A stretch of 64,000 bases of DNA, taken from contig NC_082730.1 of assembly GCF_030144855.1 (NCBI RefSeq), forward strand, positions 1,488,001-1,552,000, read 5' to 3'. A program made the translations under genes and the position numbers. Below are positions 1 to 64,000 of the stretch, piece by piece (positions within the stretch are counted from its first letter, which is position 1; every line of letters starts with the position of its first letter). The DNA is from Hypanus sabinus. Lineage: Eukaryota. The notes below the pieces were generated by a model. That model was not told where the DNA came from. It ran no database searches and worked only from the letters and a program-made list of their open reading frames with translations.

Positions 1-79
1 TAACCTCTCAAACTCTATACATGGCACCATGGTGGCGCCATGCTATTACAGCTGGGGTGGGGGGGGGGGGGCGCTACCA

Positions 80-545
80 GAATATGAAAGTAAGCTAGCC
101 AATAATATTAAAAAAGGTCACCAAAAATTTCTTCAGATGCATAAAGTATAAAGAGAAGTGAGATGGATATTAGACAGCTGGAAAAAGATACTGGAGAGGT
201 AGTAATGGCAGACGAATTGAGTAAATATTTTACATCAATCTTCACAGTGGAAGACACTAGCAGTATGGTGGAAGTTCCAGGTGTCAGTGGTCTGAAATGT
301 GTGAAGTTACCAAAACTAGAGAGAAGGTTCTTGGGAAACTGAAAGGTCTGAAGGTAGATAAGTCACCTGGACCAGATGGTGTGCATCCCAGTGATCTGAA
401 AGAGGTGGCTGAAGAGATTGTGGAGGCATTAGTAATGATCTTTCGAGAATCACTTGATTCTGAAATGGTTCAGGAAGAATGGAAAATTGCAAATGTCACT
501 GCACTCTTCAAGGGAAAAAGGCAGAAGAAAGGAAATTATAGGCCA
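80..545 (+). mobile_element. CR1 LINE ORF2 fragment
   Basis: ORF 297-602 contains KSPGPDGVHP..LKEVAEEIVEALVMIF..W.IANVT..GNYRP, the CR1 pre-RT motif. Confidence 0.85.
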
Positions 546-939
546 GCATACATCTTAAGACATTCTGCACTACCTCAAAGTCAAAGGCAATTTTATTATT
601 AAAGTACATATATGTTTACTCCTTTGAGATTCATTTTCTTGCAAGCATTTGTAGAAAAAATAAAATACAATAGAATTTTAAAAACTACACATAAAGTACT
701 ACAAACAACCAATGTGCAAAAGAAGACAAATTGTTCAAATAAAAGAAAAATACTGAACATCTGAGTGAAGAGTCCTTGAATGCAAGTGTGTAGGTTGTAG
801 AATCCGTTTAGAGTTCAAAGTAAATTTATTATCAAAATACACACAGTTTATGCCACTATATACAAGCCTGAGATTAATTTTCTTACTGGCATACCTCAGT
901 AAATCCAAGAAACACAATAGGATCATAATAGAAATGGCA

Positions 940-2071
940 AGATAGGACAGCTGTCTTTCAAAGGCAGAGGAGGTGGAGTATGTTTTATGATCATGGTTGC
1001 TGTTGTGTACAGACCTGGTGGTGCTGTCACAGTCCTGCCCACCTGACCCGAAACATTTGCGATTAAGTGTCATCCGTTTTATCTGTCATGGGAGTTTTCA
1101 GACATAATCTTGTTAACGGTGTACATCCCACCTCAGCCTGGTGTCAAACAGGCTTTAGACGAGCTGAGTAATGTAATGAACAGGCATGAAACAGCACACC
1201 CTGATGCATTCCACACTATTATGGGGGATTTTAACTAGGACAGCTTGAAAAAGTCTCTAAATAATTATTACCAACATTTCACTTGTGGAACTAGAGGAAT
1301 CAACACTTTCGACCACCATCAAGAGTGCTTACCATGCTTTCCCACAACCACACTTTGGAAAGTCTGATCACCTGGCTGTACTTCTAATCCCTGAGTATAG
1401 GCAGGGACTGAAGACCGCAGCATAGGAGTGAGGATCAAGGAGGTATGGACAATGGAAGCACAGGAGCGCTTGCAGGACTGCTTTGAATTGGTGAACTAGT
1501 CTGTATTCAGGGATCTGTCTTTGAGACTGAATGAGTATGCCACACTGATTTCATTAAAACCTGTGTGAGCGTGTGCCTACGAGAATATTCTGTATATACC
1601 CAAATCAAAAGCCATGAATGAACCAAGAGGTTCGTAGTCTGCTGAGGGATAAATATATGGAATTCAAGTCTGGTGAACCAGCTATGATTTACGGAGGGCT
1701 ATCTTGAGCAAAGGAACAATTTTGAACGAGGTTGGAGGAGGAATAGGATGCACATCCTCTGGCGGGATTTGCAGTTTTATTTACTTCCTATAACGTTTGC
1801 TGTATGTATTGTGCTGTAGGTTTTCTACAAAGTGAAACCTAACCTTATGAATGGCAGCGATGCTTCACTTCCAGATGAGTTCAACACCTTTTATGCGTGC
1901 TTTGAAAGGGAGAATAAAACTACAGCAATGAAGATTCCTGCAGCATACAGTGACCCGGTGATCTGTGTCTTGGAGGCCTACGTCAGGCTGTCTTTCAAGA
2001 GAGTGACAGGCCCTGATGGAGCACGTGGTAGGGCTCTGAAAACCTGTGCCATCCAACTGGCGGATGTGCTC
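940..2071 (+). mobile_element. Rex1/Babar-type LINE, 5' part (endonuclease to pre-RT), degenerate
   Basis: Degenerate GGVCFMI..KCHPFYL..EFS, GKSDHLAV and ASLPDEFNTFYACFE..GPDG..LKTCA.QLADV (ORF 1832-2077). Confidence 0.75.
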
Positions 2072-2233
2072 TGTTGAGTTCCGTTCATTTGGGCATGTGC
2101 ATTTTCCCTCTTATAGATATGTACATGAGGGAGGTTGGGGGGAGAAAATAGCAGCTGGTGTATTAAATGTGAATGGAGAAAGTAAAGTTGTTAAAATGAA
2201 AGAAAATCTTGTCTTTGTTGTTTGAATGTTATA
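2072..2233 (+). repeat. 5' LTR of the copia element
   Basis: Starts TGTTGAGTTCCGTTCATTTGGG and ends AAAGAAAATCTTGTCTTTGTTGTTTGAATGTTATA; aligns by eye with 11756-11947. Confidence 0.8.
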
Positions 2234-2235
2234 AG

Positions 2236-2255
2236 TGGTAACAGAGGATGGTTTC
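2236..2255 (+). other. Primer-binding site complementary to initiator tRNA-Met
   Basis: TGGTAACAGAGGATGGTTTC, one mismatch to TGGTAGCAGAGGATGGTTTC (complement of the vertebrate tRNA-iMet 3' end), 2 nt after the LTR. Confidence 0.85.
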
Positions 2256-2447
2256 CAACTAAAGGTTCTTGCCAGCGTTCGACAAGAACAAGCCTTACGA
2301 AAGTTGGAAAAATGAAATTGGAATATGGACTGGCAACAACTACAGCAGTGTCTAAGAAGGGTAGTGTTAGCTGCTTTAATGACTATCACCCTGTAGCAGT
2401 CACATCGATGGTGATAAAATGCTTTGAGAGGTTAGTCATGACTAAGA

Positions 2448-3261
2448 TGGCATCTGTTAGTCTTATGAGACCTCGGATCTGCACCTGGAAAGTCTTGCGA
2501 ATGTCGTCTCCGGGGTGCAGGCCTGGGAAAGGTTGTATGAAAGACCGGCAGTTGCCCAAGCAGTAAGTCTCCCCTCTCCACGCCACTGATGTTGACCAAG
2601 GGAGAGGCAAGGGCCGATACAGCTTCAAATGATCACAAGACAAAGGAGCAGAAGTAGGCCATTTGGCCCACTCCACCATGAGCTAAATTATTCTCCCGTC
2701 TAGTTCCAATTTCCAGCTTTTTTCCCATATCCCTTGATATCCTGACTAATCAGTTACCTGTCAATCTCCTCCTTAAAAACCTTCAATGATTGGGCCTCCA
2801 CAGCTGTATGTGGCAACAAATTCCATAAATCCACAACCCGCTGACTAAAAATGATGTCACAGGAGTTGCCAGAGCAAGGTTGAAGTCAACTTCAGACTGC
2901 CTTAGGGACTCCAGCTCTGGATTTGTCCTCAGGGTTTACTCCCGAAGCCTTTCCCTTAAGTGGGTATGGCCGCAAGGCAGCGGAGGTTTGAAATCAGAGT
3001 TTTCCCTCCCTTAGATGGACTGCCTTCCCAGGCTGACGAGCTCTATCTACCCGAAGCACTGGTTTTAAGGCGCCAGGACCTGCCTTCGCCCTTTCTCCTG
3101 TCAGTAGAAATGGTTCTGCTGGGCTTAGAGGCTAAGCCACACAAGAAGGCCAGGAGTTGGACGGTTGTCAGAGGCTATTTGAGGCGCATGCCATGAGGTG
3201 CACTCTTAGGTAGTGGGAGCTTGTCCCCACTACCACTCCTCGGCTTGACAACCTTGGAACC
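2448..3261 (-). mobile_element. Non-coding structured retroposon (RTE-partner-like, ~590 bp), split by a CR1 3' fragment
   Basis: No credible ORF; several inverted repeats. Segment ~2520-2625 is the reverse complement of the 3' part of the SINE at 63148-63420. Confidence 0.6.
2630..2851 (-). mobile_element. CR1 3'-end fragment
   Basis: AGGAGCAGAAGTAGGCCATT..CCCATATCCCTTGAT..GGCCTCCACAGC matches the 3' ends of the other CR1 copies. Confidence 0.75.
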
Positions 3262-3706
3262 GCCATGACTACTAAAACACTCAAAAACTTCTATAGGTAT
3301 TCCGTTGTGAGCATTCTGACAGGCTGCTTCACTGTCTGGTATGGGGGGGGGGGGCAGCTACTGCACAGGACTAAAAGAAGCTATAGAAAATTGTAAAATT
3401 ACTCAGCTCCACTTTGGGTACTAGCCTTCATAGTACCCAAGACATCATCAAGGAGTGGTGCCTCAGGAAGGCTATGTCCATTATTAAGGACCCCCATCAC
3501 CCAGGGCATGCCCTCGTCTCACTGTTACTATCAGGTAGGAGGTACAGAAGCCTGAAGGCACACACTCAGCGATTCAGGAACAGCTTCTTCCCCTCTGCCA
3601 CCCAATTCCTAAATGGATACTGAACCCATGAACACTAACTCACTTATTTTAATTCTGTTTTTGCACTATTTTTAATCTATTCAATATATATATATATATA
3701 TATATA

Positions 3707-5299
3707 CAGTGCCTATAAAAAGTATTCACCCCCATCCCTTGGAAGCTTTCACGTTTTATTGTTTTACAACACTGAATCACAGTGGATTTAATTTATTTTT
3801 TGACACTGATCAATGGAAAAGATTCTTTTGTGAAAATTAATTTCTACAAATTGGTCTAAATTTATTACAATTATTAAACACAAAATAACTGATTGCATAA
3901 TTACTCACCTCCTTCAAGTCAGTATTTAGTAGATGCACCTTTGGTAGCAATTACAGCCTTGAGTCTGTGTGGACAGGTCTCTATCAGCTTTGCACATCTG
4001 GACATCAATTTTTCCCCATTCTTCTTCACACAATTGCTCAAGCTCTGTCAGATTGCGTGGGGATCGTGAGTAAACAGACTTTTCCAAGTCTAGCCACAAA
4101 TTCTTAATTGGATTGAGTTCTGGATTCGGACTTGTCCACTCCAGGACATTAACTTTGTTGTTTTTAAGCCATTCCTGTGTAGCTTTGACTTTATCCTTGG
4201 GTCATTGTCTTACTGGAAAACAAATCTTTCCCCAGTCATAGTTCTCCTGCAGACTGCATCAGGTTTTCCTCCAAGATTTCCCTGTATTCTGCTGCATTCA
4301 TTTTACCCTCTGCCTTCACAAGCCTTCCAGGGCCTGTTGCAGAGAAACACCCCCACAGCATGATGTAGCCACCATCATGCTTCACGGTATTGGTGGTGTG
4401 TTTTTGATGATGGGTGGTGTTTGGCTTACGCCAAACATAGCTTTTAGTCTGATGGCCAAAAAGCTCAATTTTGGTTTCTTCAGACCATAGAACCTTCTTC
4501 CAGCTGACTTCAGAGTTCCCCACATGCCTTCTGGCAAACTCTAGCTGAGATTTTGGTTTCTCTCTTTGACACTCTCCCATAAAGCTGCAACTGGTGAAGT
4601 ACACAGATAACAGTTGATGTATGCAGCCACCGAAGCTTGTAATTTCTCCTGAGTCATTACGGGTCTTGTTGTGCATGTCACTCAGTTTTAGAGGACAGCC
4701 TGAGGTCAGTTTTTGAGGCACATTTACAGCTGTGCCATTTTTTTTTTCCATTTCTTGATGATTGACTTAACTGTACTCCAAGAGATACTCAGTGACTTGG
4801 AAGTTTTGTTGCATCTATCTCCTGATTTGTGCTTTTCAATAACCTTTTCGCAGAGTTGCTTAGAGTGTTCCTTTGTCTTCATGGTGTAGTTTTTGCCAGG
4901 ATACTGACTCACCAGCAGTTGAACCTTCCAGATACAGGTGTATTTTTACTACAATCAGTTGAAACACCTTGACTACACACAGGTTTCCAAAAACAGATCT
5001 CCATTTAACTAATTATGTGACTTCTAAATCTAATTGGCTGCACCCGTGATGATTCGATGTGTCATATTAAAGGGGGGGGGGGGGTGAATACTTACGCAAT
5101 CAAGTATGTGTTTTCTGTTTGTAATTAATTTAGATTGCTTTGCAGAGATCTGTTTTCATTTTGATGCAAAAGAGTCTTTTTTTGTTGATCAGTGTCAAAG
5201 AAAAGCCAAATTAAACCCACTGTGATTCAATGCTATAAAACACGAAAACGGGGGGGGGGGGGGGGGGGAGGGAATACTTTTTATAGGCCATAGGCATTG
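3707..5299 (-). mobile_element. Tc1-like DNA transposon, full length, disrupted transposase
   Basis: Termini CAGTGCCTATAAAAAGTATTC and GAATACTTTTTATAGGCC-ATAGGCATTG, inserted in (TA)n. Transposase pieces [41 protein letters not shown]. Confidence 0.92.
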
Positions 5300-6959
5300 T
5301 ATATACTTACTGTAATTGATTTACTTCTATTTTTCCTTTATGTATTATCATGTATTACATTGGATTGCTGTAGTTAACACATTTCACGACACATGCTGGT
5401 GACAATAAACCTTATTCTGGACTCAGGTTACAGAGTTTGAGAAGAAGACCCTTGCTGTTGTACTGTCGCTTTTGGGATGAGTGAGAGAGATCCCAATGGG
5501 AGTATCAGTGGAAAACTTGAACAATGATGATGGTATTAAAAACGCTAGTAAATGCACTTGACTCAGTTTTTCTGAAGGAAGATAAGGATTGGACTTATGA
5601 GGCATATTCAAACTTGGATAAAATTATAGACAGTTCTACAAATTTGGCTGATTATATTACTGATTTTGAACACACATAAATACAAAATGGAGCATTCTGA
5701 TGCAATATTAGCTTTCGAATTGTTGGATAGTGCACATTGTAGCATTACTTTACATTTGCATCTATGAAATCGGCACTGGGGAGGATTTTTGGAGAAAAGA
5801 CCACCAAGACAATACTTGGAATTAGTGTGAGTCAGGAAACTGCATACTTCACTGAGCAGAAACCAGAGACTAGCAAGTGTAATCCCTAGAGTGACCAGAC
5901 GAGGGCACCATTACCAGGCACAAATTCACTAGACAAGTATTGTAGAACAAAATGCTCTGTTTGACAGAGTACTTCCCACTGAGCAAAAAAACTCTCTACA
6001 ATGTACCAAACAAGTTAAGCTAACTAAAAAAAAACAAATCTGAAGATGTAGAAGACTACCATATAACATCGTTTGTAAAGGAAATATCTACTAATGCAGA
6101 GGCAGAGATTTCGATGATAGAATCCCTAGGATCTACCATTATTGATACAGCATGCATGCACATGGTGTGTGGAGAAAAATACCTTGAAAGCTTCGCACTT
6201 CAATCAGCATTCGACAAACCACAGCTTCTCTCTCTCCCTGGCAAGGGACAGGGAGGTGTCCCTCATTTTCACAGCGAGCAGGAGACATAACAACAAACCG
6301 CTGGTTTACGATCTTAAAAGTCCTTTTCATCGCTTTTTTCAAGTTCTGTGTCCGAAGATCGCAAAGACCTCAGGTCTTCGGGCCCACAGTGAAAGATTTT
6401 CTGGCCTCCTCAACGGCACATGAGTCTCCTCCGTGACACCGATCCTCGATCTGCCCGTTTCCAGAACCCTAAGATCTTAGACTTCCTAACATGATTGAGA
6501 CCCTCAGGCCAAACCACTAACATCTGAGTGCAATGAAACAGTAGCCATAGACCTACATGAACTGGAGCAAGCAGTGTGCTGTCTTCACATCATTGATCAG
6601 TTCACACGTTTTAGTGCCAGTAGCATTGTACTCACAAAGCAACCCTCAGAGAGAGTAAAAACTGCATCCATTCCTGGATAATTGTGCATTGCCCATCTTG
6701 GAAGGTATTCAGTGATAATGGTGGTGAATTTAGTAATGATGAATCCAGAGATATGGTAGAGAAGTATAATATTGAGACAGACAACAGCGGCATATAGTCC
6801 TTGGAGTCATGGACTTCTGGAGCGATGAAATGGAAAAGCTTAATGAAATAACGCTGAAGGTAAAGAAAAGCAATGGCTGTGATTGAAACACAGCTCTGGA
6901 GCATGCACAATGTCCATGGATATAGCCCATATCAACTTGTGTTTGGCCAGAGTCCAACC

Positions 6960-9750
6960 CTTTCCTCCATATCGGGAGTGGTTTAAACTAATATGGCAGG
7001 GGGATGGGGATGATAGAGCTGAGGATTAGCCAGCAGGTTTACAAGTAGATGATGTAATATGTAATATGAATGTAAGGAAGGACAAGACAATGATTGGGCA
7101 AAAGAGTTAAATTGTACCACAGAGGCAAAATTCATAAGGCTGAAGAATGCAAGACTGAAGTGCTGTTTTTAAATGTGCATAGCAGTCAAAATAAGGTGGA
7201 TGAACTTGTGGCACAATTAGAAATTTGTTGGTATGACGTTGTGGGCATCATTGAGTCATGGCTGAAAGGCCACAGTTGGGAGCTGAACATCAAGGGGTAT
7301 ACTTTGTATTGAAAGGACAGGCAGGAAGGCATAGGTGGTGGTGTGGCTCTGTTGGAAAGAGTTGGAATTAAATCTTTAGAAAGTGGTGACATAGGGTCAG
7401 AGAATGTTGAATCTTTGTGGATGGAGTAAAGAAACTGCAAGAGTAAAGAAAACATTATGAGAATCATATGTAGGCCTCCAAATAGTAGCCAAGATGTGGG
7501 GTTGAGATTACAAAGGGAGCTGGAAAGGGCATACATTAAGGGTAATGACACAATTGTAATTGGGGATTTCAATATGCAAGGGCATTGGGAAAATCAGGTC
7601 GGTGTCAGATCACAAGAGAAGGAATTTGTTGAATGCCTACGAGATGGCTTTTTAGAGCAGCTTGTGCTTCAGCCTACTTGGGGAAAGGCAATTTTAGATT
7701 GGGTGTTGTGTAATAACCCAGATCTCATTAGGGAACTTAACATAAAGGAACCCTTAGGAGGCAGTGATCATAATATGATTGAATTCATACTGCAGTTTGA
7801 AAGGGAGAAGCACAAGTCACATGTATCATCACAACTGAATAAAGGGAATTATAGAGGCATGAGAGAGGAGTTTGCCTAGGTGGGTTGGAGGGGGATACTG
7901 GTGGGGATGTCTGTACAGCAGAGATGGTTGAAGTTTTGGGGAATAGTTCACAAAGCGCAGAAGAAGTAGTTCTCAAATTGCAGGGGTGGGCAGCCATGGC
8001 TGACAAGGGAAATTAAGGAATGCAAAAGTGAATGGGAAGTTGGATGATTGGGAAGCTTTTAAAACCCAGCAAAAGGCAACTAAAGAAGCTATAAGAAGGA
8101 AAAGATGAAATATGAGGGCAAACTAGTCAATAATATAAAGCAGGATACTAAAAGTTTTTTCAGTTATATATAAAGAGTAAAAGGGAGGTGAGAGTTGATA
8201 TTGGACTACTGGTAAATGATGCGGGTGAGGTAGTAATGGGGGACAAAGAAATGGCAGATGAACTTAATGGGTACTTTGCATCTGTCTTCACTCTGGAAGA
8301 CATGAGCAAAGTGCCAGAAGTCAGTGAGTGTCAGGGGGCAGGAGTGACTGCCATTGATATTACAAAAGAAAAAGTGTGAGGCAAACTCGAAAGTATTAAG
8401 GTGGATCAGTCACCTGGATGAGATAGAGGTTGCTGAAGAGATAGCAGAAGAATTGGTCATGATCTTTCAAGAATCACTTGATTCTGGCATGGTCCTGGAG
8501 GACTGGAAGATTGCAAATGTCACTCCACTCTTAAGAAGGGAGGAAGGCAAAAGAAAGAAATAATATAGGCCAGTTAGCCTAAGCTCAGTGTTTGGGAAAG
8601 TGTTGGTCCATTATTAAGGATGAGGTTTCGGGGTACTTGGAGATTAATGATAAAATAAATCAAAATCAGCATGGTTTCTGTGAAGGGAAATCTTGCCTGA
8701 CAAATCTGTTAAAATTCTTTGAGGATCTAACAAGCAGGGTGGACAAAGGAGAGGCAGTGAATGTCACTTACTTGGATTTTCAGAAGGCATTCTATAAGGT
8801 GCCACACATGAGGCTGCTTAACAAGATAAAATCCCTTGCGTTACAGGAAAGATATTGGCATGGCTGACAGGCAGGAGGCAGTGAGTTGGAATAAAGAGGC
8901 TTTTTCTGGTTGGCTGCCAGTGATAATTGGGACTGTTACTTTTCACATTGTTTGTCAATGATTTGAATAATGGAATTGATGGCTTTCTGGCAAAGTTTGT
9001 GGATGGTATGAGGATAGGCGGAGGAACAATAGTGCTGACTATTATCCAAATGGGGAGGAGGTTCAAATATCAGAGGTGCAGGGAGACTTGGGAGTCCTCA
9101 TGTAAGACTCCCAGAAGGTTAATTTTACAGGTTGAGTCTGTGGTAAAGAAGGCAAATGCAATGTTGGCATTTATTTCAAAGGGAAAAGAATAAAAAGCAA
9201 GGAGATAATGCTGAGCCTTTATAAGACACTAGTCAGGCTGCACTTGGAGTATTGTCGACAGTTTTGAGCCCATATCTCAGAAAGGATGCGTTGTCATTGG
9301 AGATTCACGAGGATGATTCTGGGAATGATGTTAACATATGAGAGCATTTGGCAGCTTTGAGCCTGTATTCACGGGAATTTAGAAGAATGAGTGAGGATCT
9401 CATTGAAACCTACCGAATTTTGAAAGGACTAGATAGGGTGGATGTGCCGAGGATGTTTCCTATGGTGGGGGTATTCGGAACTAGAGAGCACAGCATCAAA
9501 ATTGAGGGGTGACCCTTTAGAACAGAGGTAATGAGGAGCTTTTTTAGCCAGAGAGTAGTAAATCTGTAGAATGCTCTGCCGCAGACTGCAGTGGAGGCCA
9601 AGTCTGTGGGCATATTTAAGATGGATGCTGATCGTTTCCTGATGAGAAGTTAGGTGTATGGGATTGAGTAGGATCTGGGATCAGCCATGATGGAATGGCA
9701 GAGCAGACTCGATGGGCTGAATGGCCCAGTTCTGTTCCTATGTCTTATGG
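6960..9750 (+). mobile_element. CR1 LINE ORF2, degenerate, inserted in copia pol
   Basis: Endonuclease (IGDFN, GSDHNMI), RT (QHGF, YLDFQKAF) and CR1 3' end. Confidence 0.92.
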
Positions 9751-11755
9751 TGGCACAGACAGTGCTGTAGAGAATTCAGCTGGGGATTCAACAGACTTGC
9801 CTGAACAAAAATGATCACAAGTGCTATGACAATATGGAAGTTTGTCTTAAGACAGGATAAACTGTGAGATTTGTGGACCAAGACACTGGTATCTGATACA
9901 AAGCAGAAGTCTTAGGACGAACAGGCAAAGCCAGTGGGAGAAACTAAAGTTGGTACAACTAGAATTACCTAGAAGCAGTCATGGTCGCTTGTACTACAGG
10001 GCCAGTCAACTCATCATGTGTAGACAGACTTTATATTGAACCAAGTAAAGATCAGGCTGGCCCATATGAGAAATGTGAGGATGAAGATGTCCTAGTAACT
10101 AACGACATATGCCGTTTGAATCTACAACACTGGATGAAATCAGTTGGAGTGTTTGTGGAAGTCAGAAATGTTGGCCAAAAGACAGTGTTTACAAGATGGG
10201 TGTGCACTCGCAAAGAAACCCTGACAGGAATTGTATCAAAAGCAGCTTGGAGGCTAGAGGTTTTGAGGAACTGAAAATAACTCTAAAAAGACCCACCAAC
10301 ATGTGCATCAGAGTCTGTCCAACTACTTCTCACAGTGATATGTCAAAAGCACTGACAACTCCATTGTATGGACATAAAATTTGCATCCTTACAGGGAGTG
10401 GAGCTGTCATGTGACATTTACATTAAACCCCTGCATGAAGCCAGAAGTGAAGGAACACTGTGGAAACTCAAAAAGTGTGTGAAGAGTCTAGCAGGTGCAT
10501 TACTCTACGGTATAAAAAGTCAATGAAATAATGTTGGAAACAGGTGGAAAGATGTCACAAGTGTATCCAGCTGTTTTTTTTAATACAGACAAGATGCAGA
10601 ATTTCATGTGATTGGGGTACTTGCCTGTCTGCATATGAGGAGGTTCACAAAACTTTCCTGTAACAGTTGTCCCTCAGCTAATGTCAGCCTTTCAGGCTGA
10701 ATGCGAGGAACATGTCAGATTCTGCTACATAGGGATAGACATCCTTGCTGTTGATGGAACAGCACAACTGCACCAAAAATCATCAGGAATCTTCAGACAA
10801 TCCACATGGAATCTTCACGTGCCACACAGTGGGATGCACCCCTCAGCAAAGCTGAAGTGGAGCAACTGAGGCCAAAGATAGGTCAGATTCTATGGATGGC
10901 AAGGCAGAGCAGAGCTGACATCATGTTTGATGCCAATTATCTTGGCATCCAGCACAAAAAATGCCGCAGTACAAACTTTAGATGAGGCAAAAAAGATAGT
11001 GTGCAGAATTCAATGTGAAAAAAAATAGTCTTGTAGTTTCAACAGCTTGGAAAAGATAGCTCGCCGAGGCTCGTTATCTTCAGTGATGACTCACATGGTA
11101 ATCTCCCTGATGGAAGTACTGATGGGAGAAGAGAGAAGACTTTCACCTCTCTGTTGGCGATCAAAAAGGATCTGAGGAGTTGTACGGAGTACGCTGCAGG
11201 AGAAACCCTCGCAATGTCTGAAGGTATTGACAATACTGTTTTTCTGGCCAGACTACATTTTGAGCTTCTCCATGGTGATCCAAAGAACGACAGTCTATGG
11301 AGAACTCGTGTCACAAACAGCTGCTCTTTGGTTGATGCCATCAAATCACCAAGACAGTTACAGAGAAGAGGCTTCATCTGGTGATAAGCAGCATCAAAGA
11401 ACTAATCCAAGCACAGAAAATTCATCACGTGCTGTGGTCAACTAGAAAGGAACAACTAGCTGACAGTCTGACAGAGAGGGAGTTTCAGCTCTTGTGCTGC
11501 TAAAGGCCCTTCGTGAAAGCATTTGGTAGCTTATGAACTGTATCAACGTCAAGGGTTAGAACCGATCCCCATATCCTCATAAGCATTTGAGTTGAGATAT
11601 ATATATGTGTAATTTTTGTAGTACTCTGAAAGCATTAATTGAGGGTATAGAGAATCTCAAGAAATTTATTAAGCCTAACAAGAAGAGTTAAAAGTAATAC
11701 AGCTAAACCAATGGACATTTAAGATTATTTTATGTACATGAAGAGGATGGGAGAT

Positions 11756-11947
11756 TGTTGGGTTCTGTTTATTTGGGTAATGTCGACATTTAGTCAGGAT
11801 GTTCACTTTCCTTTGTATGGGCATGTGTGTGAAAGTGGCGGGACGATGGTTGGTAAGAAAATGGCAACCTAGCATACGAAATTTGAACGGAGATAGTTAA
11901 GTTGTCAAAACAAAAGAAAATCTTGCCTTTGTTGTTTGCAAGTTGTA
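11756..11947 (+). repeat. 3' LTR of the copia element, preceded by a polypurine tract
   Basis: GAAGAGGATGGGAGA followed by TGTTGGGTTCTGTTTATTTGGG...AAAGAAAATCTTGCCTTTGTTGTTTGCAAGTTGTA. Confidence 0.8.
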
Positions 11948-11949
11948 CT

Positions 11950-13020
11950 AGATGTCCATGGATTTAGGTTCCACACACAACCTGATGCAGCTACGTACAA
12001 AGGTGATCATCAGAATGTGGGCAACATTAGGTACAGATTTGCTCCCATTGTCCAGGGAGTTGTGTGTTGTGACTCATCTGACCCACTCCATCTTCAATCC
12101 CCAGATGAATCTGAAGATGTCTTGGGTGATTCCCAAGTTGAAGAAGGGGGTAGAAAGGTCACACCTGCACCTAGTACCACAGCCCTGAGAACACCTCATA
12201 CCTGATGTCCAGGTTCTTCCCAATTATCCAGAGGGAGCACCACAATCCCAATTTCTGATCCCCAGCACCTTCACGTAATGGGACCTAACAGTAAAAGGGA
12301 CACTGGGTGGGTGGGGCCAGTTGCCGAAGAGCATGGCTTCCCTGATGCCAACTCAGACTGGTTGCAGATGCTGATCTATCTATGAACTGGCCTCCGACCC
12401 AAGCAGGAGACGATGATATTGTCCATGTACAGGGAGGTTTTCACTTAGGTCCCTCCATTATCCTGCAGCGTCACCCCCTTATGCTCTCGTCCTTCGACAA
12501 AGAGTTCTATACAGCACACAAACAAGACAGGGGAGAGAGGGCAGCACTGCCTGACTCCAGACTTGATGGGGAAGCTGTCTATTTCCCATTCATTGATTTG
12601 GACAGTGGGGAGCTGTTGGATCCCAATTTCTGATTCCCTCCCCAAAACCCAGTTTGGAGAGTCCATCATATACCTGTGTAACATGCTGTCAAAGGCTTTT
12701 TCCTGCTCCCAAGATGACCAGCCAGGCATCCAGTCCTCTGACCTGTGTGGCGGCGATGGTATCTGTGAGCAGCCTGAGGCTGTCAAAGAGCTTCCTGTCA
12801 GGTACAGCATAGGTTTGGTCCAAGTGGGTCACCCATTCCACAACAGACCTGGCTCTGTCAGCAGTGAAATGGGTCTTCCATTCCTGATGTCATCTCTCTC
12901 CCCCTTCTGCTTGTAGACGATGCCCTTCCTCATGCAGTCCGACATGCTGCCAGCCAGAAGCATAACATTGTACACTTCCAGTAGGTCTGGTATGAGGAAA
13001 TGCTTGTTTCAGACCGATCT
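11950..13020 (-). mobile_element. L1/Tx1-type LINE RT fragment
   Basis: ORF 12445-12810 contains QEKAFD...SFPIKSGVRQCCPLSPVLFVCCIE. Confidence 0.75.
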
Positions 13021-13690
13021 GAGTGGGAAACAGTGCTGTGGAGTTGTAAATCTCTCAGCCCAGGGAGCCCTGTACGCCAGCAGTGAGAAACTCCAAGCCA
13101 GCTGGAATAACCCTTCAACCAAATGGCCTCCCCGCTACTCCCTTCCTCTCAGCAGCCAGTGTGTGTTACTGTATCTCCGGACCCCTCCATGTCTCAGTGA
13201 CACCCCTCACTCTACCCACATCGATGGTGCTATTCTCTGTATGTCTCTCACCAACCCTTCTCTCTCTCATGCTCCACATGAAACAGCTGGACGTGTCCCA
13301 AAGTCCCAGCCGACACTCGATCCCAGCTGCCTGTACCTAACCCAAGCCTCCTGCTTTTCTTTTAACCACAGCATCAATAATTTTCGTCTTCCTCGTTGCC
13401 CCAATAATGCCCGCCTTGCCTTTCAGTGCAGACCTCCAGATCGCCCTTTTCAAAACCTCCCTTTGCCCACAAACAATCTTCATCAATCCATTTTGCCGGG
13501 GGAGGGGTTTACGGGTGGGATTAACTCTCTCACATCGGACGCTCCATCCCCATCACACGGGCCGAATTCCCTGCCAGCCTCTCTCTCTGGCAGAGAGGGA
13601 GCGTCCCATCCCTATTCTCATCCTCAGGTGAAGTGCGCAGAGTCTCGGCGACACTGCCGTAAAGCAGCGACGCGTTCGTCCAGGGGAACG

Positions 13691-13703
13691 GTTGCCGGGC
13701 AAC
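13691..13703. promoter_or_regulatory. RFX X-box in a small CpG-rich island (putative KLHDC9 promoter, ~13600-13730)
   Basis: GTTGCCGGGCAAC near-palindrome fitting the RFX consensus; local CpG density is high relative to the flanks. Confidence 0.6.
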
Positions 13704-13720
13704 GGGAGCGGCTGCGGGAA

Positions 13721-13726
13721 ATGCAG
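13721..13726 (+). CDS. KLHDC9: Putative KLHDC9 coding exon 1 (Met-Gln)
   Basis: GGGAA ATG CAG|GTGAAA is a phase-0 donor compatible with the phase-0 acceptor at 27194; that exon has no ATG of its own before the conserved region. Confidence 0.55.
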
Positions 13727-13734
13727 GTGAAACT

Positions 13735-14590
13735 TCGAGAGAGGGAAAGAAGGAGGGTGCGAGGGGGAAGGTGGAGAGATGGAGACAGGGAGGGGAGGGG
13801 AGGGGAGGGGGATGGGGAGGGGGATGGAGAGGGTGAGTTGGAGAGGGTGAGGGGAGGGGGATGGAGAGAGGGAGGGAAGGGGAGATGGAGAGGGGGAGGG
13901 GAGTTGGAGAAGGGGGAGGGGAGATAGAGAGGGGGGAGGGGAGATGGAGAGGGGGGAGGGGAGATGGAGAGGAGGGAGGGGAGATAGAGAGAGGGAGGGA
14001 AGGGATAGAGAGAGGGGAGATAGCGAGGTGGAGAGAGAGGGGGAGAGGAGAGAGGGAGGGTGTGAGGGTGAGAAGGGGAGGAGAGAGTGGGGTGTGAAGA
14101 GAGAGAATGGTGAGAGAGGGGGTGAGTGAGAGGCAGAGAGAAGGTTGAGGGAGAGAGAAGGAGTTGGAGAGAGGAAGAGGGGGAGGAAGGAGAGGAGTGA
14201 GAGCGGGTGGTGGAGGGGGAGAGAGGTGCGTGGGTGGGGAGAGGGAGGGAGGGGAGTGAGGCAGGGGCATGGAGGGGAGAGTGGGAGTAGTGAGGGAGGG
14301 AGGTGAGAGGCAGGGCAGAAGGAGTGCAGAGAAAGAGACAGAGAGAAAGGGGGAGAGAGAGATAGGGATAGAAGGGGAGGGAGGGGAGAGTAGTAGAGGG
14401 GGAAGAGAGAGAGATGTTCAGAGGAAGGAGAGAGGGACAGAGTGGCCTCTGAAGGATGGAGGGGCCAGGGAGAAGGAAAAGATGTGGTATGGAGGGTGAA
14501 CAGAAGAGTGAGCAACAGGGAATGGGGAGGGGAGGGGTGGGGAAGTGGCATCGAAGGAGAAAAGGGAAGAAAAGTGGAGGGACAAAGAAC
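13735..14590. repeat. Polypurine (GA/GGA) low-complexity tract
   Basis: About 850 bp almost entirely G/A on the + strand. Confidence 0.95.
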
Positions 14591-15625
14591 ACTCAGATAT
14601 TGTAATTCGTTGGAAGTGAAGTGACAGATTGAGTGCTCCAACCAACATAATTGGCTGGATTGATGTCAACTGGCCAGTGATAAGAATTAACTCAATGGTC
14701 AGCTGTGAGGAAATCAAACTGTGATTGGAGAATAACAGTAATTAGTCAAATATTAGGGAGTTGAAAACAGTTGAGGTTGCAATTGCTTAAATGATTGGCA
14801 TGTTGCTTGCTTGATGGCAAGTAATGGTAATTAAATGTATGGCCATGGCCCTGATTGACTGAATGCCCATCACTGGACAGATAGTCAATGGTTGTGATTG
14901 GTTGATGTTGATGACTGGTTGAATGACTGATACTGATTGGCTAAATGCCCAGCACAAGTTAGATGGCCATTGGTGGTGTTGAGTTGAGGATGCTGAAGAT
15001 AATAAACTTGATTGATTGGTTGAACAGACTTGGACATTGATGATGCCTGAACAAAGTTCTGGAGGAATTCAATGGGTCAGGGAAAGGGATGGTTAGTGTT
15101 TCAGATTACTGAGAGTATAGAATGGTGTTAGCCAGTGTACAGAGATTTGAGTGAGAGGTGAGGTAGGATCTGGTTGGTGTTAGGGGGAGAGGGCAGATAG
15201 GGTGATGGGAAGATGGAGACAGGTGGGAGAGGGGGGGTGAGGCTGGATATGGGAAAGGGAAGAATAGAATGTGAGAATGAAGCTGGGTAGTTGGGTGGCA
15301 TGGGAAAGGGACATAATGTTGCATGAATCTTCTTTAAACTTTCTCCCTCACTCTTTAAACCTATGCCCTACTCTCTATTACTTCCAACCTGGAATAAAGG
15401 TTCTGACCCTATCCACATTTCTCTCAGGTCTCTCCACAGCCTTCAGCATTCCAAAGAGAAAAAAACAAACACTGGTTGGTCCAGGTTCCCCTTATATTAG
15501 CATTGGTTTATTCTTGTTACTGATACAGTGATACAGTGAAAAGCTTGTCTTGCTCTCCGTTCATACAGATCAGATCATTACACGGAGCATTGAGGTAGAA
15601 CATGGTAAAACAGTAACAATGCAGA

Positions 15626-18600
15626 ATGTCGGGGCTGTCCATTATGAGTTCGTACATTCTCTCTGTGACCGTGGGAATTTTCTCTGGTTTTCTCATACAT
15701 TCCAAAGACATACAGGTTAGCAACTTAATTAGTCATTGGGTGGCAATAGACAATAGGTGCAGAAGTAGACCATTTGGCCCCTCGAGTCTGCACCGCCATT
15801 CTGAGATCATGGCTGATCATTCACTATCAATACCCAGTCCCTGCCTTGTCCCCATATCCCTTGATTCCCCTATCCATCAGATATCTATCTAGCTCCTTCT
15901 TGAAAGCATCCAGAGAATTGGCCTCCACCGTCTTCCGAGGCAGTGCATTCCACACCTCCACAACTCTCTGGGAGAAGAAGCTCTTCCTCAACTCTGTTTT
16001 AAATAACTGACCTCTTATTCTCAATCCATGCCCTCTGATACTGGACTCTCCCAACATCTGGAACATATTTCCTGCCTCAATCCTATCAAATCCTCTAATT
16101 ATCTTAAATGTTTCAATCAGATCCCCTCTCAATCTCTTCAATTCCAGCGTGTACAAACCCAATCTCTCCAATCTCTCTGCGTAAGGCAGCCGTGCCATCC
16201 CAGGAATCAACCTAGTGAATCTACGCTGCACTTTCTCAATTGCCAGAATGTCCTTCCTTAAACCTGGAGACCAAAACTGTACACAATATTCCAGGTGTGG
16301 TCTCACCAGGGCCCTGTACAAATGCAAAAGGACATCCTTGCTCTTGTACTCAATTCCCCTTGTAACAAAGGCCAACATTCCATTTGCCCTCTTCACTGCC
16401 TGTTGCACTTGCTCATTCACCTTCATTGACTGGTGAACTAGGACTCCTAGGTCTCTTTGCATTTCCCCCTTACCTAACTCTACACCATTCAGACAATACT
16501 CTGCCCTCTTGTTCCTGCTTCCAAAGTGGATAACTTCACATTTATTCACATTGAATGACATCTGCCAAGTATCTGCCCACTCACCCAGCCTATCCAAGTC
16601 TCCCTGTATTCTCCTAACGTCCTCTTCGCATGTCACACTGCCACCCAGTTTAGTATTGTCAGCAAACTTGCTGATATAGTTTTCAATGCCCTCATCTAAA
16701 TCGTTGACATAAATCGTAAAGAGCTGTGGTCCCAATACAGAGCCCTGTGGTACCCCACTAGTCACCTCCAGTCAGTCCGAGAAACACCCATTCACTGCTA
16801 CCCTTTGCTTTCTATCTGCCAACCAGTTTTCTATCCATGTTGAAACCCTGCCCCCAATGCCATGAGCTCTGATTTTACTCACCAATCTCCTATGTGGCAC
16901 CTTATCGAATGCCTTCTGAAAATCTAGGTATACAACATCCACTGGCTTACCCTCGTCTAACATCCTTGTTACACCCTCAAAAAACTCCAACAGATTAGTC
17001 AAGCATGATTTGCCCTTGGTAAATCCATGCTGGCTCGGCCTAATCCTATTTCTGCCATCTAGATGTGCCACTATTTCGTCCTTAATAATGGACTCAAGCA
17101 TCTTCCCCACGACTGACGTTAGGTTAACAGGGCGATAGTTCTCCGTTTTCTCCTTCCCTCCCTTCTTGAAAAGTGGGACAACATTAGCCACTCTCCAATC
17201 TTCAGGAACTGATCCTGAATCTAAGGAACATTGGAAAATGATTACCAATGCATCCGCAATTTCCTGAGCCACCTCTTTTAGAACCCTCGGATGCAGACCA
17301 TCTGGACCCGGGGATTTATTAGCCTTCAGTACTACCAGTCTACTCATCACAGTTTCTTTCCTAATGTCAATCTGTCTCAATTCCTCTGATATCTTATGAC
17401 CCTGGCCCATCCATACATCTGGGAGATTGCTAGTGTCCTCCCTGGTGAAGACAGATCTAAAGTACGCATTAAATTCTGTTGCCATTTCCCTGTTTCCCAT
17501 AACAATTTCTCCCAATTCATTCTTCAAGGGGCCAACATTGTTCTTAACTACTTTCTCTTCACATAGCTAAAAAAGCTTTTGCTATCCCCTTTTATATTCC
17601 TGGCTAGACTGAGCTCATACCTGATTTTTTCTCTCCGTATTGCTTTTTTAGTTAAGATCTGCTGTTCCTTAAAACTTTCCCAATCATATGTATTCCCACT
17701 CATCTTAGCCCTGTCATACTTCTTTTTCTTTAATGCTATACAATCTCTGACTTCCTTTGTCAACCACTGTGGCCCCTTCCCCCTCTTTGAATCCTTCCTT
17801 CTCATTGGAATGAACTGCTTTTGCATCTTTTGTATTATGCCCAAGAATATCTGCCACTGCTGATCCACTGTCTTTCCTGCCAGGGCATCCGCCCATTTAA
17901 CTTTGGCCAGCTCTTCCCTCATGGCTCTGTAGTCTCCTTTATTTAATTGCAACACTGACACCTCTGATCTGCCCTTATCCCTCTCAAATTGTAGATAAAA
18001 ACTTATCATGTTATGATCACTACTTCCTAATGGCTCCTTTACTTCAAGATCACTTATCAATTCCTGTTCATTACACATCACCAAGTCCAAAATAGCCTCG
18101 TTCCTGGTTGGCTCAAGCACAAGCTGTTCCAAAAACACATCCCTTAGACACTCCACAAACTCCCTATCCTGGGGTCCAGCACCTACCTAGTTCTCCCAGT
18201 TCACCTGCATGTTGAAATCTCCCATAATGACTACATTACCTTTAGCACATGCCAATGTTAACTCCCTAATCAACTTGTACCCAATATCCACGCTACTGTT
18301 TGGGGGCCTGTACACAACACCCATTAGGGTCTTTTTACCCTTACTGTTCCTCAGCTCAATCCACACAGACTCTACTTCCCCTGTTCCCAAGTCACCTCTT
18401 GCTAAGGACTGAATCTCATTCCTCACCAACAGGGCCACCCCACCCCCTCTTCCCATATTTCTGTCTCTACGATAGCACGTATACCCTGGTACACTCAATT
18501 CCCAGGCCTGATCCCCTTGCAGCCATGTCTCCGTTATCCCAACAATATCGTAGTTCCCCATTTTCATCTGAGCTTCAAGCTCATCTGTCTTATTTCTGAC

Positions 18601-19195
18601 ACTACGCGCATTCAAGTATAGAATTCTTAGCCCATTCCTCCTCTCTTTGCTTAAGACACTGTCTACTGTACCTAACCCAGCTCCTTGAACTTCCTTCGGG
18701 CTAATTGCACCCTGAATTTTGATGACCTTCTCAAGATAACCCAAACCTTCTACACATTTAACCCCATGCTCCTTCTGACCAACCCTCTGGATCTGGATCC
18801 CTGCCCCCTGCACATCTAGTTTAAACCCCCCCGAGCAGCACTGGCAAACACTCCTGCAAGAATGTTAGTACCCCTCCGGTTCAGATGTAGACCGTCCCTT
18901 CGAAACAGATCCCAATGTCCCTGGAACAAAGACCAATTATCCAAAAACCTGAACCCTTCCTTCCTGCACCATGCTCTCAGCCTCGTATTAATGTGCATAA
19001 TCATTCTATTCTTTGCCTCACTCGCACGTGGCACAGTTAGCAATCCCGAGATTGTCACCCTGGAGGTCCTGCCTTTCAGCTTCACTCCTAACTCCCTGAA
19101 CTCTCTAAGCAGGACCCCCTCACTCACTTTACCTACATCGTGGACTTGTTGGGTCGGGAGGGTCTGTTAGCATGCTGTATCGCTAAAATAAAAGT
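15626..19195 (+). mobile_element. V-SINE/HE1-like SINE split by a CR1 insertion (pieces 15626-15743 and 19140-19195)
   Basis: GTACATTCTC..GTGACC..CATTCCAAAGAC core, and tail GCTGTATCGCTAAAATAAAA on the far side of the CR1. Confidence 0.6.
15744..19140 (-). mobile_element. Young CR1 LINE, 5'-truncated within ORF1 (copy A)
   Basis: ORFs 18816-19127 (esterase C-terminus), 18187-18813, 17548-18156, 16772-17527 and 15827-16765; (CTATTGT)n tail; nearly identical to 54068-58253. Confidence 0.97.
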
Positions 19196-19199
19196 CTAT

Positions 19200-22050
19200 A
19201 AGTTAGAGAGAGAATTTAGAATAATTGAATTACAAGCATCATGAACAAAGTGGATGAGCTTAGAGCATGGATCAGTATTCGGAGCAGTGGGGAGGTGGCC
19301 ATTACAGAGACTTGGATGATTCAGGGGCAGGAATGGTTACTCAGAGTGCCAGGCTTTAGGTGTTTCTGAAAGGACAGGGAGGGAGGCAAAAGAGGTGGAG
19401 GTATGGCACTGCTGATCAGAGATAGTGTCACAGCTGCCGAAAAGGAGGGAGGATGAAAAGTCATGGAGGAATTGTCTATGGGGTCTCTGGGTGGAAGTTT
19501 GAAACAATATGGGGTCAATAACTCTACTGGGTGTATTTTATAGACCACCCAATAGTAACAGGGACATTGAGGAGCAGATAGGGAGACAGATTCTGCAAAG
19601 GTGCAATAATAACAGGGTTGTAGAAGTGCGAGATTCTAATTTCCCAAATATTGATTGGTATCTTCCTAGAGCAAGGGGTTTAGATGGGGTGGAGTTTGTT
19701 AGGTGTGTTCAGGAAGCTTTCCTGACACAATATATAGATAAACCTACAAGAGGAGAGGCTGTACTTGATCTAGAATTGGGAAATGAACCTGGTCAGGTGT
19801 CAGGTCTCTCAGTGGGAGAGCATTTTGGAGATAGTGATCAGAATTCTATCTCCTTTACCTTAGCATTGGAGAGGGATAGGAACAGACAAGTTAGTAAAGT
19901 GTTTAATTGGAGTAAGGGGAAATACGAGGCTATCAGGCAGGAACTTGGAAGCATTAATTGGGAACATATATTCTCAGGGAAATGTATGTCAGAAATGTAG
20001 CAGTTGTTCAGGGGATATTTGTGTGGTGTTCTGCATAGGTACATTCTAATGAGACAGGGGAAGGATGGTAGAGTACAGGAATCATGGTGTACAAAATCTA
20101 GTCAAGAAGAAAAGAAAAGGTTCAAAAAACTAGGTAATGAAAGAGATCTAGAAGATTATAAGGCTAGCAGGAAGGAGTTTAAGAATGAAATTAGGAGAGC
20201 TAGAAGGGGCGATGAGAAGGCCTTGGCAAGCAGGATTAAAGAAAACCCCAAGGCATTCTGCAAGTATGTTGAGAGCAAGAGGATAAGATGTGAGAGAATA
20301 GGACCTTTGTGTTACAGTGGAAAAGTGTGTATGGAACTGGAGGAGATTGCAGAGGTACTTTGCTTCAGTATTCACTACAGAAAAGGATCTTGGCGATTGT
20401 AGGGATAACTTACAGTGGATTGAAAAGCTTGAGCAGAAAGATATTAAGAAAGAGGATGTGCTGGGGCTTTTGGAAAGCATCAAGTTGGATAACTCTCCGG
20501 GGCTGGATGATGTACCCCATGCTACTGTGGGAGGCAAGGTAGGAGATTGCTGAGTCTCTGGCAATAATTTTTGTATCATCAGTGGGGACGGGAGATGTTT
20601 CAGAGGTTTGGAAGGTTGCAGATGTTGTTCCCTATTCAAGAAAGTGAGTAGAGATAGCCCAGGAAATTATAGACCAGTGAGTCTTACTTCAGTGGTTGGT
20701 AAGTTGATGGAAAAGATCCTGAGAGGCAGGATTAATGAACATTTGGCGAAGCATAATATGATTAGGAATAGTCAGCATGGCTTTGTCAAAGGCAGGTTGT
20801 GCATTACGAGCCTGATTGAATTTTTTGAGGATGTGACTAAACACATTGATGAAGGAAGAGCAGTAGATGTAGTGTATATGGATTTCAGCAAGGCATTTGA
20901 TAAGGTACCCCATGCAAGACTTATTGAGAAAGTAATGAGGCATGGGATCCAAGAAGACCTTGCTTTGTGGGTCCAGAATTGGCTTGTTCACAGAAGGCAA
21001 AGAGTGGCTGTAGACGGGTCATATTCTGCATGGTTGGTGACCAGTGGTGTGCTTCAGGGATATGTTCTGGATCTTCTTCGTTTTGTGATTTTTATAAATG
21101 ACCTGGATAAGGAAGTGGAGGGATGGGTTAGTAAGTTTGCTGATGACACAAAGGTTGGGGGTGTTGTGGATAGTGGGGAGGGCTGTCAGAGGTTACAGCA
21201 GGACATTGATAGGATGCAAAACTGGGCTGAGAAGTGGCAGATGGAGTTCAACCCAGATAAATGTGAGGTGGTTCATTTTGGTCGGTCAAGTATGATGGCA
21301 GAATTTAGTATTAATGGTAAAACTCTTGGCAGTGTGGAGGATCAGAGGGATCTTGGGATCTGAGTCCATAGGACACTCAAAGCTGCTGCGCAGGTTGACT
21401 CTGTGGTTAAGAAGGCATATGATGTATTGGCCTTCAACAACTGTGGGATTGAGTTTAAGAAGGGAGAGGTAATGTTGCAGTTATATAAGACACTGGTTAG
21501 AACCCAGTTGGAGTACTGCACTCAGTTCTGGTCACCTCACTACAGGAAGGATGTGGAAACCATAGAAAGGGTGCAGACGAGACATCCAAGAATGTTGCCT
21601 GGATTGGCGAGCATGCCTTATGAGAATAGGGTGAGTGAACTTGGCCTTTTTTCCTTGGAGCAACAGAGGATGAGAGATGACTTGATTGAGGTGTATGAGG
21701 TGATGAGAGGCACTGATCATGTGGAGAGTGAGAGTCTTTTTCCCAGGGCTGAAATGGTCATCATGAGAGGGCACAGTTCTAAAGTGCTTGGAAGTAGGTA
21801 CAGAGGAGATGTGGGGGGTAAGTTTTTTTACGCAGAGGGTGGTGAGTGCATGGAATGGACTGCCGGCGATGGTGGTGGAAGTGGATACGATAGGATCTTT
21901 TAGGAGACTCCTGGATAGGTACATGGAGCTTCAAAAAATAGAGGGCTATGGGTAATCTGAGGTAATTTCTAAAGTAAGTACATGTTTGGCACAGCATTGT
22001 GGGCCAAAGGGCCTCTATTGCGCTGTAGGTTTTCTATGTTTCTATAATAG
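19200..22050 (+). mobile_element. CR1 LINE ORF2, older subfamily
   Basis: ORFs 19509-20000, 20608-21363 (YMDFSKAFDKVPH, KFADDTK) and 21403-21903; TTTCTATG tail. Confidence 0.92.
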
Positions 22051-22239
22051 AAGTAACACGTTATCTGCAGGGATCAGCTTGTGAGTTGTCACACTTCAGC
22101 ACTATCAACATCCTGGTGAACCTCTTCTGCGCCCTCTCCAAAGCATCCACATCCTGTAACAGGGTGTCCAGAACTGCACACAATACTGCATTTATAGCCT
22201 AGTCAAAGCTTTATACAACTTGCACCATTAGAATGGTAA

Positions 22240-23170
22240 CAGAAGAGTCTGCAGGTGTTGGAAATCTGGGACAGCATATGCAATGCTGGAGGAACTCAGT
22301 AGGCCAGGCGAGGGGAATACACAATCAACATTTCAAGCTGAGACCCTTCATCTGAACTGGAAAGTAATATATACTAAAAGGAATGGGAGGAAGATGGAAT
22401 CTGATAGGAGAGGACAGTAGACCATTGAATGTGTATGTGATGAGCAGATCAAGAGGCTGGTGGGGGAGTAGAGGTGGGATGATACAGGGTGATCAGATAT
22501 GGGGAGAAAACAAGGGACAGGGGTGAGCAGTTACTGGAAGTTAGAGGAAATGATGTGCACGGTGTCCTGTTGGAGATGACCAGAACAGAATATGAGGTGC
22601 TGCTTTGCTAATCTGTGTCTGGCCTCTATGTGGCAGTAGAGAGCCTTTGGACATATACCCCTGTGGGAATGGGAAGTGTAATTGAGTGGTCAATCGCTAC
22701 TGTAGCATGCTGTATCACTAAAATAAAAGTGGAAATGTGGAAGATCATGGCTAGTAAGTCAGATAACGTACTCACCAATGTAGAGGAGGCTGTGTGAGAG
22801 CAGTGGACACAGTAAACTATATTTTAATAAATAATATATATTATTTTGATAAATTAACCGTTTAATTGTATCCAGTGCTCCTTCCCTTTATTTTATGGTC
22901 CACTGTCCTGTCCTATCAGATTCCACCTTGTCAGCCCTTTGTTCTTTCCTCCTATCAGCGTGCAACTTCAGACATCACTCCTACTCTCCCTCCCCCACCT
23001 CACCTAGATCCACCCATCTGCTGCCAGTGTTTTCTCCATCCCTTCCCACTACTTTTTTTATGCTGGCCATCTCCCCTCTTTTTTATTCCAGTCATAATGA
23101 TGGGTCCCAACCTGAAATCTCCACTCTCCATACATACTACCTGAACCACCGAGTTCATCCATCACTTATA
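22240..23170. mobile_element. Penelope-like element remnants in both orientations, with decayed hammerhead motifs
   Basis: ATGCTGGAGGAACTCAG..CAACATTTCAAGCTGAGACCCTTCATC; inverse copy near 23090 (CCAGTCATAATGATGGGTCCCAACCTGAAA). Confidence 0.6.
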
Positions 23171-23479
23171 GAGTCATAGAAAAGTTCAACACATAAACTG
23201 GCCCCTCGGCCCATCTAGTCCATGCCAAACCATTTAAACTGCCCGGCATACCCCTACCATCCATTTACCTATCCAAACTGCTGTTAAACATTGAAATCAA
23301 GCTGGCATGTACCACTCGTGCTGGCAGCTCATTCTACATTGTCACTGTCCTGAGTGAAGAAGTTTTCCCTCACATTCCACGTAAACTTTTCACCTTTACT
23401 CACCTGGTGTTGCAATTTGATTTTTAGTTTAATGCCCCACCTAACCAATGCTGTAAGCCAATTTTATCACCTCTCCATG

Positions 23480-26340
23480 TGTTGTTATTTAATTAATAAT
23501 TGGTTTACTACTGGCATGTACTGAGGTACAGTGACATTTTTGTTTTGTATGCATAATTCATTTCATTACATCAGTGCGTGATGTAGTATGAGTGAAAACA
23601 ATAACAGAATACAGAATAAAGTGTTGCAGTTCCAGAGAAAGTGCAGCGCAGGCTGACAATAACTTGCAAGGGCCATAATGCAGCAGATGGTGAGGTCAAG
23701 AATAGCCTAACATACTAAGGAAACAGAAGCCATCCTTGAGCCTGGTGGTATGTACCATCGGGCTTTTACATCTTCTGCCCAATGGGACCGGGGAGAAGAG
23801 AGAATGTTCAGGGTCATATTGGCAGCTTTATGGAGGCAAAGAAGTATAGAAAGAGTCACATGCAGGGTGGTAGTCAAACGAAACCATGATGTCTCCAGAT
23901 AGGATGCTTTCTACAAAGAATGGTGAGGGTCATTGAGTATCTGCCAATTGCATTCAGCCTCATAAGGAAGAAGAGAAGCTGGTGAGTTTTCAATAAGCAT
24001 TGGTGTTGAACGAATGAATGAATGATCTTTATTGTCATTAAATATAGATACAATGAAACTGTTTGGCTTCCTCTCAGGCAATTAAATAAAGTGGTAAATA
24101 AAAACATGAATAGTGGTAAATAGAAAAACAGTATTAAATAGATAAGTAGCAGAAAATAAGTTGCAGCAGCACCAGAATATCACAGTAATGAACCAAGTGC
24201 CATTAGTGCAAGTATTTGAGTCCTTGTGTGTGCATGTGTGTGCTCACAGTTTCAGTCATTGTTCTGTGGGAGTGGTGTGATGGAGGCCACAGCTCTGGGG
24301 TAGAAGCTGTTCCTCAGTCTATTTGTTCTGGCTTTTAGTGTCCTGAACATTTTGCTGGACAGCAGCGGTCCAAACAGGGAGTGGCCGGGGTGTGGGTTAT
24401 GCTGATTGCTTTCCTCCTGAGTCTGCTGGAATAGATGGTGTCCAGTCCTGGGTTGCAACACAATTTCCCTCTGCACATCAATGCTCTTGTCATTTGCAGT
24501 GTACTTTGCTCCAAAGTCAAATGCAAAAGCAAAGTGTTATCATTTCAGAGGACCTGTCCTGGGCCCAGAATGTAAGTACAATTAGAAAGAAAGTATCTCT
24601 ACTTCCTTAGGCATGACATCTAAAACTTTGATAAACTGCTAAAGATGTGCAGTATAGAGTATACAGACTGGCAGCATCACAGCCTGGTTTGGAAACACCA
24701 AAGCCCTTGAACAGAAAATCCTACAAAAGGTAGTGGATACAGCTTAGTCTATCACAGGTAAAGGCCTCCCCATTTCTGAGCACATTTACATGAAATGTCA
24801 CAGGAAAGCAGCATCCATCATCAGGGATGCCCTCCACCAAGAATATTCTCTCATCTTCTTGTTGCCATCAGGAAGAAGGTACAGCAGCCTCAGAACTCAC
24901 ACCACCATGTTCAGGAACAGTTATAACTCCTCAACCATCAGGCTCTTGAACCAAAGAGGATAACTTCACTTGCCCCATCACTGAACTGTTTCCACAACCT
25001 GTGGAATTACCTTCAAGGACACTTCATCTCATGTTCTTGCTATTTATTGCTTATTTATTTGTAATTATTATAATTTATTTCTTCACAGTTTGTACTCTTT
25101 TTCACACTGGTTGAATGTACAAGTTGAGTTGAATTGAATTGTATTGAATTGTCTTTATTTCTTATATCCTTCGTATACAAGAGTAAAAATATTTATGTTA
25201 CATCTGTCTAAGTGTGCAATTTATAGTAATTTATGATAAATAGTATGTACACCAGGATCGTCAATATAACATAGAAATACAATTGTACATGAGTTTATCA
25301 GCCTGATGGCCTGGTGGAAGAAGCTGTCACGGAGCCTGTTGGTCTGGGCTTTTATGCTATGGTACGATTTCCCAGATGGTAGCAGCTGGAACAGTTTGTG
25401 GTTGGGGTGACTCTGGTCCCCAATGATCCTTCGGGCCCATTTCTCACACCTGTCTTTGTAAACGTTTTCAATAGTGGGAAGTTCACCACTCTCTGCAGAG
25501 TCCTGCAATTGAGGTAAGTACAGTTCCCATACCAGGCAGTGATGCAGTCAGTCAGGATGCTCTCAATTGTGCTGCTGCAAAAAGTTCTGAGGATTTGGGG
25601 GCCCATATCAAACTTCTTCACTGAGGTGAAAGAGGCACTGTTGTGCTTTTATCACCACATAGCCAGTATGTACAGACCACATGAGATCCTCGGTGAAGTT
25701 TATGCCGAGGAACTTAAAGCTGTTCACCCTCTCAACTTCAGATGTCAGTCGGGGTTAGACTGTCTCCATTCCTCCTGTAGTCCACACAACCACCTCCTTT
25801 ATTTTTGCGATATTGAAGGAGAGATTGTTTTCATGACACTACTGTGTCAGGGTGATGATTTTTTCTGTAGGCTGCCTCATTATTATTTGAGATTTGATTA
25901 TTTGAGATCAATGTAGTGTCATCAGCAAATTTAATTAGCAGATTGGAGCCGTGGGTGGCGACACAGTCATGGGTGTACAGAGAGTAAAGGAGGGGACTTA
26001 GGACACACCCCTGAGGGACACCTGTGTTGAGGGGCAGAGGTGGGGGAGCCCACTCTTACCACCTGCTGGCGATCTGACTGCAAATCCAGGATGCAGCTAC
26101 ACAAGGTAGGGTGAAGGCAGAGGGCTCTGAACTTCTTGTTGAGACTGGAGGGAATTACGCTGTTGAATACAGAACTGTAGTCCAAGAACAGCATTCTCAC
26201 ATAAGCATCCTCCTGTGAGGTCTTTCATTAATTCTATTATTTTCATTGGATTTATTGAGAATGCTTGCAAAAAATGAAGCTCAGGGATATATATGGTGAC
26301 ATACTGTACTTTGATAATAAATTTACTTTAAACTTTAATC
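23480..26340. mobile_element. Cluster of Rex1/Babar LINE 3' fragments in both orientations
   Basis: ORFs 24252-24476, 25221-25508, 25352-25621 and 25967-26200 (RMLFLDYSSVFN, IESILT.CITAWYGN, TNRLR.SF); + strand copy at 24520-25130. Confidence 0.8.
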
Positions 26341-26349
26341 AAAAGTACA

Positions 26350-27110
26350 TCTCATACTTGCCCAGATCAAGTTCTATCTTCCAGTTCTCTGTCCAAATTT
26401 CCAACTGCTCTGTATTTTTTGACAAACTATTCATTCATATGTTCGCCTGGTCTGTGCTTGGCCTCACTGTGCAGAGGACACCACAACAGGTGAGGTTGGA
26501 GGAGGTATATGTGAATCTGTGCATCGCTTGGAAAGTCTATTTAAATCCCCAGATGGCATTGAGGAAGGAGGTGTGCAGTCACTTGGCATCTCCTGTGGGT
26601 GCAGGGAAAGTACTAGAAGGTGGGAAGGGTGGGTGCAGAGAGGTGAGTGAGGAGAGAAGAGTGCCCAGGGAAAGCAGAAAGGGGTGGAGAGGGGAAGGTG
26701 TAACTGATGGTGGGATCATGTTGCAGCTGGTAAAAATATGGATGTGGATGTGCTGAAAGTGAAGGCTGGTGGCGTGAAAAGTGAGGACCAGGAACTCAAT
26801 CTCTGTTCTGTCTGGGCTGGTGGGGGTGAGGGCAGATCTGTAGGAAGCAACAGGGAGCACCACGTTCTGAAGGAGCAGGATATTCAGAATGTCTGGGAGC
26901 AGAAAGCCTAGATCTGAGTGCAGATACAGTGGAACTGAGAAGGGGTGGCATCTATACAGGATGGAAGTGTAATGGAGAAACCTCTGGGTTTGTAGTAGGT
27001 ATTGGTGGATAGTTCATTTCCTGTCACGGAGGCTGGGAGATCCAGAAAAGGAAGAGAGGTGGCCAAAATAGGACTAGCAAAACTGAGAATGTCCATTGAT
27101 GCTGATTGGT
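26350..27110 (-). mobile_element. Penelope-like element RT/GIY-YIG fragment
   Basis: SLPFLDL.ASVTGNELSTNTYYKP and LVLTFHATSLHFQHI motifs. Confidence 0.7.
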
Positions 27111-27193
27111 TGGACTGTCCAGTGGTCCTAATTGGCTGTAGATGGCTCCTTCCTTGGTCGGTGACACTGTTCTCTCTTCCTTCTCTGTTGCAG

Positions 27194-27738
27194 GACGGAG
27201 CGGTGGGGCCTGGGGCTTTGCAGTGTCCTGAGTTCCGCTGGAGCTGGAAGAAGACGGGTTCCTCTGTGCTCCTGGCCCGAGCCTTCCACAGCGCAGACCT
27301 GGTGGGAGACAGGCTGGTAGTCTACGGAGGGATGCGATCAGCAGAGCCCGGAGAGGGGCCGCTGGGTGATGCAGTGATTCTAGGGGTGGGCTCATTGGCA
27401 GTGGAGGGAGTGGTGTCGGGTGGGCCACCCCGCAGTCACCATGCCACAGTGGTGCTGCAGGAGCGTTGGTTGCTTGTGGTGGGAGGGTGGGACGGCAAGA
27501 GGCGGCTGGCTGGGGTTCACGCCCTGGACCTGGGTGGGTACGAGACCGAGCCCGGCTTCTGGAGGCAACTGGAGCAGGAGCAGCACAGCCAGGCACCTGT
27601 GGGACTGAGTGGCCACAGTGTCAGCAAGCTGAGCGAGCAGCGGCTGTGGGTGGTGGGACGGGAGGGAGGGGTCCGCACCCAGAGGAGGTTTGCCAGCATC
27701 TTCCAGCTTCAAGTGGACATGCAGCATGGACGCTTCCG
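27194..27738 (+). CDS. KLHDC9: Kelch domain-containing protein 9, exon 2
   Basis: Pyrimidine tract + CAG acceptor; CG|GTGAGT donor. LLARAFHS, PPRSHH, VVGGWDG.RRLA and GREGG..TQRR match KLHDC9. Confidence 0.93.
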
Positions 27739-28246
27739 GTGAGTCAGCCAGACATTCTAAACCGTTCCTATCCATGTATTTGTCCAAGAGTCTTTTAAAT
27801 GCTGTTAACTTACCTGCCTCAACACATCTCCTGGCAGCTTGTTCTATATGCTGACCAGCCTCTGGGTGAAGAAATTGCCTCTCAGGTTCCTATTAAATCT
27901 TTGTCCTCTGCTTCTTGATTCTCCAATTGTGTGAAAAAGACCATGCACATTCACCCTATCTATGCCTCTATAAGGTCATCCTTCCTTCTCCTAAAACAGT
28001 CCTTAACTACTCAGCCTCTCTCTATCCCAGCAAGGTCTGCACTCTTTCCAGCTTAATGGCATCTTTTCTATAGCAAGGTGTTGGCACATGATATTCCAAA
28101 TGCAGGCTCACTAAACATCTTGTACAACTGTAACATATCTCAGCTTCTACACTCAGTGCTGTAACTGATGAAGACCACCAGGACAGAAGCCTTTTTCACC
28201 ACCCGTTCTGTGACTCCACTTTTAGGGAAATATGCAATTTTATTCT

Positions 28247-28473
28247 TGGATCCCTCTGTCCTACAACACTCCCCAGGGGCCTACCATTCACTAGGAAATT
28301 CCCCTGGATCCCTCTGTTCTACAACATTCCCCAGGGTCCTATCGTTCACTAGGAAATTTCCCTGGATCCCTCTGTTCTACAACACTCCCCAGGGCCCAAA
28401 CATTTGCTGGGAAATTCCCCTGGATCCCTCTGTTCTACAACACTCCCCAGGGCCCTATCGTTCACTAGGAAAG
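28247..28473. repeat. ~58-bp tandem repeat x4 derived from CR1 sequence
   Basis: GGATCCCTCTGTTCTACAACACTCCCCAGGG...CACTAGGAAATTCCCCT repeated. Confidence 0.9.
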
Positions 28474-29520
28474 TCCTGCCCTCCTTTGAACATAGAGATC
28501 TACAGCACATTACAGGCCTTTCGGCCCACAATGTTGTGCTGACCATGTAACCTACTCTAGAGACTGCATACAATTTCCCTAGCACATAGCCTTCTATTTT
28601 CCTAAGCTCCATGTAAAAGGCCCTATTGTATCCTCCTCCACCACCGTCACTGGCAGTGCATTCCATACACCCACCACTCCCTGTGTGACAAACTTACTCC
28701 TGACAATCCTCTCAGTACCTATTTCCAAGCACTGTAAAACTACACCCCCACGTGTTAGCCATTTCAGCCATAGGATAAAGCCTCTGGCTATCCACACAAT
28801 CAATTCCCATCATCATTTTATATACCTCTATCAGGTCACTTCTCATCCTCAGTTGCTCCAAGGGGAAAAGGCCAAGTTCACTCAACCTATTATCATAAGG
28901 TATGCTCTCCAATCCAGGCAACATCCTTGTAAATCTCCTCTGTGCTCTCTCTATAGTATCCACATCCTTAAGTGAGTGACCTGAAATAAACGCAGTACTC
29001 GAAGTGGGGTCTGACCAAGGTCTGATATACCTCACGGCTCTTGAACTCAATCCCACGATTGATGAATACCAACACATTATATGCCTTAACAACACTGTCA
29101 ACCTGCGCAGCAGCTTTTGAGTGTCCTATCGACACGGACTCCAAGATCTCTCAGATCCTCCACACTGCCAAGAGTCTTACCATTTATATTATATTCTGTC
29201 TTAAAATTGACCTACCCAAATGAACCACTTCACACTTTTCTGGGTTGAACTCCATCTGCCCCTTCTCAATTCCATTTTGCATCCTATCAATGTCATGCTG
29301 TAACCTCTGACAGCCTTCCACACTATCCACAACACCCCCAATCTTTGTGTCATCAGCAAACTTACTAACCCACTCTTCTACTTCTTCATCCAGGTCATTT
29401 ATAAAAATGCAACACTTTATTTTCCCAAAATGCAACACTTCATACTGACCCAAATTAAGCTCTATTTGCCATCCTTCACCCCACTTCCCCATCTGATCCC
29501 TTCTGAATCCTGATAACACA

Positions 29521-30221
29521 TGTAACCTTCTTACTGGGACTCATACAAACTTAGATCATTAGCTACCTCTGCTAACAGCCATGTGGCCCAGTGGTGAGGC
29601 CACCTTTTGTAAGTAATGTATGTCTAGCGTTGGTATGATTTGGAGTTCAATCAAACAGGAACGTTGCGATGTTCTGATGAAAGGAACAATTTGAGTGAAT
29701 GCTGTATAAATACTGTCCATACCCAGTTATCAGTAGTCCAGAAATGACAGATCATTCACCAACATAAAATTATAAAGAAAGTATATTTATCAATTTTCAA
29801 CTTTATCAAACAGCTAACAAAGAAACAAAAAGAAAAAAAGAGGGCCTATTACAGTTACACATAAACGTTGGAGCTCATTTCTGTATTAGCTGTGTGTATT
29901 GCTTTACTCACGGCACTTAATTCCCATCACCAAGCGCAGGCTGAACTTCCCTTCTTGAAATTCTCTGCCTTGAGAAGCACTCCGTGCATTTGGGTCTTCC
30001 CTGGTGCTCTTCTCTCCATGCCTCCCGCCAAAAGGACCTCAAACCAGTGTGCTGTCCTTCAGAAATCTTATCTTGCCCAGCTCTCTAGAACCTTCTCACC
30101 CATCCCACAATCCTGATTAGCTGACATTCCTAAATTGGACAATGTGGCTCCTTATCTTTTTTACAGAATCTGCTAAAATACCTCATGGCACAGCAGTAGA
30201 AATTTTAACCAGGGCACTATA
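29521..30221. mobile_element. Solo LTR (Gypsy-like) with 4-bp target-site duplication CACA
   Basis: Begins TGTAACC and ends GGGCACTATA; CACA at 29517-29520 and 30222-30225; the host CR1 continues across it. Confidence 0.6.
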
Positions 30222-30442
30222 CACATCTCCACTATCGAACACCACCAACTTTTCATGACATCCACGTACTTGCTAATCATGCTTTGTAGATTCCCATTCG
30301 AGTGGTGTGGGAGTGCAAGAAGGGAGGGGATAGGGTAGTGGGAAGCCAGACCACTCCCCCGACATCTTGCAGCGACCGTGTTGTGAGAGGGCTCTGATGA
30401 GACTATGGAGCATGGGGTCTCTGACTGCCTGTCCCTCCCCAG

Positions 30443-30605
30443 GTATGAGGAGCAGGCCTCACGCACGGCCTCGCGCTCTGGACACTCGGCTACCCTGTGT
30501 CAGAGGGGGGGCCGAGGGGAGGCCACCTTTCAGCTGCTGCTGTTTGGGGGACGCAACACACCTGGCTTTGAGGTGGCTGGGCACTGGAAGGAAGGGGTCG
30601 TGAAG
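30443..30605 (+). CDS. KLHDC9: KLHDC9 exon 3
   Basis: CCCCAG|G; YEEQASRTASRSGH..QLLLFGG..EVAGHW; AAG|GTCAGT; phases 2 to 0. Confidence 0.92.
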
Positions 30606-30790
30606 GTCAGTGATGGGGGAGCGGGTGTGAGGGTCAGTGACAGGGAGGGGGGGTGTGAGGGTCAGTGACGGGGAAGGGGGTGTGTGGGTCAGTGACGGGG
30701 AAGGGGGTGTGTGGGTCAGTGACGGGGAAGGGGGGTGTGTGGGTCAGTGATGGTGAAGGGGGGAGTGAGGGTCAATGATGAGGATGTGGT
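30606..30790. repeat. 27-28-bp G-rich minisatellite starting at the exon 3 donor
   Basis: GTCAGTGACGGGGAAGGGGGTGTGTGG, about 6-7 copies. Confidence 0.9.
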
Positions 30791-31085
30791 CAGGAAGATC
30801 AGAGTGGGGAGGGTGGGTATCTTGCTCAGTGATGAGGAGGGGTAGGGAAGAGTGATTGGGAAGGTGAGGGGAAATTACCCTGGAAGGTTCAGCAGGGATA
30901 AACAGTGGGAGGAAGGAGACTGCTGGAGGAGATGGAATGGCAGAGTGGAGAGGACAGAGGAGATAAACCTGAGAATGGAAGGAAAAGCTGCAATGGAAGT
31001 GTGCGGCTCTAGGGAGGGTGGATGATGGGATAGTCCAGTTGACTATTTCCCCATTGATACTAACCACCTCTCTGATGCCCCACAG

Positions 31086-31284
31086 CCCCAGCAACCCTCT
31101 GCCCAAGGCTTGGTTGAGAAGTTGAGCTCCCTTATTGCTGACAAGGTGGTGACCCCTGGCAGCCCAACACCTCGCCGACACCACTCCATGGTTCAGCTGG
31201 GACCTTTCACCCTGTTGCATGGGGGTGAATCATTCAAGAAGGCCATCGACACAATCTGCAGTGACCTCTACATCTATGACACAC
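31086..31284 (+). CDS. KLHDC9: KLHDC9 exon 4
   Basis: CACAG acceptor (alternative in-frame start at 31092); RHHS..GPF..L.GGE...DTICSDLYIYDT; C|GTGAGT. Confidence 0.9.
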
Positions 31285-31455
31285 GTGAGTGTCAGAGACC
31301 TTGACAGGGAGCTTAACTCTGTTTGACCTATGCCCTGGCGAATGTGGTGGGACAGTGTCAAGGGAGTTTCACTCTGACTCTGACCCGTGCCCTGGGAGTG
31401 TGTGATGGGCCTAGGTTCACAGCGAGTATTTGATCCCAGTCTCTTGTTTCCTCAG

Positions 31456-31622
31456 GATCTTGTGCTGGGCAGTGGTACCGGTTCCCTGACTCTGATGTAG
31501 AGCTGAAGAGAGTTGGACATCGGATGGTAGTGCTAGGGGAGCAGCTGTGTGTGATCGGAGGTCTGGGACCAGGCGGCAAGGACTGTCCTCCTGATATCTA
31601 CACCCTGGACCTCCACTGCTGA
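31456..31622 (+). CDS. KLHDC9: KLHDC9 last exon (protein ~359 aa including the putative exon 1)
   Basis: CTCAG|GA; WYRFPDSDVELKRVGHR..QLCVIGGLG..IYTLDLHC-stop. Not present in the supplied ORF track. Confidence 0.92.
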
Positions 31623-31649
31623 CCCTGGCTGTGGGAACCCTGTGATTCA

Positions 31650-31655
31650 AATAAA
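31650..31655 (+). terminator. KLHDC9 polyadenylation signal
   Basis: AATAAA 27 nt after the stop codon, followed by GT-rich sequence. Confidence 0.7.
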
Positions 31656-32429
31656 GATGCTGTCTGCCCCATTCGTGTGGAATGCTTATCGTGTTCTGGG
31701 CTTTTATCCTACGTTTATACAGCATGGAATCAGGCCATCTGGCCTAGCAGGTCCACGCTGGCCAGTATCTGTATTGCTCCCATCTCCAGTACTTGTCTTT
31801 GTGGTCTTTTGAGTCAAGGGGACATTGAGCTCATCTGGACAATTGTTAAATGTCAGTGGTGTAGTTCCCCCACTCTCTCCAGCTGTGTTCCAAGTACTCC
31901 CCACCCTTCACCTTCTTCATACAGGTGATAAACATGTCCTTCTAAATCCCTCCTCAATACCCTGAATTTATGTGGCCCAGTTTTACCAAGCCATGATGAG
32001 ATACCTCTGGTTTCTGCCACCCCTGCAGGCAACCTCATCAACTGTCAGTCTGCTCTCTAATATTTAATCCTGCTCACACCACACCTTCCACTTTTGTTCT
32101 GTATGCTTCTCCCCAAACCCCACCCCTCCTGCAAGTTGAAGCTTGCTTCCTGTCGACATTGAGCCAGGCAGGTAACCCAATCCACACGAACAGCCAAACA
32201 CTCAGTGTTTCTCACTGGGCTGAGCAGGAGGGTCAGAGTCAGACAGAAGCGTAACAGGCCATTAAACTGTCAGTGACTCCCTCCAGCTGTGTGTCAAAGG
32301 CACTTGTCACTCTCTGAGTGACAAAGGTACCTACCCCGCTTCCTCCTCACCCTGATCTGTGTCCTTTAATTTCATCCACCTCAAGGTATAGGGAAAATTC
32401 CTGCAGTCTGTTCTGTCTCATTTTATATA

Positions 32430-33376
32430 CAGTTTTCTCCCCCCCCCCCCTTTACAAAGGTAGAGCGTTCCTATGAAACCTTTCTTAAACCGAAATGGCG
32501 TAAAGCAGGGGTCGGCAACCAGCGGCTCCGGAGCCACATGCGGCTCTTTCATCGCTGTGCTGCGGCTCCCCGTGGTTTGTTAGTTTTTGAAATGTAATTC
32601 GAAATTTGAAGATTATGGTGATCTTGTACAATCTAAAAACGTGGAGACCCCATTTCCTGGCACATCTGAACCGCTCACAATTAGCCACCGTTCCGGCTAA
32701 GGGAGATAGCCTACGGGGGTTTGTGAGTACGTGTCTTTTGGAGCATCCGCGCCCACGGGGACGGGTTGAGGGAGGCTTTAAAGCAAGGCTGTTTAGTTCG
32801 AATAAAGTTACCTTTGACTGCAGTGTCTTTATTTTAGCGCTGCGTGTAGCACACCGCTACGTGTTTTTTATCGCTATTAATATACATCACCACTGCCAAT
32901 GCCTGACACCCGCCAGTGCGCGCTTTCTTTTAATTCTTCGATCCAAGGTAGGCTAACTATGGAGTAACCTTCAACCCAACGTCTTTTTTTCAGAGTTCAA
33001 AATGTTTTTGTTGCATGCAGAAATTTAATTTCGTTTTCTCTGCAGTTCATCAATTTCATAAATGCAACACATTATAGTTTGTTTATACATAGCATAAAGG
33101 CAAAAAAAACCGTTGTATGCAGTGTTATTTCATTTTAAATGTCAAACGGGTTTTGTGACTCCCAGTGTTTTCTTTTCTGTGGGAAATGGGTCCATATTGG
33201 CTCTTTCAGTGGTAAACGTTGCCGACCCCTGGCGTAAAGCGATGAACCATTAATTTATATGGGAAAAGCGTTTGTCAAAGCGAAAATCCTTTGTAATGCG
33301 AAAACAGGTACTAATGTAGGTCTTTTGTAAAAGCGAAGTGGCATAAAGCGAACATTCGTAAAGCTGGGGACACCTG
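32430..33376. mobile_element. Tc1/mariner (Tigger-like) MITE interrupted by a hAT element
   Basis: TA|CAG...GGGGACACCTG|TA termini; the left terminus is decayed. Confidence 0.6.
32506..33231. mobile_element. Young non-autonomous hAT transposon
   Basis: TIRs CAGGGGTCGGCAAC / GTTGCCGACCCCTG; perfect 8-bp TSD GCGTAAAG; CpGs retained. Confidence 0.93.
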
Positions 33377-35092
33377 TATTCCAGTCTCGCCTCTCCTAAC
33401 TTCCTCCAATCCTGGGGGAGCAGACCTTGCCTCTCTTCAGAAGTGAAATCCAATGTCCCAGGCAACATGTTGATGAATTCCCCTCTGCACTGTTCAGTGA
33501 TAATCACATTCTTCCTGTAGCCTGCAGACCAGAACTGCACTTAGTAGTCCAGCTGAGGACCGAGCAAGGTTTTAAGAAATTGAAACAACTTTTCTACTCT
33601 TGTACTCAGTGACAGTAGTAATCATGATCAGTATCCCTCATGCTATCTTAATGACAACGTCTACCTGAGCTGCCACCTTCAGGGATCTTTTATTTTGCAC
33701 ACCAAGGTCCCTCTGTTTGTCAATACTCCAACCTTGTCATTCATGGTTTCTGTCATCAAACCTCCAGCATCTACATTTGAGTCATTCACATGAACTACAA
33801 ACTGCAAGGGTCCTAGCACCTATCCCTGTGTAACACAAATCACCCTTTACCACGTCAGTAACACTTCCATTTCCCATTTGCCTTGAATCCCATGGGCTCT
33901 AATCTAATGGTCCAGTCTCCCCTGCAGGACCTCGTCAAAGGCTTTACTGATCTTACAGACATCAACAATATACTTCATTACCTCAGAAATATTCATTCAA
34001 ATTAGTAAGCCACGATTTTCTACAAACACAGCTATGCTGTGTATCCTGTATCAATCTCTCTGCCTTTCCACTGTAAATGGATCCTGTGCCTCAGATGCTT
34101 GGCCCACTGTATGTTCCCTACTCCCCTCTTTGAATGGGAATTGGGGGCACATTTGTCATCCTCCAGTTATCCATCTGGCAGCACATTGGTGTTCAGGGAA
34201 GGTTTCAAAATCTGCCATGACTCCAGCCATCTCTTTCACCTTCCACAGCAGCTTGGGACAGGGTCTGTACATTCTCCCCATGGAACGTGGGTTTCCCCCA
34301 CAGTCCAAAGAACTACTGATTAATAGGTTAATTTGTCGTTGTAAATCGTCCTGTGATTAAGCTGGGGTTAAATCAGGAGATGCCAGGTTGGGAGGTTCAA
34401 AAGGCCAGAAGGGCTTGTTCCACACTGTATCTCAACAAACAATCCCACCCAGATATCACATCTCTTTGATTAGTAAGACCTGAACCACACTTTCATCTTC
34501 CTCTTAGCGGGTTTAGCAGTTCCTCTTTGTGAATGCTCCAAGTATTCATTTAAGCTCTCACCTACACTTTCTGGTTTCATATACATGGACCTTGCTCTGT
34601 TCCTGGGCATTCTTTTGTCTTTAATATTCTTACAAACCATCTTCAGATTTTCCAACCCTTTGATTTCCTTTGCAAGTCTCTCCCTACATTTCGTCTCTTC
34701 CTGTCATTAGTTTGCTTCACCTACCACATGGTTCATTTTTCCTCTTTATCCAACCCTTCAAATCCCTCTAGATCCAGGTTCTGCACTTGCTTTCCTTACA
34801 GGAATGTGTCAGCCCTCAATTTGCTGCTTTTACACTGAATGCTTCCCACAGTTTAGATGTCACCTTACCTAAAAGTCAGTGCTTCCAGTCTACTATTCTT
34901 TGGTCCTATCGTTTTAAGAAAATCAGGCTTCCCCCATTTAAGCACTTTATTCTATGTCACCTATTCTATTCACAAACCACATAGATATACAAAGTTATGG
35001 CCATTATTTCCCAACTGGTGCTTAGGAGTAGAAGATTGTGAATCACTGCCTCCATCCGACCAGCTATATTGCCCAAGACAAGGTGTAGTGAT

Positions 35093-35263
35093 GCACTTTC
35101 CTTGTCCGTCCATCTACATCCAATCTCGAAGCGCTGTCTCTGGGCCTTAAACACTCCCTTGTCCACCCATCTACATCCACCCTCAGAGCTGTGTCTTGAA
35201 CACTTCCCTTGTCCGTCCATCCACATCTAATCTCGAGGGGCTATCTCTGGGCCTTAAACACTC
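35093..35263. repeat. ~55-bp tandem repeat x3
   Basis: CCTTGTCCGTCCATCTACATCC...GGGCCTTAAACACT units. Confidence 0.8.
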
Positions 35264-35459
35264 AGTCCCACAGTCCAAAGACTCCCAGGTAACACCTGGG
35301 AAAGTGAAATAATGAACTCATGTACTCTACTTCAATATTTTTCCTCTTTTTGCACTTATTAAATTTGTATATTTATATGCAAACCAGTACAAGATTTATA
35401 TTTCTTATGGGAATTTATTTCTTATTATATATTATATTATATATTTCTTATTTATATTT

Positions 35460-38400
35460 CATTATGATAGAGCTGAGGATGATCAAGCAGATTTACAAGT
35501 AGATGATGGGTGTAACATGAATGTAATACACGCCAATGATTGGGTACAAATGCAGACAGAGCAAAGTGTTAAGTAGTTCCATAGACAAAATTCAAAGGGC
35601 AAAGAATGCAGGACTGAAGGTACTTTATTTAAATGCGTGTAGCACTTGGAGTAAAGTGGACAAACTCATGGTCAATTAGAGATTGGTAAATATGACGCTG
35701 TGGGCATCACTGAGCTGTGGCTGAAAGGCCTTAACTGGGAGCTTATCAAAGGATACTTTGTACTGGAAGGACAGGCAGGAAAGCATAGGCAGTGGTGTGG
35801 CTCTGTTAGTAAGAGATGGAATTACATCTTTAGAAAGAGGTAACTTAAGGCCAGAGAATGTTGAATCTTTGTGGATGAAGTGAAGAAATTGCAAGGATAA
35901 AAAAAATTATGGGAATCGTATATAGGCCTTCAAATAGTAGCCAAGATGTGACGTTGAGATTGCAAAGGAAACTGGAAAAGGCATGTAATAAGGGTAATGT
36001 CATTATTGTAATGGAGGACTTCAAAATGCAAGGGGAATGGGAAAATCAGATTGGTGTCAGATAGCAAGAGGGAGTTTCTTAAATGCCTACAAGATGGCTT
36101 TTTAGAGCAGTTTGTGCTTGAGCCAGCTCAGGAAAAGGCTATCATAGACGGGTGTTGTGCAATAACCGTGATCTTAGTAGGAGCTTAAAGTAAAGGAACC
36201 CTTAGGAGGCAGTGATCATGATTGAATTCATACTGCAGTTTGAGAGGCAGAAGCATAACTCACATGTATCAGTAACACAATGGAATAAAGGGAATTCAAA
36301 GGCACAAGAGAGGAGCTTGTCCAGGTGGATTGGAGGAGGGTACTGACGAGGATGACCGCAGAGTAGATGGCTGAAGTTTCTTGGAATAGTTCAAAAGGTG
36401 CAGGATAGATACATCCCACAGAGGAAGAAGGTCTCAAAGTGGCAGGGGTAGGCAACCATAGCTGACAGGGAGGTTAAGGCAGCTTAAAAGCCAAGGAAAG
36501 GGCATACAAGGTAGCAAAAGTGAGTGGAAAGTTGGATGATTGGAAAGTTTTATCCAACAAAAGGCAACTAAAAAGGTACAATGGAAAAGATGAAACACGA
36601 GGACAAATTAGTCAGTAATATAAAGAAGGATACCAAAAGCTTTCTCGGTTATATAAAGAGGAAAGGGAGGCGAGAGTTGATTTTGGGCCTCTGGAAAATT
36701 ATGCTGGTGAGGCAGTAATGGGGACCAAGAAATGCCAGAAGAACTTAATGGGTACCTTGCAGCAGTTTTCACTGTGGAAGACACTGGCAGTGTGCTAGAG
36801 TGTCAGGGACCAGGAGTGCCATTGCCATTACAAAGGAAAAAGTGCTAGGCCAAGGTCTTAAGACGGATAAGTCACCTGGACCAGATAGACTACATCCCAG
36901 AGTTCTGAGGGAGGTAACAGATGCACTGGCCATGATCTTTCAAGAATCACTTGATTCTGGCATGGTCCCAAAGGACTGGAAGATTGCAAAGGTCACTCCA
37001 CTCTTTAAGAAGGGAGGAAGGAAAAAGAAAGGAAATTATAGGCCATTTAGCCTAACCTCAGTGGTTGGGAAAGTGTTGGGAGTCTATTAAGGATGAGGTT
37101 TCCGAGTATTCAGAGACTAATGATAAAATAAGTCTAAGTCAGCATGGTTTCGATAAAAGGAAATCTTGCCTGACAAATCTATTAGAGTTCTTTAAGGAAG
37201 TAACAAGCAGGGTAGACAAAGTAGAAGTAGTGGATGTCATTGATTTGGATTTTCAGAAGGCATTTGATAAGGTGCTAGTTAGGTGCATTTGATAAGGTGC
37301 TTGTTAACGACTAGTTAACAAGAAAATCCTATGTCATTACAGGAAAGATACTGCCATGGATAGAGGAATGGCTGACAGGCAGGAGGCAGTGAGTGGGAAT
37401 AAAGAGGGCCTTTAATGGTTGGCTGCCAGTGACGAGGTGTTCCAAGGGTATTGGGACAGCAACTTTTCACATTGTTTGCCAATGATTTAGATAGTGGAAT
37501 TGATGGCTTTGTGGCAAAATTTGCAAATGATACGGAGCTAGGTAGAGGGGTAGATAGTGCTTAACGAAGCACTGAAAATGTGCAATAAAGTGGCATATAT
37601 TATAGTGTTGGGAAATATATGAAAATGCATTTTGGTAAAAAAGAAACAATAGTGCGGATTATTATCTAAATGGGAGCAAATTCAAACATCAGAGACGCAA
37701 AGGGACTTGGGAGTCGACATGCAAGATGATTTCCAGATTAAATTATAGGTTGAGTCTGTGGTACAAAGAGGCAAATGCAATGTTGGCATTCATTTCAAGG
37801 GGAACAGTATATAAAGGCAAGGAGATAATGCTGAAGCTTTAAAAGACACTAGTCTGGCCACCCTTGGAGTATTGTAAGCAGTTTTGGGCACCCTATCTCA
37901 GAAAGGATATGTTATGATTGGAGTGTCTAGAGTAGGTTCATGAAGAGGATTATAGACAATAGACAATAGGTGCAGAAGTAGACCATTCGGCCCCTCGAGT
38001 CTGCACCGCCATTCTGAGATCATGGCTGATCATTCACTATCAATACCCAGTCCCTGCCTTGTCTCCATATCCCTTGATTCCCCTATCCATCAGATATCTA
38101 TCTAGCTCCTTCTTGAAAGCATCCAGAGAATTGGCCTCCACCGTCTTCCGAGGCAGTGCATTCCACACCTCCACAACTCTCTGGGAGAAGAAGCTCTTCC
38201 TCAACTCTGTTTTAAATAACTGACCTCTTATTCTCAATCCATGCCCTCTGGTACTGGACTCTCCCAACATCTGGAACATATTTCCTGCCTCAATCCTATC
38301 AAATCCTTTAATTATCTTAAACGTTTCAATCAGATCCCCTCTCAGTCTCCTCAATTCCAGCGTGTACAAGCCCAATCTCTCTGCGTAAGACGGCCCTGCC

Positions 38401-39325
38401 ATCCCAGGAATCAACCTAGTGAATCTACGCTGCACTTCCTCAATTGCCAGAATGTCCTTCCTTAAACCTGGAGACCAAAATTGTACACAATATTCCAGGT
38501 GTGGTCTCACCAGGGCCCTGTACAAATGCAAAAGGACATCCTTGCTCTTGTACTCAATTCCCCTTGTAACAAAGGCCAACATTCCATTTGCCCTCTTCAC
38601 TGCCTGTTGCACTTGCTCATTCACCTTCATTGACTGGTGAACTGGGACTCCTGGGTCTCTTTGCATTTCTCCCTTATCTAACTCTACACCGTTCAGATAA
38701 TACTCTGCCCTCTTGTTCCTGCTTCCAAAGTGGATAACTTCACATTTATTCACATTGAATGACATCTGCCCAGTATCTGCCCACTCACCCAGCCTATCCA
38801 AGTCTCCCTGTATTCTCCTAACGTCCTCTTCGCATGTCACACTGCCACCCAGTTTAGTATCGTCAGCAAACTTGCTGATATAGTTTTCAATGCCCTCATC
38901 TAAATTCAAGGAAGGAAAGGGTTAACACGAGGTGGTTTCGGCAGCTTAGCCTGTACTCACTGGAATTAGAATGTGTGGGGATCTCATTGAAACCTACCGA
39001 ATGTTAAACGGACTAGATACGGTGAATGTGGAGAGGATGTTTTCTCTGGTGGGGGTATCAAGAAGGCACAACCTGAAAAATTGAGGGGCAAACATTTAGA
39101 AGAGGTAAAGATTGTTTTTCAGCTAGAAAGTGCTTAATCTGTGGAATGCTCTGCCACAGGTTGCAGTGGAGGCCAAGTCCATGGGTATATTTAAAGCATT
39201 GGTCAAGGCAATAAAGGATATTGGGAGAAGGCAGGTGTATGGGGTTGAATGGGATCCAGGATCAGCCATGATGGACTGGTGGAGCAGACTCAATGGGATG
39301 AACGACCTAACTGCTCCTGTCTTAT
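35460..39325 (+). mobile_element. CR1 LINE ORF2 (same subfamily as 6960-9750), interrupted by young CR1 copy B
   Basis: Shares ATGATAGAGCTGAGGAT..CAG.TTTACAAGTAGATGATG; ORFs 36800-37090 and 37065-37292. Confidence 0.9.
37952..38905 (-). mobile_element. Young CR1, short 5'-truncated copy B
   Basis: ORF 38040-38909 nearly identical to 15827-16765 and 57233-58171; CTATTGT tail. Confidence 0.96.
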
Positions 39326-39899
39326 ATCATTCTTCTTGTAATTGAGTTTTAAAATGTATTGCAGCTACAAAACTGATTTCATGACATGTTGCCAGCAGTA
39401 TTACACTTGATTCCAATTCTTATTCAATAATCACTTATTGTTTATCTTCCCAATAACTGAAAGCACACCTGTTTCTATCTTCTATTGATTGTTTGGAGTC
39501 TGTATACACCCCTAGTACGGTGAGCATAGGCATTGTAGTGGCATCAGCACTGGATTTTGAGCGTGTGTATCTGAGTTCAAATCCAGCCGAGTCCCAACCC
39601 AGGCAGCAGCCGTATCTGTGCTGAAGAAAGGACTGGCAATCTACTTCTGTACCTTGCCACAAAAAAAAACTATCGACTACTATCAACAGGCTTACGACAA
39701 GATGACAAAGCACTCAATGACAAGGTGACCATGTCTCATTTGATCCAGGATATCCTGAATACTGAAGCAATGCAGGTGTACGGGGTTGACCTGACTAGCA
39801 ACCCAATGCCCCCTCTTTTTAGTGTAGGGGTTCCCAGGCATTTTCTAAATGTCATGGACCAATACCATTAAGCAAGGGGTCCGTGGATTGAGGGTTGGG

Positions 39900-41010
39900 A
39901 ATCACAGAGCAATACTGCACAGGAGCAGCCCCTTCAGTCCATGTCAAACTAGTCCCACCCACCCACACCAGGACCAGAATCCTCATGCCCCTGCCACCCA
40001 CATACTCATCCAAACTTCTCTTAACTGTTGAAATTGAACCTGCATCCTCCACTTGTGCTGGCAGCTTGTTCCACTCTCACAGTACCGAGTGAAGTTCTTC
40101 CTCAGGATCCTCTTAACTATTTCACCTTTCACACTTAACCCATGACTTCTAGTTTTTACCCAGTGGAAAAAGCCTACTATCTAGTTTTATACCTCTATTT
40201 AATCTCCCCTTATTCTCCTATGCTCCAGGGAATAAAGTCCCAACTCATTCAATCTTCCCCTACATCTCAGGTCAAGTCCCAAAAGCATCCTTGTAAATTT
40301 TCTCTGCACTTTCAAATCTTATTGATAATCTTTTTTGTAAGTTGGTGATCAGAACTGCACATAATTCTCCAAATTCAGCCTCACCAATATCTTGTACAAC
40401 TGCTGTAAGGAGTTTGTACATTCTCCCGTGACCATGGGGGTTTGCTCACACATTCCAAAGATGTACCAGTTGATAGATTAATTGGTCATTGTAAATATTC
40501 CTGTGATTAGGCCAGAGTTAAATTGGGTGATCGCTAGGCAGCGCAGCTCTAAGGGCTGACTCTGCTGTATATCAATAAACTAAAATACGTTGATTTATGA
40601 AGGCCAATGTGCCAAAAGCTCTACAACCATCTATCTCTAACACTTCCAAACAATTACAGATCTGTACACCTAGATTCCTGTTCTACTATACTCCTCAGTG
40701 CCCATTTGCTGTGCAAGTTTTACCTTGGTCTATCAACCCAAAGTGCAACACCTCACACTTATCTGCATTAAATTCCAAGTCATTTTTCCAGCTGGACGAG
40801 ATTATGCTGCAAGCTTTGATAAATCTTCCTCGCTGTTCACTATGCCAATTTTGGTCACCTGCAAATTTACTAATCCAGTACCAATCCCTGCAACACACCA
40901 TCCAGTCAGAGGCAACCACCTACCACTACTCTCTGGCTTCTCATGTAAGGTCAATCTAATTTACTACCTCAACTGCAATTTCTCATTTCATCTCAATCTC
41001 CCATGTAAGA
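39900..41010 (-). mobile_element. Old CR1 fragment with a SINE inserted at ~40400-40590
   Basis: WISKFAGD..EFNADKCEVLHFG (ORF 40695-40919). Confidence 0.7.
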
Positions 41011-42242
41011 CCTTGTCTTTCACATTGCTTCTACCTCAGCCAAAACATCTGTACCCTGGAATAATGCCGCACTTTCAGCTATGTCATAATGCTAGTCCCA
41101 CATCATAATTAAAGTTCAGGCTTCACTTGCACCCCTTGACTCCTTGCAAAGGGACAGGTAGCTAAATAGATGTAATTTAGCTAACTGTTTCCACCTTACT
41201 TTAAACTTTCCCCAGCACTGGTAACTCTCCCAGTAAAAATGCTGGTCTCACTCTGGTTAAGATGCAACCTATCCCATTTGTACTGAATTCACTTTCTCCC
41301 AAAATGGTTCCTGTGATCTGGGGACCTAAAACCTATCCCCCTGCAGCCAGATTCACCTGACCTGTCTATGAGCTCCTGGGACCAGACGCAATGTAGAGAT
41401 GACTCTCCCTCTTCTGTAAAAGTTTACCACCAGCTCCATAAACACACACAAAGATCTCAACATACTCCAATTCTTCTTTCTTCGCCATTACTCTGCCGTC
41501 AGTGGCTGGGAGATCTGAACTCACAAATCCATCTGAATTCCATTGCCACATCTCTCCCTCACCCATCACAAATCCACCTACTCCTTCTATAGAAGTAACC
41601 AAGGTAAAGAACTCAAAGCAGTGTCTCTTGGATATATCAGTCAGGGCCTCTCCAACTGACACTGACCACCAGATGTGGGTTAATGCCCAAGGTGCCAAAA
41701 GCCCAATCTCCCCACCCTTCATTCTATTTAGTCCCACAAATAAACACTGTTGCAATCTCCCCCCCCCACCCCCACATTGTACACTGGGTCACTCATGCTC
41801 CCTCTGCAATGCACTCCTTTCTCCTGTCAGATCAGGCAGTGCCCTCAAGCTGAGAGGCTGCGATCTGAAAGCCACTGAGTGCACATGAACCCTTCCACTC
41901 CAGAGCTATGTACTCAGCCAGGGTGGGGAAAGACTTGGCCATTGCCCCCCCCCACCACGTGATGAACTGCTAAGTATCCAACTTATTGACTGTGTCACTT
42001 TACCCTGGACCCTAGCCAGAGCAGCAGTGAGTGTCATCACACCAGTATCCTGATCGTCAGCACACCAGCCACACTGGCCCGTTCAGCCCTGCTCCCACCT
42101 GCTAGACAGGAACAGGAGACTATTCAGCCCATCCCCAGCCTGTCACAAAGGAGCTCCAGGCTAATTGTGATGAGGCAATGAGCATGGAGGGTGGGGGGTG
42201 ATGAGGTAGAAATATCAGAAGCCCCTGTTTACAACCATACAG

Positions 42243-42248
42243 TTTAAT
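42243..42248 (-). terminator. Putative PFDN2 polyadenylation signal
   Basis: ATTAAA on the minus strand ~185 nt after the stop codon. Confidence 0.5.
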
Positions 42249-42433
42249 AATCACATTAGCAGTCACAAATGTTACACAAAGGTCTAATTCAGAACCCAGG
42301 TCCAAAATAACTGCTCCCAGGGATAACCCACTACACGAACCGTGTCCAAGGGTGATGGCACAATGCCTTCCCAGTCGAGCAGCAGCTGGGGCCAGCTCTC
42401 TGCTCCCCAGAGACAAAACAGGGATTGAGGAGG

Positions 42434-42601
42434 CTAGGAAACCAAGACTCCGGTGCCCCCAGTCCGGCTGCTGGAGTCACTGTCACGAGCCGACTTCTCC
42501 TCCTCGTTCATCAGCCGGATGTTGTACTTCTCCCGGTACTCTGTCAGCTCTCGACCCTTGCTCTGGATCTGGGCGTTCAGCGATTCGATCAGCTTCACCA
42601 G
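42434..42601 (-). CDS. PFDN2: Prefoldin subunit 2, last exon
   Basis: CCTGCAG acceptor; LVKLIESLNAQIQSKGRELTEYREKYNIRLM...GVLVS-stop. Confidence 0.95.
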   Translation of the reverse strand: MVKLIESLNAQIQSKGRELTEYREKYNIRLMNEEEKSARDSDSSSRTGGTGVLVS

Positions 42602-44424
42602 CTGCAGGAGGGGAGAGTAGCGTTAACACACTCACAACACAATGACATCCCAAACCCTCAGTGATCTGGCAGGGGAACCACACCCAATTCAGCGCACTTG
42701 GGTTTCCTGCTCTGGTGCAAAGCCATTGCTCAGAGCACTGGGTTAACATTTTTATATGGGTGGAGAAATAACTGAAACTGCAGACACACCTCAAACAGGC
42801 CCTTCAGCCCACTGAGTCTATGCTATTAGTCACCCACATGCTGATCTTTCACCAATGCAATTCCTCTCAAATTCCCCCAGATTTAACACCTCACCCACAG
42901 ACTAGGGGACAATATACAGCAGCCACTGATAGAAACCTTTGGGATGTGTGAGGAAATCCTTAGTATCTAGGCAGAAGCCACAGGGAGAACGTGCAAATTC
43001 CACCAGAGATCAGCACTGAAGCCAGGACTCTGGAGTTGGGGGCAACAGGTCCTGCTGCTGCAACGTGTAGTCAAGACGCACAATTCACTGTAAGACTATG
43101 TGGTGCCACTGGGTGCAGGGCAAACAGTGGCTTAGCTGAAGGGCCCTGCCGTCAGATTGACTGACGTCACAAGGTAACGTTACTGCCACTGTTGCTTCCA
43201 AGCTGGGCAGGCATGCAGCAGCTGAAAAGCTCCCACGCACACGCAGCCTTTATTGCCCCACAACTGGAACAAAGATAGACAAGTTTACAAAACAAAAAGT
43301 TTTCTGTGTTGTACCGCATTTCATTGTCGTTTGTTTGATATGTGCTGTGTCGTATGATGTGAGTGTCATTCCGTGACCATGATTGTTCTTGGCAAATTTT
43401 TCCCACAAAAGTGGTTTACCGTTGCCTTCTTCTGGACAGCGTCTTTACAGGGTCAGATTGTCTGCCTGGTGTCACTGGTCACATAACCAGGACTTGTGAT
43501 ATACATCAGCTGTTCCTAAGGCTTCACATGGCCAAGGGTGACCCAGAGGCTAGCAGAGGGAAGGAGGGCCTTTGGCAGAGGTGCATTTCTACCCAGCCAA
43601 CCATTTCATTATACCCTTTAAATTAAATTATGCAAATTTTCATTCTAAATATTAATATGCATATTACAAAAACAATTAAAATTCTGCATAGTTCTTAGGT
43701 CGTGTAAAAATTTCCTGCTCAGAGCAAGGGTTGGTCCATGCAGCTGTTTACATGAAAAATTAGAGTTGTTTGCTAGGAACAAATAAATAGAGGGATGACA
43801 GTTCCCCCTCAAACTCACCTAGAAGACTGCTAACAGAGAAGGTCGGTGCACACAGTAAAAGCCCATGGGAGGAAACGGGCGAATGGGTAATGGGTGTTTG
43901 TATGACTGGAGCTGACCCACAGGGTCAGTGCTCCACCCCTCACTGTGTTGTAGACAGGGATGGTTTAGAGGCGACGTGAAATGGCGTTAAGTCACAGAAC
44001 CCTAAAGGACCAGGACAGCGAGATAGTGTAGATTGCCCAGCTGAGACAGGGCATTAATTTATTTAATTTAGTGATACAGTGTGGAGTTGCCCCTTCCATC
44101 CATGCCACCTCGACAAACTCACAACCCCAGTTAACCATAACCTAATCACGGGAAACTTACAATGGCCAATTAACCTACCCGGTACATCTTTGGACTGTGT
44201 GAGGAAACAGAAGCTCCCAGAGAAAACTACACACTCCATGGGGAGGATGTAAGAAACTCCTTACAGAAAGGCAGCGGAATTAAAACTCTGAACTCCAGAA
44301 TGCCCCGAGCTGTAGTAGCGTAGCACTAACCATTACACTACCCTGGCACCCAGGGAGGGGGAATTATGGTTGAGGGGGTCCTACTGGAGATGGGAACAGC
44401 TGGGCACTGGCCCAACCACCTCAC

Positions 44425-44548
44425 CTGCTGCTGGTTGTTCTCCAGGGCCGGGAGAACCTCCCTCACCGTCCGTTCCACCAGCACGCCTCCCACCATACGG
44501 TAACACTTGCGGCTGGGATCCACCTCTGCCAGGGTTTCAATGACGAGT
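44425..44548 (-). CDS. PFDN2: Prefoldin subunit 2, middle exon (124 nt)
   Basis: LVIETLAEVDPSRKCYRMVGGVLVERTVREVLPALENN; CCCAG acceptor, CAG|GTGAGG donor. Confidence 0.97.
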
Positions 44549-45360
44549 CTGGGTGGGGAAGAGAGGAGCAGGGAATGAAGAGGCTGCTCACTCTCACCAC
44601 CATTTAAATGAGCTACTCAACCCTCATCTCTATGTTTTAGAAACTTCTTCCCTCTGTGGTCAGATCTCTAAACCTTTCATGAACACTAACATACTGTTCT
44701 ACTCTTGCTCTGCTTTTTGCAATGTATTAATTTGAGTTTTTGCACCACACTGCTGCCACAAAATAATTTTCCCAACATACATAAGGGATAATCAATCTGA
44801 TTCTGATGCCCACTCTCCCCATTCCCCTCAAATACAACCCCTCCTTCTACACACACCTCACACCCCATATCCTCCCCCAGGTACAGGCAAAACCCCAAAC
44901 AAACCATGTCAGCTCTCACCAACCCTAAAGTCAATCACTTAGCAAACAGACCCTTTGGCCCATCCCGTCCATACTCACCAAGATGGCTACCCGAGAAAAA
45001 CACTTGCCTGCATCATATCCCACTGTATGTGTATACTTGGCCAAATAACATTAAAGTTAACTCTACCACTTCGTCTGCCAGAATCCCACTTGAAATGTTT
45101 CCCCTCTCGCCTTAAACTGTTTGGACTCCCCTAGCCAGGGGAAGTTACTGGAAGCATCCATTTTATCTATCCCCATTGTGATTTTACGGGTCTCCTACCC
45201 TCCAGGGCAAACAGTCCCAGTCTCTTCTCTTAAACCAGGGAAGATCCTCACTAATCTGTTGAATACCATCTCCAGCTCTATGACTTTGCTAGATGGCCAG
45301 ATCTGCACATGATAACCCGAATGTGGCTCCAGCTATTCTCTGCTCCCCGCCCACACGCAC

Positions 45361-45557
45361 CCGTGCTCCACCACTTCCTGCTCCAGCTCCGCTCCCTTCC
45401 CGACTAGGTTGCGTTGTTCCTGTCGCAGACGATTGAAGCCGGCCAGCACCTGCTCGGGAGTAGGCCCGGAACCGGAGCTTGAGCCCGGAGCTCGGGGCCG
45501 ACCTCCCGACACGGGCCCAGCAGTACGAGCACCACCAGATCCCGCTCCGCTCTCCAT
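45361..45557 (-). CDS. PFDN2: Prefoldin subunit 2, first coding exon (protein 162 aa)
   Basis: MESGAGS...PEQVLAGFNRLRQEQRNLVGKGAELEQE..EH; GG|GTGCGT phase-2 donor; TATAAAA on the minus strand at 45599-45605. Confidence 0.9.
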
Positions 45558-45589
45558 CCCGCGGAGGCGGTGACTGGCGTTGCCAGACG

Positions 45590-46300
45590 TGCGCCGCCTT
45601 TTATAGACCTCCACCCACCGCAGGTAGTCCCCGCGAGCGCCTGTTGGGGCTTTGCCACCTGACCATTCGAGGATGGGGATTTTTTTTTACCAAACACAAT
45701 GAGGAACGGCACTGCCGATGCTTCATAGTGGTAAATATTCTCATTCTAAATGGCCACCGCCTCTTGTTTCCTTCGACCCTCATAAATAAAAGCAAAGGTG
45801 ACAGAATTTTAGCCAGCTAAGCCCGCCAGGACCCCAACCGTCGCTCCCGATTCTGGCAGCCATCTTTCTGTCTCGCTAATGCTCCTTCTACAGTTTGCAA
45901 GAAGAATCGGCGGGTAATTCCAGTTACACTCTCGCATTCCAGAGAACAATTTCTCAATGGATGCTCTCGAAGCTCTGAGTTTGATTGTGGCAAAGTAATT
46001 TTTTTTAAGTCAGGCTAATACATCGGTTTGCTCTAGAAAAGACCCTGACTCAGCCGTGTGCGAGAGTCGTGACGATGACGTCACCATAGTTGGAGAGGAA
46101 CGGGAAGATTTTTTACCAATCAGTGAGGAGGGGCGGGCTCATGCTAATAATTACCAGCCAATTAGAAGGCGAGGATGGGAAATCACTTCAATTGAGCTGC
46201 TCCTCATATCTGTTCACCCTCGGTTCCCAGTCCTTCATCATTTATGATTCCGACTCCGCACATTGACCCCTACCCTCTTGCCCATGACACTGACTCAGCC
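45590..46300. promoter_or_regulatory. Shared (bidirectional) PFDN2/NIT1 CpG-rich promoter region
   Basis: TATA (-) 45599-45605; YY1-like GCCATCTT ~45859; TGACTCAGC at 46046 and 46291; CRE TGACGTCA 46076-46083; CCAAT at 46116 and 46158; GC box at 46130. Confidence 0.7.
45879..45913 (+). CDS. NIT1: Candidate NIT1 upstream exon (MLLLQFARRIG-G), possible mitochondrial presequence
   Basis: ATG...GGCGG|GTAATT phase-2 donor matches the phase of the acceptor at 48830. Confidence 0.35.
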
Positions 46301-46539
46301 CCATGGTCCATAACCACCTGCTCATGACTCTGACCCCATCACGCAAACTCTTGAACACCTCAACAGCCCTACCCTGATTCTCTCCCAATCCCTCTCACTA
46401 TTAGTCCTATCCTGACTCACTGCCTCCCCACTTGACCTTCACCCATCACCACACTCCATTCCCCTATTGCATCCTGTCCCCGTGTCCCTTGCTTGGTCCC
46501 TCTATGATCTCAGTGCCTAGGGACAGACCTATCTGTGTG

Positions 46540-46872
46540 GACATCGAATTCTCCAACTTCCGGTAATTCCCTCCCTCTCCCTTCCCCCATCCCACCTTCA
46601 CTCTCCTAGCTGCCTATCACCTCTCATGACTCTGCCTTCTTCTACTACCCATAGCGCTTTCCCCTTAGATTCCTTCTTCACCTCTCCTGCCTATCCCCTC
46701 CCCCACCCCTTGATCTTTCCTCTGATTGTTTTTCCACCCTCCCCCCACCTTCTTTATAGGGCCCCTGCCCCTCCTTCTTTAGTCCTGATGAAGGGTCTCG
46801 ACCCAAAACATTGACTGCTTCTTTCAACGGATGCTGCCCGACCTGCTAAGTTCATCTAGCATTTTTGTACGT
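46540..46872 (+). mobile_element. Penelope-like terminal repeat with a minimal hammerhead ribozyme relic
   Basis: ATCGAATTCTCCAACTTCCGGTAA ORF end; AGTC-CTGATGA-AGGGTCTCGACCC-AAAACATT-GACT at 46781-46816. Confidence 0.7.
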
Positions 46873-46922
46873 CTTATCTGTCTTGTCTTTTGCTTGGGGT
46901 GGGGGGGGGGGGACCCACTCTA

Positions 46923-48552
46923 CAGTGCCTCTAAAAAATATTCAACCCCCTATGAAGTTTTCATGTTTTGTTGTTTTACAGCATTGAATCAAGTGAATTT
47001 AGTTTGGTGCATTTTTTGAGACTGAACAACAGAAAAGGACTCTTTCAAGTAAAAGTGAAAAAATCTCTACAATGTGATCTAAATTAATTATAAATATAAA
47101 ACACAAAATAATTTATTGCATAAATATTCACTCCATTCAAGTCAGTATTTAGTAGATGCACCTATGGCAACAATTACAGCCTTGAGTCTGTGTGGATAGG
47201 TCTCTTATCAGCTTTGCACATCTGTACACTGCAATTTTCCCCATTCTTCTTTACAAAACTGCTCAAGCTCTGTCAGTTTGCACGGGGATTATGAGTGAAC
47301 AGCCCCTTTTCAAGTTCAGCCACAAATTCTCAATTGGATTGAAATTTCGACTCTGACTTGGCCACTCTAGGACATTAACTTTGTTGTTGATAAGCCATTC
47401 CTGTGTATCTTTGACTTTATGCTTGGGGTCATTGTCTTGCTGGAAAACAAATCTCCCAAGTCACAGTTCCCTTGCAGACTGCATCAGGTTTTCCTTCAGG
47501 ATTTCCCTGTATTTTGATGCATTCATTTTACACTCTACCTTTACAAGCCTTTCAGGGCCTACTCCAGAGAAACATCCCCACAGCATGATGCAGCCACCAC
47601 TATGCTTCACGGCAGGGATGGGGTGTTTTTGATGATGTGTGATGTTTGGCTTATGACAAACATAGCATTTAGTCTGATGGTCAAAAAGCTCAAATTTGGG
47701 GTTTCATCAGACCTTTGAACCATCTTCCAGCTGACATCAGAGTCTCTCAAATGCCTTCTGGTAAACTCTAGCTGAGATTTCATGTGAGTTTTTTTCAACA
47801 GTGGCTTTCTCTTTGCCACTCTTCCATAAGCTGACTGGTGAAGCACCCAGGCAACAGCTGTACGTGCAGTCTCTTCCATCTCAGCCACTGAAGCTTGTAA
47901 CTCCTCCAGAGTTGTCATAGGTCTCTTTGTGGCCTCCCTCATTTGTCCCCTTCTTGTAAGGTCACTCAGTTTTTGAGGATGGTCTCCTCGAGGCAAATTT
48001 ACCATTGTGCCATATTCTTTACATTTCTTAATGATTGAGTTAACTGTATTCCAAGAGATATTCAGTGACTTGGAAATTTTCTTGTATCCTCCTCCTGACT
48101 TGTGCTTTTCAATAACCTTTTTGTGGAGTTGCTTGGAGTGTTCTTTTGTCTTCATGGTGTAGATTTTGCCACGGTACTGACTCCCCAGCAGTTGGACCTT
48201 CCAGAATAGTATTTTTACTATTCACTTGAAACACCTTGACTGCATACAGTCTCCAAAAACAGATCTCCATTTAACTGGTTACATGACTCCTAAAACCAAA
48301 TGGCTGTACCAGTGATGATTTGGTGTGTCGTATTAAAGGAGGTGAATACTTATGCAATCAATTATTTTGTGTTTTATATTTGTAATTAGTTTAGATCACT
48401 TTGTGCAGATCTGTTTTCACTTTGACACAAGAGTCTTTTTCTGTTGATCAGTGTCAAAAAAAGCCAAAGTAAATCCACTTTGATTCAAAATTGTAAAACA
48501 ATAAAACATGAAAAATTACTGCAGTGGGGTGAATACTTTTTTATTGGCACTG
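46923..48552 (-). mobile_element. Tc1-like DNA transposon, full length, same family as 3707-5299
   Basis: CAGTGCC...GGCACTG termini with long TIRs; ORF 47607-48155 MKTKEHSKQL..HKSGGGYKKISK..KRKPLL; frameshifted. Confidence 0.93.
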
Positions 48553-48839
48553 TGTTTGAGTTTCCTGGAGCTATTTGGATGGAGGCTTATTTGAGTGAGG
48601 GTGAGATGCATTTTGTGGGGGTAGGAAGGGGTGTATTTGAGTTATTTGGAGGTGTTTGAGTTTGCTGGAGATATCTGGATGCAAGTAGTGTGCTTTGAGT
48701 TTGCCGGGGTCTATTTATAAGGGATGTACATTATTTCAAAGTAGGGTGGTATTTGTGTGAGGGGTGTGGGAGAGAGGGAGGGAGGTTAGGCTGTTTACTG
48801 ACAAACTCTTCTTTCCTCTCCTGGGGCAGGACCGAGGCC

Positions 48840-49072
48840 ATGTCCAGCTCACGGAGGGCCCTGATTGGAGTGGGCCAGATGACCGCGTCTGCAGACAAGG
48901 AGCACAATTTCCAGCAGTGCCAGGAGCTGGTGAAGATAGGGGCTGCCCGCGGAGTCCACATGCTTTTCCTGCCTGAGGCCTTCGATTACATCACACCCAG
49001 CACTGAGGAAACCCTCCACCTCGCTGAGGGTCTTGACGGAGAGCTGATAGAGAGATACCGGCAACTGGCCAG
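48840..49072 (+). CDS. NIT1: Deaminated glutathione amidase (nitrilase 1); exon starts at 48830, ATG at 48840
   Basis: GQMT..ADK..NF..C.ELV..FLPEAFD (catalytic Glu); GCAG acceptor, AG|GTAGAC donor. Confidence 0.95.
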
Positions 49073-49507
49073 GTAGACCTCCTTGATCCTCTATATTTGC
49101 CACTTATCTCCATTCACTCATTCCCCTCGTTCCCCTCCATCCCCCTTGTCCCCTCAGTCCCCCTCATTGCCTATGTTCCCCTCCAGCCTCCTCATTCCTT
49201 CCTGTCCCTCTCCATCCTCACTGTCTTCCTCCAATCCCTCATTCCCTCCATCCTCCTCATTCCCTCCATCTCTCTTGTGCCTCCAACCCCATGTCCCCTC
49301 GTGCTCCTCTGTCGCATTCGTCCCTCTCATCTCTCTCGTTTCTCTCTGTCCCTATCGTTGCCTTTGTCAGCATCATCCCCCTCTATCCCTCCTCATCCCT
49401 CAGTTCCCATTAACAACCTCCCCCCATCCCGCTGCATCGTCTCTCCCTCGATTTCCCGCACCTTTTGCCCCCTTCACCCTCTCTCAAAGGCCTGTATCTG
49501 TCTGCAG

Positions 49508-49611
49508 GGAGTCCAGACTCTGGCTGTCCCTGGGTGGGTTCCACGAGCGAGGACCACACTGGGATCAGGACCGGCGAGTCTACAATACCCACCTGCTACT
49601 TGATGACTCGG
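49508..49611 (+). CDS. NIT1: NIT1 exon (104 nt)
   Basis: LWLSLGGFHERG..W...VYNTH; CAG acceptor, G|GTAAGA donor. Confidence 0.95.
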
Positions 49612-49864
49612 GTAAGAGGGATTGGCGGATTGAAGAGCCGTGTGGGCTGGTGGGAGGGAGGAGGTCCCGGATCAAGGAAGGATGGGGAGAGACCGCCCTG
49701 TGTCTGGGACAGATATGATTGTGAGGACCAGCTAGCCCTGGATAATTATACAAATCCAGGTTGATGCTTTCTGTTTGCCGTCACTGGGGGTGGTGTGACC
49801 ATAGGGAGATGGATTTAAAACCAGGAGGCAGAGCTACAAAGTATATTAATCCTGTTGTATATAG

Positions 49865-49998
49865 GACAAACTGTGGGGCTCTACCGAAAGACCCACCTCT
49901 TCGATGTGGATCTCCCGGGTCAGGTCTCACTCAAGGAGAGCAGCTTCACTATACCCGGACCACAAATTGAGCTGCCGGTTACAACTCCGATTGGCAAG
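49865..49998 (+). CDS. NIT1: NIT1 exon (134 nt)
   Basis: YRKTHLFDV (catalytic Lys)..PV.TPIGK|GTAAAT. Confidence 0.95.
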
Positions 49999-50009
49999 GT
50001 AAATATGAT

Positions 50010-50225
50010 GGGACTGTGTCTGATCTGCGACCTGGATGTGTGTGATGGGACAGTATAGAGGGCATGTGTGAAGGGACAATGTAGAGGGAACTTCTCTCTG
50101 TGTCTGACTCATTCCCTGGGAGTGTGTGTTGGATAGTGTGGAGGGCGATTCACTCTGTGTCTGACCCATTCCCTGGGAGTATATGATGGATAGTGTGGAG
50201 GGAGATTCTCTCTGTATCTGACCAG
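50010..50225. repeat. ~60-bp intronic satellite; related copies at 31300-31410
   Basis: CTGGGAGTGTGTG.TGGATAGTGTGGAGGG.GATTC.CTCTGTGTCTGACC units. Confidence 0.8.
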
Positions 50226-50246
50226 TGTTGTGCTTTCCTACCACAG

Positions 50247-50372
50247 ATTGGACTTGCTATTTGTTATGATCTTCGATTCCCAGAAATATCTCGAACTCTA
50301 GCTGATGCTGGAGCAGAAATTCTTACATTTCCATCTGCTTTTACATTAACGACTGGCATGGCACATTGGGAG
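50247..50372 (+). CDS. NIT1: NIT1 exon (126 nt)
   Basis: IGLAICYDLRFPE (catalytic Cys)..GAEILTFPSAF..TG.AHWE|GTGAGG. Confidence 0.96.
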
Positions 50373-50438
50373 GTGAGGCTTCATGAAAGTAATTTCACTC
50401 TGTCAAATTTCAGGTATGAAGGAAAATGCTTAATAATG

Positions 50439-50439
<1 letters not shown>

Positions 50440-50474
<35 letters not shown>

Positions 50475-50477
50475 GTG
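50440..50477. repeat. (TG)n microsatellite
   Basis: Seen directly. Confidence 0.95.
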
Positions 50478-50514
50478 AGAAATAAGGTGAAAACTTCAAA
50501 GACTTGGCATCTTG

Positions 50515-53021
50515 TAGGTTATATCATCGTTCAGAAGAGGGTTTGCAGAGACGTAGAGATTACACGAGCCGTGATCAGTGCTGATGATGGTGTGACAGAC
50601 CAACTGCTTATTTGCTCACAAACGACCGTCAAAATCATGCGGAGGAGTGGAGCGCAAAAGAAAATGAGCCCTCCCAGGTTCAACATCAACAGCCTAAAAG
50701 ACACAGCGAAGGTACAATATCTCCAGGCTACCCTTTCTGAAAGATTCCCAAAGCAGTATCTGGAAGACATTGAAGCATACTGGACTACACTGAGGATCAC
50801 CATCCTTGATACTTGTGAAAACATCATTAGATACAAGACCTGCAAAAACAAAGGTTGGTTTGATGAAAATGACAACAAAATAATAGAGCTAATCAACAAC
50901 GAAAGGAAAACTTTCTGTGCCTGGCAGAAAGACATCAGCTGCAAGGCTAAAAAAGCAGCCCATTTCAAACAAAGGCCTTAGTCTAGCATAGGGTAAGGGG
51001 AATAAAGAATCAGTGGTGGACAGAGAAGGCCCCAGAAACACAGCAGCCTGCTGATTCTGGTGATATCAGGGTTTCTTTATTGCTGCCATGGCAGTGGCCT
51101 AAACTCCCTTCGCACCAAAGATGGATTTGCTGCTAAAGGACAATGATGCCATCGGATGGCAAGGTCACTTTCAGGAGCTACTTAATCCTAACACCACTGT
51201 TGACATTGAAATCACTTACCAGCTCCCACAACAACTCATGGAGGAGGATGTGAGTAAGCCTCCTAGTATCAAAAAGGTGCAGACAGCTTACAAGAAATTG
51301 AGGAACAACAAGGCCACCAGGCCTGATGGAATTCCAGCAGAAATTCTCAAGGAAGGTGGCACAGAACTTTTAAATCGTATTCATGACCTGCTGGGACCAG
51401 GAGAAGATTCTGGCTGAACTCAGGGATGCCCAGATTGTCACGCTCTTCAAAAAGGGTGACAAAGCTGACTGCAGAAACCATAGTGGCATATCCCTCCTCT
51501 CTACAACAGGAAAGTACTCATCTGAATTTTATGTGACCAGTTTTCACCTCTGACAGAAGATCTCCTGCCTGAGTCTCAGTTTGGCTTCCATTCAGCCAGA
51601 GGAGTATCTGACATGATTTTTACAGCACATCAATTGCAGGAGAAAGCTCGGGAACAAAATCTCCCACATTATATGGCTTTCATAGACTTTACAAAAGCAT
51701 TTGAATCCATAAATCATTTTGTCCTTTGGCAGGTACTGTCCAAAATTGGGAGCCCAGAGAAAGGTCTTGCAGCTCTTCGACAATGATATGAGTGCAACAG
51801 TCATTAGCAGCAGCAGCCGTGAGACAGCTCCTTTTAAGGTTGGGACCAGGGTCAAACAGGGGTGCATCATTGCCCCAACACTGTTTGCCATTTTCATTGC
51901 AACCATTCTTCACCTCACAGGCCAAGACCTCCCACAAGGAGTCCAGACTCTCTGTAGGACAGATGGTAGTGATGGGGGGGGGGGGAACACTCTCCAATGT
52001 TAACAAGTTCAAGACAAAGAGCAAGGTGTCAACTACTTCCATCATGGAGCTCCAATATGCAGACAACATCGTAGCTCACTCTGAGGAGGATCTGCAGTGT
52101 ATAATGGATGCTTTTACCAGAGCATACAAACTCCTGGAACTTGATCTAAACATCAAGAAAACCCAAGTCCTGCACCAACCTGCTCCAAATCAAGCTCCTA
52201 AACCTCTAACCATCCAAGTTGACAACATCCCCCTGGAGAACACTGATCATTTCCCATACCTTGGTAGCCTTCTTTCTTCAAGAGGCAACATTACCTTGAA
52301 ATAAATCACGGAATTGGCTGTGCGAGTGCAGCTGTTGCCAGGTTGAGAAAGAGGGATTTTGAAGATCAAGATATCAAGACCCACACTAAGCTTACGGTTT
52401 ATAAAGCTAAAGTCCTCACCTACTTGCTATATGGAGTGGAGTCATGGACAACATACTGCAGTCACATAAAATCCTTAGAAGCTTACCATTAAAGATGCCT
52501 CTGAAAGATTCAGAGAGCTGAAGAACAGGCATGCTAACTCAAGTATCCTGTTGGAAGCTAACATTAACCCCATAGCCACAGTCGTGTATGTGATCACAAT
52601 TGTGATGTGTCAGCCACATCATCCGAATCCCTGACTCCTGCCTCCCTAAACAACTCCTGTTCGGCCAAATCAAGGATGCAAAGTGGCTCCTGGAGGTCAG
52701 AAAAAGCAGCTCAAGGACTATATCGAAACCCACCCGAAGAAGTGCCACATCAACCTGAATGGATGTGAGAAGTAATCACAGGGAAAGCTGGAGAGGGACT
52801 ATCTATGAGGGGAATGCACAGCCGGAAGAATACCTGCACTGTGCCACTGAGACTAAGCGGCTTCAACATAAGGAGAGACTGGGAAAAGTCCAACCAGCTA
52901 CATCCACCAGCATCTCAATGGCCTACACCTGCCAACACTGCAGTAGGACTTGTAGATCACAGACCGGCCTCTTCAGTTATCTCAAGACCCACAAGTGAGC
53001 AGATCAACACCAGGAAAGGAA
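50515..53021 (+). mobile_element. RTE-clade LINE, degenerate, in the last NIT1 intron
   Basis: WFDEND, KA..PDGIPAEILK, VKQGCIIAPTLF, ELQYAD, FPYLGS and a C-terminal C2H2 motif (CQHCSRTCRS..GLFSY.KTH). Confidence 0.88.
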
Positions 53022-53175
53022 NNNNNNNNNNNNNNNNNNNNNNNNNNNNNNNNNNNNNNNNNNNNNNNNNNNNNNNNNNNNNNNNNNNNNNNNNNNNNNN
53101 NNNNNNNNNNNNNNNNNNNNNNNNNNNNNNNNNNNNNNNNNNNNNNNNNNNNNNNNNNNNNNNNNNNNNNNNNNN
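53022..53175. other. Assembly gap (154 N)
   Basis: N run. Confidence 1.
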
Positions 53176-53270
53176 TCCTTTAGTAGTGCATTCTGTGTGT
53201 TAGATGCATGTGTGGACTCCCACAATGTGACCCACTGTTGCCCTGCCACTCATCCTGTTCTCTCTGGCAG

Positions 53271-53543
53271 ACTCTCCTGCGGAGCCGGGCGATCGAGACG
53301 CAGTGCTATGTGGTTGCGGCTGCACAGACAGGCCGGCACAATGACCGCCGCTTGTCCTTTGGCCACTCCATGGTGGTGGACCCCTGGGGCTGTGTGTTGG
53401 CCCAGTGTGGACAGGGCCTAGGTCTCTGCTGTGCTGAGATCGACCTGGACTACCTGCAGCAGGTGCGCCAACAGATGCCCGTGACCCAACACCGGCGGTG
53501 CGATCTCTACGGGAGTGTGGGTAAACCTCCATCCCTTAGCTGA
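53271..53543 (+). CDS. NIT1: NIT1 last exon (289 aa from the ATG at 48840)
   Basis: LLRSRAIETQCYVVAAAQTGRH..SFGHSMVVDPWG..HRR.DLYG; AATAAA at 53626-53631. Confidence 0.96.
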   Translation, partial: TLLRSRAIETQCYVVAAAQTGRHNDRRLSFGHSMVVDPWGCVLAQCGQGLGLCCAEIDLDYLQQVRQQMPVTQHRRCDLYGSVGKPPSLS

Positions 53544-54067
53544 CTGTTCTCCTCATACTCTCACCAACGTTAATCAGGCACCAGAACTGTCTGTGTTTAT
53601 CAAATCTTATACACCTGCTGCTGTCAATAAAGGAAATATTACCAGGGGCTGTCCGCTTAAGACTGGCAGAGGAATGAGGTGGGCATGAAGGACTGTGGGT
53701 GAAGGAGCAGAATGTGTGAGAGATGATTGAGGGGGATGGTGTATGTGAGAAAGATCTTACTAGAGTTTTTGTGGTCACTCGATGGATATTGCTGTGTATG
53801 AGCATGTGTGTGTCTGTCTCTCTGGATCCTGCCATGCAGTTGGGGATCATCATCAAATTTGTACATAAGACGGAGAAGACTTAGGCGTTTTGGTCTATAT
53901 CTGTAAGAGCACTGACTACAGGAGCTGGGACATTATGTTGCAGATATACAGCATGTAGGTGAAGCCACATTTGGAATACTGTGTTCAGTTTTGGTCATCC
54001 TGATGTAGGAAAGATGTGATTAAGCTGGAAAGAGTGCAGAGGAGATTACTGATGATGTTGTCAGGAC

Positions 54068-57000
54068 AGAGCGTCTTTTCAGAGCGGGCAGCGGAGTCCG
54101 TGGAAGCAGAGTCCTGGGCTTTGGCTAAGTGGGCTTCGGCGTAAGGGGACTTCGGTAAGCCTGTGTGATTGCTCGCTGAGGGGAAGAAGGTAAGGTCGCT
54201 AGGTGCTTTTTAGACATTCTATTAATCCAGTTCAGGTATGGGGGAGACAGTCAGAGCAGTGGTGTGCTCCGTATGCAGTATGTGGGAGGTCAGGGTCAAC
54301 ACAGTTGTTCCTGATGACCACACCTGCAAAAGGTGCGTCCAGCTGCAGCTCCTATCAGCCCGTGTTAGGGAGTTGGAGCAGGAGCTGGATGAACTACAGA
54401 TCATTCGGGAGGCAGAGGCAGAGATAGATAGGAGTTATCAGGAGGTAGTCACACCAAAAAACCAAGAAGTAGGCAGATGGGTGACGGTCCAGAGAGGCAG
54501 AGGGAGCAGGCAGAGAGAGCAGAGCACCCCTGCGGCCATTCCCATTAACAATAAGTATACCGTACTGGATATTGTTGATGGGGATGACCTACCAGGAATG
54601 AGTTGCAGTGGTCCTGCCTCTGGCACAGAGGTTGAACCCTCAACTAGAAAGGGGAGGAGGGAAGAGAAGAGAGCGATAGTTTTAGGGGACTCTATAGTTA
54701 GGGGGGCAGATAGGAGATTTTGTGGGGCAGATCGGGAGTCTCGGATGGTATGTTGCCTCCCTGGTGCCAGGGTCCAGGACATCTCAGATCGGGTGCAGGC
54801 TATTCTTGAGAATGAGGGCATGAACCCAGATGTAGTGGTCCATGTAGGGACCAATGATGTAGGTAAGGTGAGTGAGGGGGTCCTGCTTAGAGAGTTCAGG
54901 GAGTTAGGAGTGAAGCTGAAAGGCAGGACCTCCAGGGTGACAATCTCGGGACTGTTACCTGTGCCACGTGCGAGTGAGGCGAAGAATAGAATGATTATGC
55001 ACATTAATACGAGGCTGAGAGCATGGTGCAGGAAGGAAGGGTTCAGGTTTTTGGATAATTGGTCTTTGTTCCAGGGATATTGGGATCTGTTTCGAAGGGA
55101 TGGTCGACATCTGAACCGGAGGGGTACTAACATTCTTGCAGGAGTATTTGCCAGTGCTGCTTGGGGGGGTTTAAACTAGATGTGCAGGGGGCAGGGATCC
55201 AGATCCAGAGGGTTGGTCAGAAGGTGCTTGGGGTTAAATGTGTAGAAGGTTTGGGTGATCTTGAGAAGGTCATCAAAATTCAGGGTGCAATTTGCCCGAT
55301 GGAAGTTCAAGGAGCTGGGTTAGGTACAGTAGACAGTGTCTTAAGCAAAGAGAGGAGGAATGGGCTAAGAATTCTATACTTGAATGCGCGTAGTGTCAGA
55401 AATAAGACAGATGAGCTTGAAGCTCAGATGAAAATGGGGAACTACGATATTGTTGGGATAACGGAGACATGGCTGCAAGGGGATCAGGCCTGGGAATTGA
55501 GTGTACCAGGGTATACGTGCTATCGTAGAGACAGAAATATGGGAAGAGGGGGTGGGGTGGCCCTGTTGGTGAGGAATGAGATTCAGTCCTTAGCAAGAGG
55601 TGACTTGGGAACAGGGGAAGTAGAGTCTGTGTGGATTGAGCTGAGGAACAGTAAGGGTAAAAAGACCCTAATGGGTGTTGTGTACAGGCCCCCAAACAGT
55701 AGCGTGGATATTGGGTACAAGTTGATTAGGGAGTTAACATTGGCATGTGCTAAAGGCAATGCAGTCGTTATGGGAGATTTCAACATGCAGGTGAACTGGG
55801 AGAATCAGGTTGGTGCTGGACCCCAGGATAGGGAGTTTGTGGAGTGTCTAAGGGATGTATTTTTGGAACAGCTTGTGCTTGAGCCAACCAGGAACGAGGC
55901 TATTTTGGACTTGGTGATGTGTAATGAACAGGAATTGATAAGTGTCTTGAAGTAAAGGAGCCATTAGCAAGTAGTGATCATAACATGATAAGTTTTTATC
56001 TACAATTTGAGAGGGATAGGGGCAGATCAGAGGTGTCAGTGTTGCAATTAAATAAAGGAGACTACGGAGCCATGAGGGAAGAGCTGGCCAAAGTTAAATG
56101 GGCGGATGCCCTGGCAGGAAAGACAGTGGATCAGCAGTGGCAGATATTCTTGGGCATAATACAAAAGATGCAAATGCAGTTCATTCCAATGAGAAGGAAG
56201 GATTCAAAGAGTGGGAAGGGGCCACAGTGGTTGACAAAGGAAGTCAGAGATTGTATAGCATTAAAGAAAAAGAAGTATGACAGGGCTAAGATGAGTGGGA
56301 ATACAGATGATTGGGAAAGTTTTAAGGAACAGCAGATCTTAACTAAAAAAGTAATACGGAGAGAAAAAAATCAGGTATGAGCTCAGTCTAGCCAGGAATA
56401 TAAAAGGGGATAGCAAAAGCTTTTTTAGCTATGTGAAGAGAAAGAAGATAGTTAAGAACAATGTTGGCCCCTTGAAGAATGAATTGGGAGAAATTGTTAT
56501 GGGAAACAGGGAAATGGCAACAGAATTTAATGCATACTTTAGATCTGTCTTCACCAGGGAGGACACAAGCAATCTCCCAGATGTGTGGATGGGCCAGGGT
56601 CATAAGATATCAGAGGAATTGAGACAGATTGACATTAGGAAAGAAACTGTGATGAGTAGACTGGTAGGACTGAAGGCTAATAAATCCCCGGGTCCAGATG
56701 GTCTGCATCCGAGGGTTCTAAAAGAGGTGGCTCAGAAAATTGCGGATGCATTGGTGATCATTTTCCAATGTTCCTTAGATTCAGGATCAGTTCCTGAAGA
56801 TTGGAGAGTGGCTAATGTTATCCCACTTTTCAAGAAGGGAGGGAAGGAGAAAAAGAGAACTATTGCCCTGTTAGCCTAACGTCAGTCGTGGGGAAGATGC
56901 TTGAGTCCATTATTAAGGACGAAATAGTGGCACATCTAGATGGCAGAAATAGGATTAGGCCGAGCCAGCATGGATTTACCAAGGGCAAATCATGCTTGAC

Positions 57001-58253
57001 TAATCTGTTGGAGTTTTTTGAGGGTGTAACAAGGATGTTAGACGAGGGTAAGCCAGTGGATGTTGTATACCTAGATTTTCAGAAGGCATTCGATAAGGTG
57101 CCACATAGGAGATTGGTGAGTAAAATCAGAGCTCATGGCATTGGGGGCAGGGTTTCAACATGGATAGAAAACTGGTTGGCAGATAGAAAGCAAAGGGTAG
57201 CAGTGAATGGGTGTTTCTCGGACTGACTGGAGGTGACTAGTGGGGTACCACAGGGCTCTGTATTGGGACCACAGCTCTTTACGATTTATGTCAACGATTT
57301 AGATGAGGGCATTGAAAACTATATCAGCAAGTTTGCTGATGATACTAAACTGGGTGGCAGTGTGACATGCGAAGAGGACGTTAGGAGAATACAGGGAGAC
57401 TTGGATAGGCTGGGTGAGTGGGCAGATACTTGGCAGATGTCATTCAATGTGAATAAATGTGAAGTTATCCACTTTGGAAGCAGGAACAAGAGGGCAGAGT
57501 ATTGTCTGAATGGTGTAGAGTTAGGAAAGGGGGAAATGCAAAGAGACCTAGGAGTCCTAGTTCACCAGTCAATGAAGGTGAATGAGCAAGTGCAACAGGC
57601 AGTGAAGAGGGCAAATGGAATGTTGGTCTTTTTTACAAGGGGAATTGAGTACAAGAGCAAGGATGTCCTTTTGCATTTGTACAGGGCCCTGGTGAGACCA
57701 CACCTGGAATATTATGTACAGTTTTGGTCTCCAGGTTTAAGGAAGGACATTCTGGCAATTGAGAAAGTGCAGCGTAGATTCATTAGGTTGATTCCTGGGA
57801 TGGCACGGCTGCCTTACGCAGAGAGATTGGAGAGATTGGGCTTGTACACGCTGGAATTGAAGAGATTGAGAGGGGATCTGATTGAAACATTTAAGATAAT
57901 TAGAGGATTTGATAGGATTGAGGCAGGAAATATGTTCCAGATGTTGGGAGAGTCCAGTACCAGAGGGCATGGATTGAGAATAAGAGGTCAGTTATTTAAA
58001 ACAGAGTTGAGGAAGAGCTTCTTCTCCCAGAGAGTTGTGGAGGTGTGGAATGCACTGCCTCAGAAAACGGTGGAGGCCAATTCTCTGGATGCTTTCAAGA
58101 AGGAGCTAGATAGATATCTGATGGATAGGGGAATCAAGGGATATGGGGACAAGGCAGGGACTGGGTATTGATAGTGAATGGTCAGCCATGATCTCAGAAT
58201 GGCGGTGCAGACTCGAGGGGCCGAATGGTCTACTTCTGCACCTATTGTCTATT
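54068..58253 (+). mobile_element. Full-length young CR1 LINE (copy C): intact ORF1, disrupted ORF2
   Basis: 5' UTR; ORF1 54238-55179; ORF2 pieces 55161-58171 (endonuclease + RT); CTATTGTCTATT tail; inserted in an older CR1 (53870-58650) with possible GACA duplication. Confidence 0.97.
54238..55179 (+). CDS. CR1 ORF1p: zinc finger / coiled coil + SGNH esterase domain
   Basis: CSVCSMW..C.RC, heptad repeat, VLGDSIVRG, VHVGTND, DG.HL. Confidence 0.9.
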   Translation: MGETVRAVVCSVCSMWEVRVNTVVPDDHTCKRCVQLQLLSARVRELEQELDELQIIREAEAEIDRSYQEVVTPKNQEVGRWVTVQRGRGSRQREQSTPAAIPINNKYTVLDIVDGDDLPGMSCSGPASGTEVEPSTRKGRREEKRAIVLGDSIVRGADRRFCGADRESRMVCCLPGARVQDISDRVQAILENEGMNPDVVVHVGTNDVGKVSEGVLLREFRELGVKLKGRTSRVTISGLLPVPRASEAKNRMIMHINTRLRAWCRKEGFRFLDNWSLFQGYWDLFRRDGRHLNRRGTNILAGVFASAAWGGLN

Positions 58254-58759
58254 GACACGGACTGAGTTCTGGGAGAGAGGTTGGACTTGTTAAGAATGTC
58301 CTTGCTGGAGCTTGGGAGAAGGAAGAGTGATCTCATGGGGGTGTATAAAATTCTCAGTGATGTGGATTGAGTCAGTACACTCATTGACGAGCCAGAGGGC
58401 ACAAGTTTACAGTGAAAGGGCAGAGGTTTAATAAGGACTTTAGGGCAACTTTTTCACCAAAGGCTAGTCAGTATTTGGAATAAGCTACCACAGGAAGTGA
58501 TTGAGGCAGGTATGTTAGCAATATTTGCAAGGTACTTGGATAGGAAAGGTTTCGAAGGATTCTGGCCAAATCTAAGCAAATGGATCTACCTTAGATAGGC
58601 ACTTTGGCTAGTATGGACCATTTGGGACAAAGGGCCTGTTTCCACACTTTATGATTCTACGAGATGGTTGGGCTTCAATGACATAGACAGTGAAGAGCTG
58701 GACCCTGGAACTTATTCCTGTGGCTCGTCCCAGTCTGGATGTGATTATTCCTGAACAGG

Positions 58760-58990
58760 AGAGATCTGCAGATGCTGAATCTCTCCCAAATCCAAAACAA
58801 CACATAGAAAATGCTGGAGGAACTCAGCAGGTCAGGCAGCATCTATGGAGAGGAATAAACAGACGGCATTTCATTTCATGCTTAGACTCTTTGTTTCCAG
58901 TTCTGAAGAAGAGTCTTGGGCTGAAGTGTTGACTGTTTATTCATTTTGGTAGGTGCTGCCTGACCTGCTGAGTTCCTCCATCATTTAGTG
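58760..58990. mobile_element. Penelope-derived palindromic element
   Basis: Inverted arms TGGAGGAACTCAGCAGGTCAGGCAGCA / TGCTGCCTGACCTGCTGAGTTCCTCCA around a decayed hammerhead motif. Confidence 0.7.
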
Positions 58991-60389
58991 TATGAAGTTT
59001 ATTCCTGTTGTTTCCTGTCAGTTCGGCAGTCCAAGGTCCACACGGGTCTATTGCTGTCAATACTGTGTTGAACTTTTGTTTAATTGTCACTGCCTGCCCC
59101 TTATCAAAGAACTGTTGAAGGTTCAAACACACCACATCACCTTATCTGTTCAATAGTTACAACCTGAGCAATCGGCAGAGAGTTGGCCGGGTGTGATTTC
59201 TCTTTGATCATTCTGCACTGACTCTGCCCAGTCCAATTTCTAGCTGCTTTCCATCCCCTCCCTCCTTCAAATCCTGGGCTGCACGCCATCTAGTCCTGAG
59301 GGCTTATCGCCTTCTCACTCATTTCACCAGCAATAAATGTTATCGCATCATTAATTTCCACTGCTCATTCACTCTCAGTCCATTGGACTTCATTATTTCT
59401 GGGAGGTTTTCTGTATCCCCCTGTGTGAAAGGCAGACATAAGATATTCGTTGAACCTCTGTAATTCCATTGATACTTCCTCAATTTCTGAGAGTTCCTTG
59501 CTTCTTCTGTTTTCACTTCAGATCCTATAAAAAGCAAAAGTTTATTTGATTTGTTAGCTATTTCCCCACTTCACCAAATAACTTTAAGGGAGAGGGCAGG
59601 GAAATGGCGATAGAGGGAGAGAGAAAGAGAAGGAAGAGAGAGAGAGAGAGAGAAATAAAATGAGGTAGAATGACAAATGGATGGAAAGAGCAAGTGAGGC
59701 CAAAGCCAGGGAGTGAAGGGAAGGGAGAGGGAGAAGGAGGTGGGAGAGAGACAGAGGGTGAGAGAGTTTTAAAAAGACAGAGTGGGAAGAAGAGAGGGAA
59801 TCCTAAAATCTCAGAAAATTTACAATACAGGAGTAGTCTTTCAACGTTCATATCGTACAGGAACAGTTCCACCCCCTGGGTCTATCCCACTATCCCACAC
59901 TGGGTCTGTACCACTGTGGGTCATGGCCCATCACCCGCTGTGGGGAGGGTCTCTGTCTCTTCCCTATCAGGCAGTGTTCCAGACCCACACCATCTGGGGA
60001 AATGCCTTTCCTCCTCTCCCCTCTATTCAAGTCCCTGTTCCTGTAAACCTCTGCATCTGGTCTCAGGGAACTTGCTCCTTCCTATTTGTTTTGGCCAGAC
60101 TATTCACCATTTCACATCCCTCATCATCTCCTTGCTGCGTCCTTTGTTTAAAAAAAAACTTCCCCAGCTTCTCTTGTCTCTCCTCACAGTGACAGTCTTC
60201 CAGACACACCAATGTCCTTGTAAATTGACCCCTCCACCCTCTCCAGTGTGACCACAGTTCTTCTGGAATGTGGTCAGGCTGGGGTGTAACTAGTGTGGGA
60301 CACAGCTTTGGTGTCTCATCCCTGATCTTTTCTCTTTCTCAGGAATGAGAATGACCCTTCTAATTCTATGGCTTCTGAGGTGACTGATG

Positions 60390-62215
60390 AATCAGATTCA
60401 GAGTCAGGTTTACTATCACCAGCAGACGTCATGAAATTTGTTAACTTTAGGGCAACAGTACAAAGAAATACATGATAAATATACAGGAAAAACACTGAAT
60501 TACAGTAAGTATGTATATACCCATTAAATAGTTAAAAGAAGTAGTGCAAAAAATACTGAAATAAAGGGTTCAATATCCATTTAGAAATTGGATGGTAGAG
60601 GGGAAGAAGCTGTTTCTGAATCACTGAGTGTCTGCCCTCAGGCTTCTGAACCGCCTTCCTGACGATAACATTGAGAAGAGGCATATCCTGGGTGGTGGGG
60701 GTCCTTAATGTTGGGCACCACTTTCCCAAGGCACCTTTCCTTGATGATGTCTTGGATACTACAGAGGCTGGTATCCATGATAGAGCTATTTTTACAAGTT
60801 TTTGCAACTTACTTTGATTTTATGCAGTAGCCTCACCCCCCATACCAGAAAGTGATACAGCCAGTCAGAATCCTCTCCATGGTACATTTGTAGAAGTTTT
60901 TGAGTGTTTTCGAGCTGATAAACCAAATCACCTCAGACTCCTAATGAAATATAGCTGTTGTCTTGCCTTTATAGCTGCATCAATATGTTAATGTCCAGGT
61001 TAGGTCCTCAGCGATATTGATACCCAGGAACTTGAAACGGCTCACTCTCTCCACTTCTGATCCCTCCATGAGGATTGGTTTGTGTTCCCTCATTTTACCC
61101 TTTCTGAAGCTCTTTGGTCTTTCTGACGTTGAGTGCAAGTTTGTTGCTGTGACACCACTTAACTAACTGGTATATCTCACTTCTGTATGCATTTTCATCA
61201 GCATCTGAAATTCTGTCAACAATGTTTATATCATCAGCAAATTTATAGCTATGCCTAATCGCACATTCCGTCATTGGTATAGAGAGAGTAGAGCAGAGGG
61301 CTAAGCACACACCCCTGAGGAGCGCCAGTGTTGATCATCCACACAGATTGTGGTCTTCCAGTTAGTAAGTTGAGGACCAGTTGCGGAGGGGAGGTACAGA
61401 GACTTTTCAATCAGGACTGTAGGAATCATGATGTTAAATGCTGAGCTATATTCAATAAACAGCATGCTGACGTAAGTGCATTGTCCAGGTGATCCAAGGC
61501 CACGTGAAGAACCATTCAGAATGTTTCGGCTGTAGACCTTTTGTGGCGATAGGCAAATTGATGTTGGTCCAGTTCCTTCTTGGGACAGGTGCTGATCCTA
61601 GCCTTGACCAAACTGTCAGAAGTATTTTGTCGCCATGGATGTGAGCACTACTGGACAATGGTCGTTAAGGCAGCTCTTCTTGGGCACTGGTATAATTGTT
61701 ACTCTTTTGAAGCAGGTGGGAACTTCTGAATGTAGCAGTGAGACATTTAAAATGTTTTTGAATACCCCTCCAGTTGGTTGGCACAGGTTTCAGAGTCTTA
61801 CCAGCTACTTCATCAGGCCCTGTTAGCTTGCGAGGATTAACCCTCTTGAAAGACTGCTTGACATCGGCCTCCGAGACAGAGATCACAGGGTAATCAGATG
61901 TTGCAGGGATCCTCCCAGACATGTTTATTCTCCCTTTCAAAATAAGCAAGATAGGCTTTGAGTTCATCTGGTAGTGAAGCATTGCTGCCATTTCATGATG
62001 TTGGGTTTCACTTTGTAGGAAGTAATGTCTTGCAAACCTTGCCAGATTTCATGTGCATCCAATGTCTCCTCCAATCTCTCTAGGAATTGTTTCTTTGCTC
62101 TTGAAATCGCCCTGCACAAGTCATACCTAGTTTTATTGTACAGACCTGGATCACCAGACTTATATGCCCCAGGTCTAGCCCTCAGCAGACTATGTACCTC
62201 CTGGTTCATCCCTCT
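60390..62215 (-). mobile_element. Rex1/Babar LINE, degenerate, 5'-truncated
   Basis: ORFs 61964-62239, 61665-61991 and 61095-61310 (YKFADD); tail AAACCTGACTCTGAATCTGATTC. Confidence 0.82.
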
Positions 62216-63147
62216 GTCAGCCTGGTGATCTCTTCCCATGATGGATCTGGGAACAGAGGTGTGGGAATCTGGTGTCGAGCTTGTGAATGATGTGGTCTAT
62301 CCAATGGACAGGGTGTAACTGGGGCTTCCATGCTGGGGATGTTGGTCTGGGAGAGGTCACTGATATTGGTTGACTGATCCTTCCAGTGGATTGGGAGGGG
62401 TTTGTGGGGATAGTGTTGGTGTTGTATCTGTCCAGTACCTTGAGGAGCCTGCAGCAGGTGGTCCAAATTGCAGTGGGACCAGGTCCTTGCTGAGACAGGG
62501 TTGCCCACTAGACCATGTCTTGTCTAAAGAGGTCTTTGCCCTTTTCCATGATCAACTGAAGGTGATGATGACAGTCACCATCAATGTTCTCCTTCAACAA
62601 GAGGTAGCTCCTAAGAAGTAGTCCATTTCCCAGGATCTCAGCTTGGACCTGTTGTACAGTGGTGACAAGTTGCTGAATGTTGGGTGTGAACCCACTCTGT
62701 TGCACTTCACTGAAGATGATCTTGAAGCCCAGCAGTGACTACACGCTGCAACTCAATGACTGACATCAGGGTAACCTTGGTCATGGAGGTATCTGCAGAG
62801 GAGTCTTCCTGCTGTCTACCTTGAGAATGGTTTCAAAGGTACATTTAAGGTCAGAGAAATGTATACATTATATATCCTGAAATTCTTTTTCTTGGCAACC
62901 ATCCACGAAAATGGAGGAGTGCCCCAAAGAATGAATGCCACTTAAATGATAGAACCCCAAAGCACACCGCAGCTCCCCCTCCCACATGTAAGCAGCAGCA
63001 AAGCAACAATCCCCCTCCCCACCAGCAAAAAAAGTATCATGCCCCCCCCCACTGAGCATTCAAGGGTGTAGCAAAACATCAATAAAAACACAGACTTGCA
63101 GTACCTCAAAGATTACTCGTTCACCTGGTAATTCCACATAACACACT

Positions 63148-63420
63148 TGCGTGGCCAAGTGACTAAGGCGTCAGTCTAGTGATCTGAAGGTTGCCTGTTC
63201 AAGCCTCAGCTGAGGCAGCGTGTTGTGTCCTTGAGCAAGGCACTTAACCACACATTGCTCTGTGACAACACCGGAGCCAAGCTGTATTGGCCTAGTGCCT
63301 TTCCCTTGGACAACATCGGTGGCATGGAGAGGAGAGACTTGCAGCATGGGCAACTGCTGGTCTTCCATACAACCTTTCCCAGGCCTCAGTCAACATCAAA
63401 ATTGATGGACAGCTGAAGAA
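63148..63420 (+). mobile_element. tRNA-derived SINE with CORE-like segment
   Basis: A box GTGGCCAAGTG, B box GTTCAAGCC, GTGTCCTTGAGCAAGGCACTTAACC core, GAAGAA tail. Confidence 0.75.
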
Positions 63421-63559
63421 AAAGATATACTGCAGGTTCTCTCTGTCCCTAATAAGGGAAAAAGAGGTGTCTCAGTTACCACCAGCTCCTCCTCTTAAGT
63501 GACTCCCTAAATTTCAGTGTGGATTTTCTCATTGCAGAGGCACCATTTTGTTACAAATG

Positions 63560-64000
63560 TCTGCTTGTTTTGAAAGAGAGAATAAAACTACAGCTATGAG
63601 GATCCCTGCAGTACCCGGTGATCCTGTGATCCCTGTCTCAGAGGCCACTGTAAGGCTGTCTTTCAAGAGGATGTATCCTCACAAGGTGACAGGCCCTAAT
63701 GGGTTCTGCTGGTAAGGCTCTGAAAACCTGTGCCAACCAACTGACAGGAGTATTCAAAGACATTTTCAATCTCTTACTGCTACAATCAGAAGTTCCCACC
63801 TGCTTCAAAAGGGCAACAATTATACCAGTGCCCAAGAAGAGCAGTGTGAGCTGCCTTAATGACTATCATCCAGTAGCACTCACATCTACCGTGATGAAGT
63901 GCTTTAAGAGGTTGGATGTGGCTAGAATTAACTTATGTCTCAGCGAGGACCTGGACCTACCCGCAATTTGTCTATCACCACAATAGGACTATGGCAGAAG
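63560..64000 (+). mobile_element. Rex1/Babar LINE fragment, running off the window end
   Basis: ORF 63699-63986: [35 protein letters not shown]. Confidence 0.85.

Follow-up and report, generated by a model that had tools for sequence, protein, structure and literature searches.

A probable GalEa-type Copia fossil, interrupted by nested insertions, in the genome of the ray Hypanus sabinus

Positions 2072-11947 of the window (the whole analysed stretch of DNA, 64,000 nt of Hypanus sabinus contig NC_082730.1) are most probably a single, very old and dead copy of a Ty1/Copia (Pseudoviridae-type) retrotransposon of the GalEa clade, in the vertebrate Zeco1/Olco1-like subgroup. The first-pass annotation had proposed a Ty1/copia element from a set of short protein strings, all of which are present and colinear with a family of Copia polyproteins. 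Its description of the element as "nearly complete" goes too far. Some 3.7 kb of native element sequence survives, and deletions have removed about one quarter of the coding region, with two segments absent: ~185 aa (the protease C-terminus and integrase zinc finger) and ~190 aa (the integrase C-terminus). What is left of the coding region is full of frameshifts and stops, with 15 or more frame changes. Each family protein is one ORF of ~1,400 aa, whereas breaks in the frame are too frequent in this copy for one large gag-pol ORF to be read. The features are listed below; "profile" refers to positions in a profile of the polyprotein family.

2072-2233 (+): 5′ LTR, 162 bp; starts TGTTG, ends TTATA; aligns with 11756-11947
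2236-2247 (+): primer-binding site (PBS) TGGTAACAGAGG, two bases past the 5′ LTR; 10 of 12 bases as in the published GalEa PBS TGGTAGCAGAGC
2248-2331 (+): start of the gag-pol frame; ATG at 2248, interrupted by a stop as early as 2260
2332-5417 (+): nested 5′-truncated LINE; additional window copies: 60.4-62.2 kb (-), 63.5-64.0 kb (+)
3707-5299: Tc1-like DNA transposon within the nested LINE; TA-flanked, ~200-bp inverted ends; window copy at 46921-48507
5418-5423 (+): TGGACT, direct repeat of 2326-2331, the two bracketing the nested LINE
5424-6032 (+): rest of gag; profile 26-200; CCHC remnant at ~5950-5988
6033-6200 (+): N-terminal half of protease; profile 254-307, E=3.8e-12; DTAC at 6144-6155
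6201-6513 (no strand): filler, 313 bp, no family homology; in place of ~555 bp (protease C-terminus and integrase HHCC zinc finger)
6514-6971 (+): integrase catalytic core; profile 493-653, best piece E-value 1.7e-17
7010-9748 (+): nested L2-like LINE with endonuclease and RT; Pfam Exo_endo_phos_2 and RVT_1
9774-11503 (+): RT and RNase H; profile 852-1391; ends ADSLTE, stop at 11501-11503
11740-11754 (+): polypurine tract GAAGAGGATGGGAGA, immediately upstream of the 3′ LTR
11756-11947 (+): 3′ LTR, 192 bp; starts TGTTG, ends TTGTA

The superfamily assignment comes from the relatives of the window pieces. When 15 stop-free Copia pieces of the window were compared with Pfam, nothing significant was found; this absence of RVT_2 and rve matches on the pieces themselves is what could be said for a Gypsy, BEL/Pao or endogenous-retrovirus relic mistaken for Copia. 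However, when the RNase H piece was used as a phmmer query on 1.84 billion representatives, 28 matches were returned, including proteins of 1,273-1,423 aa with rve upstream of RVT_2. RVT_2 is recognised in these relatives at E ~1e-32 and the window pieces align to them at E=6e-61, the value obtained by tblastn for RT/RNase H against family protein P0006; identity of RT/RNase H to the closest family members is 50-56% over 427 columns. By tblastn the window is colinear with the family over gag, protease, integrase and RT/RNase H. We built the family profile from 81 proteins (rve-then-RVT_2 polyproteins of ~1,400 aa), and 22 window pieces map on it in order, each placed only in profile columns, with a gap at every break. 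The pol order is therefore protease (254-307), integrase (493-653) and RT/RNase H (852-1391) by profile position, and the integrase core lies upstream of the RT in the window itself, in the copia order first proposed. The integrase retains SDNGGEF and a D(54)D(35)E triad (D 6550, D 6714, E 6820). Every RT-bearing relative that we found has RVT_2 with rve upstream, the closest full-length ones included. Domain order and the family identity of the relatives thus refute a Gypsy, BEL/Pao or retroviral identity, to which we attach almost no probability.

The earlier annotation had placed LTRs at the two ends of the element and staked its reading on their aligning significantly. The LTRs do align, at ~75-79% identity (40 differences over 162 shared positions, with three gap events), and the 3′ 92 bp alone give a blastn E-value of 4.6e-15. 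They are in direct orientation and enclose both the PBS, the site earlier assigned to initiator tRNA-Met, and the polypurine tract predicted before the 3′ LTR. The divergence of the LTRs (K2P 0.31) points to a probable insertion age of tens to hundreds of millions of years, in line with the old insertion originally suggested. No 5-bp target-site duplication is visible around the element (flanks TGCTC and CTAGA), which may reflect age or rearrangement of the flanks. The LINE that abuts the 5′ LTR is not continued in the right flank, and hence either the flanks are rearranged or the element ends are slightly misplaced.

We considered whether two unrelated fragments might lie side by side by chance: one a piece of 5′ end sequence (LTR, PBS and gag start) within a LINE, the other an independent Copia copy truncated at its 5′ end. 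The LINE to the left of 2072 and the LINE from 2332 are contiguous in LINE coordinates bar 56 bp, such that 2072-2331 looks like a 260-bp island in one LINE, and the lack of a target-site duplication around the whole element would also fit. However, gag is exactly continuous across the nested LINE. Positions 2248-2331 align with residues 1-27 of many family polyproteins (profile positions 9-28), and gag resumes past the insertion, as had been claimed, with 2248-2331 and 5418-5988 colinear with the family and meeting at residue 27 on either side, with TGGACT at each junction. Moreover, the canonical 3′ end of the nested LINE falls at the junction with gag, and each LTR matches only the other LTR within the window. 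We conclude that chance juxtaposition is very improbable. Twin priming, template switching, a long target duplication and recombination between two Copia copies were rejected as explanations of the LINE contiguity, since the arrangement expected under each of them is not observed. The TGGACT repeat may have arisen as a target-site duplication, or may reflect microhomology to the tail of the LINE.

Downstream of the junction, the gag end matches family residues ~200-244 at 55-64% identity by tblastn, and the decayed CCHC knuckle noted at ~5950-5995 is found as a remnant containing two stop codons. The proposed IIDTAC protease string is also present, and its DTAC matches 82 family members. Beyond this, the interpretation changes. 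Three nested insertions had been proposed, and two of them stand: 2332-5417 (a LINE with a Tc1-like transposon) and 7010-9748 (an L2-like LINE, which starts at the same base as the window copy at 35464). The third, at ~6185-6515, does not, as excising it leaves family positions 308-492 missing. The 313 bp at 6201-6513 have no significant tblastn or HMM match to the family, no Rfam or tRNA match in our scans and no second copy within the window. We conclude that this segment is filler sitting in a deletion, rather than a simple insertion. Around the L2-like LINE, ~0.55 kb of integrase C-terminal coding sequence (~190 aa) is likewise missing.

Judging from its family, the element when alive would have been transcribed from its 5′ LTR and translated into one gag-pol polyprotein of ~1,400 aa, with a CCHC nucleocapsid, a DTAC aspartic protease, an HHCC/DD35E integrase, an RT with HVDD and an RNase H. 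Initiator tRNA-Met, annealed through its 3′ end to the PBS next to the 5′ LTR, would have primed reverse transcription, and plus-strand synthesis would have been primed at the polypurine tract, with genomic integration carried out by the element's own integrase. The sequence itself shows what followed insertion. A 5′-truncated LINE retrotransposed into gag, and the Tc1-like transposon settled afterwards in the 3′ region of that LINE. The L2-like LINE inserted into the part encoding the integrase C-terminus, from which ~0.55 kb of the element is now absent, and another ~0.55 kb (protease C-terminus and integrase zinc finger) was lost, with 313 bp now in its place. Many stops and no fewer than 15 frame changes have also built up.

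Placement within Copia relies on published motif tables and host lists, because our trees cover family proteins, without GalEa1, Zeco1 or Hydra references or outgroup clades; the published criterion is grouping of RT/RNase H with reference GalEa elements at bootstrap ≥70 (PMC11889832). The GalEa protein motif set comprises CCHC, DT[G/A]C, D(49-54)D(35)E, KARLVA, D[I/V]KxA[F/Y], [Y/H]xDD, [T/S]RPD[I/V], SDAS and ADxxTK. The Zeco1 and Olco1 rows of the metazoan GalEa feature table give PBS TGGTAGCAGAGC, LTR start TGTtaa, CCHC, DTAC and D(54)D(35)E, followed by KARLVA, DIK[S/A]AF, HVDD, [T/S]RPD[I/V], SDAS and ADCLTK (PMC5445492 suppl. file 5). The window counterparts are TGGTAACAGAGG, TGTTGA, a CCHC remnant, DTAC and D(54)D(35)E, all present, with DIKFAS, SRADI, SDDS and ADSLTE recognisable; HVDD and KARLVA are unreadable because of local frameshifts. 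In the FastTree phylogeny the window groups with Coilia, Xiphophorus and Sardina proteins in a clade of 24 leaves (support 1.0), and in IQ-TREE (fast search with SH-aLRT) it lies within a 28-leaf clade (SH-aLRT 100). All seven protein motifs of the Zeco1/Olco1 set occur in 11 proteins from the window's own tree clade, and a Ciona intestinalis family member has six of the eight Cico1 motifs. The family is hosted by tunicates, one hemichordate, one echinoderm, bivalves and teleosts, which fits the published GalEa range. The GalEa affinity originally proposed is therefore supported, as a putative assignment, by the motif set, the PBS and a tree clade with the Zeco1/Olco1 motif signature.

Some features run against this pattern. 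Both LTR copies end in TG...TA, as opposed to TG...CA (5′-TGT ... CA-3′) for GalEa, which counts against the GalEa reading. The metazoan GalEa PBS TGGTAGCAGAGC, complementary to the 3′ end of tRNA-Met (PMC3587641; PMC5445492 suppl. file 5), is described as strictly conserved, and the window departs from it at two of 12 positions; a copy this decayed is expected to carry such differences, but they are mismatches nonetheless. A relic of another marine metazoan clade (Hydra, CoMol or CoMar) would be compatible with trees lacking named references and outgroup sequences, Met-type PBSs are common throughout Copia, and teleosts also host Hydra-clade elements (PMC11889832). On the other hand, the window motif set fits the published Zeco1/Olco1 rows, and the PBS agrees with that of GalEa at 10 of 12 bases. 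The window's family also occurs where the Hydra clade is unreported: Hydra elements were not found in bivalves (PMC6238403), and tunicates, hemichordates and echinoderms are not among the hosts listed for them (PMC11889832). We consider a non-GalEa origin unlikely, and retain the GalEa assignment.

GalEa1 (Eumunida annulosa) and CoRex1/2 (Rimicaris exoculata) share the overall architecture of the window element, with LTRs of 124-217 bp and the same PBS (PMC3587641). Metazoan GalEa elements are 4.5-4.95 kb long (PMC3587641), matching the ~3.7 kb remaining plus ~1.1 kb missing in the window. However, these crustacean elements have a DSGC or DTGC protease, DVKAAY and YVDD/YMDD, whereas DTAC and DIKxAF characterise both the window and its relatives, the latter also having HVDD. 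Zeco1 (Danio rerio) and Olco1 (Oryzias latipes) are closer: they share with the window a short LTR starting TGTT, an LTR-adjacent tRNA-Met PBS (10 of 12 bases), CCHC, the DTAC protease and D(54)D(35)E, with DIKxAF, xRPDx, SDxS and ADxxTx recognisable in the window, as well as the single gag-pol frame seen in the window's family; the window's place in the tree is among teleost members of this subgroup. In contrast to Zeco1/Olco1, the window copy is in a cartilaginous fish and is dead, with ~1.1 kb deleted, at least 15 frame changes, HVDD and KARLVA destroyed, an LTR ending in TA rather than CA, two PBS mismatches and no visible 5-bp target-site duplication.

Copia is the scarcest LTR-retrotransposon superfamily in animals, and the published vertebrate hosts of GalEa are teleosts. 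A GalEa-type fossil in a ray is a data point on the time span of this lineage in jawed vertebrates. Copia elements, of the same superfamily and in the same vertebrate class as the relic, are on record in Scyliorhinus canicula (719 copies in eight clusters), Carcharodon carcharias and the whale shark (PMC11889832; PMC8455134). The relic is therefore a further member of a group already known from a few chondrichthyans, and not a new kind of element. These surveys used LTRharvest, aimed at little-damaged copies, and their authors concede that ancient remnants may be missed (PMC11889832; PMC8455134); old nested remnants such as this one are missed by surveys based on LTR similarity. We raise, tentatively, the possibility that the relic is the first clade-level GalEa record in a batoid, perhaps in Chondrichthyes, nested among teleost elements and tens or hundreds of millions of years old. 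If true, this would imply that a Zeco1/Olco1-like lineage either persisted by vertical descent from early jawed vertebrates onwards or was exchanged horizontally, in ancient times, by bony and cartilaginous fish.

The relic shows no sign of a host function, and no relevance to host gene function is apparent. No coding capacity is left, and it is an ordinary genomic fossil, of modest value as a record of a rare vertebrate element family in rays. For annotation, it explains ~3.7 kb of otherwise unclassified sequence and provides a relative chronology for four nested mobile-element insertions.

No stop-free Copia piece of the relic at 2072-11947 carries a significant Pfam domain, and a word-indexed, length-windowed protein search with its 115-aa RNase H piece returned no candidate. 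These negatives bear out the first-pass annotation: routine tracks all but miss the element. Exhaustive phmmer with the same RNase H piece found 28 proteins at E ≤ 1e-3. In two long proteins found in this way, P0006 (1,423 aa) and P0016 (1,273 aa), the domain order is that of Copia, with rve preceding RVT_2. By tblastn, P0006 is colinear with the window across gag (5536-5988), protease (6039-6194), integrase (6514-6971) and RT/RNase H (9846-11500; E = 6e-61), confirming the proposed position of integrase before RT. A second search revealed a large family of single-ORF polyproteins of ~1,400 aa, on contigs of ~4.3-5 kb. We aligned 81 of these into a profile of 1,409 positions, with which we searched all stop-free pieces between 2000 and 12100. 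Twenty-two relic pieces fell in strict order along the profile; together with the colinear tblastn matches, this establishes the gag, protease, integrase and RT/RNase H claimed from sequence alone. The mapped stretches and associated features are:

2072-2233, 5′ LTR, 162 bp, starts TGTTG, ends TTATA
2236-2247, PBS, TGGTAACAGAGG, starts two bases past the 5′ LTR
2272-2331, profile positions 9-28
2332-5417, 5′-truncated LINE nested in gag
3707-5299, Tc1-like DNA transposon within that LINE, TA-flanked, ~200-bp inverted ends
5415-5877, profile positions 26-200
6033-6200, profile positions 254-307
6514-6971, profile positions 493-653
7010-9748, nested L2-like LINE, Pfam endonuclease and RT domains
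9900-11479, profile positions 852-1391
11740-11754, polypurine run, GAAGAGGATGGGAGA, adjoins the 3′ LTR on its upstream side
11756-11947, 3′ LTR, 192 bp, starts TGTTG, ends TTGTA

The LTRs are direct repeats that can be aligned end to end, with 29 transitions and 11 transversions over 162 shared positions, and three gap events totalling 30 columns. Alignment of the pair had been set as a refutation test; in a self-blastn comparing the region with the whole window, their 3′ 92 bp matched at E = 4.6e-15, and neither LTR had a further match in the 64 kb. The PBS and the purine run lie just inside the 5′ and 3′ LTRs, respectively, as had been proposed. Within 2236-2255, the bases past the 12-base PBS (GATGGTTTC) also seem complementary to what we take to be the 3′ region of vertebrate initiator tRNA-Met; these bases overlap the ATG at 2248. 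Because 2248-2328 aligns with family residues 1-27, the start codon of the relic lies directly after the PBS. The two LTRs have a K2P distance of 0.31, in agreement with the old insertion inferred previously. With rates set at 1-2.5e-9 per site per year, T = K/2r yields ~60-160 million years, or more if rates are slower, although the figure means only "very old" because these rates are not calibrated for this lineage.

Decay of the coding region is extensive, with at least 15 frame changes between mapped pieces and at least six further stop-separated joins. The CCHC knuckle is recognisable at ~5950-5988, with stop codons now at two of its positions, consistent with its earlier description as decayed. 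The protease retains DTAC (6144-6155), and the integrase catalytic residues at 6550, 6714 and 6820 give D(54)D(35)E if two small frame slips are disregarded.

Two of the three nested insertions proposed earlier were confirmed. The insertion at 2332-5423 is the LINE at 2332-5417, with family residue 27 at both junctions: the family alignment resumes from this residue at 5418, the canonical LINE 3′ end coincides exactly with the gag junction, and TGGACT occurs at both 2326-2331 and 5418-5423. The 3′ part of this LINE resumes beyond the Tc1-like transposon, and is seen uninterrupted in another copy (~60.4-62.2 kb). The transposon is ~80% identical to a copy at 46921-48507, and has a decayed transposase ORF (4236-4912, minus strand) for which Pfam made no call. 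The insertion at 6960-9750 is the L2-like LINE, flanked by only ~38 bp and ~25 bp of non-LINE sequence. Its first base is the same as that of the copy at 35464-39325, which suggests that these two best copies have full-length 5′ ends. It lacks ~1 kb found at 37923-38937; further copies lie at 16.4-18.6 kb (minus strand) and 55.4-58.3 kb (plus strand).

The third proposed insertion, at 6185-6515, was not supported. Profile positions 308-492 (protease C-terminus and integrase HHCC zinc finger, ~555 bp) have no counterpart in the relic, and for 6201-6513 (313 bp) we found no family similarity even at permissive settings, no Rfam or tRNA signal, and no second copy within the window. We therefore conclude that 6201-6513 is filler within a deletion, taking the place of ~555 bp of coding sequence, rather than a simple nested insertion. 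The integrase C-terminus (profile positions 654-851, ~570 bp) is missing too. In total, ~3.7 kb of native element DNA is kept and ~1.1 kb is lost, in line with the published 4.5-4.95 kb of metazoan GalEa elements (PMC3587641; PMC5445492).

We compared the relic with the six metazoan GalEa elements tabulated by Donnart et al. 2017 (Additional file 5; PMC5445492). All six have the PBS TGGTAGCAGAGC, which the relic matches at 10 of 12 bases. The chordate elements Cico1, Zeco1 (Danio rerio) and Olco1 (Oryzias latipes) share an LTR start of TGTtaa, CCHC, DTAC and KARLVA (PMC5445492); the relic has DTAC, a CCHC remnant and LTRs that start TGTTGA/TGTTGG. D(54)D(35)E is common to the relic, Cico1 and Zeco1, the Olco1 spacing not being tabulated (PMC5445492). 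Zeco1 and Olco1 further have DIKSAF/DIKAAF, HVDD, TRPDI/SRPDV, SDAS and ADCLTK (PMC5445492); the relic has DIKFAS, SRADI, SDDS and ADSLTE, and its stretches corresponding to KARLVA and HVDD are frameshifted.

For phylogenetic placement, relic residues were put into profile columns with a gap at each break and nothing filled in. The relic and its best relatives share 50-56% identity over 427 of the 540 RT/RNase H columns. FastTree (126 rows) placed it, at clade level, in a 24-leaf clade (support 1.0) whose named teleost proteins are from Coilia, Xiphophorus and Sardina; a fast IQ-TREE run placed it, again at clade level, inside a 28-leaf clade (SH-aLRT 100). Eleven proteins of its tree clade have all seven Zeco1/Olco1 motifs, and a Ciona intestinalis family member has six of the eight Cico1 motifs. 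GalEa membership is formally defined by clustering with reference elements at bootstrap ≥70; our trees comprise family proteins. Named hosts of the wider family are tunicates, Saccoglossus, Holothuria, bivalves, a limpet and teleosts, which fits the published GalEa range, where the listed vertebrate hosts are teleosts. No Hydra-clade elements were found in bivalves (PMC6238403), and the listed hosts of that clade do not include tunicates, hemichordates or echinoderms (PMC11889832).

Copia elements are known from only a few chondrichthyan species, including Carcharodon carcharias and Scyliorhinus canicula, the latter with 719 copies in eight clusters (PMC11889832), and are present in the whale shark (PMC8455134). 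The authors of the former study note that their LTRharvest approach may overlook ancient remnants (PMC11889832). None of the best 120 of 1,191 relatives of the closest subgroup (proteins ≥777 aa) is named from a cartilaginous fish, which is weak evidence.

A LINE fragment at 1618-2071 adjoins the 5′ LTR. On a reference copy (63540-63930), it ends 56 bp short of the start of the nested LINE (2332-2450), and 2072-2331 therefore resembles a 260-bp island within one LINE. The sequence to the right of the 3′ LTR does not belong to the LINE that abuts the 5′ LTR. Identity to other LINE copies is lower for the left piece (67-75%) than for the nested one (78-87%), in keeping with two independent LINE events; two events leave the near-coincidence of coordinates, roughly estimated at a few percent, unaccounted for. 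The window has an N run at 53022-53175. The whole neighbourhood of the relic is a retroelement mosaic, and a further LINE reverse-transcriptase fragment (12445-12810, minus strand) lies just downstream of the 3′ LTR.
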